Part shown: positions 1-8,892 of the stretch, one piece after another
Layout: the number at the start of each line of letters is the position of its first letter
Position numbering within the stretch: position 1 is the first letter of the stretch
Made by a program: the position numbers and the translations under genes
IMG/VR virus record: IMGVR_UViG_2534682109_000012
Direction: 5' to 3' (one strand)
Source: a virus
Taxonomy: Duplodnaviria > Heunggongvirae > Uroviricota > Caudoviricetes
Length of the DNA stretch: 8,892 nt
The notes under the pieces: model-generated
The model's database searches: none
What the model was told of the DNA's origin: nothing
Seen by the model: the letters and a program-made list of their open reading frames with translations, nothing else

Positions 1-508
1 TTAACCAGTTAACAATTAACGCCGGATACAGAGAATCCCCCCATAACACTGTTTTTGGTTTTAACTGTTCCGCGTGCGCTGAGCCGCATTCACCGCATCA
101 CAAAATTCACTTTTAAAAAAGGGCGGCAGAGCAGTTACGGAGTAAAACTGATACCGCCAAATGTCACCAGAATATTGATAACAGAGGGCGTTGCAGCGGG
201 GTTGTCACTTAAGCGTATGGTCAACCTGACAACCCGGTGTCCTCAACGGGGAAGGAATAACCCCGCCATACTTACCGCCGCGCCATTTCGCGGATTGCCA
301 CAACCGGAAGCGCACGGTCGAATTAAATTTAACGACGGCTCTAAGGGAGAAGGACTTCGCCGTGCACTTTCGTGTTATGCCCTGACTTTTCAGGGATATA
401 TCCTTTCAGTAAACTGTCAGTGCCGGATTCTTATCTGTGTCCGGCGCACGACCACACGTAGCAGCGTGTTGGTCTCCATTTTTAATTCAGCCCTTAATGG
501 AGGATAAA

Positions 509-694
509 ATGCCAAACAAACCATGCCCTGCCTGTAACGCTCTTTCTGGCTTTTTAGAGAAGGGCGGTTATTACATTTTTAACTGTCCAGAACATGTTGA
601 ATTTCATATATCAAAACTTGACAGTATCATTACAAAGCCAAATCAGTATCAGTCTGATTTACTGAATAAAGAGTTAAACGCCGCCCGAGATTAA
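509..694 (+). CDS. Small hypothetical protein (61 aa) with a CxxC...CxxH zinc-ribbon-like motif
   Basis: ATG at 509 preceded by GGAGG (499-503) at 5 nt spacing; ORF runs to TAA at 692-694. Translation MPNKPCPACNALSGFLEKGGYYIFNCPEHVEF... carries CPAC and CPEH pairs about 16 residues apart. The longer track ORF from 437 has no RBS and is probably an over-extension. No family recognised. Confidence 0.5.
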   Translation: MPNKPCPACNALSGFLEKGGYYIFNCPEHVEFHISKLDSIITKPNQYQSDLLNKELNAARD

Positions 695-880
695 GGGCGT
701 AGTGGCCCATTAAAAATATTGCAAAGACCAACTATTGTTGAACTGGATTAAACCAGTAATTCTCTATTGCTCTTATTGTTACCATCGGATGATTGCCGGG
801 GGTTATTTTAAGTTCGGGAGGAAAAGGCTCTCCATCAGCAGCCATCATTGAGTATGTGAAATCCGCCGACGCAGTCCCTT

Positions 881-1270
881 TCATGATAATTCCGAATTTT
901 TCAAGTAATGAGAGCAGTTCCGGTAATCCTGTGTCATCTGAATAACTTTCCTCATAGAAAGAAGCGATTGCCGCAGGAGATGACAGTTCTCGCTCTGCAA
1001 TTTTTTTGTAGTTTTCCAGAATTCTTTTTTTGAATACTTTTCCTCGACATGAAAACCCATCACCGAGGCAATCCGCTTTGCAGTTTCTTCAGTATTCTGG
1101 TTGTTTGTTACCGAAACAGAGTACAATCCGGTAAACGCATCGCGCACATTACGAGCCATATTATCAATGTATTTCTTCGTTGCAGATTCTAATTCAACTT
1201 CGTTCAGACGTTGGTGAAGTGCATGTGCTGCAATTTCCTGGATTTCTTTTAGTAAATCTTTAAATTCCAT
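881..1270 (-). CDS. Hypothetical protein (129 aa), last gene of the leftward early operon
   Basis: ATG (complement of 1268-1270) preceded on the minus strand by GGAG; it starts 11 nt after the stop of the upstream 42-aa gene. Only long ORF in this interval; no family recognised. Confidence 0.55.
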   Translation of the reverse strand: MEFKDLLKEIQEIAAHALHQRLNEVELESATKKYIDNMARNVRDAFTGLYSVSVTNNQNTEETAKRIASVMGFHVEEKYSKKEFWKTTKKLQSENCHLLRQSLLSMRKVIQMTQDYRNCSHYLKNSELS

Positions 1271-1281
1271 CTTTAACTCCG

Positions 1282-1410
1282 TTAGTCGTTAGATTTTGCC
1301 GAACTGGAAAGCGCCTGTTTAAACTCACTGAAGCTGAGAGCTTCCTCGCCTTCGGCAAGGCCTTCGAAGTATTCTTCGTAAGCCTTTTCCATGATTGTGT
1401 CGAAATCCAT
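1282..1410 (-). CDS. Small acidic hypothetical protein (42 aa); size and position resemble Rac-prophage YdaG-type small proteins
   Basis: Hand translation of the minus strand gives MDFDTIMEKAYEEYFEGLAEGEEALSFSEFKQALSSSAKSND. ATG is preceded by AGGTGA at 5 nt and lies 1 nt after the TGA of the upstream 51-aa gene (TGA-t-ATG), a tight coupling that argues for a real gene despite the small size. Not in the ORF track because it is shorter than the track cutoff. Confidence 0.45.
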   Translation of the reverse strand: MDFDTIMEKAYEEYFEGLAEGEEALSFSEFKQALSSSAKSND

Positions 1411-1411
1411 A

Positions 1412-1567
1412 TCACTCACCTGAGTTTCTTTCCAGCCAGCGACGGGCACCATTTTCGGTTTTAAACGTTTTGCTTTTGGTATACGTCATCGCGGTGAATG
1501 TACCGTCCTGGTTGGGAAACACGCCGTACACCAGAGATTCGTTGTTGCCAAGATCGATAGTATCCAT
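1412..1567 (-). CDS. Small hypothetical protein (51 aa); size and position resemble Rac-prophage YdaF-type small proteins
   Basis: Internal ATG (complement of 1565-1567) of track ORF 1412..1606, giving MDTIDLGNNESLVYGVFPNQDGTFTAMTYTKSKTFKTENGARRWLERNSGE; preceded by GAGGT at 4 nt. The track start at 1606 is a TTG without an RBS. Confidence 0.5.
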   Translation of the reverse strand: MDTIDLGNNESLVYGVFPNQDGTFTAMTYTKSKTFKTENGARRWLERNSGE

Positions 1568-1623
1568 GTTGACCTCATTTCCCCTTAACGCCGGGTAGCG
1601 GAACAAAAACCTGCTGCATAGTT

Positions 1624-1652
1624 ATTAAAGTTGAACCCTGCCGTCATGTTCA
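1624..1652 (-). promoter_or_regulatory. Candidate sigma70 promoter for the leftward small-gene operon
   Basis: On the minus strand: -35-like TGAACA (complement of 1647-1652), 17-bp spacer, -10-like TTTAAT (complement of 1624-1629), about 55 nt upstream of the 51-aa gene start. Hexamer matching only; speculative. Confidence 0.2.
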
Positions 1653-1754
1653 TACGCCTCGGGCTGGCTACTTACCCCCTGACCACTGCTTGGTAACTCG
1701 AAGTATTGCCCGGCGTTCTGTGGGGCGGGGTGGGTGGTTGGTGTATGTAATCTA

Positions 1755-1792
1755 CAATTAAAAACTGTTTTTGTGTCAACAGTTTTTAATTG
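1755..1792. promoter_or_regulatory. 38-bp perfect palindrome (15-bp arms CAATTAAAAACTGTT / AACAGTTTTTAATTG, 8-bp spacer); candidate distal operator (OL-like)
   Basis: Read directly: 1755-1769 is the exact reverse complement of 1778-1792. It shares the core AAAAACTGT / ACAGTTTTT with the palindrome at 2791-2825 in the divergent promoter region. On the minus strand the spacer and arm contain a perfect TTGACA (complement of 1774-1779). Confidence 0.5.
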
Positions 1793-1803
1793 TTGTTTTG
1801 GGC

Positions 1804-1826
1804 AAAAAAATCCCTCGAAAGAGGGA
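1804..1826 (-). terminator. Rho-independent terminator for the leftward TA operon
   Basis: TCCCTC-GAAA-GAGGGA hairpin (1811-1826, 6-bp stem, GAAA loop); on the minus strand it is followed by a run of 7 T (complement of the A-run at 1804-1810). It lies 18 nt downstream of the toxin stop codon (1845-1847). Confidence 0.55.
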
Positions 1827-1844
1827 GTATGAAAATTGTTCAAC

Positions 1845-2132
1845 TCAGATAGAGAAGGGAAATTGTCGCCGAGAATGTGTCACGCTTACAATCTCAATGC
1901 TTGAAGCAGCTACTCTGTACAGGATTATGTAGTTAGGGTGGGTCACGATCTCTCTCAATCCAGAAACCCGTTCGCTTGGTGGATATAAGTACGGATGCTC
2001 AGATAGAGGTAATACCGATGTTTCAATGCGTATTTTTAGTCTACGTGCTGCCGGTGGGTTCTCCTTGGCGATGTAAGTTATGATCTGGCGCAAATCATCG
2101 CGAGCAGACGGTAGCCATAAAATGGGTAACAT
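1845..2132 (-). CDS. parE2: ParE/RelE-family type II toxin (95 aa), third gene of the regulator-antitoxin-toxin operon
   Basis: Translation MLPILWLPSARDDLRQIITYIAKENPPAARRL...GLREIVTHPNYIILYRVAASSIEIVSVTHSRRQ has the conserved ParE pattern (N-terminal W..A..DL..I..YI, central GLRE, C-terminal NYIILYRV...IEIV.V.H.RR). Its ATG overlaps the antitoxin TAA by one base (TAATG). Symbol by analogy to the paaR2-paaA2-parE2 operon of E. coli O157:H7 prophages, recalled from memory. Confidence 0.8.
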   Translation of the reverse strand: MLPILWLPSARDDLRQIITYIAKENPPAARRLKIRIETSVLPLSEHPYLYPPSERVSGLREIVTHPNYIILYRVAASSIEIVSVTHSRRQFPFSI

Positions 2133-2323
2133 TACTCGCTCTTGTTAGTTACAGCAATTTGAGCAATAAGATTTTCCATTTCAGCCATTACCTCGTCATG
2201 TGGAATTGCGGGGCGAGTGTCTGCAAGGCTTGACGTTACTTTAGTGCGCAACCATTCGTTGTAACTGTTTTCTTGTTCGGTAGTTTCGAATTCTGAAACT
2301 ATCGGAGAAAGGGCTGTACCCAT
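2132..2323 (-). CDS. paaA2: PaaA2-like antitoxin (63 aa) of the three-component TA module
   Basis: Translation MGTALSPIVSEFETTEQENSYNEWLRTKVTSSLADTRPAIPHDEVMAEMENLIAQ matches my recollection of the PaaA2 antitoxin (63 aa). It sits immediately upstream of and overlapping the ParE gene; GAGGAG lies 7 nt before the ATG. Confidence 0.75.
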   Translation of the reverse strand: MGTALSPIVSEFETTEQENSYNEWLRTKVTSSLADTRPAIPHDEVMAEMENLIAQIAVTNKSE

Positions 2324-2350
2324 GGCATAACTCCTCTTCTTGTACTGTGG

Positions 2351-2752
2351 TCACGCCCGGCGGCTTTTTTGTGCCGCCAGCCACCTAGCAATGGTTTCTT
2401 CCATTGATTTTTTCTTGTCTTTGATTTCTTGAAGCATTTTTTCTTGGTCTTCCTCAGGAAACGCACTAAAAGCTTGGAGCAGTTCGCGTTGGCGAGGACC
2501 AATTTTCATCGTGTCAGGGGTGAAAATTTGCTCACACTCTTCAGGAGGCAATAAAAACCAATGCAATGGATGCCCTGAAACCTCAACCAGTTTATCCAAA
2601 CTTGAGGCTTTAGGTGTAGCCTTACCGCTGACCCATTGTTGAACAGTTTGTTGTGTCACACCAATTCTACGGGCAAGCTCAGCCTGGCTCCATCCAGTTT
2701 CCTGAAGAAGCTTGCTGATTCTGTACATAGATACTTCTAGGGCGCTCATCAT
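2351..2752 (-). CDS. paaR2: HTH (XRE/DicA-like) transcriptional regulator, PaaR2-like; CI-equivalent repressor of the immunity region
   Basis: Helix-turn-helix WSQAELARRIGVTQQTVQQWVSGKATP; the C-terminal LPPEE...RELLQAFSAFPEEDQEKMLQEIK segment resembles the DicA C-terminus, and there is no S24 peptidase domain. It is divergent from the Cro-like gene and first gene of the TA operon. The start is ambiguous (ATG at 2752 or 2749, neither with an SD), possibly leaderless. Confidence 0.8.
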   Translation of the reverse strand: MMSALEVSMYRISKLLQETGWSQAELARRIGVTQQTVQQWVSGKATPKASSLDKLVEVSGHPLHWFLLPPEECEQIFTPDTMKIGPRQRELLQAFSAFPEEDQEKMLQEIKDKKKSMEETIARWLAAQKSRRA

Positions 2753-2760
2753 TATTCAAT

Positions 2761-2766
2761 TTTACA
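2761..2766 (-). promoter_or_regulatory. Candidate -10 element (TAAAAT) for a leaderless regulator transcript
   Basis: On the minus strand TAAAAT lies 8 nt upstream of the regulator ATG and no SD is present, reminiscent of lambda pRM / cI. The -35 is weak. Speculative. Confidence 0.2.
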
Positions 2767-2790
2767 GGTAAATACTGTTAAAAGCATCAC

Positions 2791-2825
2791 AATAAAAAAC
2801 TGTTGATTGCATACAGTTTTTTATT
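2791..2825. promoter_or_regulatory. 35-bp perfect palindrome (13-bp arms AATAAAAAACTGT / ACAGTTTTTTATT, 9-bp spacer); candidate OR-like operator in the divergent promoter region
   Basis: Read directly: 2791-2803 is the reverse complement of 2813-2825. It lies between the divergent regulator and Cro-like genes, and an extra half-site-like AATACTGTTA sits at 2771-2780. Same core as the 1755-1792 palindrome. Confidence 0.5.
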
Positions 2826-2837
2826 GTAGGCTTTGCT

Positions 2838-2856
2838 TATAGTTTTTAGAGGAGGG
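2838..2856 (+). promoter_or_regulatory. Candidate -10 (TATAGT, 2838-2843) and RBS (GGAGGG, 2851-2856) for the rightward Cro-like operon
   Basis: TATAGT is a 5/6 match to TATAAT and GGAGGG lies 4 nt before the ATG at 2861. The -35 region would overlap the right arm of the palindrome. The short distance from -10 to RBS implies a very short leader; uncertain. Confidence 0.3.
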
Positions 2857-2860
2857 CAAA

Positions 2861-3133
2861 ATGCTAGATAGCACTCGCGAAAAAATTAGGCAGAAATACA
2901 CTCAGGCTGAAATAGGTCGTTATATGGGGGTCGCTCAACAGACTGTTTGGCAATGGTTTAGCTTTGGCGTTCCCCCAAAGCAGGTAATTCCGTTATGCCA
3001 ACTAATGAAGTGGGAAGTTACCCCGCATGAAATCCGCCCAGATATTTATCCTAACCCAACCGACGGTTTACCTGTTGGATGTAAGGTTAACACATCAAAT
3101 GCGCCGGAGTTGATTCATGAAAATCAAGCATGA
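2861..3133 (+). CDS. ydaS: Cro-like HTH DNA-binding protein, YdaS family (90 aa)
   Basis: HTH TQAEIGRYMGVAQQTVWQWFSFGVP followed by the EV..HEIRPDIY motif I associate with the YdaS family. It is divergent from the repressor with a strong RBS. Symbol by synteny and family resemblance, from memory. Confidence 0.7.
   Translation: MLDSTREKIRQKYTQAEIGRYMGVAQQTVWQWFSFGVPPKQVIPLCQLMKWEVTPHEIRPDIYPNPTDGLPVGCKVNTSNAPELIHENQA
3110..3127. promoter_or_regulatory. Perfect inverted repeat TTGATT-N6-AATCAA at the ydaS/ydaT junction; candidate YdaT (CII-like) binding site
   Basis: Read directly: TTGATTcatgaaAATCAA. It overlaps the ydaT start codon (3117-3119). I recall that YdaT of prophage CP-933P was reported to recognise a TTGATT-N6-AATCAA repeat; that recollection is unverified. 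Confidence 0.4.
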
Positions 3134-3542
3134 ACACATCCGCATGGCGATGAATGCCTGGGCGCATCCGGACGGCGAAAAAGTACCGGCTGCGAAAATT
3201 ACCAAAGCGTATTTCGAGCTGGGAATGACGTTCCCGGAACTGTATGACGACAGCCATCCGGAAGCCATGGCTCGCAATACTCAGAAAATTTTCCGCTGGG
3301 TGGAGAAAGACACTCCTGATGCGGTTAAAAAAATTCAGGCGTTGTTACCAGCGATCGAAAAAGCGATGCCGCCTCCGCTGGTGGCCCGAATGCGCAGCCA
3401 CAGTTCCGCTTATTTTCGGGAGTTGGTAGAGACGAAGGAACGGCTGGTGAAAGATATTGATGATTTCGTTGCATCAGCGATCGTTCTGTTCGATCAGATG
3501 AATCGTGGTGGCCCGGCAGGAAACACTCTGGCTGTGCATTAA
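3117..3542 (+). CDS. ydaT: YdaT-like protein (141 aa), proposed CII-functional-equivalent / toxic regulator of Rac-type prophages
   Basis: Second gene of the rightward operon; it overlaps the ydaS 3' end by 17 nt, with GGAG 8 nt upstream of the ATG. Length and position match YdaT of Rac/CP-933P; sequence family recognised from memory only. Confidence 0.7.
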   Translation: MKIKHEHIRMAMNAWAHPDGEKVPAAKITKAYFELGMTFPELYDDSHPEAMARNTQKIFRWVEKDTPDAVKKIQALLPAIEKAMPPPLVARMRSHSSAYFRELVETKERLVKDIDDFVASAIVLFDQMNRGGPAGNTLAVH

Positions 3543-3555
3543 TTGGGTAATAAAT

Positions 3556-4065
3556 ATGAGTAATGACAAAAAATTGACACTGAGCGTTTACGAAAACAGT
3601 CCGCACATCTGGCGTGGCGGTTTATCTGATGTGGAGCTGGCAGAGTGGTTGATACATAAAGCTAATGCGCTGCTCTGGCGTTTGTCAGCCAGAGAACAGC
3701 GCAAGGAAACCAGAATAAAGCTGGCTGATGCAGAAGCGTGTGCCGGGCTTATTGAGGATTATACAAATCTTGGTATTTCTTCAGCAGAGAGTGATCCCAT
3801 TCAGCCTCTGAGCAGGGAGTCAATCCAGCACGCTGGTTGTATGGCACATCTTGTAACTGCTCGTCAACATGAGGTGGGTATTGGATCACTTCCGGCGGGA
3901 TATTCGCTGATTCCAGAGCTGGTTGAAGCAAGAAAATCAGTTCAGAAAAAGAGAGATGACGCACTTCAATTATTGAGAGAGCACTATGGCGCGATACCAG
4001 AATGCGAACAGCGTCGATACCCTGAAGGTTATGAATGGATGCAGTCTCTTTTTGAAGTTCGCTAA
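3556..4065 (+). CDS. Hypothetical protein (169 aa), unknown function
   Basis: Internal ATG of track ORF 3505..4065, chosen because it starts 13 nt after the ydaT stop (the track start would overlap ydaT). The translation is protein-like (MSNDKKLTLSVYENSPHIWRGGLSDVELAEWLIHKANALLWRL...). No family recognised; weak SD. Confidence 0.5.
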   Translation: MSNDKKLTLSVYENSPHIWRGGLSDVELAEWLIHKANALLWRLSAREQRKETRIKLADAEACAGLIEDYTNLGISSAESDPIQPLSRESIQHAGCMAHLVTARQHEVGIGSLPAGYSLIPELVEARKSVQKKRDDALQLLREHYGAIPECEQRRYPEGYEWMQSLFEVR

Positions 4066-4282
4066 TCAATATGTCGAGACGAAGGTATGTTTCGGCGCGC
4101 AGCCAGGCTCTGTAATCCGGGAGCATTTCGGGGCTGTTACACCAGCGGTTTGTTGCTGCAACATTTAATACATGAGCCTGATAAAGGCTTTTCAAAAAAT
4201 ACATGTCGAACCTCCTCTGGTTCTGTCGATTGGGAACCACAGATTATATCCGGAGGAAGGTTCGGCACCAGATGAGGTAGCC

Positions 4283-5374
4283 ATGCGTGATTACGCAAAA
4301 GTTTCTCCGCGATTCTGGCTGGGAGAAACGGGGAGAGAACTTAGAAAGGCGGGTGCAGAAGCGCAAGTTGTTGCTTTTTACCTGATGACATCCCCTCACG
4401 CAAATATGCTGGGTTTGTATTACCTGCCAGTTTTATACCTTGCTCATGAAACCGGGCTTGGTCTGGAAGGGGCTTCAAAGGGGCTTAAAAGGGCTGTTGA
4501 AGCTGGTTTTTGTAGCTATGACCATGATGCAGAGATGGTCTGGGTCCATGAAATGGCAGCCTGGCAGGTTGGGGAAACGTTGAAGCCTGGCGATAACCGT
4601 TGTGCAGGTGTCAGGAATGAGTATGCATCATTACCTGAAAACGCTTTTCTGTCAGTGTTTTACGACAGATATAAAACGGATTTCCATCTGGATGTGAGGC
4701 GGAATAATAGCCGAAATTCGGTAAGGGGCTTCGAAGGGGCTTTTAAGGGGCTTCGAAGCCAAGAACAGGAACAGGAGCAGGAGAAAGAACAGGAACAGGA
4801 CAAAAACACTATGGTTCATGGCAAAAAAAACACCACGAACCAGGCAGGGGATGTTCAGACCGTCAATCCTGGTCAGCCAGCAGGCACGACACCGGAAGCC
4901 GATTCGGGCGCTGTGCAGCAGGTGATGACCGCAGGGTCGGAGCAATCACACCAACTGCAGCAGCCTGAAGCCGATTCCGCCATTCAGCGGGAAGCCGATC
5001 GGGTAGTCCCGGAAAGCACCGGGCAGTCTGTGGGACGAGTGGATTATCCGGATGTGTTCGAACAGGTCTGGCGGGAATACCCGTTGCGTGCTGGGGCAAA
5101 CCCGAAGAAATCCGCTTTCAGTGCCTGGAAGGCCAGATTGCGCGAGGGGGTGCCACCAGAGACCATGCTGGATGGTGTGAGGCGTTACGCGAGATACCTG
5201 GCGGCGACCGGGAAAGCGGGAACGGAATTTGTTCAGCGAGCGACGACGTTTTTTGGGCCGGACCGGAATTTTGAAAACCCCTGGTTGCTCCCGGTAAGCG
5301 GCACGAACAACCAGCGTTGTGTGAATCATATTTCTGAACCGGATACCGAAATTCCGCCGGGATTCAGGGGGTGA
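4283..5374 (+). CDS. Phage replication initiator / replisome-organiser-like protein (363 aa from this start)
   Basis: ATG at 4283 preceded by GAGGT at 4 nt (the track start at 4172 has no RBS but cannot be excluded). The C-terminal segment FEQVWREYPLRAGANPKKSAFSAWKARL...G resembles the F..FW..YP.K..K..A...W motif of phage replisome-organiser domains. It lies directly upstream of the DnaC-like gene, contains internal iteron-like DNA repeats, and its stop overlaps the dnaC-like RBS region. Confidence 0.65.
   Translation: MRDYAKVSPRFWLGETGRELRKAGAEAQVVAFYLMTSPHANMLGLYYLPVLYLAHETGLGLEGASKGLKRAVEAGFCSYDHDAEMVWVHEMAAWQVGETLKPGDNRCAGVRNEYASLPENAFLSVFYDRYKTDFHLDVRRNNSRNSVRGFEGAFKGLRSQEQEQEQEKEQEQDKNTMVHGKKNTTNQAGDVQTVNPGQPAGTTPEADSGAVQQVMTAGSEQSHQLQQPEADSAIQREADRVVPESTGQSVGRVDYPDVFEQVWREYPLRAGANPKKSAFSAWKARLREGVPPETMLDGVRRYARYLAATGKAGTEFVQRATTFFGPDRNFENPWLLPVSGTNNQRCVNHISEPDTEIPPGFRG
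4467..4496. repeat. Cluster A of 11-bp-phased direct repeats AAGGGGCTT (2 perfect copies plus 1 degenerate)
   Basis: Copies at 4467-4475 and 4478-4486, with a degenerate AAGGGCTG at 4489-4496; the spacing is exactly 11 bp. Lies inside the initiator gene (peptide EGASKGLKRAVEAGF). Confidence 0.6.
4723..4760. repeat. Cluster B of 11-bp-phased direct repeats AAGGGGCTT (3 perfect copies) ending in the palindrome GGCTTCGAAGCC
   Basis: Copies at 4723-4731, 4734-4742 and 4745-4753, 11 bp apart; the palindrome GGCTTCGAAGCC is at 4749-4760. Cluster B is 256 bp downstream of cluster A and inside the initiator gene (peptide RGFEGAFKGLRSQ). Candidate ori iterons. Confidence 0.6.
4763..4801 (+). repeat. 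GAACAG/GAGCAG hexanucleotide tandem repeat encoding an EQEQEQEKEQEQD acidic linker
   Basis: Read directly: GAA CAG GAA CAG GAG CAG GAG AAA GAA CAG GAA CAG GAC, in frame with the initiator gene and immediately after repeat cluster B; followed by an A-rich stretch. Confidence 0.7.
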
Positions 5375-5380
5375 TGTGGC

Positions 5381-6127
5381 ATGAAAAACATTGCGGCAGC
5401 CGGGGTTCTTGAACGTATTCGCAGACTTGCACCACAGGCGTCGGTTCCACCGTACCGGACGGTGGAGGAGTGGCGGGAATGGCAACTTGCTGAAGGACGA
5501 AAACGCAGCGAGGAGATTAACCGCCAGAATCACCAGTTGCGGGTGGAAAAAATCCTGAATCGTTCGGGCATCCAGCCTCTGCACAGCAAATGCTCGTTTG
5601 CGAATTATCAGGTGCAGAACGACGGGCAAAAATACGCGCTGAGCCAGGCCAAATCCATAGCTGACGAACTGATGACCGGGTGCACGAATTTTGTGTTCAG
5701 CGGTAAAACCGGCACCGGGAAAAATCACCTTGCAGCGGCGATGGGTAACCGGCTGATGGCGAAGGGGCGCAGCGTGATTATCGTCACCGTGTCTGATGTC
5801 ATGAGCGTGTTGCATGACAGCTACGACAACGGCAAATCCGGGGAAAAATTTTTACAGGAGCTTTGCAGTGTTGATTTGCTGGTCCTGGATGAAATAGGCG
5901 TTCAGCGGGAGACGAAAAACGAGCAGGTGGTATTACACCAGATAATTGATCGCCGGACAGCATCACTGTGCAGTGTCGGGATGTTAACAAACCTGAATCA
6001 TGCCGCAATGAGTACACTTCTTGGTGAGAGGATTATGGACCGCATGACCATGAACGGTGGTCGATGGGTGACGTTTAACTGGGATAGCTGGCGTCCAAAT
6101 GTCAGCAATATGAGGGTTGTGAAGTAA
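5381..6127 (+). CDS. DnaC-like replicative helicase loader (AAA+ ATPase, 248 aa)
   Basis: Walker A FSGKTGTGKNHLAAAMG and Walker B DLLVLDEIGVQ; long collinear similarity to E. coli DnaC as I recall it (SGKPGTGKNHLAAAI...VDLLVIDEIGVQ...MLTNSN...LGERVMDRM...FNWDSYR). Same length and position as YdaV of Rac. Confidence 0.9.
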   Translation: MKNIAAAGVLERIRRLAPQASVPPYRTVEEWREWQLAEGRKRSEEINRQNHQLRVEKILNRSGIQPLHSKCSFANYQVQNDGQKYALSQAKSIADELMTGCTNFVFSGKTGTGKNHLAAAMGNRLMAKGRSVIIVTVSDVMSVLHDSYDNGKSGEKFLQELCSVDLLVLDEIGVQRETKNEQVVLHQIIDRRTASLCSVGMLTNLNHAAMSTLLGERIMDRMTMNGGRWVTFNWDSWRPNVSNMRVVK

Positions 6128-6148
6128 TTTTGTCCGGAGGAAATTTTA

Positions 6149-6865
6149 ATGGAAACCGTATCTGACGCACTGAAAGCACTGAAAAAAGCCTCTTCACATG
6201 TGGTGGCAGCTCGCCTTGGAATTAGTCGTGAAGAGGCTGTCAACGAACTGTGGAAACTGAAACGCCGTGGAGAAGCGGATAACAAGGGGGCGATATGGTG
6301 GCTGACTCAGGCTGGTGAAAGTGAACCGGTGTCACCGGTACCGAAAGTGACGGCGCAAATGCTGACAGAGGCGATTGAACAACATGGCCCACAAACGGCG
6401 GATGAACTGGCATTGATGTTCGGAATTACCTCCCGCCGGGCGAATTCATCGCTGGCAATGGCAATCAGCAAAGGGTGTCTGATTCGCGTGAATCAGGATG
6501 GTAAATTTCGTTACTGCATACCGGGCGTTGATTTACCGGCAGAGCCGAAAGCAGCATCCGTAGCTGAAACGGAGGGTAAAGCCCTTCCTCAGCCAGCTGG
6601 TGTTGCGTTACCAGTCCAGGAAACGGCTGCACAGGAAGAAATTAAAACAGAAGCGGTGGAGGACATTGTGAAGTTGCAGCAATCGTTCACTGAAGCGAAA
6701 GCAGATGACCTGATTCTACCATCGCTGCATGTGGCTAACCGCGAGCTGCGCCGGGCGAAAAGTAATGTTCAGAAGTGGGAGCGAGTCTGTGCTGCGCTAC
6801 GGGAACTGAACAAACACAGGGATATTCTCCGGGATATTACCGCCACCAGAGAGCAGCAGCGGTGA
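6149..6865 (+). CDS. Hypothetical protein (238 aa) with two N-terminal winged-helix-like segments and a C-terminal charged helical region
   Basis: ATG at 6149 with GGAGG 8 nt upstream. Two similar segments ([25 protein letters not shown] and [37 protein letters not shown]) look like winged-helix DNA-binding motifs. Occupies the position of ydaW-type genes after the DnaC-like gene. Confidence 0.65.
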
Positions 6866-7179
6866 GTGGCTGGAAGAAGTGGCGCTGGGCTGAAATCCTG
6901 ATACTCCGGCAGTGTGCGGGAACGATGAGAGTCGAAAGCATCGGTTATCTGATTGGCCGTAGTGAGTCAGCCGTCAGGACGAAAGCGCGGGAACTGGGTA
7001 TCAGCATGATGTTACGGGGTGATTATCACCAGTCAGCCAAATGTTCACAGCGTGATATTGAGCTGGCGTGGCAACTGCATCAGCGTGGTGTACCCCGACG
7101 GGAAATTGCCGAAAAGTTTGGGATGAAGTTGGGCGCAGTGAATAACTACGTTTATTTCGACAGGAGGGTTCAGGAGTGA
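6862..7179 (+). CDS. Small two-HTH DNA-binding protein (105 aa) with GcrA-N-terminal-like motifs
   Basis: GTG start overlapping the upstream TGA (GTGA). Motifs [11 protein letters not shown]...[21 protein letters not shown] and [32 protein letters not shown] resemble the W..E..L...G.S...IA..LG.S..AV..K...LG HTH pattern of GcrA-like domains. Alternative starts are the track start at 6775 and an ATG at 6925. Confidence 0.55.
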
Positions 7180-7478
7180 GGGTGAGGGTTTATATCGCCG
7201 GTCCGATGACGGGATATGAAAATTTTAACCGCGAGGCATTTCACAAAACGGAAGAGGTGCTGAAACGGGAAGGGCATACCGTTTTAAACCCGGCAGTACT
7301 TCCGGACGGGCTGACTCAGCCACACTACATGGATATTTGCATGGCAATGCTCCGTTGCGTGGATGCGGTTTACATGCTGAAAGGCTGGCAGCAGTCGGCA
7401 GGTGCAGGGGCTGAGCTGGCACTGGAGGAGAAACCGGGCCATGCGGTGATTTTTCAGGAGGTGGGCAGTGAATATTGA
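7176..7478 (+). CDS. DUF4406-like protein (nucleoside 2-deoxyribosyltransferase-like fold), 100 aa
   Basis: N-terminal VYIAGPMTG motif, then NP, and the C-terminal D.VYML.GW..S.GA..E motif characteristic of the DUF4406 / nucleoside 2-deoxyribosyltransferase-like superfamily as I recall it. GTG start (7176, or 7182) with CAGGAGG upstream; overlaps the previous stop. Confidence 0.7.
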   Translation: MRVRVYIAGPMTGYENFNREAFHKTEEVLKREGHTVLNPAVLPDGLTQPHYMDICMAMLRCVDAVYMLKGWQQSAGAGAELALEEKPGHAVIFQEVGSEY

Positions 7479-7785
7479 CCCGGCGATAACGATTGATATG
7501 GCCCTGAACGCCGGCCTGGCACTTCTTGGTTATTTCTACATTATGTTCTGCAGCGGACGATGGCTGTCACTGTTGTTCATGAAAAAATGGAATAAACGCC
7601 GTAAGCAGGAGCAACGCCAGAAGGCAATGGATGCATTTTTCGAAGCCTTCGGAATTGACGGCATGGAACCAGGGGATCCAGCTCGCGCAATCAGCAGAGG
7701 GGGTGTAGTAATCCTTGTATATCGGAGTGAAGAGAAAAATGACGATCACAAAACAACGTGTAGAAGAAATCATATCCCGCATTGA
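7468..7785 (+). CDS. Small predicted single-pass membrane protein (105 aa)
   Basis: GTG start with CAGGAGG 6 nt upstream. N-terminal hydrophobic helix ITIDMALNAGLALLGYFYIMF followed by a basic stretch KKWNKRRKQEQRQK. The 3' end overlaps the next gene by 47 nt, so the true extent is uncertain. Confidence 0.45.
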   Translation: MNIDPAITIDMALNAGLALLGYFYIMFCSGRWLSLLFMKKWNKRRKQEQRQKAMDAFFEAFGIDGMEPGDPARAISRGGVVILVYRSEEKNDDHKTTCRRNHIPH

Positions 7786-8056
7786 AATGTATGGACATGG
7801 TGCAGGGTATATCGCAGACGAGGTTAATGATCTGGCTATACTGGCGCTGAATTTATCAAATATCGCGAACCTGAAGCGATACGAGCTTGATATGGGAGGT
7901 TGCGACTCGTGCGGTCAGGATTGTGGCGCTGATATGACTGAAGATCCTGATGGTGATTATGTCCTGTTTGATGACGTGGTTAAGTTGTTTGAATTTGATA
8001 CAACCACTCAAAAGTTAGAAATCCCGGCAAAGGAGGCAGCCAGTGGGCAAGATTGA
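7739..8056 (+). CDS. Hypothetical acidic protein (105 aa) with a GGCDSCGQDCG Cys cluster
   Basis: Internal ATG at 7739 of track ORF 7715..8056 (the track start is a TTG); GGAG/GAAGAG upstream. No family recognised. Confidence 0.5.
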   Translation: MTITKQRVEEIISRIEMYGHGAGYIADEVNDLAILALNLSNIANLKRYELDMGGCDSCGQDCGADMTEDPDGDYVLFDDVVKLFEFDTTTQKLEIPAKEAASGQD

Positions 8057-8480
8057 CTATCAGGCACTGCGTGAGGCAGCACAAAACTATCAATCGACGC
8101 TGGCGTGGTATCAGGCTACCCCGGACAGCCCAAATGCTGAACGGGATTGTGATGCGGCTCTTGCTGCGTTTAAGCGTCACATCCGTCATCGGGAAGCGGA
8201 TATTATCGCTGATTTGCTGGATGGACTGGAAGAAGCAAAATCACAACTCAACGAGCAGCGTGAGTATTACGAAGGCGTTATCTCTGATGGGAGCAAGCGT
8301 ATTGCTGAACTGGAAGCGCGGGAAGTTCAATTACCGACTCGCTACGACCTTCGATATGGACACCCGATAAATGCAGATGAGCGACATGTCATGATACCTA
8401 AAGAAAATGGCAGTTGGCTTTACCTGATTGACCTAGAACACGCATTACGCGTCGCTGGCATTCGCATCAAAGGAGAGTGA
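8043..8480 (+). CDS. Ead/Ea22-like prophage protein (145 aa), coiled-coil containing
   Basis: GTG start with AAGGAGG 7 nt upstream. The N-terminal IDYQALREAAQ... and central coiled-coil region resemble the Ea22-like family common in E. coli prophages (from memory). Overlaps the previous gene by 14 nt. Confidence 0.5.
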   Translation: MGKIDYQALREAAQNYQSTLAWYQATPDSPNAERDCDAALAAFKRHIRHREADIIADLLDGLEEAKSQLNEQREYYEGVISDGSKRIAELEAREVQLPTRYDLRYGHPINADERHVMIPKENGSWLYLIDLEHALRVAGIRIKGE

Positions 8481-8481
8481 G

Positions 8482-8673
8482 ATGAACGGACAAATATCAA
8501 TTGTTCGACCAGGAGCATGTGACGATCGCGAAATACGAATGATTATTCGTCTGGCGATGGGGAAAACAATAACTGCTCTCATTACTCCAGAAAATCTCGC
8601 ATTAGCATTAACAGGAAAGTCAGACATGCCAGTAGAGCTAAAGCTGCGAAATGTTGAGATTAAGGTGAAATAG
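8482..8673 (+). CDS. Hypothetical protein (63 aa)
   Basis: ATG at 8482 with AGGAG 6 nt upstream, 1 nt after the upstream TGA. No family recognised. Confidence 0.5.
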   Translation: MNGQISIVRPGACDDREIRMIIRLAMGKTITALITPENLALALTGKSDMPVELKLRNVEIKVK

Positions 8674-8675
8674 CT

Positions 8676-8892
8676 ATGACCACTATTACCAAAGATCGAC
8701 TGCTGACAATCCAGCATTGGCGCGAAACATACGGACCGGGTAGCAACGTTGTGCTTCCAGCAGAAGAAGCGGAAGAGCTGGCACGGATTGCGCTGGCATC
8801 ACTGGCAGCAGTATCGGATGAACGAGCAGCCTATGAATTATTTATGGAGAAGCGTTTCGGAGAATCTGTAGATCGCCGCAGAGCAAAAAATG
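8676..8892 (+). CDS. Hypothetical protein, 5' partial CDS running off the window end (at least 72 aa)
   Basis: ATG at 8676 with AAGGTGA 7 nt upstream; open frame with no stop through position 8892 (MTTITKDRLLTIQHWRETYGPGSNVVLPAEEAEELARIALASLAAV...). Absent from the ORF track because it has no stop in the window. Confidence 0.5.
   Translation, partial: MTTITKDRLLTIQHWRETYGPGSNVVLPAEEAEELARIALASLAAVSDERAAYELFMEKRFGESVDRRRAKN

What the first reader, a model, noticed from the sequence alone, without database searches (positions are those of the whole stretch)
1755..2825. Two related AT-rich perfect palindromes about 1 kb apart, candidate OL/OR-like operators bracketing the TA operon
A 38-bp palindrome (1755-1792, 15-bp arms) and a 35-bp palindrome (2791-2825, 13-bp arms) share the core AAAAACTGT / ACAGTTTTT. 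One sits in the divergent promoter region between the regulator and the Cro-like gene; the other sits just beyond the TA-operon terminator, upstream of the leftward small-gene operon. This mirrors the lambda OR/OL arrangement and suggests a single repressor controls both early operons, possibly with looping. The operators of this switch are not, to my knowledge, textbook sites.
Basis: seen in the sequence. Interest (0 to 1): 0.6.

Follow-up and report, generated by a model that had tools for sequence, protein, structure and literature searches.

The report
Prophage repressor operators, 434-like, OR and OL

Summary
There are perfect inverted repeats at 1754-1793 (16-nt arms) and 2789-2827 (15-nt arms), and the exact 9-mer AAAAACTGT occurs four times in the window, only in these arms.

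The window is the immunity region of an E. coli O157:H7 Sp4/CP-933M-type lambdoid prophage. It is the paralogue of the experimentally studied CP-933P paaR2-paaA2-parE2/ydaS-ydaT switch.

The OR/OL reading holds, but the unit of recognition is not the long palindrome. Each arm is its own 15-bp operator, ACA-N9-TGT (consensus ACARTWWWWWAYTGT). There are three at OR (2764-2778, 2789-2803, 2813-2827) and two at OL (1754-1768, 1779-1793).

Six relatives from Salmonella, Raoultella, Pluralibacter, Morganella and two metagenomes keep the same layout, with constant 15-bp sites and variable spacers. One lacks a recognisable third OR site and one ends within OL. They do not keep the long perfect palindrome.

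The sites overlap the inferred PR, PL and a leaderless PRM.

The repressor's HTH domain keeps the base-contacting glutamines of phage 434 repressor. The sites resemble 434 operators with one extra central base.

The CP-933P operator motif is absent, so the two prophages should be heteroimmune.

Protein binding and OL-OR looping are inferred, not shown. I rate it a new member of a known kind, of modest interest.

The parts
2813..2827 (.). O_R1, a 15-bp operator ACAGTTTTTTATTGT, lying between the -35 and -10 of the inferred PR
   Evidence: It is the right arm of the OR palindrome. An ACA-N9-TGT site sits at the equivalent position in all six relatives.
2789..2803 (.). O_R2, a 15-bp operator ACAATAAAAAACTGT. 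It overlaps the PR -35 by 1 nt, and about 1 nt separates it from the weak PRM -35.
   Evidence: It is the left arm of the OR palindrome. The O_R1-O_R2 spacer is 9 nt in four relatives and 8 nt in L013 and L014.
2764..2778 (.). O_R3, a 15-bp operator ACAGGTAAATACTGT, covering the PRM spacer and touching its -10.
   Evidence: An ACA-N9-TGT site lies exactly 10 nt from O_R2 in five of the six relatives. In Morganella L012 the site is degenerate.
1754..1768 (.). O_L1, a 15-bp operator (ACAGTTTTTAATTGT read on the minus strand), lying between the -35 and -10 of the inferred PL
   Evidence: The doublet is conserved downstream of the regulator operon in L003, L005, L011, L012 and L014.
1779..1793 (.). 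O_L2, a 15-bp operator (ACAATTAAAAACTGT read on the minus strand), overlapping the PL -35 by 1 nt
1749..1779 (-). Inferred PL: -35 TTGACA (1774-1779), 19-nt spacer, -10 TAGATT (1749-1754). It would drive the leftward ydfA-ydfB-...-DicF operon.
   Evidence: TTGACA/TTGACG-N17-19-TAGATT is conserved at the same place relative to the operators in L003 and L005. The generic scan did not call it because the spacer is 19 nt.
2803..2832 (+). Inferred PR: -35 TTGATT (2803-2808), 18-nt spacer, -10 TAGGCT (2827-2832). It would drive the cro-like and ydaT genes.
   Evidence: The positional equivalents are TTGACC/TAGTCT in L003 and TTGACT/TATTCT in L005. This is an inference; the generic scan did not call it.
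2752..2764 (-). Inferred PRM -10 TAAAAT (2759-2764), followed by exactly 6 nt and then the regulator's ATG (2750-2752). This implies a leaderless mRNA.
   Evidence: The same geometry (-10, 6 nt, ATG) is found in all six relatives and in phage Evi, which carries the PaaR2 type. The leaderless start of paaR2 was mapped by 5' RACE in PMC8630535.
2351..2752 (-). Repressor of 133 aa (ECs_1069 in Sakai Sp4). It has an N-terminal Cro/CI-type HTH and a C-terminal helical hairpin shared with PaaR2 and DicA, and no S24 peptidase domain.
   Evidence: Pfam HTH_3. The best PDB match is 434 repressor. The C-terminal part (residues 37-133) is 42% identical to PaaR2. Identity to DicA is 28% over 111 aligned residues (residues 22-129).
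2861..3133 (+). Cro-like YdaS-family protein of 90 aa, with recognition helix QQTVWQW
   Evidence: Pfam YdaS_toxin.
1845..2323 (-). paaA-parE toxin-antitoxin cargo between the repressor gene and OL
   Evidence: Pfam PaaA2 and ParE_toxin. This cargo is absent or different in the relatives.
1804..1826 (-). Terminator-like hairpin and T-run ending the regulator-paaA-parE operon, just before OL
   Evidence: The fold energy is -9.6 kcal/mol.

Best explanation
[quoted passage not shown] Each palindrome arm is a separate 15-bp, pseudo-symmetric operator, ACA(A/G)T-W5-A(C/T)TGT. I infer that a dimer of the 133-aa repressor binds each one, through a 434-repressor-like helix-turn-helix whose Gln-Gln...Gln recognition helix reads the ACA(A/G) half-sites. 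OR holds three sites: O_R1 and O_R2 over PR, and O_R3 over a leaderless PRM. OL holds two sites over PL. Repressor bound at O_R1/O_R2 and O_L1/O_L2 would shut off the cro-like/ydaT operon and the leftward ydfA-DicF(-dicB) operon. O_R2 sits next to a weak PRM -35, where bound repressor could activate its own synthesis and that of the co-transcribed PaaA-ParE module. O_R3 would give negative autoregulation. The Cro-like YdaS protein carries a near-identical recognition helix and presumably competes for the same sites. Shown here: the sites, their conservation and covariation, their geometry relative to promoter-like hexamers, and the homologies. Inferred: which protein binds, cooperativity, and OL-OR looping through the PaaR2-like oligomerisation domain.
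For: (1) Identity of the locus. The window is 99.6% identical over bases 1-6262 to Sakai prophage Sp4. OR, the regulator, the cro-like gene and paaA-parE are exact matches. PMC8630535 states that a homologue of paaR2-paaA2-parE2 lies on CP-933M.

(2) Experimental precedent in the paralogue. PaaR2 and YdaS footprint on OR, and both repress PR, PRM and a PL located beyond the TA genes.

(3) Comparative evidence. Regulator homologues of 42-81% identity were traced to six loci: L003, L005, L011, L012, L013 and L014. Five of the six carry an ACA-N9-TGT triplet between the cro-like gene and the regulator, with spacers of 8-9 and 10 nt. In Morganella L012 the third site is degenerate. Five of the six carry a doublet after the regulator operon. 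L013 ends at the contig edge with one site. These are 32 clustered sites, against 0.21 isolated sites per kb.

(4) Site length is constant at 15 bp, while inter-site spacers vary from 8 to 10 nt. O_R3 stands alone. So the arm, not the long palindrome, is the unit.

(5) Changes among E. coli alleles spare the ACAR/YTGT ends. L002 has spacer changes only, and Sakai has a T-to-A change at central position 6.

(6) The best PDB match is 434 repressor (E = 3e-5). Q17, T27, Q28, Q29 and Q33 are conserved in the alignment. The annotated 434 operators are ACAA-N6-TTGT, and 434 OR3 is ACAGTTTTTCTTGT against ACAGTTTTTTATTGT here.

(7) The Cro-like proteins share the QQTVxQW helix.

(8) Heteroimmune relatives have other operators. 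The PaaR2 type (phage Evi) has an unrelated HTH and Cro, the GTTTAGTAA-type sites are absent from this window, and homology to Evi breaks exactly at OL. The E. coli variant L007 has the helix AQQSVQKW and AACTTTTAAAGTT-type sites.

(9) Promoter geometry is conserved: TTGACA-N17-19-TAGATT at OL, and -10 plus 6 nt plus ATG at PRM.
Against: No binding or expression data exist for this repressor or these sites. Everything functional is by homology and position. The generic sigma-70 scan called none of PR, PL or PRM. PL has a 19-nt spacer in this allele, PR has a 3/6 -10, and PRM has a weak -35. The 15-bp length differs from the 14 bp of 434, so the residue-to-base contacts are transferred by analogy only. 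The perfect complementarity of adjacent sites, including their asymmetric centres, at both OR and OL in this lineage is not explained by independent dimer sites. OL has two sites rather than the three reported for lambda, 434 and CP-933P.
Confidence: 0.8

Rival explanations
1. Each 38-40-bp palindrome is a single operator, whose half-sites (AAAAACTGT) are read by one symmetric dimer or tetramer across the 8-9-nt loop.
For: The arms are perfectly complementary over 15-16 nt at both places in this lineage, including the asymmetric A-tract centres. L003 O_R1/O_R2 are also complementary at 14 of 15 positions.
Against: The distance between arms varies from 8 to 10 nt among relatives, and even between OL and OR of this window, while arm length is fixed at 15 bp. 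The OL pairs of L003 and L005 are poor inverted repeats. O_R3 is a lone 15-mer conserved in five of the six relatives. Each arm has its own ACA...TGT dyad like a 434 operator. Sakai Sp4 breaks the OL palindrome.
Confidence: 0.12
2. The palindromes act as nucleic-acid structures rather than protein sites: RNA hairpins or terminators, cruciforms, or recombination boundaries of the immunity cassette.
For: As RNA they would fold at -18 to -19 kcal/mol, z about -6.8. The scan flags 1754-1793 as terminator-like on the plus strand. Homology with the heteroimmune phage Evi breaks right at OL.
Against: The stems are almost pure A-U, and there is no U-run on the strand that is transcribed through OL. 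The OR palindrome lies upstream of both the PR and PRM starts, so it is not transcribed in the lysogen. The long hairpin is not conserved in relatives, while the 15-mers are. Mosaic boundaries at operators are the normal consequence of immunity-module exchange.
Confidence: 0.04
3. They are LexA (SOS) boxes, since the inner ends read CTGT...ACAG.
For: CTGT and ACAG flank the loops.
Against: The LexA box is CTGT-N8-ACAG (established consensus). Here the gaps are N9 at OR and N10 at OL. In relatives the inner half is often ACAA, and spacing varies.
Confidence: 0.01

Closest known systems
CP-933P (Sp12) immunity switch: PaaR2 / YdaS / YdaT with OR, PRM, PR, PL and OL1-3 (Jurenas et al. 2021, mBio, PMC8630535)
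   Same: The gene order is the same: regulator-paaA-parE leftward, ydaS-ydaT rightward. Both have a leaderless regulator mRNA geometry, an operator cluster in the divergent gap, and a second cluster with PL just beyond the TA genes. The regulators share the C-terminal domain (42% identity). YdaT is 90% identical, and its published binding motif is present in this window.
   Different: The N-terminal HTH of the regulator and the Cro-like protein are not alignable. The operator motif differs: GTTTAGTAA-type repeats there, ACA-N9-TGT here. OL has two sites here against three reported there. Nothing has been tested experimentally for this locus.
Phage 434 repressor and Cro with their 14-bp operators ACAA-N6-TTGT
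   Same: 434 repressor is the best solved-structure match to the HTH domain, and the base-contacting Gln residues are conserved. The half-sites are ACAA/ACAG with an AT-rich uncontacted centre. Three OR sites lie about 22-25 bp apart, and Cro shares the QQ helix.
   Different: The operators are 15 bp, not 14 bp. The repressor has no S24 autocleavage domain and instead carries a PaaR2/DicA-type helical C-terminus. OL has two sites. The Cro-like protein belongs to the YdaS family.
Lambda OR/OL with CI octamer-mediated looping
   Same: Both have tripartite OR over divergent PR/PRM, OL over PL, accessory genes (rexAB there, paaA-parE here) co-transcribed with the repressor between its gene and OL, and adjacent-site spacing of 23-25 bp.
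   Different: The proteins and site sequences are unrelated in detail. The OL-OR distance is about 1.03 kb, against about 2.3 kb in lambda as quoted in the PMC5880393 abstract. Looping and octamerisation have not been shown for this protein.
DicA/DicC of prophage Qin and the GfoR/GtgR short repressors of Gifsy prophages (Lemire et al. 2011, PMC3121763)
   Same: These are short repressors of about 135 aa without a cleavage domain. DicA is homologous over 111 aligned residues (residues 22-129; 28% identity, E = 6e-12). The leftward operon is the same, ydfA-ydfB-...-DicF-dicB, directly downstream of the repressor.
   Different: The recognition helix and operator sequences differ. Qin has no TA cargo. 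Control by an antirepressor was not examined here.

Membership tests
Lambdoid immunity-region operator set (OR plus OL) | Divergent repressor and cro genes separated by a short gap that holds several copies of one repeated site overlapping both promoters | tested here: met
   Three ACA-N9-TGT sites lie in the 108-bp gap, over the inferred PR and PRM.
Lambdoid immunity-region operator set (OR plus OL) | A second cluster of the same site over a leftward promoter, beyond the repressor operon | tested here: met
   A doublet at 1754-1793 overlaps TTGACA-N19-TAGATT. It is conserved in five relatives.
Lambdoid immunity-region operator set (OR plus OL) | Operator sequence co-varies with the repressor's DNA-binding domain (heteroimmunity) | tested here: met
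   The PaaR2 type (Evi) and the L007 type have different HTH domains and different repeats at the same positions.
Lambdoid immunity-region operator set (OR plus OL) | Repressor and Cro bind the sites and repress PR and PL | not testable with these tools
   Shown only for the paralogue CP-933P (PMC8630535).
Phage 434-type operator and repressor | ACAA (or ACAG) half-sites read by a Gln28/Gln29/Gln33 recognition helix | tested here: met
   The half-site consensus is ACA[A/G]T over 64 half-sites. The Q residues are aligned and conserved. Base contacts are assumed by analogy.
Phage 434-type operator and repressor | 14-bp operator (ACAA-N6-TTGT) | tested here: not met
   All 32 clustered sites are 15 bp (ACA-N9-TGT), whereas the 434 sites are 14 bp.
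Phage 434-type operator and repressor | C-terminal LexA/S24-type autocleavage and dimerisation domain | tested here: not met
   The protein is 133 aa with no Peptidase_S24 hit. The model shows a linker plus a helical hairpin.
PaaR2 (CP-933P) operator specificity | GTTTAGTAA-type inverted repeats at OR and OL | tested here: not met
   There are no such sites at OR or OL. The only two 1-mismatch hits lie elsewhere, at chance level.
DicA/GfoR/PaaR short prophage repressors | About 130-aa HTH protein with a shared C-terminal helical domain and no cleavage domain, sitting at the cI position | tested here: met
   Searches give the homology to PaaR2 and DicA. Searches give the domain content.
DicA/GfoR/PaaR short prophage repressors | Inactivation by a LexA-controlled antirepressor | not tested
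   No antirepressor gene was looked for. It would lie outside this window.
LexA SOS box | CTGT-N8-ACAG spacing | tested here: not met
   The spacing is N9 at OR and N10 at OL.

The most novel reading that the evidence does not exclude
A 434-like recognition helix, fused to a PaaR2/DicA-type oligomerisation domain, reads operators one base pair longer than those of 434. In this lineage, adjacent operators have been made exact mirror copies at both OR and OL. A two-fold-symmetric tetramer (or an OL-OR octamer closing a roughly 1-kb loop around a toxin-antitoxin module) would then be the real binding species. This would be a natural experiment on how the oligomerisation domain sets operator length and how a TA module is wired into a looped bistable switch.
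Probability: 0.2. Interest if true: 0.45.

Novelty: new member of a known kind. Interest (0 to 1): 0.3.

Why it matters
The result gives the probable operator code (ACARTWWWWWAYTGT, three sites at OR and two at OL) for the Sp4/CP-933M immunity type. More than 500 complete E. coli genomes carry this immunity region, and relatives occur in Salmonella, Klebsiella/Raoultella, Pluralibacter and Morganella. It predicts that this prophage is heteroimmune to CP-933P, despite the shared TA module, YdaT and repressor C-terminal domain. It places the PaaA-ParE module and the DicF/dicB-type division inhibitors under one repressor. It also offers a clean comparison with phage 434 (same contact residues, operators of 15 bp against 14 bp). 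It does not change the general picture of lambdoid switches.

Tried and rejected
- **PaaR2 operator motif.** I searched the window for GTTTAGTAA. It is absent from OR and OL.
- **PaaR2 in the PDB.** No solved structure matched beyond generic HTH domains, even at E up to 10. Foldseek gave only Cro/CI-type HTH folds.
- **Long perfect palindromes in relatives.** None with arms of at least 10 nt were found in L003, L005 or L007. That result led to the arm-as-operator reading.
- **Generic promoter scan.** It called none of PR, PL or PRM. The promoter assignments therefore rest on positional conservation.
- **Literature.** Hallez et al. 2010 is not held. The searches for paaR1/paaA1/parE1 and for CP-933M/Sp4 with repressor, operator or immunity region found no paper describing these operators. 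I did not search for the operator sequences of this locus themselves. A search for 434 operator strings in papers gave one incidental hit, so I took the 434 operators from the annotated phage 434 record instead.
- **LexA-box reading.** Rejected on spacing.
- **Third OL site and fourth OR site.** I looked 23-25 bp beyond the clusters and found nothing convincing. There is only a half-site-like AAAAACTAT at 2839-2847 over the cro RBS.
Full report
**Observation.** The first is 1754-1793, with perfect 16-nt arms and an 8-nt loop. The second is 2789-2827, with perfect 15-nt arms and a 9-nt loop. The exact 9-mer AAAAACTGT occurs four times in the window, only in the four arms. In 200 dinucleotide-preserving shuffles, perfect inverted repeats with arms of at least 13 nt appeared three times in all. 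The window has two, and they share their sequence.

**Context.** The genes around the finding are as follows.
- An HTH_3 regulator of 133 aa (2351-2752, minus strand).
- PaaA2-family antitoxin (2132-2323, minus) and ParE toxin (1845-2132, minus).
- A DUF1391/ydfA gene (1412-1606, minus).
- A YdaS-family Cro-like gene (2861-3133, plus) and a YdaT-family gene (3117-3542, plus).

The window is 100% identical over 1400-3200 to E. coli strain 472, where it lies in a prophage next to yccA. It is 99.6% identical over bases 1-6262 to prophage Sp4 of O157:H7 Sakai. OR, the regulator (annotated 'phage repressor protein', ECs_1069), the cro-like gene and paaA-parE are exact matches.

Jurenas et al. 2021 (PMC8630535) studied the paralogous paaR2-paaA2-parE2/ydaS-ydaT region of CP-933P and note a homologue on CP-933M. 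In CP-933P, PaaR2 and YdaS footprint on the divergent gap. paaR2 is leaderless by 5' RACE. A PL promoter with OL1-3 beyond the TA genes is repressed by both proteins. PaaR2 is reported to octamerise. The OR/OL architecture is therefore experimentally established for the paralogue.

**Not the same specificity.** PaaR2 starts MQKKE, and its operators are GTTTAGTAA-type repeats. That motif is absent from OR and OL here. Phage Evi carries the PaaR2 type. Compared with Evi:
- The regulators align only from residue 37 onward (42% identity).
- The Cro-like proteins do not align at all.
- YdaT is 90% identical.
- DNA homology on the left breaks exactly at OL.

This is the classic heteroimmune mosaic.

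**What the unit is.** Each arm begins ACA and ends TGT, so it is itself a pseudo-symmetric 15-mer. Scanning for ACA-N9-TGT finds seven sites in the window. Five of them are at 1754, 1779, 2764, 2789 and 2813, against a mean of 2.0 sites in shuffles.

Homologues of the regulator at 42-81% identity were traced to contigs from Salmonella (L003), Raoultella (L005), Pluralibacter (L011), Morganella (L012) and two metagenomes (L013, L014).
- Five of the six have a triplet of ACA-N9-TGT sites between the cro-like gene and the regulator, with spacers of 8-9 nt and then 10 nt. In Morganella L012 the third site is degenerate.
- Five of the six have a doublet downstream of the regulator operon. L013 ends at the contig edge with one site.
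- None has a long perfect palindrome.

Site length is always 15 bp, while the gaps between sites vary from 8 to 10 nt. The promoter-proximal O_R3 site stands alone. The 32 clustered sites give the consensus ACA-R-T-W-W-W-W-W-A-Y-TGT. Isolated matches run at 0.21 per kb.

Among E. coli alleles, differences fall in spacers or in the central W positions. L002 has two substitutions in the OR spacer and a 1-bp deletion in the OL spacer. Sakai Sp4 has T-to-A at position 6 of one OL site, which already breaks the perfect palindrome.

**Promoter geometry (inferred).**
- PL, read on the minus strand, is TTGACA (1774-1779), 19 nt, TAGATT (1749-1754). O_L1 fills the spacer and O_L2 touches the -35. L003 and L005 have TTGACA/TTGACG-N18/17-TAGATT at the same place.
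- PR is TTGATT (2803-2808), 18 nt, TAGGCT (2827-2832), with O_R1 in the spacer.
- PRM has -10 TAAAAT (2759-2764 on the minus strand), followed by exactly 6 nt and the ATG at 2752. All six relatives and Evi share this geometry, and it matches the RACE-mapped leaderless paaR2 start. O_R3 covers the PRM spacer. About 1 nt separates O_R2 from a weak -35, the position from which lambda-type repressors activate PRM.
- The generic scan called none of these promoters. It did find the parE-distal terminator at 1811-1826.

**Who reads the sites (inferred).** The best solved-structure relative of the regulator is the phage 434 repressor DNA-binding domain (E = 3e-5). In the alignment, 434 residues Q17, T27, Q28, Q29 and Q33 are conserved, and S30 is replaced by T. 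By established structural work on 434 repressor-operator complexes, Q28, Q29 and Q33 contact the ACAA half-site.

The annotated phage 434 record gives ACAA-N6-TTGT operators, with OR3 = ACAGTTTTTCTTGT. The window's ACAGTTTTTTATTGT differs by essentially one extra central base.

The AlphaFold model (pLDDT 82) shows a five-helix HTH domain, a disordered linker, and a C-terminal helical hairpin. Foldseek finds only Cro/CI-type HTH folds. There is no S24 peptidase domain. The protein is homologous to DicA of prophage Qin over 111 aligned residues (residues 22-129) and belongs with the short GfoR/GtgR/DicA repressors discussed by Lemire et al. (PMC3121763).

The Cro-like proteins of all these loci carry the same QQ(T/S)V motif in the recognition helix, QQTVWQW in the window. 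This fits competition for the same sites.

A heteroimmune E. coli variant (L007) has a regulator 64% identical, with recognition helix AQQSVQKW. It has different repeats (AACTTTTAAAGTT-type, ACAC ends) at the same OR and OL positions.

**Rivals.**
- Single-operator-per-palindrome model: disfavoured by the variable arm-to-arm spacing, the lone O_R3, and the non-conservation of the long palindrome.
- LexA boxes: excluded by spacing, N9 and N10 rather than N8.
- RNA hairpin, terminator or cruciform: energetically possible at about -18 to -19 kcal/mol. However, the stems are A-U rich and lack a U-tail on the transcribed strand. The OR copy is not transcribed from PR or PRM. The hairpin is not conserved where the 15-mers are.

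**What remains open.** No binding, expression or looping data exist for this locus.
- Looping over the roughly 1.03 kb between OL and OR is an inference. It rests on the shared PaaR2-type C-terminal domain and the reported PaaR2 octamer.
- Independent dimer sites do not explain why adjacent operators are exact mirror copies at both OR and OL in this lineage.
- PL has an unusually long 19-nt spacer here and in Sakai, against 18 nt in L002.

**Verdict.** The OR/OL interpretation is supported, with a corrected unit of recognition and an added third OR site. The arrangement is known, and the specific 15-bp, 434-like operator set of the Sp4/CP-933M immunity type appears undescribed in the literature I could search. 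It is a new member of a known kind, of modest interest.

Noticed in passing
window 121-172 (-): There is a DicF antisense sRNA gene (Rfam RF00039, 76.9 bits against a gathering score of 48). With ydfA and ydfB upstream and dicB just beyond the window in strain 472 and Sakai, the leftward operon under the inferred PL/OL is a dicB-operon homologue. The repressor would therefore also silence cell-division inhibitors.
   Followed up: partly
window 3110-3127 (+): There is a perfect match, TTGATTCATGAAAATCAA, to the published YdaT recognition repeat 5'-TTGATTN6AATCAA-3' (PMC9986795). It spans the 3' end of the cro-like gene and the ydaT start codon at 3117. YdaT here is 90% identical to the CP-933P/Evi type, so a PRE-like, YdaT-activated promoter is likely present.
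   Followed up: partly
window about 1606-1745 (- strand leader between PL and ydfA): This roughly 140-nt stretch is nearly identical among heteroimmune phages (Evi, L002, and partly L003 and L007). It includes a C-rich run, CCCACCCCGCCCC, on the transcribed strand right after PL. Its function is unknown; it could be a leader or antitermination-type element.
   Followed up: no
between the regulator gene and OL: window 1794-2350; L003 3403-3984; L005 3403-4252; L011 2900-3619; L012 2897-3007: The cargo co-transcribed with the repressor varies. It is PaaA-ParE in the E. coli types, unrelated ORFs of unknown function in Salmonella, Raoultella and Pluralibacter, and nothing in Morganella, where OL lies about 110 bp after the stop. 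This slot behaves like lambda's rexAB moron position.
   Followed up: partly
window 1755-1773; L002 and L015 equivalents: The inferred PL has a 19-nt spacer in this allele and in Sakai Sp4, which is suboptimal for sigma-70. It is 18 nt in L002 and L003 and 17 nt in L005. PL may be weakened in the O157 cryptic prophage.
   Followed up: no
L007 2879-3000 and 3903-4010: A third immunity type carries PaaA-ParE in E. coli. Its regulator is 64% identical and has the recognition helix AQQSVQKW. Its own repeats (AACTTTTAAAGTT, ACACCTATAAG...GTGT) sit at both OR and OL, with the same TTGACA placement at OL.
   Followed up: partly
window 8490-8504: An isolated operator-like 15-mer, ACAAATATCAATTGT, lies at the start of ORF 8482-8673. 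Its frequency is consistent with chance, since shuffles give about 2 such sites per window.
   Followed up: no
window 6263-8892: The window stops matching Sakai Sp4 after base 6262, inside the DUF1627-type gene region. This indicates a mosaic junction with another lambdoid prophage backbone.
   Followed up: no

Follow-up and report, generated by a model that had tools for sequence, protein, structure and literature searches.

The 8,892-nucleotide window of viral DNA analysed here very probably carries the already described paaR1-paaA1-parE1 operon of a lambdoid prophage of the Sp4/CP-933M type, an immunity operon in the position of cI in which a two-gene toxin-antitoxin (TA) pair lies behind the repressor. 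PaaR1, PaaA1, ParE1, YdaS and YdaT are 100% identical to the products of ECs_1067-1071 of E. coli O157:H7 Sakai, annotated as belonging to prophage Sp4; ParE1 corresponds to ECs_1067, PaaA1 to ECs_1068, and PaaR1 to ECs_1069 ('phage repressor protein'). At the DNA level, positions 1-6262 of the window are 99.6% identical to Sp4, with a single base difference within 1700-3200, which falls in an OL site (position 1759). The window and Sp4 have the operon in common, whereas from position 6263 onwards the window has a different lambdoid backbone, so that its host strain is not Sakai. Sp4 is located at yccA and equals CP-933M; membership of CP-933M was assigned to the operon by comparison with Sakai Sp4 and then through this equivalence, and a homologue of paaR2-paaA2-parE2 has previously been placed in CP-933M. 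The name paaR1-paaA1-parE1 is taken from secondary sources citing Hallez et al. 2010 (Mol Microbiol 76:719), one of which prints 'paaR1-paaA1-parE3'.

A preliminary description of this DNA had matched the operon to the paaR2-paaA2-parE2 system. The type of system was correctly recognised and had indeed been described, but the copy in the window is the paralogue. Identity with paaR2-paaA2-parE2 was rejected because PaaR2 starts with MQKKE and has only its C-terminus in common with PaaR1 (37% identity overall; BLASTP E-value of 1e-20, carried by the C-terminus), and because the ParE and PaaA proteins are only 67% and 62% identical, respectively. Another locus (L004) yielded the canonical RAE2 proteins: its PaaR2 starts with MQKKE, and its ParE2 and PaaA2 are identical to the PDB chains. 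The paaR2 system of CP-933P/Sp12 (Jurenas et al. 2021, PMC8630535; PDB 3ZBE, 5CW7, 5CZE) resembles that of the window in its gene order and position in the immunity region, its partners ydaS and ydaT, the geometry between the PRM -10 and the ATG, the presence of operators in both OR and OL, the lack of an S24 domain, and the PaaR C-terminal domain. It differs in its operators, which are GTTTAGTAA-type repeats and not ACAR-N7-YTGT, in the N-terminal DNA-binding domain of the regulator and in YdaS (each only 22% identical), and in the diverged C-terminal helix of PaaA, the two pairs reportedly not cross-neutralising. The homology of PaaR1 to PaaR2 is limited to the C-terminal ~50 residues, and the DNA-binding domain, YdaS and the operators belong to a different immunity type.

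The three genes are encoded on the minus strand. In agreement with the preliminary description, open reading frames and Pfam and PDB family matches identified a 133-aa HTH regulator, the presumed prophage repressor (paaR1, 2351..2752), a 63-aa PaaA-family antitoxin (paaA1, 2132..2323), and a 95-aa ParE-family toxin (parE1, 1845..2132). These family matches are much stronger than chance would produce. The reading GAG TAA TG TTA bears out the one-base overlap proposed earlier, base 2132 being common to the paaA1 stop and the parE1 start (TAATG). A GAGGAG Shine-Dalgarno sequence of paaA1 is found at 2336..2331, 7 nt 5' of the antitoxin ATG. Since paaR1 and paaA1 are separated by 27 nt, paaA1 and parE1 overlap by 1 nt, and no minus-strand terminator lies between the genes, the three genes are probably co-transcribed; co-transcription has been shown by experiment only for the paralogous paaR2 operon. 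The terminator predicted at the end of the operon was also found by a consensus scan, as an intrinsic-terminator-like hairpin (UCCCUC-UUUC-GAGGGA) followed by U7 on the minus strand (1804..1826). Its stem (1826..1811) has 6 pairs, 4 of them G-C, with a 4-nt loop, and the T7 run extends to 1804, though the hairpin is weak: the 55-nt stretch has a folding energy of -9.9 kcal/mol, with a z of -1.08 versus shuffles (not significant). The stem is conserved in IHE3034, and a hairpin with a T-run is present at the same position 3' of parE in L002 and L003, two loci of other immunity types with unrelated sequence.

The integrity of these elements bears on whether the operon could be a mere remnant in a defective prophage, devoid of current function. 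Prophages of the Sp4/CP-933M type are regarded as cryptic, and only 1 of 50,697 sequenced phage records contained a homologue of the toxin, namely that of phage Evi, which is of the RAE2 type (67% identity). However, all the ORFs of the operon are intact, start and stop codons are coupled and a Shine-Dalgarno sequence is present, 438 complete E. coli genomes carry the 908-bp operon region with an identity of at least 99%, the operators are conserved between diverged copies, and the paralogous locus is transcribed and acts as an addiction module, all of which makes a relic extremely improbable.

PaaR1 contains an N-terminal HTH of the 434/Cro type at about residues 10-68 (Pfam HTH_3, 2.3e-12). 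As previously proposed, it lacks the S24 domain: Peptidase_S24 was absent from the 18 Pfam matches obtained at E <= 0.01, and the protein is predicted to be a repressor without a RecA-cleavable domain that is not SOS-cleavable. Its best PDB matches were HTH domains of the 434 repressor, with the TQQ..Q recognition-helix residues aligned; no solved PaaR structure was found as a comparator in the PDB search with the regulator. In the 434 repressor, these TQQ..Q residues read ACAA. The C-terminus is DicA/PaaR-like. Residues 11-130 of PaaR1 align with positions 9-131 of 135 of the NCBIfam DicA subfamily profile NF007257 (8.4e-14), with a score of 51.5 bits that is below the curated cutoff of 101, and PaaR1 is 29% identical to K-12 DicA over its full length. 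Identity with PaaR2 reaches 61% in the C-terminal domain (49 aa) versus 22% in the N-terminal domain, and no significant BLASTP alignment between the two proteins was found before residue 37. From these comparisons, PaaR1 is a predicted DicA-like prophage repressor with a recognition helix resembling that of the 434 repressor, and its C-terminal ~50 aa appear to be common to PaaR2 and DicA. This shared domain of PaaR may mediate oligomerisation.

Consistent with such a repressor, the sequence ACAR-N7-YTGT occurs six times in the window versus 0.73 expected, and five of the six matches fall in the two control regions. Three of these 15-bp dyads, revealed by the pattern count, form a candidate OR between paaR1 and ydaS (2764-2778, 2789-2803, and 2813-2827, with 25 and 24 bp between successive starts), and two others (1754-1768 and 1779-1793) form a candidate OL just past the toxin terminator. 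In the homoimmune IHE3034 locus the sites are unchanged, the few changes falling between them. None of the sites occurs in the heteroimmune loci L002-L005, where OR and OL share a repeat particular to each locus. We infer that the ACAR-N7-YTGT sites are the PaaR1 operators, in an OR/OL layout. This operator code, with 15-bp ACAR-N7-YTGT sites read by a 434-like TQQ..Q helix, was not found described in the literature consulted on these systems.

The promoters were assigned by eye and by analogy, and only tentatively, because a consensus promoter scan of 1600-3200 found none of PRM, PR and PL; its sole match, inside parE and on the wrong strand, is unlikely. The candidate PRM (2753..2766, minus strand) consists of an extended -10, TGTAAAAT (2766..2759), followed by 6 nt and then the paaR1 ATG, with no Shine-Dalgarno sequence and no -35, the latter explaining why the scan missed it. 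Since the -10 lies 6 nt from the ATG and a Shine-Dalgarno sequence is lacking, the paaR1 mRNA is probably leaderless and starts at the ATG. This geometry equals that of PRM933P (GATAAT-N6-ATG) in L004, the leaderless start of which has been mapped by experiment in the paaR2 system. A tentative PR for ydaS-ydaT (2803..2832, plus strand), which falls below the threshold of the scan, has a -35 TTGATT (2803-2808), an 18-nt spacer, and a -10 TAGGCT (2827-2832) matching the consensus at 3 of 6 positions; both elements are flanked or overlapped by operator sites, in a layout that parallels the candidate PL. The latter (1749..1793, minus strand), with a -35 TTGACA (1779..1774) and a -10 TAGATT (1754..1749) separated by a 19-nt spacer, outside the range of the consensus scan, may be directed leftward to ydfA, ydfB, and DicF. 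A PL-type promoter with operators has been shown at the equivalent position in CP-933P.

The neighbouring genes place the operon in the cI slot, as the preliminary description had suggested. To its right lie ydaS (2861..3133, plus strand), which is divergent from paaR1 and encodes a Cro-like regulator (Pfam YdaS_toxin, 8e-10; PHROG transcriptional repressor, 9e-29), ydaT (3117..3542, plus strand), encoding a CII-like activator (Pfam YdaT_toxin, 1.2e-9; PHROG CII-like activator, 4.3e-46), and DnaD/O-like and DnaC-like replication genes. To its left lie ydfA, ydfB, and DicF, with the integrase, the exonuclease, and dicB further left in the identical Sp4 context. The window thus contains the divergent Cro-/CII-like genes, the five sites shared between OR and OL, and the replication genes on the right that characterise a lambdoid immunity region. 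YdaT is 79% identical to that of CP-933P versus only 22% for YdaS, which is the Cro analogue in CP-933P. An exact YdaT site, TTGATT-N6-AATCAA (TTGATTCATGAAAATCAA), was found with zero mismatches at 3110..3127, across the end of ydaS and the start of ydaT, using the recognition motif published in PMC9986795. By analogy with PRE933P, a YdaT-activated promoter located between ydaS and ydaT, it is presumably a PRE-type activation site.

Two known systems resemble this organisation. In the Qin prophage of K-12, dicA-dicC has the same left neighbours, ydfA (51/51 aa identical), ydfB, and the DicF RNA; however, dicA is directly followed by ydfA with no TA pair between, and the Cro-like DicC is only 20% identical to the YdaS of the window. 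The cI-rexA-rexB operon of lambda is likewise a leftward repressor operon with accessory genes expressed in the lysogen, ending before OL/PL, with a leaderless repressor mRNA (mapped, for the present family, in the paaR2 paralogue), operators in OR and OL, and divergent Cro-/CII-like genes. It differs in that PaaR1 resembles CI in sequence only in the HTH and lacks the S24 autocleavage domain, and in that the passenger genes are rexAB in lambda and a TA pair in the window.

The antitoxin PaaA1 matched Pfam PaaA2 (PF21217; 5.6e-19), the sole Pfam match in its 63 aa, and PaaA2 in PDB 3zbe/5cw7 (1.4e-20). Conservation with PaaA2 extends over the N-terminal two thirds of the protein, the C-terminal ~18 aa having diverged. 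The toxin ParE1 showed significant similarity to ParE/RelE-fold toxins, as had been expected, matching Pfam ParE_toxin (PF05016; 2.9e-17) and ParE2 (PDB 5cw7_B; 3e-36). According to reviews citing Hallez 2010, O157:H7 has two paralogous systems, ParE is toxic and is neutralised by its cognate PaaA only, and PaaA1 and PaaA2 do not cross-neutralise. Compared with the canonical parDE systems (RK2, Caulobacter, Vibrio), the window has the same ParE-fold toxin and a small labile antitoxin protein encoded immediately upstream. However, ParD has a ribbon-helix-helix DNA-binding domain, which PaaA-family antitoxins, including PaaA1, lack, transcription of the operon of the window would be under a phage repressor network, and gyrase is not established as the target of the ParE2 branch.

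ParE1 might instead be a ribosome-dependent mRNA endonuclease like RelE that does not act on DNA topology. PF05016 spans both RelE and ParE, the sole NCBIfam match of ParE1 is RelE/StbE, just above the cutoff (28.4 versus 27.9 bits), and ParE2 reportedly neither binds GyrA59 nor inhibits gyrase. ParE1 is, however, 67% identical to ParE2, the overexpression of which induces SOS and which co-localises with the nucleoid, phenotypes of DNA damage rather than of translation arrest, and we consider a RelE-like activity very unlikely.

As the literature calls the system 'three-component', PaaR1 might be viewed as a dedicated third component of the TA system, the split-off DNA-binding half of the antitoxin, and not as a general prophage repressor. 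The location of paaR1 directly upstream of the TA pair, with which it is probably co-transcribed, and the occurrence of the PaaR C-terminal domain together with the pair in different immunity types would fit this idea. It is nevertheless very improbable in view of the loci from other species, in which ParE is encoded directly downstream of PaaA in 71 of 80 cases: none of the 80 has a homologue of the PaaR C-terminal domain or any other PaaR-like gene, and no upstream gene is conserved. Moreover, PaaR1 aligns over its full length with DicA, the gene of which has the same neighbours in Qin and no TA pair, putative PaaR1 operators at OL also precede ydfA and DicF, and PaaR2 represses primarily ydaS-ydaT. 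Judging from these loci, paaA-parE outside E. coli consists of just two genes and lacks PaaR, and the TA pair of the prophage looks like a captured module of this kind. The 'third component' is thus the phage repressor, and the TA pair occupies a rexAB-like slot. The largest cluster of upstream genes in the other species corresponds to lepA synteny in five sphingomonad loci.

This slot raises the question of what the TA pair does there. An anti-phage role has been considered, in which paaA1-parE1 would mainly be a lysogen-expressed abortive infection or exclusion module like rexAB and not an addiction module. ParE1 would be set free, and the infection aborted, when an infection shut off host transcription or led to the degradation of PaaA1. 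The pair does lie in the rexAB slot, with the repressor gene on one side and OL/PL on the other, and is probably co-transcribed with the repressor; single-cell work on the paralogue saw no ParE2 activity in either transcriptional state, and its authors leave the role of the system open. An anti-phage role is also compatible with addiction, and not exclusive of it. On the other hand, PaaA1 and ParE1 match no PADLOC defence model and the regulator gave only generic HTH matches, no phage-defence phenotype was found reported in the literature consulted on these systems, and plasmid stabilisation has been shown for the paralogous paaR2 locus. A mainly anti-phage function therefore seems unlikely. 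[quoted passage not shown] It is conceivable, though we regard it as rather doubtful, that the pair guards the immunity type in an allele-specific manner by killing recombinants in which a heteroimmune region has brought in a non-cognate antitoxin, and that it perhaps also provides a rexAB-like defence.

We favour a repressor operon with an addiction module. PaaR1 would bind ACAR-N7-YTGT at the three sites of OR and the two of OL, about 1 kb away, repress the rightward ydaS-ydaT and leftward ydfA-DicF promoters, and modulate its own promoter. The same transcript would carry paaA1, translated from its own Shine-Dalgarno sequence, and parE1, translated by coupling through TAATG, and would stop at 1826..1804. 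As one transcript carries all three genes, a lysogen would make antitoxin and toxin whenever the repressor is made. PaaA1, without a DNA-binding domain, would wrap ParE1 and neutralise it, its diverged C-terminal helix insulating the pair from PaaA2-ParE2. If the region were lost or replaced, the labile PaaA1 would decay and ParE1 would harm DNA metabolism and induce SOS, so that the TA pair would stabilise the prophage immunity region. YdaS would compete at the operators and YdaT would activate the PRE-type promoter at TTGATT-N6-AATCAA, together forming a bistable switch. For repression, the leaderless start, bistability, addiction, antitoxin lability, and the lack of cross-neutralisation, this model draws on work on the paralogue or on reviews; the gene anatomy, families, Sp4 identity, operator repeats, YdaT site, and mosaic structure come from the present sequence analysis, and the operators and promoters were deduced from it.

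These results have consequences for annotation. The name paaR1-paaA1-parE1 should replace paaR2-paaA2-parE2 for this locus. Three existing labels mislead in this context, 'RelB family antitoxin' and 'toxin YdaT' in RefSeq and 'YdaS_toxin' in Pfam: the antitoxin PaaA1 belongs to the PaaA family, whereas YdaS and YdaT are regulators of the Cro/CII-like kind. The questions that the operon raises have already been posed by published work on the paralogue. As anticipated in the preliminary description, the operon fixes the biology of the window, which would be that of the immunity region of an Sp4/CP-933M-type prophage, with a repressor predicted not to be SOS-cleavable and a lysogenic operon that carries an addiction module.

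Three consecutive minus-strand ORFs occupy 1845-2752, exactly where the preliminary description placed them: a regulator (2752..2351, 133 aa), an antitoxin (2323..2132, 63 aa, preceded 7 nt upstream by GAGGAG) and a toxin (2132..1845, 95 aa). The antitoxin stop and toxin start overlap as reported (AGC GAG TAA TG TTA CCC), base 2132 being common to both. The family assignments were reproduced by database searches. The 95-aa protein resembles ParE/RelE-fold toxins, with hits to Pfam ParE_toxin (2.9e-17) and to E. coli O157 ParE2, for which a crystal structure exists (PDB 5cw7_B, 3e-36). The 63-aa antitoxin was assigned from its hits to Pfam PaaA2 (5.6e-19) and PDB PaaA2 (3zbe, 1.4e-20). As predicted, the regulator gave an HTH_3 hit in Pfam and none to the S24 peptidase; its nearest solved structures are 434 repressor DNA-binding domains. 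The terminator proposed at 1804-1826 was recovered in a scan as a terminator-like stem (1826..1811) followed by T7 to 1804; the hairpin is short, and its fold is not significant relative to shuffled sequences (z = -1.08). The stem is retained in a diverged copy (E. coli IHE3034), and a hairpin and T-run of unrelated sequence are found at the same position in two loci of other immunity types (L002 and L003).

Many O157:H7 chromosomes match 1700-3200 with 100% identity, and in them the locus sits in a lambdoid prophage adjoining yccA that is annotated as Sp4 in strain Sakai. All five immunity proteins (ParE, PaaA, the regulator, YdaS and YdaT) are identical to Sakai ECs_1067-1071. The counterpart in EDL933 of Sp4, located at yccA, is CP-933M, where a homologue of the paaR2-paaA2-parE2 system of CP-933P was previously described (Jurenas et al. 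2021, PMC8630535). The canonical CP-933P locus (L004), recognised by a PaaR2 beginning MQKKE, as sequenced previously, and by ParE2 and PaaA2 sequences equal to those in the PDB, was used as reference. All three proteins are related to it, with identities of 67% for ParE, 62% for PaaA and 37% for the regulator (BLASTP 1e-20), the latter falling to 22% in the N-terminal domain and reaching 61% over the last 49 residues; YdaS and YdaT show 22% and 79% identity. Because of these values, identity with paaR2-paaA2-parE2 was rejected, and sequence comparison designates the locus as paaR1-paaA1-parE1, a name misprinted in one secondary source. The earlier observation is confirmed and its interpretation supported. 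The system is of the paaR-paaA-parE kind and already known; the correction concerns the copy, which is paralogue 1 and differs in immunity specificity.

The placement of the operon in the cI slot also held, with Cro-like ydaS, CII-like ydaT and the DnaD/O-like and DnaC-like replication genes on its right, and ydfA, ydfB and DicF on its left. Judging from its relatives, the regulator is most probably a prophage repressor. It has a full-length match to the NCBIfam DicA subfamily (8.4e-14, scoring under the curated cutoff), is 29% identical to K-12 DicA, and has a C-terminal ELL..F.A.PE..Q motif in common with DicA and PaaR2. In Qin, dicA is directly followed by ydfA, ydfB, dicF and dicB. The left neighbours are alike in the window (ydfA 51/51 aa identical, ydfA-ydfB DNA 97% identical), but in the window, unlike in Qin, paaA-parE is placed between the repressor gene and ydfA, and therefore lies in the slot that rexAB occupies behind lambda cI. 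A full-length DicF small RNA gene was detected at 121-172 on the minus strand (Rfam RF00039, 76.9 bits; gathering score 48). Its position, downstream of the candidate PL, parallels that in Qin.

The 908-bp operon was found, at any identity level, in 833 of 5,426 complete E. coli genomes, with at least 99% identity in 438, and the paaR2 type in 624; a search of 50,697 phage records gave a single record with a toxin homologue. A mosaic emerged when the locus was compared, in a sliding analysis, with three other immunity types. Near-identity in ydfA falls at OL and the terminator, parE, paaA and the PaaR C-terminal domain show roughly 40-85% identity, the PaaR N-terminal domain, OR and the ydaS N-terminus have almost no similarity, and similarity returns from the ydaS C-terminus through ydaT. 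The E. coli IHE3034 copy is homoimmune with the window (regulator 130/133 and YdaS 88/90 aa identical). Its toxin allele is clearly different (ParE 81/95 and PaaA 57/63 identical to the proteins of window 1845-3133), and toxin-antitoxin alleles thus reassort within one immunity type. Further mosaicism was observed around a joint at ~6262: the segment 1-6262 is 99.6-99.7% identical to Sp4-type prophages, and the right end (7455-8892) resembles Stx1a-converting phages at 96% identity. No single piece of any complete E. coli genome covers more than 70% of the window.

Six matches to the motif ACAR-N7-YTGT were counted in the window, against an expectation of 0.73. Three candidate operators lie in the 108-bp paaR-ydaS spacer (2764, 2789 and 2813) and two just past the terminator (1754 and 1779), with a spacing of 24-25 bp resembling that of lambda OR1-3. 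The sole DNA difference from Sakai Sp4 within 1700-3200 falls at 1759 (T, A in Sakai), and the Sakai base makes the OL site 1754-1768 identical to the OR site 2789-2803. All five sites are unchanged in IHE3034, whose few substitutions fall between them. Neither Qin nor any of the three heteroimmune loci contains them, and the OR and OL of each heteroimmune locus share a repeat particular to that locus. In 434, residues TQQ..Q read ACAA half-sites; the regulator retains these recognition-helix residues, in keeping with the ACAR half-sites.

Promoter assignments are tentative, because a consensus scan found none of PRM, PR and PL. A candidate PRM -10 (TGTAAAAT, 2766..2759, minus strand) is followed by 6 nt and then ATG, with no Shine-Dalgarno, a geometry identical to that of the mapped, leaderless PRM933P of CP-933P. 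In L003, another heteroimmune locus, the PaaR-like gene has perhaps been annotated three codons too short at its start. Within 3888-3910 of that locus, an ATG in frame follows a TGTAAAAT -10 by exactly 6 nt, in the leaderless geometry common to the window and CP-933P. Candidate PR (TTGATT-N18-TAGGCT) and PL (TTGACA-N19-TAGATT) lie at 2803-2832 and 1779..1749. A predicted YdaT site at 3110-3127 (TTGATTCATGAAAATCAA) exactly matches the published palindrome TTGATT-N6-AATCAA, at a position matching the YdaT-activated PRE of CP-933P. It spans the ydaT start, whose codon lies inside the 6-nt spacer, and YdaT binding would therefore overlap the ydaT translation start. These operator and promoter proposals are an addition made here for this immunity type.

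Between ydaT and the replication gene, a leftward ORF (3749-4240, minus strand; RefSeq 'ECs1072 family phage-associated protein') opposes the early right operon and matched no PHROG at E <= 1e-5. The O/DnaD-like replication gene contains internal repeats at 4467-4493, 4723-4758 and 4763-4808, two of which are arrays of 11-bp units (AAGGGGCTTAA and AAGGGGCTTCG); a GAACAG hexamer array encodes a QEQEQE linker. These arrays may be origin iterons.

By analogy with the paralogue, PaaR would repress ydaS-ydaT and PL and tune its own promoter, YdaS would compete for the same region and YdaT would activate PRE, making the locus bistable; the RecA-cleavage motif is absent from the regulator. PaaA is described as labile via ClpAP/ClpXP, devoid of a DNA-binding domain and cooperative in ParE binding, and ParE2 as inducing SOS and co-localising with the nucleoid (PMC8630535). 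ParE2 reportedly neither binds GyrA59 nor inhibits gyrase. The paralogous locus stabilised an unstable plasmid, and its authors proposed that it keeps the immunity region from being lost or recombined (PMC8630535).

PaaA-ParE pairs are widespread elsewhere. Among contigs taken from one genome per species, PaaA relatives (50-77% identity across the first ~55 residues) are encoded at 80 loci of other species, in hosts including Bartonella, Acidithiobacillus, Halomonas, Pseudomonas, sphingomonads and Serratia. One Acidithiobacillus plasmid carries two PaaA-ParE copies. ParE lies directly downstream in 71 of the 80, none has a PaaR C-terminal-domain homologue, and no upstream gene is conserved across them; paaA-parE is therefore ordinarily a two-gene module. 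This two-gene status elsewhere is the other addition made here. Capture behind a DicA-type repressor gene, an idea already raised by Jurenas et al. (PMC8630535), is what gives the system its 'three-component' status.

Follow-up and report, generated by a model that had tools for sequence, protein, structure and literature searches.

The window, by which we mean the whole 8,892-nucleotide stretch analysed here (IMG/VR virus record IMGVR_UViG_2534682109_000012), contains a prophage immunity region (Table 1). Positions 1-6262 align with prophage Sp4 of E. coli O157:H7 Sakai at 99.6% identity, and we take Sp4 to be the prophage also named CP-933M. The identity to Sakai Sp4 ends at 6262 within a DUF1627 gene, at what looks like a mosaic breakpoint. 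The paaR-like gene is annotated in Sp4 as a 'phage repressor protein' (ECs_1069), and the Sp4 counterparts of ydaS and ydaT are ECs_1070 and ECs_1071, respectively. CP-933M is reported to bear a homologue of paaR2-paaA2-parE2 (Jurenas et al. 2021, PMC8630535).

The 141-aa product of ydaT scored 38.9 bits against the Pfam family YdaT_toxin (PF06254; cut-off 21) and matched PDB entries 3c4r and 8bt1 with E-values of about 1e-83, the PDB entries being 86-90% identical to it. Pfam gave YdaT_toxin alone for this protein, and homology to lambda CII was not seen. Published work also describes YdaT as having no detectable similarity to lambda CII (PMC9986795). A type II toxin-antitoxin pair of ydaS and ydaT with an autoregulatory operator is suggested by the Pfam name only, and the palindrome described below is not at the operon promoter. 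A toxin-antitoxin role of CP-933P YdaS and YdaT is rejected in published work (PMC8630535, PMC9986795).

Several other elements were noted in the window. Positions 121-172 of the minus strand hold a full-length DicF antisense sRNA, which scores 76.9 bits with Rfam RF00039 (gathering score, 48); its presence fits the dicB/kil-side region of a lambdoid prophage. In the paaR-ydaS intergenic region, at 2789-2827, two 15-bp arms (ACAATAAAAAACTGT / ACAGTTTTTTATTGT) form a perfect inverted repeat around a 9-nt spacer. This repeat is probably a PaaR/YdaS operator or the PR/PRM region, and a lone TTGATT half-site is found at the junction of its left arm and spacer (2803-2808). Long ORFs on opposite strands overlap within 3505-4240. 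One of them (3556-4065, plus strand, 169 aa) gave no match in a Pfam search, and the other (3749-4240, minus strand) carries the RefSeq annotation 'ECs1072 family phage-associated protein'. An O-like replication protein encoded at 4172-5374 on the plus strand contains the low-complexity stretch QEQEQEQEKEQEQ and had no Pfam match.

Table 1. Features of the window around the ydaS-ydaT junction, with the predicted promoter elements
Feature	Position	Strand	Remarks
ParE toxin	1845-2132	-	PF05016 ParE_toxin; downstream of paaR, co-oriented
paaA-like antitoxin	2132-2323	-	PF21217 PaaA2; downstream of paaR, co-oriented
paaR-like HTH repressor (lambda CI analogue)	2351-2752	-	HTH_3 and Phage_CI_repr Pfam matches
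ydaS-like (Cro analogue), 90 aa	2861-3133	+	YdaS_toxin PF15943, E = 8e-10
Predicted leftward transcription start, about 3077	3075-3079	-	predicted from the -10 position
Predicted extended -10 TGT-TAACCT, TGTTAACCT	3084-3092	-	predicted from the conserved offset
Equivalent of the published 30-bp OM duplex TCATGCTTGATTTTCATGAATCAACTCCAT	3104-3133	-	28/30 identical; window reads ...CTCCGG
GGAG Shine-Dalgarno of ydaT	3106-3109	+	7 nt before ATG, abuts the box directly
YdaT box (OM core), TTGATT-N6-AATCAA inverted repeat	3110-3127	.	ydaT ATG in spacer
ydaT, 141-aa YdaT-family (lambda CII analogue) transcription activator	3117-3542	+	PF06254, E = 1.2e-9
Equivalent of the CP-933P weak site OL, within ydaT	3146-3171	-	25/26 identical
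DnaC/IstB-like ATPase	5381-6127		Pfam

A YdaT box at the ydaS-ydaT junction

The palindrome TTGATTcatgaaAATCAA reads TTGATT CATGAA AATCAA. The window letters and a repeat finder bear out the initial annotation, which had described a perfect repeat located exactly at the ydaS-ydaT junction and overlapping the ydaT start codon: the arms (3110-3115 and 3122-3127) are 100% complementary and 6 nt apart, the ydaT ATG (3117-3119) falls within the spacer, and ydaS ends at 3133, overlapping ydaT by 17 nt. The last eight codons of ydaS cross the box and read ...ELIHENQA-stop. Perfect 6-N6-6 inverted repeats of any sequence are not rare, with 3 in the window against 2.0 +/- 1.4 in shuffled sequences. The significance of this palindrome derives from its match to a motif that was fixed beforehand, for which 6.6e-4 exact occurrences are expected in the window. 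The published form 5'-(T/A)TGATT-N6-AATCAA-3' is matched at 12/12 positions at 3110-3127, which is the sole exact match in the window.

In CP-933P, PaaR2, YdaS and YdaT behave like lambda CI, Cro and CII, and the otherwise silent leftward promoter PRE933P is turned on by YdaT in a PRE933P-gfp reporter (Jurenas et al. 2021, PMC8630535). The structure of CP-933P YdaT (PDB 8bt1) is a tetramer of POU-like HTH domains. Its DNase I footprint is a 25-bp zone with 5'-TTGATT-N6-AATCAA-3', named OM, at the ydaS/ydaT border; binding was also measured by ITC (Kd about 0.2-0.9 uM) and native MS, OM is flanked by the weak sites OL and OR, and it is said to cover an alternative start (Prolic-Kalinsek et al. 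2023, PMC9986795). The initial annotation was thus right about the binding of CP-933P YdaT to this repeat, and the palindrome is an already published YdaT binding site rather than a discovery. A comparison with the published operator, also proposed there, returned the same 18 bp within the 30-bp OM duplex (28/30).

The Rac prophage of E. coli K-12 has the box ATGATTCATGAAAATCAA, which differs from that of the window at one base and also holds the ydaT ATG in its spacer (Wons et al. 2025, PMC11879457). Mutation of this box abolishes the 29-fold activation of leftward transcription and racR expression, and the expression of a ydaT reporter 'did not change much' between the wild-type and the mutated box (PMC11879457). 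In the same study, the Rac and CP-933P YdaT proteins cross-activate, further targets bound by Rac YdaT are the host rcsA promoter and the region between racR and ydaS, and the activation is assigned to PracR4, about 190 bp from the box (Wons et al. 2025). Rac YdaT is only about 32% identical to the window protein. The location of the box in coding sequence and over the ydaT start was correctly described by the initial annotation, but such an overlap is not unusual for this operator: it is already published as well, and is the published norm in enteric YdaT loci.

We compared the window with the tested CP-933P (Sakai Sp12) system. The published OM, OL and OR oligonucleotides are written on the bottom strand, and OM was accordingly compared with the window from 3133 to 3104. 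The 18-bp box is identical and occupies the same position at the ydaS/ydaT junction, and the neighbourhood is the same, with paaR-paaA-parE leftward, followed by ydaS-ydaT and replication genes rightward. On the other hand, the window prophage is Sp4, and weak site OR has no equivalent in the window (best match 13/26), because the 3' end of the window ydaS is unrelated to that of CP-933P ydaS. The window is a sister immunity region of the CP-933P (Sp12) locus. The window YdaT and the CP-933P protein of the crystal structure share 86% identity, and residues 1-60 differ at two positions. The only substitutions in the recognition helix (residues 50-63) are L51M, L62V and D63E, the DNA-contacting R53 and R60 and the invariant W61 being retained. 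We also found a CP-933P-type locus (L022) that encodes the crystallised YdaT with 100% identity and a PaaR2 starting with MQKKE; its sequence and that of the window are the same over the box, the 4 nt preceding it and about 45 nt following it. Judged by its letters, the window site agrees with the published YdaT box in every respect by which that box is defined at the sequence level.

Conservation of the box and of a -10 hexamer at a fixed distance

We gathered about 260 related loci by tblastn against phage genomes, from E. coli genomes and from IMG/VR. The family search used three sub-alignments. Two of the three IMG/VR scans used patterns with MKIKHEH, and so are biased to the right arm, while the third used internal patterns and is unbiased; a scan of genome contigs, which yielded 9 loci, used narrow patterns including MKIKHEH. 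A box matching at 10/12 positions or better is found in 256 of 258 loci. In 176 related loci, 7 nt separate the start of the box from the ATG, and this is the spacing of enteric and Actinobacillus members. Stenotrophomonas-type phages and Pectobacterium ZF40, whose proteins are about 25-32% identical and were scanned for without N-terminal patterns, carry CTGATT-N6-AATCA(A/G) in the intergenic region between cro and cII, 36-55 nt ahead of the start, so that the MKIK codons do not account for the conservation of the box. Unrelated upstream genes read its left arm in different frames (...ELIHENQA-stop in the window and ...DGVDS-stop in CP-933P), indicating that conservation acts on the DNA. The 'cII' proteins of HK639, mEp237 and ZF40 are also members of the YdaT family, and in HK639 and mEp237 a weaker box is found 48 nt into the gene as annotated. 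In these two (L016, HK639, 1105-1650; L264, mEp237, 1120-1659), cII is longer at its N-terminus by about 27 aa than other members of the family, and the box-like site is inside this extension; either the annotated start is wrong or, as in lambda, the 5' coding region holds the site.

The box also coincides with a joint between modules. The 35 bp comprising the box and the first eight ydaT codons (window 3106-3140) are 100% identical to those of a Rac-like locus (L001, 1501-1535), although the rest of its YdaT protein is just 32% identical to that of the window. This Rac-type locus and a locus with a CP-933-type ydaT (L004) have their left flank in common, and homology blocks in many E. coli genomes start at window positions 3106-3112. 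We regard the box as a module or mosaic joint, and the joint is better seen as a consequence of conservation than as the function. A variant was noted in E. coli Z1323CEC0004 (L020, 2312-2329), where paaR and ydaS equal those of the window as far as about 3066. Next comes the gene of a divergent YdaT-family protein of 173 aa, with the variant palindrome GTGAAC-N6-AATCAC (GGTGA-N10-TCACC) at the same place, 7 nt before the ATG, and TACACT at offset 20. From its sequence, this locus may be an altered-specificity variant.

With the box as the anchor of the alignment, we looked for hexamers on the strand that does not encode ydaT. A TAnnnT hexamer starting 20-22 nt after the end of the box is present in 255 of 256 loci, against a background in the same flanks of 1.25% per offset. 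The flanks form 28 clusters, which were reduced to 10 groups without detectable similarity (threshold, 99th percentile of shuffled controls); TAnnnT is present in all 10 groups, and also in HK639, mEp237 and L020. TGn stands in front of 16 of the 19 hexamers with at most 3/6 matches to TATAAT, and of only 1 of the 11 with at least 4/6 (Fisher p = 9e-5). Genuine extended -10 promoters should show such compensation of weak hexamers. In the window, the hexamer TAACCT (3089 to 3084) begins 20 nt after the end of the box and has 3/6 matches to TATAAT; this predicted -10 is carried by the 3' end of ydaS on the opposite strand. CP-933P has the candidate TACAAT at offset 21, compared with TGnTAACCT at offset 20 in the window. 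If transcription started near 3077, about 7 nt beyond the -10, the centre of the box (3118.5) would lie at about -41.5, a position typical of class II activators; across the family, offsets of 20-22 would give centres from -41.5 to -43.5 on the same assumption.

A consensus sigma-70 promoter scan of 2700-3300 found nothing. This is expected, because the promoter would be activator-dependent, and it adds no positive support. Terminator-like sites were also absent from the scan of 2700-3300. A mapped start of the YdaT-dependent transcript was found neither in PMC11879457 nor in the available parts of PMC8630535 and PMC9986795. The predicted geometry agrees with the layout of the CP-933P reporter. 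From its primers, the PRE933P-gfp fragment is 120 bp long (L022, 1421-1540), with the box 18 bp from the upstream end and 84 bp downstream of the box, and the activated promoter must therefore be box-proximal. The CP-933P candidate TACAAT falls within weak site OR, so that YdaT at a high level could also occlude this putative -10. In a Rac K-12-type locus (L007), TATGAT (5/6) is found 20 nt from the box, while the PracR4 hexamers TTGACG and TACGCT lie 189-221 nt to the left of the box and are spaced by 21 nt, where 16-19 nt is usual. On this comparison, the Rac promoter activated by YdaT may be the proximal one and not PracR4.

Other sites of the window resemble the box. At 6479-6496, within the DUF1627 gene, CTGATTCGCGTGAATCAG has a perfect TGATT-N6-AATCA core and is a perfect palindrome; a -10-like hexamer at 20-22 nt is absent on both of its sides. 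At 4052-4069, TTGAAGTTCGCTAATCAA is box-like (10/12), with TAACCT 20 nt to the left on the minus strand. As a second YdaT box, this latter site was rejected as probably due to chance: the sole diverged homologue has AACCCT, and the hexamer is lost.

Interpretation of the box as an activator site

We consider it very probable that the box is the high-affinity OM operator of the YdaT encoded downstream of it, through which YdaT activates a leftward PRE-type promoter directed to the repressor and toxin-antitoxin genes. The support is divided: binding and box-dependent activation come from the homologues, while the window contributes the same site, a near-identical protein and a -10 at the fixed distance. 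YdaT would act as the lambda-CII analogue of an Sp4/CP-933M-type lambdoid prophage. A YdaT tetramer is predicted to bind the box via two of its POU-like HTH domains and, centred about 41.5 bp upstream of a start near 3077, to recruit RNA polymerase to an otherwise silent PRE-type promoter with no usable -35 and the candidate extended -10 TGTTAACCT. Such activation would be of the class II type, with YdaT overlapping the missing -35. We infer the exact -10 of the window, its start and the class II contact mechanism from the family comparison. The leftward transcript would run antisense through ydaS, the cro analogue, into paaR-paaA-parE, with the paaR-like gene as the first gene it is predicted to meet. 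The levels of the CI-like repressor and of the toxin-antitoxin pair would thereby be raised, and the switch moved toward a repressed, lysogen-like state.

This arrangement has the logic of lambda CII and pRE. In both systems the analogue of an unstable activator is encoded after cro, its site lies at the cro-cII junction, and a silent leftward promoter, here a predicted one, is antisense through cro into the repressor gene. The gene order paaR (minus), ydaS (plus) and ydaT (plus), together with the orientation of the conserved -10, fits the lambda pRE arrangement, and the overlap of the box with the start codon parallels that of pRE at the cro-cII junction. The DNA sites are different. The lambda CII site is a direct repeat, TTGC-N6-TTGC, whereas the YdaT site, which a tetramer with 222 symmetry reads, is an inverted repeat. 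The lambda CII repeats straddle the -35 hexamer, in contrast to the YdaT box with its predicted centre at about -41.5. The window site would work like lambda CII/pRE, yet it is not a member of that system. Class II sigma-70 promoters, such as those with CRP or FNR sites centred at -41.5, offer a parallel to the predicted layout: a dimeric palindrome would cover the -35 region, its spacing from the putative -10 is constant, the -35 matches poorly, and a weak -10 is offset by TGn. The YdaT geometry is predicted from sequence comparison, and the YdaT tetramer differs in having a second, free DNA-binding face.

We weighed other explanations for the box. By occupying the ribosome-binding site and start of its own gene, YdaT could act as a roadblock and exert negative feedback on the rightward ydaS-ydaT operon. 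An autoregulatory operator of this kind would suit a box that lies within the operon and over the ydaT start, and CP-933P YdaT at high concentration does protect about 95 nt around the box (PMC9986795); collision of leftward PRE-type with rightward transcription would also have an indirect negative effect. We nevertheless judge it improbable, since Rac ydaT expression is little altered by the box mutation and the published phenotype is activation (PMC8630535, PMC11879457). A roadblock would also leave unexplained the oriented, family-wide -10 at a fixed distance, and in distant relatives the box is intergenic, off the start codon. The initial annotation had offered 'an autoregulatory or switch site'. 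Its second half is supported, in that YdaT activates a leftward PRE-type promoter in the homologues, and its first half is not supported, given the small effect of the Rac box on ydaT.

There is very little to recommend an RNA element, in which the arms would pair in the ydaS-ydaT mRNA and present the AUG in a hairpin loop, tuning translation or coupling. The arms are able to form a 6-bp stem with the AUG in its loop, but this stem consists of five A-U pairs and one G-C pair, and the predicted fold of 3095-3145 leaves the box arms unused. The stability of this segment is not above that of shuffled sequences (z = -1.5; 20 of 200 shuffles fold at least as well), the common variants ATGATT...AATCAA and TTGATT...AATCAG break the outer pair, and Rfam gave no family match at the box, which in the distant homologues is 36-55 nt upstream of the start. 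It is also highly improbable that the palindrome has no dedicated function, being either a product of chance under the M-K-I-K coding constraint or a recombination sequence at a module boundary. Generic 6-N6-6 palindromes do occur at chance frequency, the right arm encodes the conserved K-I-K, the E. coli homology blocks begin at 3106-3112, and L001 and L004 meet at the mosaic joint. Against this, only 6.6e-4 occurrences of the specific motif are expected, its left arm is kept in different frames of unrelated genes, the box is retained in the non-coding DNA of distant relatives, and direct binding and mutational data exist for the homologues (PMC9986795, PMC11879457).

Implications for YdaT-family prophages

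With the box read as the site from which YdaT activates leftward transcription, a wider generalization can be proposed, toward which we lean with some reservation. Rather than a free-standing operator, the box may supply the upstream half of a composite promoter whose geometry is fixed across the whole YdaT/CII-like family, with its centre at about -41.5, no -35, and a TAnnnT hexamer accompanied by TG if it is weak. The family spans E. coli cryptic prophages, Klebsiella, Actinobacillus, Pectobacterium ZF40, Stenotrophomonas phages, HK639 and mEp237. If this is true, the Rac promoter used by YdaT would be box-proximal (TATGAT, 20 nt) instead of PracR4, about 190 bp away, and CP-933P transcription would start about 34 nt beyond OM and not inside it.

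What is new here is comparative, namely the fixed spacing of box and -10, which offers a modest refinement in the form of a precise and testable promoter model for the CII analogues of this large, little-studied family. The model also predicts cross-talk between co-resident prophages with the same box. Since Sp4 and Sp12 in O157:H7 carry identical boxes, we infer that their YdaT proteins should cross-activate the repressor and toxin-antitoxin operons of both. In the window, the box would link the immunity switch of an O157:H7-type cryptic prophage to the expression of its repressor and of a ParE toxin-antitoxin pair.

Follow-up and report, generated by a model that had tools for sequence, protein, structure and literature searches.

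Two convergent prophage genes that very probably share 317 nt of coding DNA form a compact module between ydaT and the replication initiator

What occupies the DNA between ydaT and the replication initiator of a Rac-like prophage, a single gene followed by a gap or something more tightly built? The window analysed here, a stretch of 8,892 nt, is the early region, with immunity and replication genes, of a Rac-like/CP-933-type lambdoid prophage of E. coli O157:H7 (Table 1). A preliminary description of the window placed a 169-aa ORF on the plus strand at 3556-4065, followed by 217 bp (4066-4282) up to the ATG at 4283, and pointed to an in-frame ATG at 4172 and to an antisense ORF (3749..4240) that overlaps the region. 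All of these features exist at those positions; it is their reading as a gene and an untranslated interval that changes. The comparisons below show that 3556-4282 is one compact two-gene module rather than a gene plus a gap, and we consider it very likely, from patterns of substitution and conservation, that both of its genes are real, that they are convergent and interlocked, and that they share a dual-coding segment of 317 nt.

Table 1. Positions of the features discussed in the text, numbered from the first letter of the window
Feature	Position	Strand	Basis or remark
ParE/PaaA-type toxin-antitoxin pair and cI-like repressor	1845-2752	-	
YdaS/Cro	2861-3133		
YdaT, the CII equivalent	3117-3542		
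Plus gene, 169 aa, PHROG 8304	3556..4065	+	ORF and profile match
TTT run, site of a 1-bp deletion in some E. coli	3587..3589	+	e.g. 2013C-4538
Dual-coding segment, 317 nt (probable)	3749..4065	both	coordinates and substitution tests
Minus gene, 151 aa, NCBIfam NF033230 'ECs1072 family phage-associated protein'	3749..4204	-	RefSeq WP_000273724.1
Leader of the minus gene (about 70 nt)	4205..4272	-	conserved in every context of the family
Shine-Dalgarno (GAGG) and ATG 4283 of the initiator	4274..4285	+	RefSeq start
O-like/DnaD-like initiator	4283-5374		
DnaC-like loader	5381-6127		

The segment from 3400 to 4500 is present in 541 of 5,426 complete E. coli genomes, and 446 complete genomes match it with at least 99% identity. 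Rac-type prophages had been described as passing directly from ydaT to the replication gene, which is not a general rule: other Rac-like prophages hold different cargo at the same junction.

The gene on the minus strand is the one that RefSeq annotates at this locus, under the same name as NF033230, while the plus gene is left out. It runs from an ATG at 4204-4202 to a stop at 3751-3749; the antisense ORF at 3749-4240 has 163 aa when counted from a GTG and 151 aa from the ATG at 4204. The NF033230 profile matches the protein with 105.3 bits (cut-off 70; E=2.7e-30) over profile positions 3-141 of 142, and genes of the ECs1072 family are annotated by RefSeq in hundreds of E. coli genomes. The ATG follows, after 6 nt, a Shine-Dalgarno sequence that is perfect (GAGGAGG, 4217-4211) and is kept in all homologues. 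The family comprises 45 clusters from Enterobacterales (Klebsiella, Serratia, Enterobacter, Raoultella, Yokenella, Salmonella and E. coli). In codons 1-46 of the minus gene (4066-4204), where there is no plus ORF, we obtained dN/dS values of 0.06-0.40 by the method of Nei and Gojobori. The AlphaFold2 model, built from 8 sequences only, is all-alpha with a pLDDT of 89.5 and a pTM of 0.86. A weak hint of expression comes from a 2007 microarray study of a Sakai culture, in which the 70-mer probe for ECs1072 shifted 2.1-fold at the transition to stationary phase. The supposedly untranslated interval is thus accounted for on the other strand: 4066-4204 holds the first 46 codons of the minus gene, and the remainder, 4205-4282, holds the conserved leader of that gene and the ribosome-binding site of the initiator.

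The plus gene begins with an ATG at 3556, 13 nt past the ydaT stop, ends with a TAA at 4063-4065, and is co-directional with the early (PR-type) operon. In the preliminary description it was an ORF of no recognisable family. We find it to be a real gene, for which a profile of PHROG 8304 matches the full length of the protein (E=4.2e-120, positions 1-169 of 169) and is the sole match, with none in Pfam, NCBIfam or PADLOC; a distant member of the family (L021) matches the same profile at 1e-23. Codons 1-64 (3556-3748), where there is no minus ORF, have a Nei-Gojobori dN/dS of 0.06-0.28 in every pair compared. At 50% identity the family forms 22 clusters, which share the motifs TLxVFKNSPHIWxGGLExxELAxWL, YAxLGxSxxxSDPIxPLSxEAI and PVGYSxLPDL, and in most contexts the homologues have their own Shine-Dalgarno sequence. 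PGAP leaves the gene unannotated in RefSeq. A profile search and a structure prediction had both been proposed for this protein: the former led to PHROG 8304, and the latter returned an AlphaFold2 model of low confidence (pLDDT 55, pTM 0.26).

The two genes are convergent, with their 3' portions shared and a private 5' part in each. About 62% of the plus gene lies within the overlap, as does about 70% of the minus gene, which makes about 105 codons in each. Codon position 1 of one gene lies opposite position 1 of the other, and position 3 of the plus gene lies opposite position 2 of the minus gene (the phase called 'sas11' in OLGenie), so that a synonymous change in one gene is almost always non-synonymous in the other. 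Synonymous divergence within the overlap is reduced in both frames relative to the private parts. We measured selection in the overlap using our own implementation of an OLGenie-style site classification, applied to few sequences. When three independent close pairs were pooled, dNN/dSN for the plus gene was 0.36 (interval 0.20-0.61) and dNN/dNS for the minus gene was 0.30 (0.17-0.54). With six pairs, including the distant viral set, the corresponding values were 0.45 (0.32-0.64) and 0.28 (0.20-0.38). For deep pairs the signal in the plus gene is weaker, at 0.82-0.93 with a confidence interval that spans 1. The authors of OLGenie describe estimates for the sas11 phase as overestimates (PMC7531306), which makes the test a conservative one.

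As a negative control, we applied the same code to a fictitious antisense frame in the private parts and obtained ratios of 1.06, 1.23 and 1.76, as against 0.10-0.29 for the true frame of the same parts. A natural control is provided by S. Minnesota (L007/L008), which has lost the plus gene: in comparisons with these loci dNN/dSN is 1.1-1.2, and dNN/dNS is at most 0.37 with the minus-synonymous sites saturated.

A further check on the two frames is the number of stop codons that they would be expected to contain. We shuffled synonymous codons while holding the protein and the codon usage of one gene fixed. With the minus protein fixed, the shuffles yield 0.65-3.56 stops in the plus frame over its last 85 codons; with the plus protein fixed, they yield 2.9-4.6 stops in the minus frame within the overlap. 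Since the shuffles place stops in the overlap and none is observed there in any lineage that has the plus gene, the presence of both long ORFs goes beyond chance; for the plus frame taken singly, given the minus protein, the chance of finding no stop is as high as 0.3-0.5 in some lineages. The preliminary description had proposed that the plus and minus frames be compared by their substitution patterns, and on this measure there is constraint in both: as far as substitutions record it, each frame evolves under purifying selection, which is strong in the private parts and extends to the shared 317 nt.

The conservation of the locus can be followed over considerable distances. We compared homologous loci from E. 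coli (74-88% identity) and Salmonella (45-55% identity), together with a distant set, 19 IMG/VR contigs in which identity to the plus protein of the window falls to about 30-40%. An intact minus gene is present in 76 of 77 loci, and the remaining one (L069) has an in-frame stop in it. Most of the 77 also keep the plus gene whole; five lineages have lost it or carry a broken copy. In E. coli of the L003 type, a 1-bp deletion in the TTT run at 3587-3589 throws the plus gene out of frame at codon 11, with no change to the minus protein; the plus gene is also frameshifted in L013/L014 and in L039. In S. Minnesota (L007/L008) it is absent, with no tblastn match and 3-4 stops in the plus frame. In L076/L077 the N-terminal domain of the plus protein is deleted, yet the plus frame stays open for 152 codons, a hint that part of its openness could be a by-product of constraint on the minus frame. 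No case of a plus gene without a minus gene occurs in the sample. Frame-disrupting variation in the plus ORF, which had been named in advance as evidence against the gene, does therefore exist in some lineages; there the gene, conserved elsewhere, was lost secondarily. Among the 19 loci retrieved with distant homologues of the plus gene, every one contains a full-length antisense ORF of the ECs1072 family, which ends at plus codon 62-64 in the identical phase. The plus gene is intact in 18 of these 19, and phase and architecture are the same in all 18.

The pair is found in at least five prophage contexts in Enterobacterales, a figure that is a lower bound. It lies between a YdaT-type CII gene and the initiator (the window and L038), between Cro and a CP76-type CII (L021), after a lambda-type CII (L076), in an Int-Cox...Ash-ExoVIII early region of Salmonella (L004-L010), and beside a cI-like gene (L013), where the plus gene is downstream of the repressor gene. 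In all contexts examined the plus gene is co-directional with the neighbouring early-region genes and the minus gene is antisense to its neighbours. Going by these gene orders, the comparison shows that the pair moves between different prophage early regions in Enterobacterales as a unit. A search with distant plus homologues through one genome per species found nothing. Among 50,697 GenBank phage records, a protein search found neither the plus nor the minus protein, and a DNA search gave a single match, confined to the leader (80 nt).

The preliminary description had offered three possible contents for the interval after the plus ORF: the true N-terminus of the initiator, a small RNA or a promoter. 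The first is refuted. The match of PHROG 1701 to the version of the initiator that starts at 4172 begins at its residue 38, which is the Met at 4283; RefSeq places the start at 4283 as well; and a homologous locus with 88% identity (L002) carries a 1-nt insertion within 4172-4282. We therefore rejected the ATG at 4172 as the start of the initiator. The stretch 4172-4283 codes on the other strand. As for a small RNA, an Rfam search of the window matched DicF alone (121-172), and no Rfam family matches within 3556-4282. An antisense small RNA of the oop type was likewise rejected, given that the minus strand holds a coding gene under selection, that no terminator was found on that strand between 3400 and 4400, and that Rfam gave no match there. 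The idea of a promoter fared better, in that one is plausible, although it would serve the minus strand. A PRE-like promoter activated by YdaT is ruled out for the 217-bp interval: the published YdaT operator, TTGATT-N6-AATCAA, is found at 3110-3127, between ydaS and ydaT, which places the PRE-type promoter of this prophage family between those two genes and outside 3556-4282. A terminator scan of 3400-4400 called none for the plus gene or the minus gene; the single terminator-like site in that range is on the plus strand, within ydaT.

The candidate promoter of the minus gene lies in its leader. A putative -10 element, TATAAT, at 4248-4243 is perfect in the window and its positions are conserved; it is preceded, across a 17-nt spacer, by a putative -35 element at 4271-4266 that is poor in the window (CTGGTG) and reads TTGGTG in relatives. 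A consensus promoter scan of 3400-4400 called no site, and it was silent at the leader because the -35 is poor. The arrangement of the leader appears to be -35, -10, a 5' UTR of about 33 nt, the Shine-Dalgarno sequence and the ATG, with promoter activity putative. In 55 viral contigs, and at the junction of ydaT and the initiator in other Rac-like prophages, the same leader stands upstream of at least 6 unrelated cargo families.

The spacer of this putative promoter holds an anti-Shine-Dalgarno arm (about 4252-4268), complementary to the Shine-Dalgarno sequence and start region of the minus gene. The predicted hairpin has an MFE of -26.3 kcal/mol (z -2.8) and 14 predicted pairs, most of them invariant, with one compensatory change only. 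On this folding model, the arm could sequester the Shine-Dalgarno sequence and start codon in read-through transcripts. If transcription starts downstream of the -10, the arm is missing from transcripts of the leader's own promoter, so only read-through transcripts would be silenced. A second pair, which we call the pPE4 type, has the same geometry and the same leader and is unrelated. Its minus protein has no homology with that of the window (hhalign probability 0.2%), and its plus protein shares only a 23-residue N-terminal motif with that of the window (E=0.0017). The pPE4-type pair hints that this arrangement could be a recurrent design.

The main alternative to two interlocked genes is that the minus gene of the ECs1072 family is the only functional one, and that the plus ORF is a decaying or dispensable remnant kept open passively by the composition of the minus gene. 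This account would explain why PGAP annotates the minus gene alone, why five lineages that keep the minus gene intact have a broken plus gene or none, and why the plus protein gives a model with a pLDDT of only 55; the open plus frame of L076/L077, which lack the N-terminal domain, and the chance of up to 0.3-0.5 in some lineages of meeting no plus-frame stop agree with it as well. We nevertheless consider it improbable. Plus codons 1-64 lie outside the minus gene and have dN/dS values of 0.06-0.28; the 22 plus clusters have conserved motifs and Shine-Dalgarno sequences; 18 of the 19 distant loci keep an intact plus gene; and in the overlap itself dNN/dSN is 0.36-0.45 with intervals below 1, against 1.06-1.76 in the controls and about 1.2 where the plus gene is gone. 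The converse account, in which only the plus gene is real, the minus ORF is its shadow and 4066-4282 is a spacer for a promoter, a small RNA or the N-terminus of the initiator, is scarcely credible. It can draw on the co-directionality of the plus gene with the operon, and on the promoter-like -10 and stable hairpin of the interval. It is contradicted by the dN/dS of 0.06-0.40 for the minus gene in 4066-4204, a part free of plus ORF, by the confident fold, curated family match and conserved strong Shine-Dalgarno sequence and ATG of the minus gene, and by the persistence of that gene under selection where the plus gene is absent. The contents that it assigns to the spacer fail too, given the lack of an Rfam match and the refutation of the extension from ATG 4172 by the 1-nt indel and the start of homology.

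It could also be that both genes are real and that their overlap has no regulatory or functional meaning: pressure on genome size would have pushed two unrelated accessory genes together at their 3' ends, and they would behave as any two neighbours do. This reading accommodates the compactness of phage genomes, the failure to find a functionally characterised relative for either protein, and the use of the leader by unrelated cargo genes that have no plus partner. It would have to explain why the phase and the end-point at plus codon 62-64 are kept throughout the family despite saturation at synonymous sites, and why the plus gene never occurs without the minus gene in the sample. An antisense overlap of 105 codons is moreover a burden on both proteins, and would hardly be expected to last if a few indels were enough to part the two genes free of cost. 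Packing without meaning thus seems a poor explanation, and slightly less probable than a single functional minus gene.

Neither protein offers a direct clue to function: we found no match to toxin, antitoxin or defence families in PADLOC (at E<=1) or Pfam for either one, and no relative in the PDB by sequence or fold. If the two interlocked genes are taken as real, their orientation, the variable-cargo leader and the asymmetric loss of the plus gene suggest a mechanism, which we put forward as possible though doubtful: an accessory minus gene expressed in the lysogen, with expression mutually exclusive with that of a partner in the early operon. The minus gene, occupying a slot in which the leader would drive at least 6 unrelated cargo genes, would have an accessory function, and its expression in the repressed prophage would start from its own leader. 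The plus gene would be expressed only upon read-through of the early lytic operon. Convergent transcription and the formation of an RNA duplex would then make plus and minus expression mutually exclusive, the anti-Shine-Dalgarno arm would keep read-through transcripts from being translated into the minus protein, and the physical overlap would force the two genes to be inherited together. Under this mechanism the plus protein would most likely regulate or counteract the minus protein in lytic growth; if so, the plus gene would be expected to decay in some prophages, possibly cryptic ones, that keep the minus gene.

More tentative again is the idea that the module is an ancient, self-contained two-state switch, in which a folded effector made in the lysogen is set against a neutralising or replacing partner made early in lytic growth. 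The effector might act in exclusion, defence or host modulation, with the overlap enforcing both mutual exclusion and co-inheritance. If true, the switch would be a toxin-antidote or defence/self-immunity pair brought about by dual coding and not by an operon.

Whatever its function, the pair is a clean and testable model for two proteins that co-evolve on one stretch of DNA: the private part of each gene independently shows coding, and the shared part has both negative and loss-of-partner controls. The locus also bears on annotation, where RefSeq calls only the minus gene and other gene callers only the plus gene. In addition, the conserved leader marks a slot of variable cargo in the early region of Rac-like and lambdoid prophages, and is a place to seek functions expressed in the lysogen.

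The arrangement resembles several known systems in part. In phage lambda, the junction of cII and O contains the pO promoter and the oop RNA, a 77-nt non-coding RNA with its own terminator. As in lambda, the putative promoter described here points leftward from just upstream of a replication gene, antisense to a gene of the PR operon that lies past cro and cII. Unlike oop, the leftward unit is a gene for a predicted folded protein of 151 aa under selection, with no terminator predicted. Prophage morons offer a second comparison. A classic moron brings both a promoter and a terminator of its own and has no overlap with the genes on either side. The conserved leader, from promoter-like elements to ATG, ahead of at least 6 cargo families and antisense to the early operon, is moron-like; the cargo found here differs in that no terminator was found and in that it is interlocked with a gene of the operon. 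The leader hairpin recalls the fold-back inhibition of IS10, in which only read-through transcripts form the inhibitory hairpin. Here too, upstream of the putative start of transcription, there is an arm predicted to pair with the Shine-Dalgarno and start region, though the hairpin is a predicted one, with one compensatory pair.

Antisense overlapping protein-coding genes have been reported in E. coli O157:H7 (PMC9927249) and in Pseudomonas aeruginosa (PMC8850804); long overlaps of this kind are a rarity in bacteria and phages and have been established only in part (PMC9927249). The P. aeruginosa cases are evolutionarily novel ORFs embedded within annotated older genes (PMC8850804), and both that study and the one in EHEC (PMC9927249) rest on expression data. 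The module described here is like the O157:H7 and P. aeruginosa cases in that two proteins are encoded on opposite strands and that selection is assessed by dNN/dSN and dNN/dNS. It differs from the P. aeruginosa cases in that the genes are of similar size and lie tail to tail, with private 5' parts and their own ribosome-binding sites, and in that the pair is co-conserved across prophages of Enterobacterales; from both it differs in being known through comparative evidence, which is strong.

Each gene taken singly already has a place in an uncharacterised family. The minus protein is a member of the named family NF033230, classed as a hypothetical equivalog; we found no record for this family that the last 105 or so codons are also read by a second conserved gene on the other strand. 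The plus protein matches PHROG 8304 over its full length, an entry shown without a function or mention of an antisense partner, and we found no paper that describes the two together. What appears to be new here is their pairing, which is convergent, dual-coding and deeply conserved.

The minus gene of the convergent pair, which encodes a 151-aa protein of the ECs1072 family, is preceded by a leader of about 70 nt that recurs well beyond this prophage. Among 55 IMG/VR contigs carrying the same leader sequence, at least six unrelated cargo families lie directly behind it: proteins of 151-153 aa (n = 24), 83 aa (n = 14), the ECs1072 family itself (n = 8), a 131-aa protein with a hydrophobic segment at its N-terminus (n = 4), and proteins of 78 aa (n = 3) and 75 aa (n = 1). 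In other Rac-like prophages, the same leader is present at the junction between ydaT and the replication initiator. Judged from its sequence, the leader is a putative expression cassette common to unrelated cargo genes.

We also found loci in which one gene of the pair is altered. The 169-aa overlapping gene belongs to the plus family, whose N-terminal domain is deleted in L076 and L077, two homologous loci with the lambda-type gene order (cI / cro, cII, module, initiator). Despite this deletion, the plus frame of these loci is open for 152 codons, spanning the whole minus gene, and retains the plus-family motifs in degenerate form. An in-frame stop interrupts the minus gene in L069, an O157-like contig (99% identity) whose plus gene is intact; of the 77 loci scored, no other has a disrupted minus gene.

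Several features lie elsewhere in the window (see table). The published YdaT operator OM (TTGATTcatgaaAATCAA) is found at the ydaS/ydaT junction and, together with the ParE/PaaA/PaaR-type genes, identifies the region as a CP-933P/M-type immunity region, the subject of PMC8630535 and PMC9986795. The small RNA DicF (Rfam RF00039; 76.9 bits, gathering score 48) is located near the left end, where it would be expected from the dicB region of this prophage type. The genes for the initiator and the DnaC-like loader contain another long antisense ORF, of 289 aa, which may be a shadow ORF. In NZ_AP018488.1 (L001), the O157:H7 genome with the best match, the IS66-family element ISEc8 splits the DUF977 gene that lies downstream of the replication genes. 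The DUF977 ORF of the window is unbroken, indicating that the window derives from a copy or strain without the insertion.

Coordinates of the features discussed, in the window and in homologous loci
Feature	Sequence	Position	Strand	Also in
DicF	window	121-172	-	
ParE/PaaA/PaaR-type genes	window	1845-2752	-	
Operator OM	window	3110-3127		
Leader of minus gene	window	4205-4272	-	L018, L019, L020, L080-L134
Antisense ORF	window	4946-5815	-	
DUF977 ORF	window	6775-7179		
DUF977 gene with ISEc8	L001	8536-11101		
Locus lacking the plus-family N-terminal domain	L076/L077	1495-1981		
Stop in minus gene	L069	1792-1794		
pPE4-type pair	L019	1875-2508		L082

Another convergent overlapping pair occurs in Actinobacillus phage vB_Apl-pPE4 (PP818812; L019), whose record annotates both ORFs: a plus ORF of 137 aa and a minus ORF of 151 aa, overlapping by about 235 nt. 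A homologue of this minus gene stands in tandem behind an ECs1072-type gene in L007 and L008, the Salmonella Minnesota loci that lack the plus gene. Homology between the pPE4-type minus partner and the minus gene of the window was undetectable, and the plus partner has only a 23-residue N-terminal motif in common with the plus family (hhalign E = 0.0017). The two pairs are unrelated in sequence but share their geometry and their leader.

Follow-up and report, generated by a model that had tools for sequence, protein, structure and literature searches.

The stretch of DNA analysed here (the window, 8892 bp) carries on its plus strand a putative replication initiator or replisome organizer gene (4283..5374), which encodes a protein of 363 aa, followed by a gene for a DnaC/IstB-like AAA+ helicase loader (5381..6127). 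The loader gene is recognised by Pfam (IstB_IS21, 4e-19), by NCBIfam (PRK12377, 1.6e-153) and by PHROG (phrog_50, 'DnaC-like helicase loader'); its match to the NCBIfam DnaC model (3e-89) lies under the cutoff of that model. Two arrays of short repeats are found inside the initiator gene. The arrays, the initiator gene and the directly downstream DnaC-like gene lie within a prophage of E. coli O157:H7. This replication module is present in 469 of 5426 complete E. coli genomes, in 'Eru4' type Shiga-toxin (Stx) phages and in phages of Klebsiella, Acinetobacter and Ralstonia.

The 363-aa protein consists of a winged-helix N-domain (about residues 10-140), a disordered linker with a QE run, a helical C-domain (about residues 255-324) and a DnaT-like C-terminal tail. 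The topology predicted for the N-domain, H1-b1-H2-H3-b2-b3, is that of a winged helix with H3 as the recognition helix; the third helix of a winged helix is usually the one that contacts DNA. The protein matches PHROG replication families, with DnaD-like as the PHROG label for the family. Pfam assigned no family to it at E <= 0.01, and searches of the N-domain in NCBIfam and PDB sequences gave no match, returning only the DnaT-like tail or insignificant matches. The annotation DnaT (primosomal protein I) is found in several phage records. Similarity to DnaT is not full-length, as only the last approximately 24 residues match: the tail scores 17.8 bits against an NCBIfam cutoff of 201, and the matches to PDB DnaT chains (E 0.02-0.07) cover residues 340-363. 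The winged-helix N-domain, the PHROG replication families and the adjoining DnaC-like loader gene make the gene credibly an initiator, as the initial annotation had called it, and the loader is presumed to be the partner of its C-terminal domain. A sigma-70 promoter scan around the gene gave nothing above chance, and no promoter for it was found.

Two arrays of 11-bp units

The sequence AAGGGGCTT occurs in the window in five exact copies (at 4467, 4478, 4723, 4734 and 4745), all on the plus strand, against an expected 0.09; none of 200 shuffles reached five. Permitting one mismatch brought a single additional and unrelated match (6186). All exact copies fall inside 4467-4753 and are grouped as two arrays, with a step of exactly 11 bp within each array and an offset of 256 bp (4723-4467) between them. 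The natural unit is the 11-mer GAAGGGGCTTC, in which the palindromic arms GAAG/CTTC flank an asymmetric GGG. Neighbouring units abut, and a half unit GAAGC(C) closes each array.

Array 1 (4466..4503, plus strand) is made up of GAAGGGGCTTC (4466-4476), AAAGGGGCTTA (4477-4487), a degenerate third copy AAAGGGCTGTT (about 4488-4498) and the half unit GAAGC (4499-4503). Array 2 (4722..4760, plus strand) reads TAAGGGGCTTC (4722-4732), GAAGGGGCTTT (4733-4743), again TAAGGGGCTTC (4744-4754) and the half unit GAAGCC (4755-4760). It had been noted initially that three repeats at 11-bp spacing occur twice, 256 bp apart, and that the second cluster ends in a perfect palindrome. The offset is as given and array 2 does hold three copies, but array 1 has only two exact ones, as its third is one G short. 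The palindrome is indeed perfect (GGCTTCGAAGCC, 12 bp, 4749-4760).

In the predicted structure array 1 lies in the codons of helix H3 (residues 60-73) of the winged helix. Array 2 encodes linker residues 148-159, which are modelled with low confidence and are probably disordered. The units had also been read as encoding the peptide repeats KGL and EGA. Since 11 is not a multiple of 3, however, the reading frame shifts from each unit to the next, through all three frames (RGF / EGA / KGL), and there are no true peptide repeats.

Conservation of the units as DNA

Repeats missing from orthologous initiator genes had been named as the observation that would make them incidental. We therefore compiled 71 non-identical orthologs from many lineages and counted units with at most one mismatch within nt 1-620 of the gene; the origin hypothesis came through this check strongly. 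Among these orthologs 314 of 330 units lie at the same two gene positions, and the spacing between successive units is exactly 11 bp in 156 of 172 cases. Exact copies are similarly confined: in 416 kb of flanked loci, 202 of 213 lie in gene nt 150-560. Seven more are found 11-37 bp upstream of the start codon, in six Acinetobacter loci and in one locus of a Xylophilus MAG.

Almost every ortholog has array 1 at about gene nt 185-215, with 98% in plus orientation. The codons that it covers, E62 G63 A64 and K66 G67 L68, have a codon entropy of 0-0.19 of the maximum; in 67 other conserved codons the median is 0.86 and the lowest value 0.28 (Mann-Whitney p = 2.8e-5). Codon choice at the spacer S65 is free (TCG 29, TCA 13, TCT 7), and the frozen synonymous sites hold over genomes in which the AT content of the gene ranges from 33% to 61%.

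Array 2 keeps two or three units, always followed by GAAGCC and a CARGAR run. Its units can lie on either strand: 128 of 171 (75%) are inverted (AAGCCCCTT), 43 are direct, and mixed patterns (++-, -+-, +--) occur. The encoded peptides differ accordingly, with 51 distinct 12-aa sequences among 59 (e.g. EGASKGL, EAPSKPL or SPLQAPSKPL) and Gly/Pro swaps when a unit flips, yet despite this the information in the DNA core stays at 1.1-1.95 bits per position. The two arrays are mostly 266 or 278 nt apart, with an overall range of 244 to 362 nt; this inconstancy led us to reject a fixed helical phasing between them.

More distant relatives, at 31-47% identity, have units of the form GAAAGGGTTTC, GAAACCCTTTC, GAAGGGCCTTC or GAAGGGGTC, again at these two positions in the gene. 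Both arms of the GAAAGGGTTTC type, which occurs for example in a Janthinobacterium locus, are altered symmetrically, and the second array of that subfamily is inverted. The N-domain and the units co-occur across phyla. On the more general reading given below, their pairing would have changed hardly at all between enterobacterial phages and prophages of assemblies labelled Planctomycetota, Acidobacteriota and Desulfobacteraceae, and then only by symmetric co-variation from GAAGGGGCTTC to GAAAGGGTTTC.

Frozen synonymous sites, orientation flips with changed peptides and symmetric variant units are what a constraint on DNA sites leaves behind, and they show that strong selection acts on the units as double-stranded DNA, regardless of reading frame and orientation. 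We give next to no credence to the explanation that the units are incidental coding repeats, i.e. short KGL/EGA peptides of a low-complexity segment. Tripeptides like EGA and KGL are indeed encoded, and array 1 conserves EGASKGL, but the 11-bp period puts successive units in three different frames, the synonymous positions are frozen next to a free spacer codon, and the motif of array 2 is kept on either strand with different peptides. On this evidence we rejected the peptide-repeat explanation.

Potentially, the selected feature could also be a long-range stem that joins array 1 to an inverted array 2, either in the mRNA or in single-stranded DNA, and that would control translation or stability of the message or provide a structure in unwound DNA. 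The predominance of inverted units makes the two arrays complementary in most orthologs, and the second array of the GAAAGGGTTTC-unit subfamily is inverted as well. For Shigella phage 75/02 the minimum-energy fold is predicted to pair array 1 with array 2 over about 230 nt (z = -4.2). On the other hand, the motif is kept in the window and in about a quarter of the lineages, where the arrays are direct or mixed (++, +++, ++-, -+-), and in the window they are predicted to fold locally, with no mutual pairing. Furthermore, a stem would tolerate compensatory drift, yet the sequence is near-invariant across phyla; it has no role for the 11-bp periodicity, the half unit GAAGCC or the solitary upstream copies; and the analogous arrays of phage Tritos, described below, are direct repeats. 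A stem as the main selected feature is thus distinctly unlikely, although the predicted mRNA pairing in orthologs of the inverted type may be an alternative or additional selective force.

Module exchange and the candidate origin

Immediately to the right of array 2 lies a (CARGAR)n run (4760..4801, plus strand; codons 160-173, the EQ run), which encodes QEQEQEQEKEQEQD, has purine-rich sequence on this strand and ends where, at about 4803, a mosaic joint with the C-terminal module lies. Almost all orthologs have the run, and its length and its synonymous sites vary. The run is part of an A-rich, locally GC-poor stretch (4760..4860, plus strand) with an AT skew of 0.5-0.72 and a GC content of 0.40-0.43, compared with 0.55-0.68 further downstream, so that the EQ-repeat linker and the A-rich stretch mentioned in the initial annotation are both recovered. 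The role that we propose for this stretch, that of a DNA-unwinding region, is the weakest part of our interpretation. Family-wide AT-richness was not supported: in the 60 nt after the QE run the orthologs average an AT content of 0.43, compared with 0.45 over the entire gene, and in GC-rich orthologs the stretch is not AT-rich. As it is only moderately AT-rich in the window and not AT-rich in the orthologs overall, no classical unwinding element is evident.

The stretch also contains an imperfect hairpin or palindrome, TGGTTCATGGC-A8-CACCACGAACCA (4812..4842), which on the minus strand resembles a terminator, with a T run after the hairpin. It is kept in Tritos, in Shigella phage 75/02 and in E. 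coli VL7S7, with one compensatory change from T-A to C-G. A perfect hairpin of 6 bp or longer follows the QE run within 60 nt in 25 of 67 orthologs (37%), compared with 9% of control windows, and hairpins at this place also occur in unrelated C-terminal modules.

Similarity to phages with a different N-domain begins at window nt 4803, just after the CARGAR run. For example, phage Tritos has the same C-terminal module as the window, but it has two arrays of GTCACG direct repeats, placed 260 bp apart and with an acidic repeat behind them. A profile comparison (hhalign) of the window N-domain with the N-terminus of the Tritos protein gave no detectable similarity; the design of the two is nonetheless parallel. 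Pfam gave no match for the Tritos protein, although its record reads 'replisome organiser'. Weaker unit-like sequences in the window, GAAGCCGATTC at 4895 and 4967, were rejected as sites for the window N-domain because they are part of the C-terminal module in common with Tritos, whose repeats differ.

Conversely, at least 29 C-terminal clusters are found attached to this N-domain, the partners being DnaC-like or Toprim-domain, primase-helicase-annotated proteins, and members of the divergent subfamily have C-terminal clusters in common with the main subfamily. The N-domain, the arrays and the QE run thus travel as one cassette onto many C-terminal and partner modules. This might suggest that the conserved DNA, especially array 2 with the CARGAR run, serves above all as a linker shared between phages, at which N- and C-terminal modules are swapped by homologous recombination, and both the mosaic breakpoint right after the run and the sharing of C-terminal clusters between subfamilies fit such an explanation. 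It leaves unexplained, however, the frozen synonymous sites of array 1 within a conserved domain, the 11-bp period, the orientation flips and the symmetric change of the unit in divergent subfamilies. Within the CARGAR run itself the synonymous sites vary. We regard it as very unlikely that this is the function; recombination at the joint is probably a side effect.

Tandem repeats inside a putative initiator gene that adjoins a loader gene form the layout of a candidate origin. We consider it probable that the arrays are iterons bound by the winged-helix N-domain of the protein encoded by the same gene, and that together with the (CARGAR)n/A-rich stretch and the palindrome they make up the origin of the prophage. 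The initial proposal of candidate origin iterons is supported by the positions of the units and by the constraint on them as DNA; binding of the units and firing of the region as an origin are put forward as probable. That the window protein would be the binder is inferred solely from the winged-helix fold and from the way in which domain and unit occur and vary together. In the proposed mechanism, initiator molecules would occupy the abutting 11-bp GAAGGGGCTTC units in both arrays, and the resulting nucleoprotein complex would strain the DNA to the right of array 2, which would be the place of unwinding. The variable C-terminal domain, here with its DnaT-like tail, would then recruit the phage DnaC-like loader and the host DnaB.

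Alternatively, the units may be real protein-binding sites with a different main role, either in autoregulation (as roadblock or operator within and before the gene) or in copy-number control by handcuffing of one array to the other. The seven loci with an extra exact unit have it in an operator-like place, one protein oligomer could bridge the two separated arrays, and iteron-binding plasmid initiators commonly autoregulate too. In the window, on the other hand, no convincing unit was found upstream of 4283. Origin anatomy fits better than an operator: the sites are found far inside the coding sequence, and at the joint with the loader-specific domain array 2 is invariably accompanied by the CARGAR run and often by a hairpin. 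Autoregulation or handcuffing as the main role is rather unlikely in our view, but these roles and that of an origin are not mutually exclusive.

A more general reading of the candidate origin is that initiator and origin form one self-contained cassette, in which the codons of the DNA-reading helix double as one of the two arrays read by that helix; the N-domain of Tritos would then have reached the two-array geometry too. We put this forward tentatively, as less likely than not. If true, a large class of phage origins, as yet unstudied, would follow a common rule of design, and there would be a natural system that forces the specificity of a protein and its DNA target to co-evolve in the same nucleotides. 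The family is also a clean instance of natural overlapping codes, with a coding sequence and a candidate site array on the same bases, seen in the frozen synonymous sites, the Gly/Pro swaps and the symmetric co-variation. Furthermore, a compact candidate cassette of origin plus initiator with an 11-bp unit could be a model for DNA opening by non-AAA+ organizers.

Comparison with known replication modules

The origin specificity of lambda O resides in its N-terminal part, its C-terminal part is the one matched to P, and a palindrome lies to the right of the AT tract. In lambda and in the O genes of Stx phages the origin is inside the initiator gene, and the number of iterons alters the length of the protein (PMC7466680). 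The window resembles these systems in having in-gene repeats followed by a low-complexity, A-rich stretch, and a C-terminal part matched to the next gene (P in lambda, presumably the DnaC-like loader here). The analogy with lambda drawn in the initial annotation thus holds for the in-gene sites, the A-rich stretch and the swappable C-terminal domain. It does not extend to the number of arrays, which is two in the window, about 250 bp apart, and one in lambda, nor to their place, as array 1 lies in the codons of the third helix of the winged helix and not in an interdomain linker. In addition, the window units are 11 bp long and abut, whereas lambda iterons are longer and spaced, and the iterons are accompanied by a purine-rich CARGAR repeat rather than by a plainly AT-rich tract. 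We found no similarity to the lambda O family: Pfam assigned no family, and there was no O-family model among the PHROG and NCBIfam matches of the N-domain. Where relatives bear the label 'DNA replication protein O', it comes from the depositors' annotation alone.

Plasmid iterons are usually about 17-22 bp long and lie outside the rep coding sequence. The resemblance of the window N-domain to RepA_N of staphylococcal multiresistance plasmids (PDB 4pta) and to the class of pPS10 RepA and R6K pi is at the level of the fold only (10% identity).

A functional parallel is G38P of the Bacillus phage SPP1, a non-AAA+ 'replisome organizer' that binds repeats in its own gene 38 (oriL, with AB boxes plus a DUE) and has a separate loader and a helicase as its partners (PMC5737612). 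G38P has been assigned to the family PF09524 (PMC5737612). While P0117, a family member with the same N-domain as the window protein, has a PF09524 (Phg_2220_C) C-terminal domain (2.5e-26), Pfam did not find PF09524 in the window protein itself. The window protein is therefore functionally analogous to G38P, but by PF09524 it is not a member of that family. It also differs from SPP1 oriL in repeat sequence, in the two-array geometry and in its hosts, which are Proteobacteria and beyond.

A described relative is Shigella phage 75/02 Stx (Eru4), with a 362-aa ortholog of which the N-terminal 548 nt are 75% identical, followed by a DnaC-like gene. Both arrays are present there, with array 2 inverted relative to the window. 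The window module is the Eru4-type replication unit of Stx phages. The Eru4 type has been defined by gene content only, with a first protein 'of unknown function' and with no origin or repeats described (PMC8951638). Our analysis provides a concrete candidate origin for this widespread module. As the replication of Stx prophages drives toxin gene dosage, the origin and the protein that binds it matter for toxin biology. Literature searches on the motif as such and on iterons of DnaC-type or non-lambdoid modules, which may miss older phage papers in subscription journals, brought up no description of this origin. The candidate origin would belong to the known sort represented by lambda O and SPP1 G38P.

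The putative initiator gene and its repeat units

The gene for the 363-aa putative replication initiator (4283-5374) holds five exact copies of AAGGGGCTT, all on the plus strand, at 4467, 4478, 4723, 4734 and 4745; 0.09 copies are expected by chance, and none of 200 shuffled sequences reached five. They form two arrays (array 1, 4466-4503, and array 2, 4722-4760) with a step of 11 bp within each and a distance of 256 bp between them. The initial annotation had described three repeats at this spacing, occurring twice. Spacing and distance hold, but the third copy of array 1 (~4488-4498) is degenerate, with one G missing. Comparison of the orthologs gives an 11-mer as the unit, GAAGGGGCTTC, in which palindromic arms GAAG/CTTC flank an asymmetric GGG; units are contiguous, and a half unit GAAGC(C) closes each array. 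The palindrome noted at the end of the second cluster is indeed present: it spans 12 bp (4749-4760) and consists of the last unit's arm and the half unit.

E. coli O157:H7 chromosomes match the window (100% over the 548 nt tested), and the first 548 nt of the gene are found in 469 of 5426 complete E. coli genomes. The neighbouring genes are those of the immunity and replication region of a lambdoid prophage: a cI-like HTH gene (2351-2752, minus strand), a YdaS-like gene in the cro position (2861-3133), a YdaT-like gene (3117-3542) and, after the initiator gene, a DnaC/IstB-like ATPase gene (5381-6127), with a DUF1627 gene in the same region. An antisense ECs1072-family gene (3749-4204, minus strand) separates the cro/YdaT-like genes from the initiator gene, so that rightward transcription from the immunity region would have to cross it; a simple scan gave no sigma-70-like promoter for the initiator gene. 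A RelE/ParE-RelB toxin-antitoxin pair adjoins the cI-like gene, and the prophage also has a dicB cell-division inhibitor gene (2563-3041 and 466-654 of the NZ_AP018488 locus, corresponding to the window's left part). In the same strain, the DUF977 gene downstream of the replication module is split by an ISEc8 element.

Conservation of the arrays as DNA

A distant blastn search with the N-terminal 548 nt found 64-77% identity in Escherichia, Shigella (75/02 Stx, POCJ13), Klebsiella, Acinetobacter (Vieuvirus) and Ralstonia phages. Scanning one genome per species added 79 loci from Enterobacterales, Burkholderiales, Acinetobacter and Legionellales, and from assemblies labelled Gemmata, Desulfobacteraceae, Acidobacteriota, Ignavibacteriales and others, where the labels of some metagenome bins may be wrong. 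For 71 non-identical orthologs we counted units, allowing at most one mismatch, over the first 620 nt of the gene. There are 330 in total, of which 143 fall within gene nt 170-230 and 171 within nt 400-560; the step from one unit to the next is exactly 11 bp in 156 of 172 cases. The loci, which with their 3-kb flanks amount to 416 kb, contain 213 exact copies, and 202 of these lie within gene nt 150-560. Absence of the repeats from orthologous genes had been named as a refuting result; what we see is that the arrays are kept across these 71 orthologs.

In seven loci an extra exact AAGGGGCTT unit, in either orientation, precedes the start codon of the initiator gene by 11-37 bp: L004, L026, L033, L036, L037, L053 (Acinetobacter) and L032 (Xylophilus sp. 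MAG). Such copies could be autoregulatory operators, and autoregulation of the initiator gene may be an added role of the units; the window has no convincing unit upstream of this gene.

KGL and EGA had initially been taken as peptide repeats. The array 1 peptide EGASKGL is conserved among orthologs, so the conservation of array 1 alone proves nothing and the synonymous sites have to decide. The codons of E62 G63 A64 and K66 G67 L68 are nearly always GAA GGG GCT and AAG GGG CTT. Their entropy is 0-0.19 of the maximum, whereas 67 other codons conserved in this domain have a median of 0.86 and a minimum of 0.28 (Mann-Whitney p = 2.8e-5). Between the two units, the codon for Ser is free to vary (TCG 29, TCA 13, TCT 7), and the frozen codons hold across genomes in which the AT content of the gene ranges from 33% to 61%. 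For array 2 we find 51 distinct 12-residue peptides in 59 sequences; its core positions carry 1.1-1.95 bits each, values biased upward by the preselection of units at one mismatch or less. Most of its units (128 of 171) are inverted (AAGCCCCTT) and encode EAPSKPL instead of EGASKGL. Mixed orientations of successive units (++-, -+-, +--) are also seen, and the all-direct array 2 of the window is a minority state, mostly of enterobacterial loci. Since an 11-bp period places successive units in three reading frames (RGF, EGA, KGL), synonymous sites are frozen and array 2 is flipped with a changed peptide, the peptide-repeat reading is excluded. From these comparisons it is near certain that the constraint on the arrays acts on DNA and not on protein.

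Alternatively, the arrays could pair with each other over a long range, as RNA or single strand. In an ortholog of the inverted type, Shigella phage 75/02 Stx (L002, 2673-2980), an mRNA stem of ~22 bp is predicted between the arrays, enclosing ~230 nt (z = -4.2). However, no such stem is predicted for the direct arrangement of the window, and pairing leaves the direct and mixed orientations, the near-invariant sequence, the 11-bp periodicity and the lone upstream copies unexplained.

At the two array positions of the gene, relatives at 31-47% identity have other units. Loci of Janthinobacterium, Kaistia and Paraburkholderia carry GAAAGGGTTTC; a Bacillota MAG has GAAACCCTTTC, an Ignavibacteriales MAG has GAAGGGGTC, and an Acidobacteriota MAG has GAAGGGCCTTC, which is repeated in both arrays. 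The arms of the GAAAGGGTTTC type are altered together (G4 to A with C8 to T), as would be expected of a symmetrically read site that co-evolves with its reader.

The initiator protein and the region right of array 2

No Pfam family was found for the 363-aa protein. Its PHROG matches are phrog_1701 ('DnaD-like helicase loader', 9e-149) and, for the C-terminal half, several families of the name 'replication initiation protein'. An AlphaFold2 model from a 17-sequence alignment has a pLDDT of 77-92 across residues ~10-140, where the predicted topology (H25-36, b45-47, H50-57, H60-73, b77-80, b85-88, then three further helices) is that of a winged helix; Foldseek returned the same fold class, not significantly. 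In this model, array 1 falls on the stretch that encodes H3 (residues 60-73, nt 4460-4501), and H3 is usually the DNA-reading helix of the fold. Judging from sequence and model, it is quite likely that the units are bound by the gene's own winged helix.

Array 2 lies in the codons of a linker that is variable and modelled with low confidence (residues 144-170); after it come the QE run, a long stretch of disorder, the helical C-domain (255-324) and a DnaT-like tail. These last ~24 residues (approximately 340-363, window 5300-5371; …NHISEPDTEIPPGFRG) resemble the C-terminus of E. coli DnaT (primosomal protein I), at model positions 156-179 of 179 in NCBIfam DnaT and with E 0.02-0.07 for PDB DnaT chains, which is why phage records bear the label 'primosomal protein I'. 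The tail, PDxxIPxGF(R/K)G, recurs on several different C-terminal modules, and its likeness suggests a mimic of DnaT that engages the host helicase machinery. The disordered linker also contains CCGGAAGCCGATTC three times (4892-4905, 4964-4977, 4988-5001), encoding PEADS; the reverse complement GAATCGGCTTC has 2 mismatches to the 11-bp unit. As copies also occur in Escherichia phage Tritos, whose N-domain repeats differ, the window's N-domain probably does not use them as sites.

Nearly all orthologs continue after array 2 with GAAGCC and (CARGAR)n, in this order; the latter is the QE run (4760-4801 in the window), and its synonymous sites vary. An EQ-repeat linker and an A-rich stretch had been noted here. 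Both exist in the window, where the A-rich stretch follows on from the run and has an AT skew of up to 0.72 and a GC content of 0.40-0.43, but AT-richness of the 60 nt after the run is not seen family-wide. A hairpin at 4812-4842, imperfect in the window and resembling an intrinsic terminator on the minus strand, is kept in Tritos, Shigella 75/02 and another E. coli, with one compensatory change (T-A to C-G). Perfect hairpins of at least 6 bp, at most 60 nt past the run, are found in 25 of 67 orthologs versus 9% of control windows (binomial p 3e-10, overstated since related loci are not independent). Their sequences are many and mutually unrelated; in L014, L016, L017, L022-24, L036, L064, L072 and other loci, a hairpin lies 0-30 nt past the run. 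The lambda ori has a palindrome right of its AT-rich tract.

Modularity and comparison with known origins

Megablast against phages matches only window nt 4803-5372, the C-terminal module, and the N-terminus of those phages differs. Among orthologs, at least 29 C-terminal clusters are attached to the same N-domain, with its two arrays and QE run; some of these clusters are common to the main and the divergent GAAAGGGTTTC subfamilies. The next gene is DnaC-like in 23 loci; in 18 it clusters with a representative that contains a Toprim domain and bears the annotation DNA primase/helicase, and in the remaining ones it is something else. That the conserved DNA is a recombination joint would account for the breakpoint, but leaves array 1 unexplained.

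Tritos (L170) has the same C-terminal module as the window, and hhalign detected no similarity between its N-terminus and the window's N-domain. Its array 1 consists of four GTCACG repeats in ~10-bp steps (L170 1154-1192), and its array 2, 260 bp downstream, of five or six (1414-1462), followed by an acidic repeat, (ACAGATAAAGAT)3 encoding (TDKD)n (1461-1496), and then by the same joint as in the window. Thus another protein, with another site, shows the same two-array geometry. The best explanation taken as a whole, binding of the units together with origin function, is likely.

The 'Eru4' replication unit has Shigella phage 75/02 as its type phage. The first protein of this unit is described as 'of unknown function' in a paper that mentions neither origin nor repeats (PMC8951638). 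Our literature search returned nothing relevant on the motif or on iterons in such modules, and this family, its 11-bp unit and the two-array layout appear to be undescribed in the literature searched. Iterons within an initiator gene are as such of a textbook kind (lambda, SPP1), and in lambda O the N-terminus is origin-specific and the C-terminus partner-specific. The lambda origin sits inside the O gene (PMC7466680), and SPP1 G38P is assigned to PF09524 (PMC5737612), the C-domain of one member of our family. With the same N-domain and arrays joined to many C-terminal clusters, the present family matches the division of roles between the two ends of lambda O.

Follow-up and report, generated by a model that had tools for sequence, protein, structure and literature searches.

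Three small overlapping genes occupy positions 7176–8056 of the window, an 8,892-nt stretch of a caudovirus genome (IMG/VR record IMGVR_UViG_2534682109_000012), and they raise the question of whether they work together as one system. An earlier note, made from the sequence alone, had proposed that they form an accessory or anti-defence module. Our analysis indicates that the trio is a chance adjacency in an ordinary mosaic early operon and that, among the matches listed, it is found whole only in O157:H7 and its close relatives. The explanation that best accounts for the locus as a whole, to which we assign a probability of about 0.75, is that of three single-gene cassettes lying side by side, each exchanged singly between phages, with product roles that we infer below and not with parts in a system.

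The three genes are real and belong to named families. All lie on the + strand: a DUF4406 gene (7176..7478, 100 aa), a DUF4752 gene (7468..7785, 105 aa) and a gene for an acidic protein of PHROG 3126 (7739..8056, 105 aa). The elements that the earlier note had described are present at the positions it gave and go beyond chance, and each of the three frames is under purifying selection (dN/dS 0.1–0.4 against diverged alleles). Hundreds of RefSeq genomes carry the same annotation of these genes, which are already catalogued as Pfam DUF4406, Pfam DUF4752 and PHROG 3126; NCBIfam had no match for any of the three proteins.

A lambdoid E. coli prophage carries the trio within its long early-right operon, which runs from the replication to the lysis genes, at a variable stretch between the DUF1627 and Ea22-like/DUF551 genes. 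Upstream, on the same strand, are the DUF1627 gene (6149..6865; Pfam PF07789, E=1.6e-81) and a gene for a small HTH protein of 105 aa (6862..7179; RefSeq CDS, phrog_323, E=1.8e-24); downstream, also on the + strand, are an Ead/Ea22-like gene (8043..8480; Pfam PF13935, E=2.2e-13) and a gene for a small phrog_1222 protein (8482..8673; PHROG match, RefSeq CDS). The stop of the HTH gene overlaps the DUF4406 start (GTGA), DUF4406 and DUF4752 overlap by 11 nt (7468–7478), DUF4752 and PHROG 3126 by 47 nt (7739–7785), the Ea22-like gene overlaps the end of the PHROG 3126 gene by 14 nt, and the phrog_1222 gene starts 1 nt past the Ea22-like stop. Overlap or abutment of this kind links each gene to the next along a row of at least eight, beginning at 6149 and continuing past 8676, so the trio's own overlaps are not special; genes of this operon are ordinarily packed this tightly. 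Translational coupling, which the earlier note had described for the trio, is generic to the whole operon. A promoter/terminator scan of 5300–8892 found no + strand promoter-like or convincing terminator-like sites, and the counts did not exceed those expected from shuffled sequence. The three products would appear only once the prophage is induced or a cell is infected, by read-through of the early-right transcript.

Small, dispensable, singly exchangeable genes are a known feature of lambdoid phages, as in the nin region of lambda and the ea region of P22. The trio shares with these regions its position (after the replication genes and before RusA/Q/lysis), equally tight packing with overlapping stops and starts, gene-by-gene mosaicism, and neighbours of the Ead/Ea22-like and Eae-like kind, whereas no gene of the trio is a named nin or ea gene among the annotations examined. 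In E. coli prophages no gene lies upstream of DUF4406 more constantly than DUF1627 (47/62 loci), and the recombination breakpoint of the window falls within this gene, between 6262 and 6775. Other prophages have DUF977 or a different DNA-binding protein where the window has the HTH gene, and the Ea22-like gene directly follows DUF4406 in prophages other than this one.

Within the trio, the three genes assort independently. At 80 species-level DUF4406 loci, DUF4752 lay within 6 kb in 3/80 and PHROG 3126 in 1/80. Even when 62 IMG/VR loci were anchored on close DUF4406 alleles (84–99% identical), DUF4752 was adjacent in 10/62 and PHROG 3126 in 3/62. From the DUF4752 side, DUF4406 was adjacent in 11 of 59 loci, a set with much near-identical sequence, and all 11 had the full gene order of the window. 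Among complete E. coli genomes, all three genes were present in 293 of the 1273 that hold any part of the interval; the whole-interval matches, among those listed, were 100% identical and came from O157:H7 or from an untyped strain of identical sequence. Every sub-combination of the three genes was found among annotated prophages: DUF4406 is followed directly by Ea22 in loci L237 and L239, an intact DUF4406 stands beside a frameshifted DUF4752 in L238, and L240 has TraR/DksA–DUF4752–PHROG 3126 without DUF4406. Stx1a phages match the window from 7455 onward only. Since the genes shuffle independently between phages, they do not make up a system. A fused DUF4406–DUF4752 ORF (P0008, 3 sequences) was judged to be a frameshift or assembly variant and was rejected as a functional linkage.

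Taken singly, the DUF4406 protein is the most informative of the three. Its assignment held under HMM search (Pfam PF14359, E=2e-33, 115.1 bits against a cut-off of 22, profile positions 2–90 of 91; phrog_355, E=4e-43), and the signature that had been quoted for it, YIAGPMTG ... GW..S.GA..E, is present and coincides with conserved columns of the family. The window protein carries the family-conserved residues Y/F6, G9, P10, G13, N18, R19, F22, P39, P43, Y51, C55, S74, G76, A77 and E80, the sole exception being A84: this position is Glu in the window and Ala in 233 of 247 members, the set over which all residue conservation was counted. Together with a dN/dS of ~0.55 against the nearest alleles, Glu84 raises the suspicion that this particular copy may be functionally impaired.

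The structural comparison confirmed that DUF4406 has, in minimal form, the fold of the nucleoside 2-deoxyribosyltransferase (NDT)/DNPH1 superfamily. Its model adopts a flavodoxin-like parallel alpha/beta fold (strands 4–8, 35–37, 64–67 and 90–93; helices 19–31, 48–59 and 75–85) that can be superposed on NDT, DNPH1 and MilB. The protein has four strands and stops ~7 residues past the last; the structural targets have 125–165 residues, and only 87–97 were aligned. It lacks the C-terminal segment with which each subunit of an NDT/DNPH1 dimer completes its neighbour's active site. Against the PDB, single-sequence phmmer gave spurious matches only and a 24-sequence profile did barely better; it took a profile of 36 sequences.

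Marginal HMM alignments (E = 1e-3 to 2), together with spacing, place a putative active site at Tyr6, Cys55 (with Asp53 nearby), Ser74-x-Gly76 and Glu80. In the profile alignments, Glu80 falls on the catalytic Glu of GTAFE in TbNDT, GTHIE in BcmB and GTHVE in BlsM, and it is kept in 245/247 members. Tyr6 of YIAGP aligns with IYIAGP of TbNDT; the position is Tyr in 223/247 and Phe in 18/247. S74-A-G-A-G-A-E80 aligns with S-P-G-T-H-I/V-E of the CMP N-glycosidases BcmB and BlsM, with Ser74 kept in 246/247 and Gly76 in 245/247, while TbNDT and LmNDT have Asp at the position of Ser74. The general-acid Asp/Asn of BcmB, BlsM, TbNDT and LmNDT falls on Cys55 in four independent, marginal profile alignments. 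Position 55 is Cys in 202/247 members and Asp in 19/247, and Asp53, two residues before it, is conserved in 168/247. In the active-site comparison that the earlier note had suggested, Glu80, Tyr6 and Ser74 line up; at the position of the canonical Asp/Asn general acid the window protein has Cys, and the C-terminal segment is missing.

Ser in place of Asp six residues before the Glu leaves room for a 5'-phosphate, a published specificity rule (discussed in PMC12884076). The pattern suggests placing DUF4406 in the superfamily's nucleotide (5'-phosphate) branch. Classical NDTs (EC 2.4.2.6; T. brucei 2A0K, L. leichmannii 1F8X) share with DUF4406 the fold, the N-terminal [YF]-I-A-G-P motif and the catalytic Glu, but they bind the nucleoside 5'-OH via an Asp that is Ser in DUF4406. 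With this Asp replaced, the name "deoxyribosyltransferase" is unsupported, and the label "nucleoside 2-deoxyribosyltransferase" is probably wrong for DUF4406. It is the classical label that PHROG 355 and many GenBank records give to these genes.

Among the closest known systems is the nucleotide-hydrolysing branch formed by DNPH1/Rcl and the CMP N-glycosidases MilB, BcmB and BlsM. These are proteins of 130–160 aa with a catalytic Asp and a C-terminal segment, whereas DUF4406 has 100 aa, four strands and Cys55 in place of the Asp, and lacks the segment; the sequence similarity is marginal (E = 0.2–2). A PA1492-like protein (PDB 1T1J) belongs to another Pfam family, DUF1937, and is 18% identical to DUF4406; being itself an uncharacterised structural-genomics protein, it carries no functional information. 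A phage precedent is DmtZ, the NDT-family dAMP hydrolase/phosphodeoxyribosyltransferase of Z-genome phages (PMC12884076), which hydrolyses a dNMP and whose triad is Tyr/Asn/Glu. DmtZ, likened here by description, is like DUF4406 a phage-encoded protein of the NDT superfamily; its action on a dNMP shows that phages use this fold for reshaping nucleotide pools. It differs in having ~145 aa and in being linked or fused to a Dut-like dNTPase and PurZ0, whereas DUF4406 had no conserved metabolic partner at the 80 loci.

Within the single-cassette explanation, we infer that DUF4406 is a nucleotide N-glycosidase with NDT, DNPH1 and MilB as its superfamily kin. It would bind a nucleoside 5'-phosphate via the Ser74-x-Gly76 and GPMxG loops, Glu80 would attack the N-glycosidic bond, and Cys55 would stand in for the Asp/Asn that serves as general acid in the family. 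Acting in this way, the enzyme could alter the nucleotide pool during lytic growth.

A Cys at the general-acid position, Tyr6 replaced by Phe in 18/247 members and the lack of a C-terminal part mean that DUF4406 might bind a nucleotide rather than cleave it. As a non-catalytic sponge or sensor it would have retained the binding residues of the fold and lost the chemistry, a possibility favoured by the prevalence of Cys55, the tolerance of Phe at position 6 and the truncation to four strands. The near-invariant nucleophile Glu80 and the Asp55 of 19/247 members make the pattern more enzyme-like, and we regard the non-catalytic reading as unlikely.

It is likewise unlikely that DUF4406 alone is a counter-defence enzyme whose N-glycosidic cut destroys a nucleotide signal of host immunity or a molecule derived from NAD. 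The Ser-x-Gly loop points instead to a simple 5'-phosphate nucleotide, and the context is generic, with genes for DNA replication, recombination and methylases. The neighbourhood analysis found no association with defence or anti-defence genes: the top neighbour family occurred in at most 12 of the 80 species-level loci, and the recurring neighbours were a repressor, an integrase, RusA, lysozyme, DNA methylases and NinB. As these are generic prophage neighbours only, guilt by association was rejected as a route to DUF4406 function. PADLOC-DB 2.0 defence models gave no match at E<=0.1 to the five proteins encoded in 6862–8480. The literature search found no function for DUF4406, DUF4752 or DUF1937, no functional study combining NDT with anti-defence or prophage, and no support for counter-defence by DUF4406. 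The anti-defence role suggested earlier is thus left with the fold as its only basis. In a related version, which strikes us as rather improbable, DUF4406 works alone through a variant Tyr/Cys/Glu site, and the molecule whose N-glycosidic bond it cuts is not a plain (d)NMP but, for example, a nucleotide used in immune signalling or a derivative of NAD or ADP-ribose; DUF4752 and PHROG 3126 take no part. If it were true, this very large family would be a class of enzymes, for counter-defence or pool editing, that has so far gone unrecognised.

The DUF4752 protein matches the full Pfam profile (PF15944, positions 1–84, E=7.5e-39, 132.1 bits against 27) and phrog_667. Its gene starts with GTG, 6 nt downstream of an AGGAGG, and shows dN/dS of 0.13–0.39 against diverged alleles. 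The hydrophobic segment and basic stretch that had been noted are both present: the most hydrophobic 19-mer (residues 11–29) scores 1.54 on the Kyte–Doolittle scale, just below the usual 1.6 threshold, and is followed by KKWNKRRKQEQRQK, both being conserved in homologues, as is the basic stretch KKWNKRRKQ on the C-terminal side of the segment. The protein is probably a small single-pass membrane protein, and it would sit in the inner membrane as a bitopic protein with its N terminus out and its C terminus in. Its last ~13 residues are not conserved and are read-through into the PHROG 3126 gene.

The PHROG 3126 product (phrog_3126, E=2.5e-66, positions 1–105 of 105) has no Pfam family. RefSeq and all homologues place its true start at ATG 7739 (105 aa, MTITKQR...) and contradict the upstream TTG 7715. 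There are 248 homologues, at least 77% identical among the 120 matches listed, and the gene shows dN/dS of 0.10–0.26 at dS>0.15. The earlier description of an acidic protein with a CDSCGQDCG motif is right as to the charge (pI 4.1) and the presence of the motif, but the motif is not conserved. In 15 homologues, 72–90% identical to the window protein, C62 was the only invariant Cys, with C58 replaced by Phe in 6/15 and C55 in 2/15; with only one of three Cys invariant, a metal-binding Cys cluster was rejected. The AF2 model (pLDDT 51.5) was too poor for a fold search. The product may be a small acidic cytoplasmic protein.

Might DUF4752 and PHROG 3126 be a two-gene unit, with DUF4406 as an unrelated neighbour? 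PHROG 3126 directly follows DUF4752 in 45/59 loci anchored on close DUF4752 relatives, so a looser association of the two is possible, although many of those loci are nearly identical in sequence; the genes also share the 47-nt overlap. That overlap, however, is read-through of the non-conserved DUF4752 tail, and at loci anchored on PHROG 3126 the gene occurs without DUF4752 in 36/65 and in reversed order in 5/65. PHROG 3126 is also found in ~46-kb phages of Salmonella and E. coli (genera Skatevirus and Macdonaldcampvirus), where neither DUF4406 nor DUF4752 is annotated near it. At its DUF4752 match, VT2-Sakai has DUF4752, Ea22-like and DksA-like zinc-finger genes annotated and no PHROG 3126 gene, and in phage IME10 the two genes lie ~11 kb apart. 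Such a unit is very unlikely.

Least credible, and highly improbable, is the single anti-defence or superinfection-exclusion module, in which a nucleotide-processing enzyme, its partner in the membrane and an acidic regulatory protein would be made in ratios fixed by translational coupling: three overlapping, uncharacterised accessory genes in an arrangement 100% conserved in O157:H7 chromosomes (among the matches listed), with 293 genomes holding all three, would fit it, but that conservation looks clonal, the genes assort independently beyond the O157:H7 group and so lack the co-conservation on which the earlier note had staked the module beforehand, a pseudogenised DUF4752 stands beside an intact DUF4406 among the annotated counter-examples, the coupling reaches five further neighbouring genes, and PADLOC gave no match.

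The remaining interest of the locus, read as three single-gene cassettes, lies in the DUF4406 family, which is large, phage-wide and inconsistently named. This phage-borne family comprises 9087 clusters at 50% identity and is spread across phages of many phyla; 521 phage records come from Arthrobacter, Vibrio, Gordonia, Mycobacterium, Pseudomonas and enterobacterial phages. Domain fusion gave no clue to its function, as no second Pfam domain was found in ten long DUF4406-containing proteins (215–358 aa). The names in the records range over deoxyribosyltransferase, CMP N-glycosidase, MazG and dCMP deaminase; the genes labelled MazG or dCMP deaminase, considered as possible fusions, encode single-domain proteins of ~122–126 aa under inconsistent names.

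In this part of the window, three consecutive genes on the + strand had been proposed, from the sequence alone, to form an accessory or anti-defence module (7176–8056). All three elements were found: a DUF4406 gene (7176–7478; Pfam E = 2e-33, 115 bits against a threshold of 22), a DUF4752 gene (7468–7785; Pfam E = 7.5e-39) and a gene for an acidic 105-aa protein (7739–8056; pI 4.1) carrying CDSCGQDCG. The last matched no Pfam family but gave a full-length match to PHROG 3126 (E = 2.5e-66), and RefSeq and all homologues agree on ATG 7739 as its true start. DUF4752 has the described basic stretch (KKWNKRRKQ) directly after a hydrophobic segment (residues 11–29, Kyte–Doolittle 1.54), and these are the best-conserved parts of its family. 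Pairwise comparison of diverged alleles gave a dN/dS of 0.1–0.4 for each gene; therefore, all three are genuine coding genes, and all are already catalogued.

The co-occurrence of the three genes was evaluated by using each in turn as the anchor. In a species-level sample of 80 loci with a DUF4406 homologue (one genome per species, 39–86% identity, many phyla), DUF4752 lay within 6 kb of DUF4406 at three loci and next to it at none, and PHROG 3126 was present at one. No family of clustered neighbouring ORFs occurred at more than 12 of the 80 loci, and the recurrent ones (repressor, integrase, RusA, antirepressor, lysozyme, DNA methyltransferases and NinB) look like generic prophage genes, judged by representative sequences. 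Among 62 usable IMG/VR loci whose DUF4406 is 84–99% identical to the window allele, the constant upstream neighbour was DUF1627 (47/62); DUF4752 adjoined DUF4406 in 10 and PHROG 3126 in 3. When DUF4752 was the anchor, DUF4406 was adjacent in 11 of 59 loci, all 11 with the full gene order of the window; with PHROG 3126 as the anchor, DUF4752 was missing in 36 of 65 loci and the order was reversed in 5. Some part of 7176–8056 was detected in 1273 complete E. coli genomes, and all three genes in 293 of them. Every sub-combination was found among annotated examples, including DUF977–DUF4406–Ea22 (locus L237), DNA-binding protein–DUF4406–Ea22 (L239), an intact DUF4406 adjoining a frameshifted DUF4752 with PHROG 3126 missing (L238), and TraR/DksA–DUF4752–PHROG 3126–Ea22 without DUF4406 (L240). 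In Stx1a phages, the match to the window begins only at 7455, the DUF4752 boundary, and in ~46-kb Salmonella and E. coli phages (Skatevirus, Macdonaldcampvirus) PHROG 3126 adjoins Eae-like genes. The genes are thus not co-conserved across prophages, and a three-gene module is not supported. As a separate observation, the PHROG 3126 proteins of temperate lambdoid or P22-like phages and of these ~46-kb phages (Salmonella virus KFS-SE2, phage ST44) are 78–86% identical, which would imply recent gene flow between the groups.

Translational coupling, which the earlier note had taken as a sign of a module, carries little weight as evidence, because the eight genes from 6149 on are all joined in this way, each stop overlapping or abutting the next start (overlaps of 4, 4, 11, 47 and 14 nt, then gaps of 1 and 2 nt, from DUF1627 to DUF551). 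A scan of 5300–8892 gave neither a promoter-like site on the + strand nor a convincing terminator. The 47-nt overlap exists because the non-conserved tail of DUF4752 reads through into the next cassette, at the conserved MTITKQRVEEII... start of the third gene; the C-terminal tail of DUF4752 in the window is this DNA in another frame. The 5' end of the third gene (~22 codons, 7739–7804; MTITKQRVEEIISRIEMYGHG) also occurs alone in other phages at 81–91% identity, and Salmonella phage ST44 (annotated locus L319, 1501–1629) has a 42-aa remnant ORF of this start after its Eae gene. This stretch looks like a conserved junction sequence for cassette swapping. A 169-aa ORF with both DUF4406 and DUF4752 Pfam domains (P0008, three member sequences) is too rare to be considered a functional fusion; most simply, an indel of 1 nt or a mistake in assembly fell within the 11-nt overlap.

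The window as a whole comes from a lambdoid E. coli prophage, of which it represents the immunity/early-right region. On the + strand, a YdaS-like gene in the Cro position (2861–3133) and a YdaT-like gene (3117–3542) are followed by a large ORF without a Pfam family (4172–5374; replication protein O in the annotation of matching phage records), an IstB/DnaC-like ATPase (5381–6127) and an unbroken run of small genes: DUF1627 (6149–6865), a 105-aa HTH protein (6862–7179), the trio, an Ead/Ea22-like protein (8043–8480), a phrog_1222 protein (8482–8673) and DUF551 (from 8676). All listed matches of 6775–8892 to chromosomes of E. coli O157:H7 are at 100% identity, at least 80% of this region is present in 287 genomes, and the O157:H7 RefSeq annotation has exactly the same genes; the prophages concerned have another immunity/replication region (RacR, DnaT-like, P). 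For positions 1–6262, one set of E. coli strains matches at 99.7% identity. As none of 5426 complete E. coli genomes holds both parts together, the window is a recombinant with its breakpoint inside DUF1627, between 6262 and 6775.

On the − strand, a full-length DicF antisense sRNA (121–172; Rfam RF00039, 76.9 bits against a gathering score of 48, E = 4e-16) lies downstream of small ORFs without a Pfam family (881–1606), which makes the left arm similar to the dicB/dicF operon known from Qin-type prophages. A ParE toxin (1845–2132; PF05016, E = 3e-17), a PaaA2 antitoxin (2132–2323; PF21217, E = 6e-19) and an HTH repressor (2351–2752) stand consecutively on the same strand, facing the YdaS-like and YdaT-like genes. 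This row (1845–2752), which we take to be paaR2-paaA2-parE2, the three-component toxin-antitoxin/prophage switch of O157:H7, is a far better defined accessory system than the trio.

The Cys cluster for which the acidic protein had been named is not conserved. C62 alone is invariant in 15 homologues (72–90% identical to the window protein), C58 being Phe in six and C55 in two, which rules out a metal site. For this protein, AlphaFold gave an unreliable model (pLDDT 51.5).

The proposed nucleoside 2-deoxyribosyltransferase (NDT)-like fold of DUF4406 was confirmed and could be refined. A confident AlphaFold model built with 24 homologues (pLDDT 88.7, pTM 0.83) showed a four-stranded alpha/beta domain, for which Foldseek retrieved from the PDB almost only NDTs, DNPH1/Rcl, MilB and BcmB (TMq up to 0.76). 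A 36-sequence profile matched T. brucei NDT best (E = 1e-3), with weaker matches to L. mexicana NDT, BcmB, 1T1J, BlsM and MilB. In the profile alignments, Glu80 corresponds to the catalytic Glu, Tyr6 to the strand-1 Tyr, Cys55 to the general-acid Asp/Asn, and Ser74 to the Ser of S-P-G-T-H-I/V-E in CMP N-glycosidases, a column in which nucleoside transferases have a 5'-OH-binding Asp. Among 247 near-full-length members, Glu80 is found in 245, Ser74 in 246 and Gly76 in 245; position 6 is Tyr in 223 and Phe in 18, position 55 is Cys in 202 and Asp in 19, and Asp53 is present in 168. The nucleophile is intact, the general-acid position is variant and the C-terminal lid is missing. Based on these alignments and counts, the family is best placed in the nucleotide-binding branch of the NDT superfamily, and DUF4406 would be a putative N-glycosidase with a 5'-phosphorylated nucleotide as substrate. 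The label "nucleoside 2-deoxyribosyltransferase" (PHROG 355, many GenBank records) is not supported, since Ser74 replaces the 5'-OH-binding Asp. Phage use of the fold on dNMPs has a precedent in DmtZ, an NDT-family dAMP hydrolase (PMC12884076).

The anti-defence reading of the trio found no support: its proteins matched no PADLOC model, no defence-related genes occurred among the DUF4406 neighbours at the 80 species-level loci, and a literature search yielded nothing in its favour. That DUF4406 alone is a counter-defence protein has a structural lead, as the NDT and TIR folds are akin and the NDT-like effector of retron Ec86 is reported to deplete adenine derivatives (PMC11482910), but with no direct support from the same three sources we consider it improbable.

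The remaining interest lies in the role of the DUF4406 family, which comprises 9087 clusters at 50% identity (E ≤ 1e-3) and occurs in 521 phage records (Arthrobacter, Vibrio, Gordonia, Mycobacterium, Pseudomonas and other phages); our literature search turned up no work on the function of DUF4406, DUF4752 or DUF1937. Its public annotation is inconsistent and unreliable, and the proteins checked are single-domain. For example, actinobacteriophage members (loci L234–L236; ~122–126 aa, single-domain) are named nucleoside deoxyribosyltransferase, CMP N-glycosidase, MazG-like pyrophosphatase or deoxycytidylate deaminase. The window copy itself has Glu at codon 84 (Ala in 233 of 247 members, Glu in 3) and Pro at codon 87 (enterobacterial consensus Leu), both in the 7425–7436 region, and its dN/dS is ~0.55 against the three nearest alleles versus 0.13–0.20 against more distant ones. 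Several genes are marked incomplete or frameshifted in the host prophage of the O157:H7 example examined, and this copy may be drifting under relaxed constraint in a decaying prophage. Judged by cluster representative sequences, DNA methyltransferase-like ORFs lie within ~3.5 kb of DUF4406 at 15 of the 80 loci at most (adenine-methylase-like cluster, 8 loci; cytosine-C5-methylase-like cluster, 7 loci), and in a Brachyspira prophage an N-6 DNA-methylase is numbered directly ahead of DUF4406 in the published gene list (PMC8845278); this proximity may simply mean that both kinds of gene sit towards the end of the early operon.
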